NCBI GenBank assembly: GCA_034669905.1
Contig: JAXMOL010000078.1
Span: forward strand, 1-20,540
From: Candidatus Hydrogenedentota bacterium
GTDB taxonomy: Bacteria > Hydrogenedentota > Hydrogenedentia > Hydrogenedentales > JAEUWI01
Direction: 5' to 3'
DNA: 20,540 bases
Every line of letters begins with the position of its first letter. Positions within the stretch are counted from its first letter, which is position 1. This document shows, piece after piece, positions 1 through 20,540 of this stretch. The notes under the pieces are model-generated. The model was not told the origin of the DNA. It made no database searches and worked only from the letters and a program-made list of their open reading frames with translations. The position numbers were made by a program, and so were the translations under genes.

Positions 1-616
1 GACAGCCACGGCCGTCAGCGTTTTCGCTCGTGGACACGATTCATTCTGCTGGGCTTCGCGCGCCCGCTCGTACCCCCACCACGAAGCGCGGCAGTCCCTA
101 CGCGGTCAGCCACAGCCGTCTGCATCTTCGCTTGTGGTGGTGGTCCCGCTGCTGGCCTTCGCGCGCCCGCTCGTACCCCCACCACGAAGCGCGGCTTACG
201 TAGGGACTGCCTCACCCGATGGCCTGGGAACGAAGTCATGTCGTCTATGCGAAAACGATGCGTGTTGGCTTGGGTGGAAGCCGTTGACCGGTGTGGCTGT
301 CCTGTCGTTGGGGCAGTAGACTTCTGAGCTATCCGGATACACGGGGTGTGGGGTTGGACGCCTTCCGCCCCATTTCCCTTGTTGGCGCGTCGTGAACTTC
401 ACCAACGACAGGACAGCCACGGCCGTCAGCGTTTTCGCTCGTGGACACGATTCATTCTGCTGGGCTTCGCGCGCCCGCTCGTACCGCCATCACGAAGCGC
501 GGCAGTCCCTACGCGGTCAGCCACGGCCGTCTGCATCTTTGCTTGTGGTGGTGGTCCCGCTGCTGGCCTTCGATTTCCTACTCGTACCGACATCATGGAG
601 CGCGGCGGTCACTACG
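1..616. repeat. Cluster of five copies of a ~112-nt non-coding element (REP/REPIN/MITE-like): <1-102(-), 107-198(-, degenerate), 199-311(+), 402-513(-), 518-616(-, degenerate)
   Basis: 1-161 recurs at 412-572 with 4 mismatches (period 411). Perfect 19-bp inverted pair GTGGCTGTCCTGTCGTTGG (293-311) / CCAACGACAGGACAGCCAC (402-420). Perfect 13-bp inverted matches GGCAGTCCCTACG (90-102, 501-513) / CGTAGGGACTGCC (199-211). No convincing CDS. Confidence 0.9.
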
Positions 617-775
617 CAGGGACGGTATCGCGCCAAATTGATTTTGCTGGCCTTGGAAAACTCCGGGTGATAGGGGTGTCTACGATAACCAAGTTTCACG
701 CAAAGGCGCGTTCCTGTCCCGGTGGGCTTTGTGACGCCGACTTGGAATCACAATGTGCAGCCCGTTCCAGCCCCC

Positions 776-2002
776 CTAAAACAACGCCCGCACCTTGATG
801 CTCTCGGGCAACTCGGACAGCTGGGCGATCATCTCTCGCGTGGCGCTCTTGTCGGTGTCCATGATCAGGTAGCCCACGTCTTCGTAGGTGCGCAGGTACT
901 GGCCGGCCACGTTGATACCCGATTCGCCAAAGAGGGTGTTGACCTTCTGCAGGACACCCGGCACGTTTTTGTGGATGTGGAGGATGCGGTGGTGGTCCCG
1001 CATGGTGGGGAGGACTTCGTTGGGGAAGTTCACGGCACCATCGGTGCAGCCGTTGTTGGTGAAGCGGATGAGTTTGCCGGAGACTTCCAGCCCGATGTTG
1101 CGCTGGGCTTCTTCGGTGGCGCCGCCAATGTGGGGGGTGAGGATGACGTTGTCCCGGCCCTGGAGGGGCGACTTAAATTTTTCGTCCTTCGACTTGGGCT
1201 CTACGGGGAACACGTCGATCGCGGCACCGGCCAGGCGGTTTTCATCCAGGGCGACGGCCAGGGCGTCGATATCGACCACACTGCCGCGGCTGGCGTTGAG
1301 CAGGAAAGACCCCTCTTTCATCCAGCTGATCTGTTTTTCGCCTATCATGCCCACCGTATCGGGGGTGCCCGGCACGTGGAGGGTCACCACATCGGAGCGC
1401 TCCATGAGATCGCGCATGTCGATGACCCGCGTGGCGTTACCCATACTCAGCTTGTCCATCACGTCGTAATAGAGGACGCGCATGCCAAAGGCTTCCGCGA
1501 GGACAGAGACCTGCTGCCCAATGTGGCCGTAGCCGATGATACCCAGGGTCTTGCCCCGTACTTCGGTGCTGCCTGCGGTGGTCTTGTTCCATTCGCCGCC
1601 GTGGGCGTCTTTCACCTTGCCATAGAGCCCACGGAAGAGCATGCCGATGTAGGTCATGACGAGTTCGGCGACGGATCGCGTGTTGGAGTAGGGCGCGTTG
1701 AAGACCGGAATCCCCCGGTGCTTGGCCGTGTCCAGATCCATCTGGTTGGTGCCGATGCAGAAGGCACCGAGGGTGAGCAGGCGGTTGGCCTTTTCGAGGA
1801 CGGCCCCGGTGACCTGGGTCTTGGAGCGAATCCCGAGGATATGGACGTCTTCAATGAGTTCGAGCAGTTCTTTTTCATCCAACGCCCCGGGCCGGGCATC
1901 CACGTCGAAGCCTTCTTCTTCGAAGCGCTTCACGCTCTGGGGGTGGACCCCTTCGAGAAGGAGAACTTTGATTTTGCTCTTGGGAAAGGAGGTGGTTGTC
2001 AT
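776..2002 (-). CDS. serA: D-3-phosphoglycerate dehydrogenase, E. coli-like type with C-terminal ACT domain (408 aa)
   Basis: Motifs GIRSKT, FCIGTNQ, NAPYSNTRSVAEL, GYGHIG (NAD binding), NASRG, DVFPVEP, TPHIGGATEEAQ and ACT domain HIHKNVPGVL...INVAGQYL. Start moved from the ORF-track 2080 to ATG 2002 (MTTTSFPKSKIKVLLLEG), which matches the usual SerA N-terminus and length. Confidence 0.96.
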   Translation of the reverse strand: MTTTSFPKSKIKVLLLEGVHPQSVKRFEEEGFDVDARPGALDEKELLELIEDVHILGIRSKTQVTGAVLEKANRLLTLGAFCIGTNQMDLDTAKHRGIPVFNAPYSNTRSVAELVMTYIGMLFRGLYGKVKDAHGGEWNKTTAGSTEVRGKTLGIIGYGHIGQQVSVLAEAFGMRVLYYDVMDKLSMGNATRVIDMRDLMERSDVVTLHVPGTPDTVGMIGEKQISWMKEGSFLLNASRGSVVDIDALAVALDENRLAGAAIDVFPVEPKSKDEKFKSPLQGRDNVILTPHIGGATEEAQRNIGLEVSGKLIRFTNNGCTDGAVNFPNEVLPTMRDHHRILHIHKNVPGVLQKVNTLFGESGINVAGQYLRTYEDVGYLIMDTDKSATREMIAQLSELPESIKVRALF

Positions 2003-2050
2003 GATAGGACCTGCCAGGGTTGGTGGGTAGGGGTGCTCAGGGAAAGGGGA

Positions 2051-2080
2051 ATTATACCGAAGAGCGGGGGGGCTCCCCAA
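2051..2080 (-). promoter_or_regulatory. Putative sigma70-type promoter for serA
   Basis: Perfect TATAAT on the minus strand at 2056-2051, weak -35 TTGGGG at 2080-2075 (18-nt spacer), about 50 nt upstream of the ATG. Confidence 0.5.
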
Positions 2081-2147
2081 GGTTTAATCCCCCGAGGGGC
2101 TTCGAATCGCATTGCATCCTTCCGGGGTCAGTCCGTAAGGTAGGGGC

Positions 2148-4820
2148 ATGAACACCCGCGCGCAGCGATTTACAGCTTGGCTACTGGTGCTCCTGGCGGG
2201 CGTCGGGGGCGCCGACATGGCCGTTGCCCAGCGTCTGCTGGTCGTCAGTGAAGCGCGCAATCTGGTGGGGGAGGGGACCCGTCTCCAGCTGCAGAGCGTT
2301 GATCTGGGCCTGGAATCGGTCCAACCCGGTCCCCTCACCCTTGCGGGTACCCAGCTGAGCGCTAGCCCCCTCCGCGATCGGCAGGATCAGGGGCTACTCG
2401 TGGGCACCGGCGGACCCTGGCTTGGTGGGGCAGGTTCCCAGCATCCGCCCCAATCGACGTTGGCCGGTTTCCGTGCAGCCCCTTTCGCGCCCTGGCCTGG
2501 TGCCGCGCCCCTTTCCCGGTTAGCGGGCTGGGAATGGCCCGTCGAGGTGGCGGAGGATCAGCGCACCCTCAGCAATGTGCTCGTCAGCGCACGGGTGGTG
2601 GGGGAAGACGGTGGGACCGCCTCCGGGGCAATCGTCACCCGACCCTGGCCGCCGGAAGGCCTGGAAGGGCGGGTGCAGGCCACCGGTGGGCTCCATTCCC
2701 TGCCGGTCGCGCCCCGCTATGTGCTGCCCGTTGCCACCATGAAGTATGTCGTCGTGGGGGAGGCCTCCCGTGACCGTGTCGTCTCCTTGCTGGCGGTTGA
2801 TCTGGACCGCGGCGTGGTCGATACCCCGGTGCCCTTCTTGCAGGAAGCCCACGAAACCGATGGGGCCGCATTGCGCGGCGCGGTGGCCGACCCGGGGCGG
2901 GGCGTACTCTGGCTCCTCTTTTCGGCCCTGACCCTGGATGAGGCCGGGGTGACGCCCACCTCGTGGCTCTATGCCATCGATACTGTGACGCTCCAGGCCC
3001 AGGGAGAACCGGTGACGTTCCGGGGGGTCGGAGCGGTGGACCCGAACCCCCTGCGTCTCGATGCACGGGGCCATTGCTGGATAGGAACCCGGGAACCGGG
3101 CACAGACTTTGGCCGCATTGTAAAGGTAAGCCCTCCGGACATGGATACATCGCCAGAGATTGCCGGGCAGTGGTCTCGCGTGGGTATCAACGAATCGATT
3201 CGGATCGTTCCCGACCCCTCAGGGGAAGGCGTGTTGGTGGCCGAAGACGGACGGCTGAGCTATTGGCCTGATGGGGTATCTGGAGCGGGGGCATACGCCT
3301 TCTCCGCGGCCGTGATGGCCGTGCAATGGGTAGATGGGGGTGCCGTGGTGGCCGAAGGGAACCGGGTGCACCGGATTTCCCTGCCCGAGTGTGCGCCCGA
3401 AGTGACCGTGTCCCTCCAATCGGGGTGGGCGGTAGACCTGGTGGTCGTGCCCGCCGAAGCCCTCCCCGCGCCGGATAGTGATGGCGACGGGGTCATCGAT
3501 GCCGAAGAGCGGCGGCGACAGACCGAGCCCGACAATCCGGATACGGACGGCGATGGCACGCCCGACGGCCGCGATCCCCATCCCAAGGCGCCGTCACCCC
3601 GACTCGAAGTGCCCACGGAAATCGTGTTTCCCTATGTAACTGTTGGCCGACAACTGCGGGCTCTGCCGATTCAGAGCCACAACGATCCCGATGCCCGCTG
3701 GCAAATCGACTTTGATCAGGCGGCCCTGCCCTGGCTGCAGGTCCATCCCCGGGCATTTCGAGGCTCAGGCTACGCCTACATGGGGGTCGACCCCGAGCGC
3801 TTTGACCCCGACGGGGTCGTTTCCGGCCCGGTTACCATCACCCTGACCGGGAAGCGCAAAGGGAACCGCCCCGGTTATCAGGCAGCGGGCAGCCCGGCTA
3901 CGGTTCAGGTGCGGGTAGCCCCGCCACGGGATCCCCTGCCCACCATCCTCTGGTGTTGGCCGGAATCTCAGCAAGACAGGGGAGGTGACCCGGATCTCAC
4001 AACCCTGCGCCGCCAACTGGCCAACGCGCCCTACTACTTTTCCCATGTGAACCGCTTTGGCCCCGTGTCGGAGTCCCTGGCCCCCTATTCCATTATCATC
4101 CTTGGGGCGGCGGCCGCCGCCGAAGGCACCCTGACCCAGAAGGCCCTCCTGGACTATCTCAACGAGGGCGGCGCCGTCCTTTTTCTGGGGGCCCACCTGG
4201 AAGGGGAACACTACCGGGACCTGTCCGCCTGGTTTCGCCCTCTCGATATCGGGGTGGATATGGAGACCGTGGTTGATTCCCGCTTCCGGGCCACGCCGCC
4301 CGAGGGTATCCTGCGGCACTGGCTGAACTTTTCCCTGAAAGAGGGCTGCCTCTTCATCGACCGGCGTCTCGCCACCGATACGGTGCGTATTGCCTATGAC
4401 GCGCCCGAGCAGGTGGTCTTTGAGGCCCGCCCCCATGGTTATGGGCGGATTGTGCTCATGGCCTCCGCATCTCCCCTGTCCAATTCGGCCCTGGTCGCCG
4501 CGCCGAACCGGAGCTTTTCCCTGGACCTGTTTTACTGGCTCAGTCGTGCGGGCTATGCGGTGAACGACCGGGATGGGGATGGGATTCCCGATGCGGTGGA
4601 AGACCGGAACGGCAATGGTGTGGTGGATGGGGCCAACCAGCCAACCGGCGAAACCAGCTTGCTTGATCGGGACTCCGATGATGATGGGATTCCCGATGGA
4701 CAGGAGGATGTGAACCGCAATGGCGTGGTGGATGGGGGCGAAACAAACCCCCGGCTGTGGGACACAGATGGCGACGGGGTGGCGGATGGGGCCGATGGGA
4801 ATCCGCTGGGGAGCGGATAA
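2148..4820 (+). CDS. Secreted multi-domain protein (890 aa): uncharacterised beta-rich N-terminal region, DxDGDG Ca-binding (TSP3-like) repeats, BACON-like Ig domain, DUF4350/GldG-like alpha/beta domain, C-terminal Ca-binding repeats
   Basis: Signal peptide MNTRAQRFTAWLLVLLAGVGGADMAVA. DSDGDG...DTDGDG at ~3474-3590. LPWLQVHP...GSPATVQVRV at ~3600-3920. LLDYLNEGGAVLFLG...GYGRIVL...LFYWLS at ~3930-4555. DRDGDGIPDAVEDRNGNGVVD..GET-type units at 4566-4817. Confidence 0.8.
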   Translation: MNTRAQRFTAWLLVLLAGVGGADMAVAQRLLVVSEARNLVGEGTRLQLQSVDLGLESVQPGPLTLAGTQLSASPLRDRQDQGLLVGTGGPWLGGAGSQHPPQSTLAGFRAAPFAPWPGAAPLSRLAGWEWPVEVAEDQRTLSNVLVSARVVGEDGGTASGAIVTRPWPPEGLEGRVQATGGLHSLPVAPRYVLPVATMKYVVVGEASRDRVVSLLAVDLDRGVVDTPVPFLQEAHETDGAALRGAVADPGRGVLWLLFSALTLDEAGVTPTSWLYAIDTVTLQAQGEPVTFRGVGAVDPNPLRLDARGHCWIGTREPGTDFGRIVKVSPPDMDTSPEIAGQWSRVGINESIRIVPDPSGEGVLVAEDGRLSYWPDGVSGAGAYAFSAAVMAVQWVDGGAVVAEGNRVHRISLPECAPEVTVSLQSGWAVDLVVVPAEALPAPDSDGDGVIDAEERRRQTEPDNPDTDGDGTPDGRDPHPKAPSPRLEVPTEIVFPYVTVGRQLRALPIQSHNDPDARWQIDFDQAALPWLQVHPRAFRGSGYAYMGVDPERFDPDGVVSGPVTITLTGKRKGNRPGYQAAGSPATVQVRVAPPRDPLPTILWCWPESQQDRGGDPDLTTLRRQLANAPYYFSHVNRFGPVSESLAPYSIIILGAAAAAEGTLTQKALLDYLNEGGAVLFLGAHLEGEHYRDLSAWFRPLDIGVDMETVVDSRFRATPPEGILRHWLNFSLKEGCLFIDRRLATDTVRIAYDAPEQVVFEARPHGYGRIVLMASASPLSNSALVAAPNRSFSLDLFYWLSRAGYAVNDRDGDGIPDAVEDRNGNGVVDGANQPTGETSLLDRDSDDDGIPDGQEDVNRNGVVDGGETNPRLWDTDGDGVADGADGNPLGSG

Positions 4821-4821
4821 C

Positions 4822-4850
4822 TTGGTTTCACCCGGGAATCATGCTATAAG
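4822..4850 (+). promoter_or_regulatory. Possible promoter for the HD-GYP gene
   Basis: TTGGTT (4822-4827), 17 nt, TATAAG (4845-4850) with an extended -10 TG at 4842-4843. Confidence 0.35.
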
Positions 4851-4912
4851 ACTAGAGGAATCCAACGTGGTCGGATTTCGGGAAACCCACATTGGGCGGG
4901 AGTTTGGACAAC

Positions 4913-6670
4913 ATGAGAAAAGAACGGTTGATCGTATTGGGTGGGCCCCTTCAGGGGAAGTCGTTTGACATAGACAAATCGCTGTCAATCGGCAGAAACC
5001 CCGAAAACGATCTGCAGTTGGAAGATCTCCAGATTTCCCGTCAACACGCCGTCATTGAACAGGGGGAGCATGCCACCCTTGTGCGCGACCTCGGCAGTGG
5101 CAACGGCACCTTCGTGGATGAGCGCCGCATTCTCGAGTACAAGCTTTCCGATGGCGATGTCATTCAAATGGGTACCCAGTCCCTCCGTTTCGTGGTCGAT
5201 AGTATCGGTGCGGGGGATGAGCAGGCCGCCGCCCAGGCAGAAGTGGACAAGGGCAGCGGAGGCGTACATTTTGATGATGGGCCCGGGGGCCACGTGGAGG
5301 CCGAAAAGGCTTCCAACGTTTTCGAGACCTTCTTCCAGGCACCGAGCCAGGCGGGAAAGAGTGCCGAGCTCAATGAATTGCAGCAACGGCTCCGGGCGGT
5401 CTACAACGCCAATCAGATCATCACCAGTGAGCGCGATCTCAATAAGCTCTTTGAGCGGGTGATGGAAGAGATCTTTCAGCTCATCCCCGCCCACAACGGG
5501 GCGATCCTGCTGCACGACCCGGAAACCGACAAGTTGGGTATCGAGTATTTCCGTCCCGGGGAAGAGGGGCAGGAAATTACCATCAGCACCTCCATCGTCA
5601 ACCAGGCCTATGAAAATGGCGAGGCTATCCTCACCTTCAACGCCTCCGACGATTCCCGCTTTGAAGCCGGGGCCAGTATTATCGCCCAGAACATCGCCTC
5701 CGCCATGTGCGCGCCCCTCACCTACCAGGATGAGCGGCTCGGCGTGGTCTATGTGGATACCCGTGGTACCACGAACGCCTTTGTTAACGGGGACTTAGAG
5801 CTGTTGGTCGCCCTGGCGGGCCCCGCCGGGGTTGCCATTAAGAACGCCCAGTACGTCCGGCAACTCGAGCGGGCCTATCAAGACACCCTCATCGTCCTCG
5901 CCAATGCCATCGAACTGCGGGACCACTACACCGTGGGCCACACCTGGCGCGTCACCAATTTCACCATCGAAGTGGCTAAAGAACTCGGTTGGGACGAAGA
6001 AAAGCTCAAAGAAGTCCGCATGGGCGGTGTGCTCCATGATGTGGGCAAGATCGCCGTGGACGATGCCATTCTCCGAAAGCCCGACCGGCTGACGGAAGAA
6101 GAGTTTGATAAGATCAAGGTTCACCCCGAGAAGGGCGCCCAGCTCCTGGCCGACGTGGACTTTCTCGAGCCCCTCATTCCCTATTGCCTCTATCACCACG
6201 AGCGCTACGACGGGAAGGGCTATCCCCATGGCTTAAAAGGGGAGGATATCCCCATCGAGGGACGCGCCGTCGCGGTGGGCGACACCTTCGACGCCATCAC
6301 CAGCAACCGGCCCTATCGCAAGGGCCTGGACCCCGAAAAGGCCATCCAGATTATTGAAGAGGGAAAAGGTACCCAATTCGACCCCGAATGTGCCGACGCC
6401 CTCATCCGCTGTTACCGCAACGGCAAGATCGATCGTATCCTTCAGGACTACCACAAGAGCTCCGAGCGGAGCATCGCCTGCCCCTTCTGCAGCACCTTCA
6501 TCCAGCTCGACGAGAGTACCTTTGAAGGGGCCGAAGTCTCCTGCGAGGTATGCCACCGCGCGGTCCAGGTCATGCGCAAGAACGAGGCCTGGTTCGGCGA
6601 ACTCGTCCCGGAAGCCAAACGGACCAGCAGCGTCCGCCTGGATAACCTGGACGAAGGCGACCGCGGCTAA
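4913..6670 (+). CDS. FHA + GAF + HD-GYP cyclic dinucleotide phosphodiesterase with C-terminal CxxC-x17-CxxC zinc ribbon (585 aa)
   Basis: FHA: IGRNPEND..ISRQHA..DLGSGNGTFV. GAF: SAMCAPL..RLGVVYVD..F...DLELL. HD-GYP: DHYTVGH..RV, LHDVGKI, HPEKGA, HHERYDGKGYP, DTFDAITSNRPYRK. CPFC...CEVC at 6479-6553. ATG 4913 preferred to TTG 4892 because GGGAG lies upstream. Confidence 0.93.
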   Translation: MRKERLIVLGGPLQGKSFDIDKSLSIGRNPENDLQLEDLQISRQHAVIEQGEHATLVRDLGSGNGTFVDERRILEYKLSDGDVIQMGTQSLRFVVDSIGAGDEQAAAQAEVDKGSGGVHFDDGPGGHVEAEKASNVFETFFQAPSQAGKSAELNELQQRLRAVYNANQIITSERDLNKLFERVMEEIFQLIPAHNGAILLHDPETDKLGIEYFRPGEEGQEITISTSIVNQAYENGEAILTFNASDDSRFEAGASIIAQNIASAMCAPLTYQDERLGVVYVDTRGTTNAFVNGDLELLVALAGPAGVAIKNAQYVRQLERAYQDTLIVLANAIELRDHYTVGHTWRVTNFTIEVAKELGWDEEKLKEVRMGGVLHDVGKIAVDDAILRKPDRLTEEEFDKIKVHPEKGAQLLADVDFLEPLIPYCLYHHERYDGKGYPHGLKGEDIPIEGRAVAVGDTFDAITSNRPYRKGLDPEKAIQIIEEGKGTQFDPECADALIRCYRNGKIDRILQDYHKSSERSIACPFCSTFIQLDESTFEGAEVSCEVCHRAVQVMRKNEAWFGELVPEAKRTSSVRLDNLDEGDRG

Positions 6671-6822
6671 GGGGCGACCGGGGGCAAATAACCATCCTCA
6701 TTGGCACCCCCATATCCGTGGGTCGTGTTTCAAGTAATTTATTGACAAAAAGGTATTTTCGACTATTTGTTCGGTTGTTATTTGATATGCTTGGTGAATA
6801 ATCCCTAAAAACTATTTTTGGG

Positions 6823-6851
6823 TTGATGTGATGTCAGGGATGGCATACTAT
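6823..6851 (+). promoter_or_regulatory. Putative sigma70 promoter for the large surface protein, inside an AT-rich intergenic region
   Basis: TTGATG (6823-6828), 17 nt, TACTAT (6846-6851). A perfect TTGACA at 6742-6747 with only a weak -10 lies further upstream. Confidence 0.5.
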
Positions 6852-6989
6852 TGACCCGTTGAATCGCCTCTTGGGGGCGATTCGTGTTATCCCCGCTGGA
6901 CGTCAACGTAGCCCGAAATCCGCAACATGGGGTTTGGTGGGCACGTACCTGGTTTACACGTAGTAAGAACGATTAAAAGGAGTACTATT

Positions 6990-9900
6990 TTGGGAGCCTT
7001 TGCACGGTTGTCTTCGGTGGGATGCATGGGGCTTGCCATGCTGATGGGGCTGTCGGTCTATGCCGGTCCAACCCTGAATGCTGCGGATTTGGTCGTGGTC
7101 GGCCGAAACACCGACCTGGACGATGAGTTTGGGTTGGTTGCCCTCGCCGATATTCCGGGGGGTTCCGTCGTTTTCCTTACCGATGAAGGGTGGGACGACA
7201 ACGATTTCACCTTTGATGGTTCCGAGGACGTCTTCCAATGGACCGTACCGGTCGCCGGCATTTCGGCCGGCACGCTGATTTTCTTCACCAACGAATCCAC
7301 CACGACGCTGGAGTTGCAGAGTGCGAGTCACGGCACCCTGAGCCACCCCAATGGCAGCAACGATATGAACTTGTCGGCCGGTGATCAGCTTTTTATCTAC
7401 CAGACGGCAAACGATACCTACAATGGTACGATTCAGCGCAAAGATGGCTCCGGCGGGGCGGAGGCCGGGATGATTTACGCCTTTAACGGAGACAATACCA
7501 GTCCCAGCACCAACGGGTGGCTCAACGCGGGCAACACCCACAGTTCCTCCGCGAGCCAGGCGCCGGACAATATGACGGTGCTGTCGACGTCCGACGGCAC
7601 GGGCAATGCCAATGTAGCCAACGCCAATGGCATGCTGACCCAGGCGGATGTGCTGCAGGTATCGGATGTCATGGGTCCGAGCTCCCGTATGGTGACGGAC
7701 GAGTACGACAACTATGCCTACAATGGTCCGACGACGCAGACCGATAAGGCCGGCTGGCTGATTCGTCTGCACACGACCGCCAATTGGATGGCCACCGATG
7801 TCGACATATTCGATATTGGTGACGTGAACTACACGCCCATTGCGACACCCGCGTTGCAGGCGGATTTCATGGTCACCCCCCCCAACGTCGACCCCGTCAT
7901 CACCCAGGGCGCAGGCCCGCTGGCCGTGACCATGAGCGAAGATGGATCGCCCACGGCCTTTGTGGCCCCCACCCTGGGTGCGACAGACGGAGATGGCGAC
8001 ACGCTGACGTGGTCGGTCTCCTCCGCCGCCAGCAACGGCACGGCTACCGTGAGTGGTACGGGCGCAACTCCGAGCACGTTCACCTATGTGCCCACCGCAA
8101 ACTACGTCGGCATGGACAGCTTCACGATTGAGGTTTCCGATGGCAACACGGGCACCGATACCATTGCGGTCAATGTGACGGTGGAGGCCGTAAACGATGC
8201 GCCCGTCATCCTCGGCGACCACGGCTTCGCGGGCAAGTGGGGTTCCAACGGCTCGGGCAATGGCCAGTTCAGCATGAACCAAACGGCCTACATCGCGCTC
8301 GATGCGTCGGGCAATGTCTATGTGGCGGATTTCCTTAATGACCGTATTCAGAAATTTGATGCCGACGGTAATTATATCGCCCAATTTGGTGGCAACGGCA
8401 CGGGCGATGGTCAGTTTCGGCGGATAACGGGTATTGCCATCGATTCCAGCGGCAACATATACGCCTCGGACCGGAATGCCCACCGCATTCAAAAGTTTAA
8501 TTCCAGTGGTGCGTTCTTGTTGGCGTGGGGTTCCCAGGGTAATGGCAACGGTCAGTTTGAAAGCCCCGAAGGGATCGGGGTGGACTCATCCAACAATATC
8601 TATGTTGCGGACCGCAACAACCATCGCGTGCAAAAGTTCGATTCCAGCGGCAATTTCATTGCGGTCTGGGGCGGAACGGCCTCCAGTAGTGCCGACGGCC
8701 AGTTCGATACTCCCTACGGCGTGGCTGTGGATGCCGCGGACAACGTCTATGTGAGCGAAGAAGGCAATGACCGTATTCAAGTCTTGAATGCCAGTGGCGT
8801 ATTCCAACGGAAGTGGGGCAGCAACGGGTCGGGCGACGGACAGTTCAACGCGGCCCGCAGCGTAACCGTAGGCACCGATGGTCGGATCTATGTTACCGAC
8901 CACAACTTGCATCGCGTCCAATCCTTTACCTCCGACGGCGTCTTCGTCGAAAAATGGGGTGCCAGCGGCTCGGCCGACGGCGCGTTCAATCGTCCCTCGG
9001 GTATCGTCCAGTCGGCTGCGGGCAGGGTATATGTCGTGGATCAATTCAACAGCCGCGTTCAGTATTTCGAACGCACCGCCGCCAGTAGCACGGTCGCCGT
9101 TGCGATGGACGAAGACAGCAGCCCGACATCCTTCGTGCTCACACTCTTCGCAAGTGATGAAGAGGCCGACACGCTTACCTGGAGTATCTCCAGCGCCGCC
9201 AGCCACGGCACGGCCACGACGTCTGGAACGGGCACCGCCAAAGATATCGCCTACGCGCCCTCGACAGACTACAATGGCGCAGATAGTTTTGACGTGCAGG
9301 TGAGTGATGGCAATGGCGGCACCGACACGATAACGGTCAATGTCACCATCAGCGCCCAGGCCGACGCCCCGGTCATCACGCAGGGCGCAGGGCCGCTGGC
9401 CGTCACCATGAGCGAAGACGGATCGCCTACGGCTTTTGCGGCCCCCACCCTCGGCGCGACGGATGGAGATGGCGACACGCTGACGTGGTCGGTATCTTCC
9501 GCTGCCAGCCACGGCACGGCGACGGTAAGCGGAACGGGGGCGGCTCCGAGCACGTTCACCTATGTACCCACCACCAACTACGTCGGCATGGACAGCTTCA
9601 CGGTCCAGGTTTCTGATGGCAATATGGGCACCGACACCATTACGGTGGATGTTATTATCGAAGCGCAGAACGATGCCCCTGTCATCACGCAGGGCGCAGG
9701 CCCGCTGACCGTCACGATGGATGAAGACGGCACGCCCACCGCCTTTGTGGCACCCACAGTCGACGCGAGTGATGTGGAAATGGACACCCTCACGTGGTCC
9801 GTTTCCTCGGAAGCGTCGAATGGCACAGCGACGGTCAGTGGTACGGGCGCGGCACCTTCGACCTTCACCTATGTGCCGGAAGCGGACTACAACGGCATGG

Positions 9901-12900
9901 ATCGTTTCACCGTTCAAGTCTCCGATGGCAATGGCGGTGCCGATACCATTGAGGTCGACGTTACGGTGAACGCCGTCAACGATGCGCCCGTATTCACAAG
10001 TTCCTATAGCTCTGTCGGCACCTGGGGCGAGGAGGGAAGTGGGGCTGGCCAGTTAGTCCTGCCAACCTACCTGGACCTCGATAGTGCCGGGAATGTGTAT
10101 GTGGCCGATTCCGATAACGATCGGATCCAGGTCTTCGACGCCGACGGCACCTTCCTCCGGGAGTGGGGTACCGAGGGGAGTGGCGACGGACAATTCGAGA
10201 ATCCGTCTGGGGTCGCCGTCGATAGCAGTGACAACGTTTACGTGGCCGACTTTGATTCCAATCGGATTCAGAAGTTCGATTCCAATGGAAACTTTCTGCT
10301 GGCATGGGGCGCGGCGGGCACGGGTAATGGAGAATTTGATGCGCCCTACGGTGTTGCCGCAGACGGAGATGGGAACATCTACGTCTCCGATTCGGAGAAC
10401 CACCGTATCCAGAAATTCGATTCCAACGGCAATTTCCTCCTGGTTTGGGGAACGTCCGGTACCGGCAACGGAGAATTTAATCTTCCCTTCGGTATCGCCA
10501 CGGACGGAGACGACAACGTATACGTCACCGATTCGAGTAACAGCCGGGTGCAAGTCTTTGATGCGGGCGGAACCTTCCTTCGTACGTGGGGGAGCGCCGG
10601 CGAAGAGGAAGGACAGTTTTCAGGGATCATCGGCATCGATGTGGCTCCCGACGGCACCGTCTACACCACCGAACTCCAGCAAGGGCGCGTACAGGCGTTC
10701 CGGCCCGACGGCACGTTCCTCGCTGCCTGGGGAGAGTTCGGAACCGAGGTGGGGCAATTGGCTTCCCCGGTCGATATTGTCGTTGCACCTTCCGGTCGCG
10801 TCTATGTGGCGGAGGCCTACGCCTTCCGCGTGCAGTACTTCGAAAGCGAAGTGCTAGGGGCGACGCTGGCGGTGACGCTGGATGAAGACGGCGCGCCCAC
10901 ACCCTTTGCGCTGCAATTGATAGCCACCGACGCCGAAGGCGACACCATAACCTGGAGCATATCCAGCCCGGCCGCCCATGGTGTGGCCACCGTCTCGGGC
11001 ACCGGAACGTCTAAGTCCATCGCCTATGTGCCCACGGCAAATTATCACGGCACCGACAGCTTCGACGTGCAGGTTGACGACGGAAACGGCGGCACCGATA
11101 CGGTGACCATAAACGTGACCATCGATCCAGTAAACGACGTCCCGGTTATTACCCAGGGCGACGGTCCACTTGCCGTTACCATGTCGGAAGATGGAAGTCC
11201 GACGGACTTTGTCGCCCCCACATTGGGCGCGACCGATATCGACAGCGGAGACACGCTGACCTGGTCCGTTTCTTCGGCTGCCAGCAACGGTACGGCTACG
11301 GTGAGCGGTGATGGCGCTTCGCCCGGCACCTTCATCTATGTGCCGTACGTGGATTACAACGGCTCGGACAGCTTCACGGTGCAGGTATCCGACACGAACG
11401 GTGGTACGGACACCATCGTCGTGAACGTCACCGTTGCTGCGGTAAACGATGCCCCGGTGATCACCCAGGGCGCCGGGCCGTTGGCGGTGACCATGGATGA
11501 GGACGGCAGCCCCGTGGCCTTCACGGCACCGATCCTCGGCGGGACGGATGTGGACGGCGATACCCTGACATGGTCGGTTTCTTCGGCCGCGAGCCATGGC
11601 ACCGCCACGGTCAGTGGCACGGGTGCGGCCCCGGCAACCTTCACCTATGTGCCCGATGCGGAGTACAGTGGCTCGGACAGCTTCACGGTGCAGGTATCCG
11701 ACGGAAAGGGCGGTACGGACACCATCGTCATGGACGTCACCGTCGGTGCAGTAAACGATGCCCCGGTGATTACCCAAGGGGATGATCCGTTAACGGTGAC
11801 CATGGATGAGGATGGGGTGCCCTCGGCGTTCGTGGCCCCCGCCCTGAGCGCTACGGATGCCGAAGATGATGTCCTTACGTGGTCGCTGGTCACGCCCCCC
11901 AGCCATGGCACGGCAACGGTGAGTGGAACCGGCACCGCGCCCGCAACCCTTCACTATGCGCCAATCGCTCACTTCAACGGTATGGACAGCTTTACGGTAC
12001 AAGTGGATGATGGCAACGCGGGTGTCGATACCATCGCCATCAACGTTACGGTTGCCCTGCAAAATGACGCGCCCGTACTGGAAACGAAGTATGGATATGT
12101 CGGTGCTTTCGGTAGCTATGGATCGGCTTCGGGCGAATTCATCAACCCGACCTTCATGGCGACGGACAGCGCCCGGAACCTGTATGTAGCCGATACGGGT
12201 AACCAGCGGATTCAGAAATTCGATGCCGATGGAAACTTTCTACTGGCGTGGGGAGGCCAGGGGACCTCGGATGGACAATTCGAGCGTCCTTTCGGTATGG
12301 GCATCGATTCCACCGACGCCGTATTCGTGGCGGATTTTACGCGCAAAGATGTGCAGAAATTCGACGCCGACGGCAATTTCCTCATGAAATGGGAGGTGCC
12401 TTTGCCAGATAACGCAGCACCTACGGGACTCGCGGTCGGACCCGGCGATGTGATTTACGTGGCCGACAGCGGGAATAACCGCGTTCATAAGTTTGACGCC
12501 GACGGGAATTACCTCCTGTATTTCGGAGGCTTTGGCAGTGCAGAGGGTGAAATGGCCAATCCGTATGGGGTGGCTGTCGATTCCTCGGGGTACGTCTATG
12601 TGACCGAAATTAGCAATGAACGTGTGCAGGTCTTCTCCGAATCCGGTGTGTTCATCCGCTCCCTGGAGACCCCGGGGCCGGGTGCGGAACCCTTGCTGGC
12701 TCCCTTGGGCGTCGCGATCGGGCAAGATGGGACGCTGTTCTTTGCGGAGAGTGGCGAGGCACCCCGGGCCGCCCGCTTCTTGAGTGATGGTACCCTTTTC
12801 GAGCGAATCGGTGCCGACCCGGCGGACCCGGTCCTGATTGGGCATCCCAATGGGGTGACACTCAGTAGCGACAATCGACTCTACGTTGCAGACAGTACGA

Positions 12901-14162
12901 CGAATGGCATTGTGTATTACGAACAGCAAGCCTTCGACGAGACCCTTGCTGTTTCCATGGATGAAGATGGCATGACCGAGCCGTTTGCCCTAACCCTGCA
13001 GGCGCTGGATAAGGATGGCGATACGTTGACCTGGTCCATTTCGGTGCCGTCCAGCATCGGCGTCGCAGCGGTGAGCGGTACGGGATTCTCGAAGGCAATT
13101 GCCTACACGCCACCGGCGGATTTCCACGGCACCGACAGTTTCGAGGTGCACGTGACCGACGGAAACGGCGGAACCGACTCGGTCAGGGTGGCGGTGACTG
13201 TCGTGCCGCAGGACGATGCGCCGGTTATCGCCGTGCTGGAGACCCTGACCCTCGAGGAAGGCAATAGCGCCCTGCTCGATACCGCCGTTCTATCCACAAC
13301 GGACGTGGATACGGCGGATACCAGACTCGTATATAGCATCGAAGTGCCGCCGCTCCGCGGACGCCTGATACAGGTGCCGAATCCGGGCGTGGCCTTCACG
13401 CAGTTTACCCAGGATGATCTGGTTCGTAGCCTCCTCGCGTACGTCCACGACGGGGGTGAGTCTACGGCCGACAGTTTCACGTTTAGCGTGTCGGATGGCA
13501 CCACGACCGAAGTTCGTGCCTTCAACATAGCCGTGGAACCGGTAAACGATCCGCCCGTCTTGGATGCGATTGGCGCGCAGGTCATACAAGAAGGGGAAAC
13601 GCTCTCGTTTGCCCTTTCTGCCACGGACCCCGAGGAAGATGCCCTTGGCTTCGAGGTGACAGGACTGCCATCCGGTGCTACCTTCGATGCCGTGATGGGT
13701 ACCTTTGTGTGGATGCCAGGCATGGGCGACGCGGGGACCTATGAACTGACCTTCACGGTTACGGACCGTGGCGTTCCAGCGGAGCAGGATAGCGAAATCG
13801 TAACCATTACCGTTGTTGCCATGGCGGGTGAAGGCGAAGGTGAAGGCGAAGGTGAAGGCGAAGGTGAAGGCGAAGGTGAAGGTGAAGGCGAAGGTGAAGG
13901 TGAAGGTGAAGGTGAAGGTGAAGGTGAAGGTGAAGGTGAAGGTGAAGGCGAGGGCGAGGGCGAGGGCGAGGGCGAGGGTGAGGGTGAGGGCGAGGGCGAG
14001 GGCGAAGGCGAAGGCGAAGGCGAGGGTGAGGGTGAGGGTGAAGGATGCCCCTTCTTAATGCGAAAGGGTTTTGTCGAATTTGCGACGGAACAAATGGCCG
14101 ATCTTCTACTGATTGGCGTCTCGTTGCTCAGCATGCTGTGTTGGCGTACGGTGCCCCGGTAG
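6990..14162 (+). CDS. Large secreted surface protein, adhesin-like (~2390 aa): N-terminal extracellular domain, 9 cadherin-like/Big_9 Ig repeats, three 6-bladed NHL propellers, cadherin-like (CSPG-type) and putative-Ig domains, (GE)36 linker, C-terminal membrane tail
   Basis: NDAPVI...DSFTVQVSDGNGGTDT repeats of ~103 aa. 18 NHL repeats (F.xP.G.AVD..GNVYVAD..N.RIQKFD). Start placed at in-frame TTG 6990, 7 nt after AAGGAG (6977-6982), giving a 25-aa signal peptide ending in VYA. The ORF track starts at ATG 6927. Confidence 0.9.
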   Translation: MGAFARLSSVGCMGLAMLMGLSVYAGPTLNAADLVVVGRNTDLDDEFGLVALADIPGGSVVFLTDEGWDDNDFTFDGSEDVFQWTVPVAGISAGTLIFFTNESTTTLELQSASHGTLSHPNGSNDMNLSAGDQLFIYQTANDTYNGTIQRKDGSGGAEAGMIYAFNGDNTSPSTNGWLNAGNTHSSSASQAPDNMTVLSTSDGTGNANVANANGMLTQADVLQVSDVMGPSSRMVTDEYDNYAYNGPTTQTDKAGWLIRLHTTANWMATDVDIFDIGDVNYTPIATPALQADFMVTPPNVDPVITQGAGPLAVTMSEDGSPTAFVAPTLGATDGDGDTLTWSVSSAASNGTATVSGTGATPSTFTYVPTANYVGMDSFTIEVSDGNTGTDTIAVNVTVEAVNDAPVILGDHGFAGKWGSNGSGNGQFSMNQTAYIALDASGNVYVADFLNDRIQKFDADGNYIAQFGGNGTGDGQFRRITGIAIDSSGNIYASDRNAHRIQKFNSSGAFLLAWGSQGNGNGQFESPEGIGVDSSNNIYVADRNNHRVQKFDSSGNFIAVWGGTASSSADGQFDTPYGVAVDAADNVYVSEEGNDRIQVLNASGVFQRKWGSNGSGDGQFNAARSVTVGTDGRIYVTDHNLHRVQSFTSDGVFVEKWGASGSADGAFNRPSGIVQSAAGRVYVVDQFNSRVQYFERTAASSTVAVAMDEDSSPTSFVLTLFASDEEADTLTWSISSAASHGTATTSGTGTAKDIAYAPSTDYNGADSFDVQVSDGNGGTDTITVNVTISAQADAPVITQGAGPLAVTMSEDGSPTAFAAPTLGATDGDGDTLTWSVSSAASHGTATVSGTGAAPSTFTYVPTTNYVGMDSFTVQVSDGNMGTDTITVDVIIEAQNDAPVITQGAGPLTVTMDEDGTPTAFVAPTVDASDVEMDTLTWSVSSEASNGTATVSGTGAAPSTFTYVPEADYNGMDRFTVQVSDGNGGADTIEVDVTVNAVNDAPVFTSSYSSVGTWGEEGSGAGQLVLPTYLDLDSAGNVYVADSDNDRIQVFDADGTFLREWGTEGSGDGQFENPSGVAVDSSDNVYVADFDSNRIQKFDSNGNFLLAWGAAGTGNGEFDAPYGVAADGDGNIYVSDSENHRIQKFDSNGNFLLVWGTSGTGNGEFNLPFGIATDGDDNVYVTDSSNSRVQVFDAGGTFLRTWGSAGEEEGQFSGIIGIDVAPDGTVYTTELQQGRVQAFRPDGTFLAAWGEFGTEVGQLASPVDIVVAPSGRVYVAEAYAFRVQYFESEVLGATLAVTLDEDGAPTPFALQLIATDAEGDTITWSISSPAAHGVATVSGTGTSKSIAYVPTANYHGTDSFDVQVDDGNGGTDTVTINVTIDPVNDVPVITQGDGPLAVTMSEDGSPTDFVAPTLGATDIDSGDTLTWSVSSAASNGTATVSGDGASPGTFIYVPYVDYNGSDSFTVQVSDTNGGTDTIVVNVTVAAVNDAPVITQGAGPLAVTMDEDGSPVAFTAPILGGTDVDGDTLTWSVSSAASHGTATVSGTGAAPATFTYVPDAEYSGSDSFTVQVSDGKGGTDTIVMDVTVGAVNDAPVITQGDDPLTVTMDEDGVPSAFVAPALSATDAEDDVLTWSLVTPPSHGTATVSGTGTAPATLHYAPIAHFNGMDSFTVQVDDGNAGVDTIAINVTVALQNDAPVLETKYGYVGAFGSYGSASGEFINPTFMATDSARNLYVADTGNQRIQKFDADGNFLLAWGGQGTSDGQFERPFGMGIDSTDAVFVADFTRKDVQKFDADGNFLMKWEVPLPDNAAPTGLAVGPGDVIYVADSGNNRVHKFDADGNYLLYFGGFGSAEGEMANPYGVAVDSSGYVYVTEISNERVQVFSESGVFIRSLETPGPGAEPLLAPLGVAIGQDGTLFFAESGEAPRAARFLSDGTLFERIGADPADPVLIGHPNGVTLSSDNRLYVADSTTNGIVYYEQQAFDETLAVSMDEDGMTEPFALTLQALDKDGDTLTWSISVPSSIGVAAVSGTGFSKAIAYTPPADFHGTDSFEVHVTDGNGGTDSVRVAVTVVPQDDAPVIAVLETLTLEEGNSALLDTAVLSTTDVDTADTRLVYSIEVPPLRGRLIQVPNPGVAFTQFTQDDLVRSLLAYVHDGGESTADSFTFSVSDGTTTEVRAFNIAVEPVNDPPVLDAIGAQVIQEGETLSFALSATDPEEDALGFEVTGLPSGATFDAVMGTFVWMPGMGDAGTYELTFTVTDRGVPAEQDSEIVTITVVAMAGEGEGEGEGEGEGEGEGEGEGEGEGEGEGEGEGEGEGEGEGEGEGEGEGEGEGEGEGEGEGEGEGEGEGEGEGCPFLMRKGFVEFATEQMADLLLIGVSLLSMLCWRTVPR
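13827..14042 (+). repeat. Coding hexanucleotide tandem repeat GGYGAR x36, encoding (Gly-Glu)36
   Basis: 216 nt of GGTGAA/GGCGAA/GGCGAG/GGTGAG units, in frame. Confidence 0.98.
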
Positions 14163-14288
14163 CCGCACGCCACGGGGTCCCGTCTCCTCGATTGTGGTAC
14201 AGTTCCAGAGAGAAAACCGCCGGGCCGCCGCGTTATCTCAGGGAAGGTAGCAACGCCCGCCCGCGGGCTACCCATCGGAACTGCACCC

Positions 14289-15563
14289 ATGACAACCGTG
14301 TATAAACCACTGGCCCTGCTTGTCTTGTGTATCGTCGCCCCCGCTGTTGCGACTGAGCTCAATGAGGCACCGTCCCCCTTGCCCGCGGGAATCCCCCAGG
14401 TGCAAAAGGGCGCCGGGGCCACCGGACTGTCCGTGGACACCCTCGACCGAAACGCGGTCCGCGCCTTCTACAACGACGTGTATTTGCCCGGGGAAAGCGT
14501 GGAACCCGGCTGGACCGGGAGCACGGGTTCCTGCACGCCGGGCACCACCACGAACGCCTATCTCACGGCCACGGCCACGCGCATCAATTTCTACCGGGCC
14601 ATGGCCGGCCTTCCTGCTAACATCCAACTCGACCCCGCCCTCAATGCCCAATGCCAGGAGGCCGCCCTCATGATGTCGGCCGAAAACCGCCTGAGTCACT
14701 CCCCACCAGCGACGTGGGCCTGTTACGCGTCGGACGGTGCGCTGGCGGCCGCGCGCTCCAACCTTTCCCTGGGGAATGCGGGCCCCCAATCGATTGATGC
14801 CTACATGGAAGATCGCGGTGCGGGCAATCGGGCGGCCGGTCATCGCCGATGGATACTCGACCCCGGGCAAACCATCATGGGCTCGGGCTCGGTGAGCGGG
14901 AATGGGGCCCGGGCGGCCAATGCCCTCTGGGTTATCAATGGGGGCAGTGACAGCGGCGTCTCCCAACCCGCCTCGTGGCCCTCCATGGGCTTCTTCCCCA
15001 AGCCCCTGATTATCGCGCGCTGGTCCTACTCGCACCCCCAGGCCGATTTCTCCGGCGCGACCGTGCGTATGTTTGAAGATGGGGAAGAGAAAACGCTGGT
15101 GCAGAACCCCATCAGCAATGGCTTTGGCGACAACACCCTCGTCTGGGAGCCCCAGATTGGCCTTCCCCCACCCGGTGCGGATGTGACCTACCGCATCGAG
15201 ATTTCCGGCATGCGCATTGGCGGCGTGGTCCAGCCGGTCGCCTACGACGTGTTTGCCACCGACATAACGGGCAGCACGTCCGGTGAAGGTGAAGGTGAAG
15301 GTGAAGGTGAAGGTGAAGGTGAAGGTGAAGGCGAAGGCGAAGGCGAAGGCGAAGGCGAAGGCGAAGGCGAAGGCGAAGGCGAAGGCGAAGGCGAAGGCGA
15401 AGGCGAAGGCGAGGGTGGAGGTGGAGATGAAGGCACGACGACGGTAGGCTGCGTACAGTCCAAACTTGCCGACGTCGGCATCCGCCTCAGCGAGCTCTTC
15501 GGCGATCTGGTGCTATTCCTCCTGGCAACCCTAACCTTATATACCTACCCCCAACTACACTAG
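14289..15563 (+). CDS. Secreted CAP (SCP/PR-1) domain protein with a beta-rich domain, (GE)22 linker and C-terminal membrane tail (424 aa)
   Basis: Signal peptide [24 protein letters not shown] motifs [45 protein letters not shown]. Confidence 0.9.
15282..15413 (+). repeat. Coding hexanucleotide tandem repeat encoding (Gly-Glu)22
   Basis: (GGTGAA)8(GGCGAA)13(GGCGAG)1, 132 nt, in frame. Confidence 0.98.
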
Positions 15564-15569
15564 CTTCGG

Positions 15570-15621
15570 TTGACTGGTCAGGGCCTATCCCGTATTCTTC
15601 CTATTCACTTTTGAACAGGAG
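15570..15621 (+). promoter_or_regulatory. Sigma70 promoter and ribosome-binding site of the first oxidoreductase gene
   Basis: TTGACT (15570-15575), 17 nt, TATTCT (15593-15598). AGGAG at 15617-15621, 8 nt before GTG 15630. Confidence 0.65.
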
Positions 15622-15629
15622 AAGATACC

Positions 15630-17651
15630 GTGAAGTTCCTATTGCACCACCTCTGTTTACTGGCCCTTCTTTGTGGCCCTATCCCTGCCTTCGCGGCAGA
15701 CGCCCATACCTACGACGTGGTCGTCTACGGTGGCACAGCCGGTGGGGCCATTGCCGCCATCGCGGCGGCGGAAGAAGGCCAACGGGTCGCGCTCATCGAG
15801 GTGCGCAATCATATTGGCGGCATGACCTCGGGCGGTTTGGGCCGCACCGATTTCGGCGATATGTCGGTCATCGGAGGCCGTTCCCTGGAGTTTTATAAAC
15901 GCCTGGGCAAACACTACGGCGAAGATGTCTCCTGGTACTTTGAACCCCACCAGGCGGAAAAGCATCTCCGCGAATGGCTGGCGGAAGCCAACGTGGACCT
16001 CTTTTTCGGAAGCCGCCTGAAATCGCTGACGAAAGAGGGCACCCGGATTACGTCCATCACCCTTCTCAACGAGTCGACGTTCACGGCGCCCATGTTTATC
16101 GACTGCTCTTATGAGGGTGACCTCCTCCCCCATGCCAAGATCACCTACACCTGGGGACGGGAAGGACAGGACGTCTATGGCGAATCGCTGGCCGGTAAGA
16201 TTGATTATAGCGACAAGCACCAGTTTGACGTGCCCGTAAACCCCTATGACGAAAAGGGTAAACTCCTGCCCCTCATCATGGCCGATGACGGACTGAAACC
16301 CGGCGCAGGCGACCGGAAAATCCAGGCCTATAATTTCCGCATGTGCCTTTCGAGTGATAAGGACAATCAGATCCCCTTTCCCAAGCCGAAAAATTACGAC
16401 CCCAAGCGCTGGGAAATACTCCGCCGCTATTTGCAGCAGCGTCCCGACCTGACGATCAACGAAATCTTAATCGTATCCCTCATGCCCAACAACAAGACGG
16501 ACATCAACAACCGGGGCCCCATCTCGACGGATTTCATCGGCGGCAGCTGGGACTATCCCGAGGCGAGCTACGAAGAGCAGGAGCGCATCTGGCAGGAACA
16601 CATCGATTACACCCAGGGCTTTTTCTATTTTCTGGCCAACGATCCGGGCGTACCTGATACGCTCCAGCAGGAAATCAACGGATGGGGCCTGGCGAAAGAT
16701 GAATTCGTGGACACGGAACACTGGCCCAACCAGCTCTATGTGCGCGAAGCCCGGCGTATGATCGGCAGCTATGTCACCATCCAGAAAGACCTTCAGGACG
16801 ATCGCCGCAAGGAAGACAGCATCGGCATGGCCTCCTACAATTCGGACTCCCACCACGTGCAGCGCTTTGTGGTAGACGAATCACCCCTCTGGGAGAAAGG
16901 CACGCCTTCTCTCCTCAATGAAGGCGACATGCAGGTCCCGGTAAAGGCCTATGACATGTCCTACTTCTCCTTTGTGCCCAAGACGGAAGAATGCACCAAC
17001 CTCCTGGTGGGCAGCACCTTCTCGGCATCCCACGTGGCCTATTCGAGCATGCGCATGGAGCCCCAGTACATGATCATCGGGGAAGCCATCGGCACGGCGG
17101 CGGCCATGGCGATTGCGGGCGAGACCTCGGTGCAGGCCATCGATGTGAAGGTTCTGCAACGTAAGCTCTACGAACGGGGCGCCATTCTCCACCGGGAAGA
17201 CACGAAACCGCCCTTCGCCTGGGCCCGTGATTTGCCGGGCATCGCCCTGGATAACGACAATGTGACCGTGGTCGGCGACTGGCATAGTTCCCGTAATGTG
17301 GGACCCTACGTGGGGTATGAATACCTCCACGTGAGCGACGAAGACGCAAAAGACTGTCGGGTTCGTTATACGCCCACCCTCCCCAAGGCCGGGTGGTATG
17401 AAGTGCGTATCTCCTACTCTTCCCACCCCAACCGGGCCAAGCGGGCGCGGATCGTCATTCAGACGGCGACGGGCACCGAAACGGTCTTTGTGGATCAGAG
17501 TAAAAAGCAGGGGGAATTCAGTCCCTTTGTCTCCCTCGGCACCTTCGCCTTGAAAGAAGGCACGGACAGCTATGTAGAAATTCAGGCGACCGAAGACGCG
17601 GGTGGCTATGTGGTCGCCGATGCGGTGCAGTGGTTGCCGGTGGAGCAGTGA
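15630..17651 (+). CDS. Secreted FAD-dependent oxidoreductase (FAD_oxidored-like family) with C-terminal xanthan-lyase/golvesin-like beta-sandwich, paralog 1 (673 aa)
   Basis: Signal peptide. YDVVVYGGTAGGAIAAIAAA, IGGMTSGGLG, FIDCSYEGDL, QAYNFRMCL, QLYVREARRM, SASHVAYSSMRMEPQYM. C-terminal PTLPKAGWYEVRISY...GYVVADAVQW. GTG start with AGGAG RBS. Confidence 0.9.
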   Translation: MKFLLHHLCLLALLCGPIPAFAADAHTYDVVVYGGTAGGAIAAIAAAEEGQRVALIEVRNHIGGMTSGGLGRTDFGDMSVIGGRSLEFYKRLGKHYGEDVSWYFEPHQAEKHLREWLAEANVDLFFGSRLKSLTKEGTRITSITLLNESTFTAPMFIDCSYEGDLLPHAKITYTWGREGQDVYGESLAGKIDYSDKHQFDVPVNPYDEKGKLLPLIMADDGLKPGAGDRKIQAYNFRMCLSSDKDNQIPFPKPKNYDPKRWEILRRYLQQRPDLTINEILIVSLMPNNKTDINNRGPISTDFIGGSWDYPEASYEEQERIWQEHIDYTQGFFYFLANDPGVPDTLQQEINGWGLAKDEFVDTEHWPNQLYVREARRMIGSYVTIQKDLQDDRRKEDSIGMASYNSDSHHVQRFVVDESPLWEKGTPSLLNEGDMQVPVKAYDMSYFSFVPKTEECTNLLVGSTFSASHVAYSSMRMEPQYMIIGEAIGTAAAMAIAGETSVQAIDVKVLQRKLYERGAILHREDTKPPFAWARDLPGIALDNDNVTVVGDWHSSRNVGPYVGYEYLHVSDEDAKDCRVRYTPTLPKAGWYEVRISYSSHPNRAKRARIVIQTATGTETVFVDQSKKQGEFSPFVSLGTFALKEGTDSYVEIQATEDAGGYVVADAVQWLPVEQ

Positions 17652-17663
17652 TGTGACCCCAGG

Positions 17664-17702
17664 GGGCCGGTGGGCAAAAGTGCACACCGGCCCTGTTTTT
17701 TT
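17664..17702 (+). terminator. Rho-independent terminator after oxidoreductase 1
   Basis: GGGCCGGTG-g-GCA-aaag-TGC-a-CACCGGCCC stem followed by TGTTTTTTT, 12 nt after the stop codon. Confidence 0.85.
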
Positions 17703-18012
17703 CGAGCAAACGACGTCGAACGCGCTTCGTGCCATGTCGTAGACGCGCCGTAGGAGGGCGATGCCGTGTAAAACGAGGTTTCGTGTGCGTGGAGGAAAGG
17801 AGAACTACTTTCCGGAGAGACTCCTTCCATGAGGGCGACTAATTCCACGAAGCTGGAAGGACGCCCGAATTGAATCTTCCGGCATGCCCCCGTCACCCGG
17901 GCACCTGGCGCACGAACCCTCGTACCTCGGGATAGCGTGGCACGTACAACATCATACCCCTTTCCCATCATAAGCAGCGCGGCCACGTGCCGTCACAAGG
18001 ATTTCTGAACCC

Positions 18013-20037
18013 ATGAAAAAACTATCCTTCTTGATTGTTACCCTTCTCACCGCACTGGGACTGGTTACGCCGACCTATGCCCAGGAGACACCCCGCGCGT
18101 ACGACGTGGTGGTCTATGGTGCCACGGCGGGTGGCGCGGTAGCCGCCATCGCCGCGGCCAACGAAGGGCTGAACGTGGCCCTCATCGAACCCCGACAGCA
18201 CGTAGGCGGCATGACCTCGGGCGGCCTGGGGGCCACCGACTTTGGCCGCAAGTACGTCATTGGGGGCCTGTCACTGGAATTCTATAAGCGGCTCACGAAA
18301 TATTACGGCGGGGACGTGGCCTGGCATTTCGAACCCCACAAGGCCGAAAAGGAGCTCCGCGACTGGCTGAAGGAAGCCGGCGTGGATCTTTACTTCGGCA
18401 GTCGCCTTGGCTCGGTACACAAAGAAGGCACAACTATTCTGTCCATTACCCTGCTGAATGACATGACCTTCACAGCCCCCATCTTCATCGACTGCTCCTA
18501 CGAAGGCGATATCCTGCCCCTGGCCGACATCTCCTATACCTGGGGCCGGGAAGGACGGGACGCCTATGGGGAAAGCCTCGCGGGCTACATGGAGTACAGC
18601 CCCAAACACCAGTTTTCGGTTCCGGTAAACCCCTACGATGAGGAGGGCAACCTCTTGCCTCTCGTGCAGGAACGGGAACCCACCCTGCCGGGCGAGGCCG
18701 ATCGTAAGGTGCAGGCCTATAACTTCCGTCTGTGCATGACCCAGGACAAGAACAACCAGGTGCCCTGGCCCAAGCCGGAGAACTATGATCCGGCGGACTG
18801 GGAACTACTCCGTCGCTATGTGGCCGCCAAGCCTGACCTGACTTTTGAGCAGCTCTGTCACCCCTTCCGCCTTCCCAAGGGCAAGACCGACACGAACAAC
18901 AACGGCGCCATCTCCACGGATTTTATTGGCGGCAGCTGGGACTATCCGGATAGCACCTATGCCGAGCAGGAACGCATCTGGCAGGCGCATGAAGATTATG
19001 TAAAAGGATTTTTCTACACCCTGGCCAACGACCCGGCCCTGCCCGAAGCCCTTCGTGAAGAAGCCCAGAGCTGGGGGCTGGCGAAAGATGAATTTGTCGA
19101 CACGGGCCACTGGCCCCACCAGTTGTACGTGCGGGAAGCCCGGCGCATGATCGGCAGCTACGTCACGATACAGAAGGACCTTCAGACAGACCGACACAAA
19201 GAAGACAGCATCGGCATGGGGTCCTACAACTCCGACTCCCACAACGTGCAGCGCTTCGCCGTGACGGAGTCTCCCCTCTGGGACGCCGGCACGCCTTCGG
19301 TCATCAATGAGGGCGACATGCAGGTGGGCGTTCAGCCCTATGACATGTCCTACCGCTCCTTCATCCCCCAGGCCTCGGAATGCACCAACCTCTTTGTGGG
19401 CAGCACTTTTTCGGCATCCCACGTGGCCTATTCGAGCATGCGGATGGAGCCCCAGTACATGATTATCGGCCACGCCGCCGGGGTGGCCGCCGCGTTGGCC
19501 ATCGAAAACAAGCAGGCCGTTCAAGAAGTGGATATCACCGCCCTGCAGACGAAGCTCAAGGAGCAGGGCGCCATCCTCCACATCGAAGACACCATCTCGG
19601 ATTTTATTTCTATCAAGAAACTTCCCGGCTTTGTCATGGACACGGACACGGCGGAAGTGGTGGGCAAGTGGCTCCCTTCGGGCGACATGCAACCCTATGT
19701 GGGCTACAACTACCTCCACGATGGGCAGGCGAAGGACCCGGCCAACTACATCCGCTATCGGATGGCCTTGCCGAAAGCCGGTCGCTATGAAGTGCGGGTC
19801 TCATATTCCGCGCACCACAACCGCGCCACCAACGCCCTCTACGTGGTACACCACGCCGACGGCACCGCCGAACACCGGGTCAACCAGCGTAAGAAACCGG
19901 GTCCCCTGGCGCCCTTTATCTCGCTGGGCGTTTATTCCTTTGAGCGCGGCGATGGCGGCTACATCGACGTCGTCAGTACGAAAGATTCCGGTGGCTATCT
20001 CATTGCCGATACGGTGCAGTTGTTGCCGGTAGAATAA
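18013..20037 (+). CDS. Secreted FAD-dependent oxidoreductase, paralog 2 (674 aa)
   Basis: Collinear with 15630-17651 with the same motifs (YDVVVYGATAGG, FIDCSYEGD, QLYVREARRMIGSYVTIQKDLQ, SASHVAYSSMRMEPQYMIIG, YLIADTVQLLPVE). Signal peptide MKKLSFLIVTLLTALGLVTPTYA. AAGGA upstream. Confidence 0.9.
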   Translation: MKKLSFLIVTLLTALGLVTPTYAQETPRAYDVVVYGATAGGAVAAIAAANEGLNVALIEPRQHVGGMTSGGLGATDFGRKYVIGGLSLEFYKRLTKYYGGDVAWHFEPHKAEKELRDWLKEAGVDLYFGSRLGSVHKEGTTILSITLLNDMTFTAPIFIDCSYEGDILPLADISYTWGREGRDAYGESLAGYMEYSPKHQFSVPVNPYDEEGNLLPLVQEREPTLPGEADRKVQAYNFRLCMTQDKNNQVPWPKPENYDPADWELLRRYVAAKPDLTFEQLCHPFRLPKGKTDTNNNGAISTDFIGGSWDYPDSTYAEQERIWQAHEDYVKGFFYTLANDPALPEALREEAQSWGLAKDEFVDTGHWPHQLYVREARRMIGSYVTIQKDLQTDRHKEDSIGMGSYNSDSHNVQRFAVTESPLWDAGTPSVINEGDMQVGVQPYDMSYRSFIPQASECTNLFVGSTFSASHVAYSSMRMEPQYMIIGHAAGVAAALAIENKQAVQEVDITALQTKLKEQGAILHIEDTISDFISIKKLPGFVMDTDTAEVVGKWLPSGDMQPYVGYNYLHDGQAKDPANYIRYRMALPKAGRYEVRVSYSAHHNRATNALYVVHHADGTAEHRVNQRKKPGPLAPFISLGVYSFERGDGGYIDVVSTKDSGGYLIADTVQLLPVE

Positions 20038-20046
20038 GCAATCGAT

Positions 20047-20079
20047 GGGGCGTGTGGACCCGAGTGGTCCGCACGCCCC
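20047..20079 (+). terminator. GC-rich hairpin after oxidoreductase 2 (terminator-like or 3' stabilising, no U-tract)
   Basis: GGGGCGTGTGGACC-cgagt-GGTCCGCACGCCCC, a 14-bp stem with one G-T pair, 9 nt after the stop. Followed by GCGGCT rather than Ts. Confidence 0.5.
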
Positions 20080-20191
20080 GCGGCTACCGCACCGACGTGA
20101 ATACCTCAGGGAAGCCTCCCCTCGTCGGGACGAAAAACGAACACCCCACCCAACCCCATACCCACCCGGACGTCGGGGCCGTCCCCCTCTT

Positions 20192-20540
20192 CGCCGTCCA
20201 ACCTCCCAAACGACGGGACAGCCACGCCCCCTGACGACGTTGCACCTGCCGCACGACACGCACCGTCCATAGTCATATGTACTACCGCGCCGTGAACCGG
20301 GGCGAGACAGTCCCTGAAAGGCCGTCCACATATCGTAGGGACTGCCCCGCCCCACGTCTATGGGGAACTCAAGCCACTACATAGCCCACCGATAAACGCC
20401 CCCTACCCAAGCAGACGAAGACGGCGGTGGCTGTCCTGTCGTTGGCGAAACAGATGCGCCGTCCACCTCCAAAACGACGGGACAGCCACGCCCGTTAATG
20501 ACGCTGCACCTGCCGCACGACACGCACCATCCATAGTCAC
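20192..20540. repeat. Second cluster of the same ~112-nt element: 20207-20318(-), 20334-20445(+), 20471->20540(-)
   Basis: CGTAGGGACTGCC at 20334-20346 and GTGGCTGTCCTGTCGTTGG at 20427-20445 are identical to 199-211 and 293-311. AACGACGGGACAGCCAC occurs at 20209-20225 and 20473-20489. 20192-20275 recurs at 20457-20539 (period ~264). Confidence 0.9.

Follow-up and report, generated by a model that had tools for sequence, protein, structure and literature searches.

Two exported proteins encoded in the window, i.e., the whole analysed stretch of 20,540 nucleotides from a Candidatus Hydrogenedentota bacterium, end in similar C-terminal tails; what could such a tail be for, and which enzymes may act on it? 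A preliminary description had proposed a lineage-specific, Cys-containing sorting signal on unrelated exported proteins, and this proposal was supported.

The tail in the window, the genome and the phylum

The first carrier is an exported Ig-like/NHL/cadherin-like protein of 2411 amino acids (6927..14162, forward strand, as are all features of the window given here) with Big_9, NHL and cadherin-like domains. It starts with a probable signal peptide (6927..7064), recognized by eye and with a hydrophobicity heuristic, whose start is possibly later. A (GE)36 linker (13827..14045) leads to tail 1 (14043..14162), which contains Cys at 14046, Asp at 14100, a helix and two Arg residues. The second carrier, an exported CAP-domain protein of 424 amino acids (14289..15563), has a signal peptide judged probable by eye (14289..14351), a (GE)22 linker (15282..15416) and tail 2 (15447..15563), with Cys at 15450, Asp at 15504, a helix and no basic residue. 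Thus, both open reading frames and their tails were present as claimed, with agreeing coordinates, and both signal peptides remained probable. Beyond the GE run and the tail no similarity between the two proteins was found, as had been stated. The likeness of the tails exceeds chance: a leave-out model made from the 35 other tails of the genome, with the two window tails omitted, recovered tail 1 with E 2.4e-6 and tail 2 with E 1.6e-5 among 63,475 stop-ended ORF ends.

In the source genome (G000), 47 proteins end in the tail, which is laid out as Cys, 13–19 residues, [G/S/A]D, a membrane helix and a few Lys or Arg residues. The final tail model gave 46 domain matches in this genome, none of them internal; the best reversed-sequence decoy reached E 0.28. 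Carriers combine this C-terminus with an N-terminal hydrophobic segment, which a crude heuristic found in 36 of 37 5'-complete carriers versus 59% of 1767 long ORFs, and the expected co-occurrence with signal peptides was borne out to that extent. Further shared similarity was lacking in 530 of 630 carrier pairs. Terminal position in multiple copies, an export signal on unrelated carriers, and a helix with a basic end, which are among Haft's criteria for a tripartite signal, were found. It is highly probable that the tail is a sorting signal.

Across the phylum, 94 of 135 genomes gave tail matches (66 of 86 good genomes). Among 104 aligned tails, Asp before the helix (98) was about equally conserved as Cys (100, absent from 4), and Gly preceded Asp in 82; the conservation of Cys is partly built in, because the seeds were picked by a pattern containing Cys. 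Both residues are kept, yet tail-to-tail identity is only 11–43%. CGC-like Cys clusters were seen in tails of family f3, and one DP-type tail was present in G043.

Several details of the preliminary description had to be narrowed. Cys and Asp are indeed 18 residues apart in both window tails, but the spacer is not fixed at x17, since 13–19 was the range in 42 aligned tails of the source genome. A GE run precedes both window tails and, when the pattern was sought in other (GE)n proteins of the genome, was present in 41 of 47 carriers; it is, however, missing beside the other 6, the tail is missing from 18 of 59 stop-ended GE proteins, and in relatives many tails have no neighbouring GE run. As judged from these counts, neither a (GE)n linker nor a spacing of exactly 18 residues belongs to the signal. 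The basic ends had been read correctly as well, but the state without Lys or Arg after the helix is exceptional, being confined to the CAP protein among the 42 tails; at least two such residues follow the helix in 33 of 42 tails (94 of 104 in the broad set).

Comparison with known sorting signals

The tail is fitted by none of the tail models in NCBIfam or Pfam, in accordance with the suspicion that existing CTERM models would not cover the tail. The MYXO-CTERM model TIGR03901 (cut-off 20 bits) listed none of the 47 tails at E 1 and matched 9 of the 104 tails weakly (best E 0.0019); its sole match above cut-off in five genomes was another ORF, not the tail. The myxosortase core NF040914 (cut-off 100 bits) was above cut-off in none of the 135 genomes, with a best score of 73.8 bits, from a genome with one marginal tail, and 21.2 bits in the source genome; a canonical myxosortase was therefore rejected as tail protease. 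MYXO-CTERM tails, served by MrtX, resemble the tail in their Cys motif, helix and basic end and in being carried by dozens of unrelated exported proteins in each genome. In contrast, the tail described here has an Asp that is near-invariant where the helix begins and a spacer of 13–19 residues, its basic end is weak in the source genome, and there is no Mrt-core enzyme.

JDVT-CTERM with its protease MrtJ (NF033191, NF033192) likewise has a single Cys, and the Asp after it lies at a Leu-rich helix or within it. NF033191 matched 7 of the 104 tails weakly (best E 0.046; best values over all comparisons 0.046–0.17), and the MrtJ model scored 20–29 of 75 bits. DP follows nine residues after Cys in JDVT-CTERM, whereas here [G/S/A]D follows at 12–19; JDVT-CTERM has one carrier adjoining its protease, whereas up to 47 carriers occur here with no adjacent protease, and none was seen beside the tail gene among the neighbourhoods listed for low-copy genomes. 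Synerg-CTERM and CGP-CTERM, in which Cys abuts the helix instead of being separated by at least 12 residues, were not among the matching families listed (25 of 28). GlyGly-CTERM, PEP-CTERM and CFI-box-CTERM also occur in the source genome as C-terminal sorting tails; their signatures differ. Since its design is near MYXO- and JDVT-CTERM, the tail belongs with the known Cys-CTERM kind, and by its sequence features it is an uncatalogued signal of that sorting type. A literature search, thin on subscription journals, yielded nothing on this tail or on a sorting system of the phylum.

Candidate enzymes

In the Lgt/LspA lipoprotein pathway a Cys next to a membrane helix is lipidated, and cleavage follows. 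Here the helix comes after Cys and at the C-terminus, as in a reversed lipoprotein signal. The source genome encodes a second Lgt paralog, LgtB (G000:C14:20766-21599), which has 29% identity to the other Lgt and is a full-length Lgt above curated cut-offs (PF01790, 179 bits; TIGR00544, 127.6 bits, cut-off 118.9). LgtB was called from a gap in the best E-values, which reached at least 1e-70 on one side and no better than 1e-59 on the other. Genomes with the tail contained it in 82 of 94 cases and those without the tail in 11 of 41 (among good genomes, 60 of 66 and 9 of 20, respectively); it was absent from tail-negative f7 genomes and from the f13 genera g47, g52, g53, g59 and g61–g63. It was not found in the good tail-rich genomes G059 (19 tail matches) and G031 (25), nor in G097, G100 and G130, and G026 contained a fragment only. 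At 25 of the best 30 LgtB loci a homolog of one cohesin-like/fn3 protein was present, and at 21 of them the gene upstream ends in a membrane helix, often as GD/AD-helix-RR, although this adjacent protein is frequently without Cys close to the helix. From distribution and neighbours, the chances appear evenly balanced that LgtB lipidates the tail Cys. Having such a candidate sets the tail apart from MYXO-CTERM, for which no lipidating enzyme is known; the same literature search gave no Lgt paralog for CTERM tails.

The candidate protease, WE-CPBP (G000:C4:125989-126753), is a divergent protein of the Rce1 fold, found in 115 of 135 genomes, mostly as a single match. All 66 good tail-positive genomes contain it, as do 15 of 20 good tail-negative ones; no tail was detected in G132 and G094 even at E 2. 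In family f7, with 14 genomes, WE-CPBP and tail occur together in 5 and both are gone from nine, which may represent a single event. PF02517 matched 24 of 24 sequences weakly (best E 4.7e-7). The predicted structure (pLDDT 88) was closest to SpdC (6u0o; Z 10.7, rmsd 5.0, 196 aligned) and MmRce1 (4cad; Z 10.2, rmsd 5.2, 189 aligned), the next fold having Z 6.1; Foldseek placed Rce1 on top, but with E 0.3, and a PDB sequence search with the WE-type profile gave unrelated weak rows only. SpdC is not known to be catalytic. Identity to both folds is 12–14%, and the canonical EExxxR and HxxxN motifs are replaced by WExxxR and HxxxE: Trp stands for the first Glu, which MrtX retains together with the second, in 24 of 24 sequences, and the second Glu is absent in 2 of 24. 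WE-CPBP has an additional E-x3-H-x2-K-x3-E motif, unlike MmRce1 and SpdC, and R, H, K, E, H and E were invariant in 30 distant homologs.

LgtB and WE-CPBP lie on the same strand, 2.5 kb apart in one gene run, in G021 and G022, which are of one genus; WE-CPBP was absent from 8 other wider LgtB regions. In L392 (Bdellovibrionota) an Lgt gene is immediately upstream of WE-CPBP. Five genomes outside the phylum with WE-CPBP homologs gave a best tail match of E 0.21, and no tails were found near WE-type genes there, which is a weak test because broad models score known tails poorly (L397, E 0.8–10). In a 400-kb sample, tail-negative G048 had 48% of protein-coding DNA in common with the source genome, a value matching that of tail-positive G036 (39–42%), so that the losses in G048 were no general purge. 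Taken by itself, the assignment of WE-CPBP as tail protease is tentative, at somewhat less than even odds.

Other proteases were rejected: CPBP L001 (13 of 135 genomes, tail-negative G037 and G039 among them), CPBP L004 (61 of 135; a single query missed tail-rich G015, G031, G040 and G083), CPBP L002 (an ABC-permease fusion, 680 bits, cut-off 435), the rhombosortase of the source genome, which adjoins its own GlyGly target, and a CPBP adjoining a tail gene in G082, whose family has no match in the source genome. Single-tail neighbourhoods (G050, G057, G091, G106, G107, G134) had no common protease.

Alternatives and proposed pathway

The lack of the first catalytic Glu in WE-CPBP would agree with a permanent double anchor, in which Cys is lipidated, likely by LgtB, and the helix stays uncut, the WE-type protein being a non-catalytic partner or unrelated. 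LgtB follows the tail more closely than any CPBP does, no myxosortase was above cut-off in the 135 genomes, and partial arrival of uncleaved MYXO-CTERM proteins at the surface was proposed (PMC11980579). Such an anchor is nevertheless unlikely, considering that WE-CPBP is kept in every good tail-positive genome, that its polar pocket residues are invariant, and that a conserved Asp where the helix begins points to an intramembrane enzyme that recognises it, as Haft argued for JDVT-CTERM. Cleavage could also be due to the canonical EE-type CPBP of a small-peptide operon (G000:C9:154195-155088), serving peptides and tails; it occurs in 119 of 135 genomes and 66 of 66 good tail-positive ones, its E-E-x3-R is invariant, its loss in f7 (nine genomes) is nearly that of the tail, and its best NCBIfam match, although weak, is MrtJ (28.7 of 75 bits). 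This is quite unlikely, however, since the gene is part of a GNAT-GNAT-CPBP-ABC-permease-SPASM-like operon that is conserved and follows a leader-peptide array of its own, and this operon is whole in G094, G132 and G001, where the tail was not found; furthermore, 17 of the 20 good genomes without the tail have the protein, and it was not found in tail-positive G043, G009 and G030 (79–92% complete).

A plain, unprocessed membrane anchor, spread among genes by recombination at GE-coding repeats, would account for the frequent GE runs, for the complete absence of (GE)5 from four of the five f7 genomes without the tail that were tested and for the weak basic cluster in the source genome; it is very unlikely in view of the Cys and Asp retained in otherwise dissimilar tails, the many tails of relatives without an adjoining GE run, and the co-distribution with LgtB. 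That the tail is a diverged MYXO-CTERM or JDVT-CTERM, served by a canonical myxosortase, appears extremely improbable: the tripartite design is held in common, and the weak model matches and the CGC-like clusters of f3 point in this direction, but the myxosortase core and TIGR03901 results given above, GD in place of DP, and the many copies per genome argue against it.

We prefer, with a probability of about 0.5, the reading of a surface-sorting tail whose Cys is lipidated by LgtB and whose helix is then removed by WE-CPBP. After Sec export the protein would be held by its helix, with Cys at the periplasmic face; LgtB would attach diacylglycerol to Cys; WE-CPBP would recognise Asp at the helix start and cut behind the lipidated Cys; and a secretin system, by analogy to MYXO-CTERM, might carry the lipid-anchored protein to the surface. 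Seven secretin matches above cut-off were present in the source genome. A lipidate-then-cleave route was proposed for MYXO-CTERM in 10.1101/2023.06.07.544157 and PMC11980579, where the lipidating enzyme of Cys-CTERM tails is called unknown; cleavage by MrtX requires Cys, and an Lgt-like enzyme was predicted (PMC11980579). For the tail, such a route has modestly favourable odds. It is doubtful that LgtB and WE-CPBP are both the correct enzymes, and a complete reversed-lipoprotein pathway, with a dedicated Lgt paralog and a CPBP of rebuilt active site, unrelated to myxosortases, freeing the helix, is rather unlikely.

If true, LgtB would be the first lipidating enzyme named for any Cys-CTERM system, and with WE-CPBP the Rce1 fold would have been recruited to protein sorting a second time, independently. 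With LgtB as a candidate, the open question of the lipidating enzyme becomes testable; E. coli, already used for co-expression with MrtX, could serve for a tail reporter together with LgtB and the WE-type protein. An entire phylum would have its surface proteome marked by this uncatalogued sorting tail.

Anatomy of the tail in the host genome

The contig under study (C78) belongs to a genome (G000) of 7.44 Mb, which is 95.7% complete. When the coordinates were rechecked, both window genes, their (GE)n linkers (GE runs) and their tails were found at the positions given in the preliminary description. Elsewhere on the contig, 2148-6670 encodes an 890-aa protein that looks exported, bears CglD-like acidic repeats and matches no Pfam family, and after it an FHA-GAF-HD protein; 15630-17651 and 18013-20037 encode tandem FAD oxidoreductases (PF12831), likewise exported-looking, both of which carry a Golvesin C-terminal domain.

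Four or more GE units were present in 75 ORFs of G000 (59 stop-ended). The tail model was seeded with 37 tails chosen by a Cys-acid-hydrophobic pattern; after iteration it recovered 46 tails among 63,475 ORF ends, with no internal matches and a best E value of 0.28 for reversed decoys. A 47th tail (E 0.0022) was added manually. Both window tails were recovered by a model built without them. Among 42 aligned tails the Cys was invariant, which is partly a product of seed selection, Asp was present in 36, and the spacing was 13-19. GE runs occurred in 41 of the 47 tail-bearing proteins (carriers), in 29 no more than 60 residues from the stop; an N-terminal hydrophobic stretch was found in 36 of 37 complete carriers, and homology beyond the tail in 100 of 630 carrier pairs. 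Several carriers contain EF-hand-like repeats (label by eye), often between GE run and tail (e.g., C5:46390-51553, C40:57640-62487). A second tail type with GC[FM], a short spacer, a helix and a longer amphipathic-looking extension was unmatched by the model (C24:39954-46760; C26:288-524; C93:9836-10105).

Catalogued models and distribution in the phylum

Anatomy, copy number, spread and the lack of matching models are direct observations. The earlier suggestion that existing CTERM models do not cover the tail was borne out: the window tails had no NCBIfam match at E 0.01, no NCBIfam or Pfam family matched more than one of 42 tails at E 10, and a TIGR03901 search returned none of the 47 G000 tails at E 1. 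Among 104 tails from 16 genomes, 9 matched MYXO-CTERM and 7 matched JDVT-CTERM, in both cases weakly.

The G000-specific model had matches in 71 of 135 genomes of the phylum. A broader model, extended by 75 tails read from 15 relatives (16 other fetched loci yielded none by script), matched in 94 of 135 at E 0.01, with up to 55 candidates scored per genome and only a minority of matches inspected. No tail was found in nine genomes of family f7, five of which gave 14 matches up to E 2 without any Cys-GD tail. Tail-negative genomes are over-counted, since in three of five "negative" genomes of family f13 relaxed thresholds reveal tail-like ends, some of which lack Cys.

G000 also encodes a GE-repeat protein with a CFI-box-CTERM end (86.6 over 40 bits; L416:2455-6456, i.e., C14:16454-20455), directly behind LgtB, the second Lgt paralog, and, at L234:3232-6138 (on C54), a rhombosortase (92.5 over 84 bits), which adjoins a VIT/VWA-like protein (domain label by eye) with a GlyGly-type tail. 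Because a PEP-CTERM-type protein is present as well (L235:1055-1789, by eye), at least four C-terminal sorting systems occur together in this genome.

Candidates for the protease

Four Cys tails have been tied to CPBP enzymes, the lipidating enzyme being left unknown in these accounts (Haft 10.1101/2023.06.07.544157; Guo et al. PMC11980579). The myxosortase core was found in none of the 135 genomes. Three of the four Pfam CPBPs of G000 were rejected as tail protease. The fourth is near-universal in the phylum and lost in f7, but its operon includes a peptide array of its own, and a search of G043, which is tail-positive, did not find this CPBP.

That operon is a phylum-wide RiPP-like cluster (L077:301-7341, i.e., C9:151800-158840; further loci L062, L063, L064, L069, L071, L075, L245 and L248-L252). 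Up to six small ORFs of 38-75 aa, with a common MKH[LI]-type leader ending in AD or AQ and an amphipathic-looking core, are followed by two GNAT genes, the CPBP gene, genes for an ABC ATPase and a permease, and lastly a radical-SAM/SPASM-GNAT fusion, which is degenerate and reaches 68 of 855 bits with the best ScfB-related model. None of four peptides tested against Pfam exceeded the cut-off; the CPBP of the cluster was present in 119 of 135 genomes.

A fifth CPBP of G000, under the Pfam threshold and detected by motif scan, has an Rce1/SpdC fold with Trp in place of the first Glu (WE-type protein). It occurs in 115 of 135 genomes and, among good genomes, in 66 of 66 tail-positive and 15 of 20 tail-negative ones; of the 14 genomes of f7, the same five have both this protein and the tail. 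The f7 loss, which took the peptide-operon CPBP too, may have been a single event; a sample-based check of G048 showed no wholesale loss of genes shared with G000. A search of 1.84 billion representatives gave 227 relatives at E 0.001, and five outside genomes encode homologs and have no tail.

The WE-type gene usually lies beside an endonuclease III-like gene (label by eye), as it does at 22 of 25 loci. At three loci titled Nevskiales or Salinisphaerales (L384, L389, L402) a conserved run ends with the WE-type gene, with two shared small genes ahead; this context is unrelated to the tail. At L397 (6096-13288) a tail-bearing protein of 1525 aa is encoded 2.1 kb downstream of the WE-type gene, and a second tail-like end lies 5.7 kb upstream. 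Many Nitrospirales- or Desulfobacteraceae-titled records (within L340-L401) carry WE-type genes close to those of Hydrogenedentota, and these titles may be wrong.

LgtB and the proposed mechanism

At locus L392 an Lgt gene lies directly upstream of the WE-type gene, and Lgt was therefore scanned across the phylum. Most genomes had at least two matches, with 6-8 Lgt-family matches per genome in G056, G058, G015, G081 and G089. LgtB, called with a three-row profile and separated from its paralog by reading of the E-value gap, was present in 82 of 94 tail-positive versus 11 of 41 tail-negative genomes, G026 (LgtB piece only) being scored as lacking it; three of these 11 have tail-like ends. LgtB is the best tracker of the tail among those tested, with losses in two families; it was not found in G059 and G031, both good and tail-rich. 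In G021 and G022 genes for LgtB, a PolX/PHP-like protein, an endonuclease III-like protein (both labels by eye) and the WE-type protein lie in this order on one strand. LgtB of G000 is flanked by a cohesin-like/fn3 protein, which has a helix-basic tail without Cys, and by the CFI-box-CTERM protein; either neighbour could be its substrate instead.

For the WE-type protein and LgtB, fold and distribution were observed; their roles in cleavage and lipidation, respectively, are inferred. The tail would work as proposed for MYXO-CTERM, although it falls outside that family. Its Cys would be lipidated by LgtB, the tail would be cleaved by the WE-type protein, and display at the surface would depend on secretin, for which G000 has seven matches.
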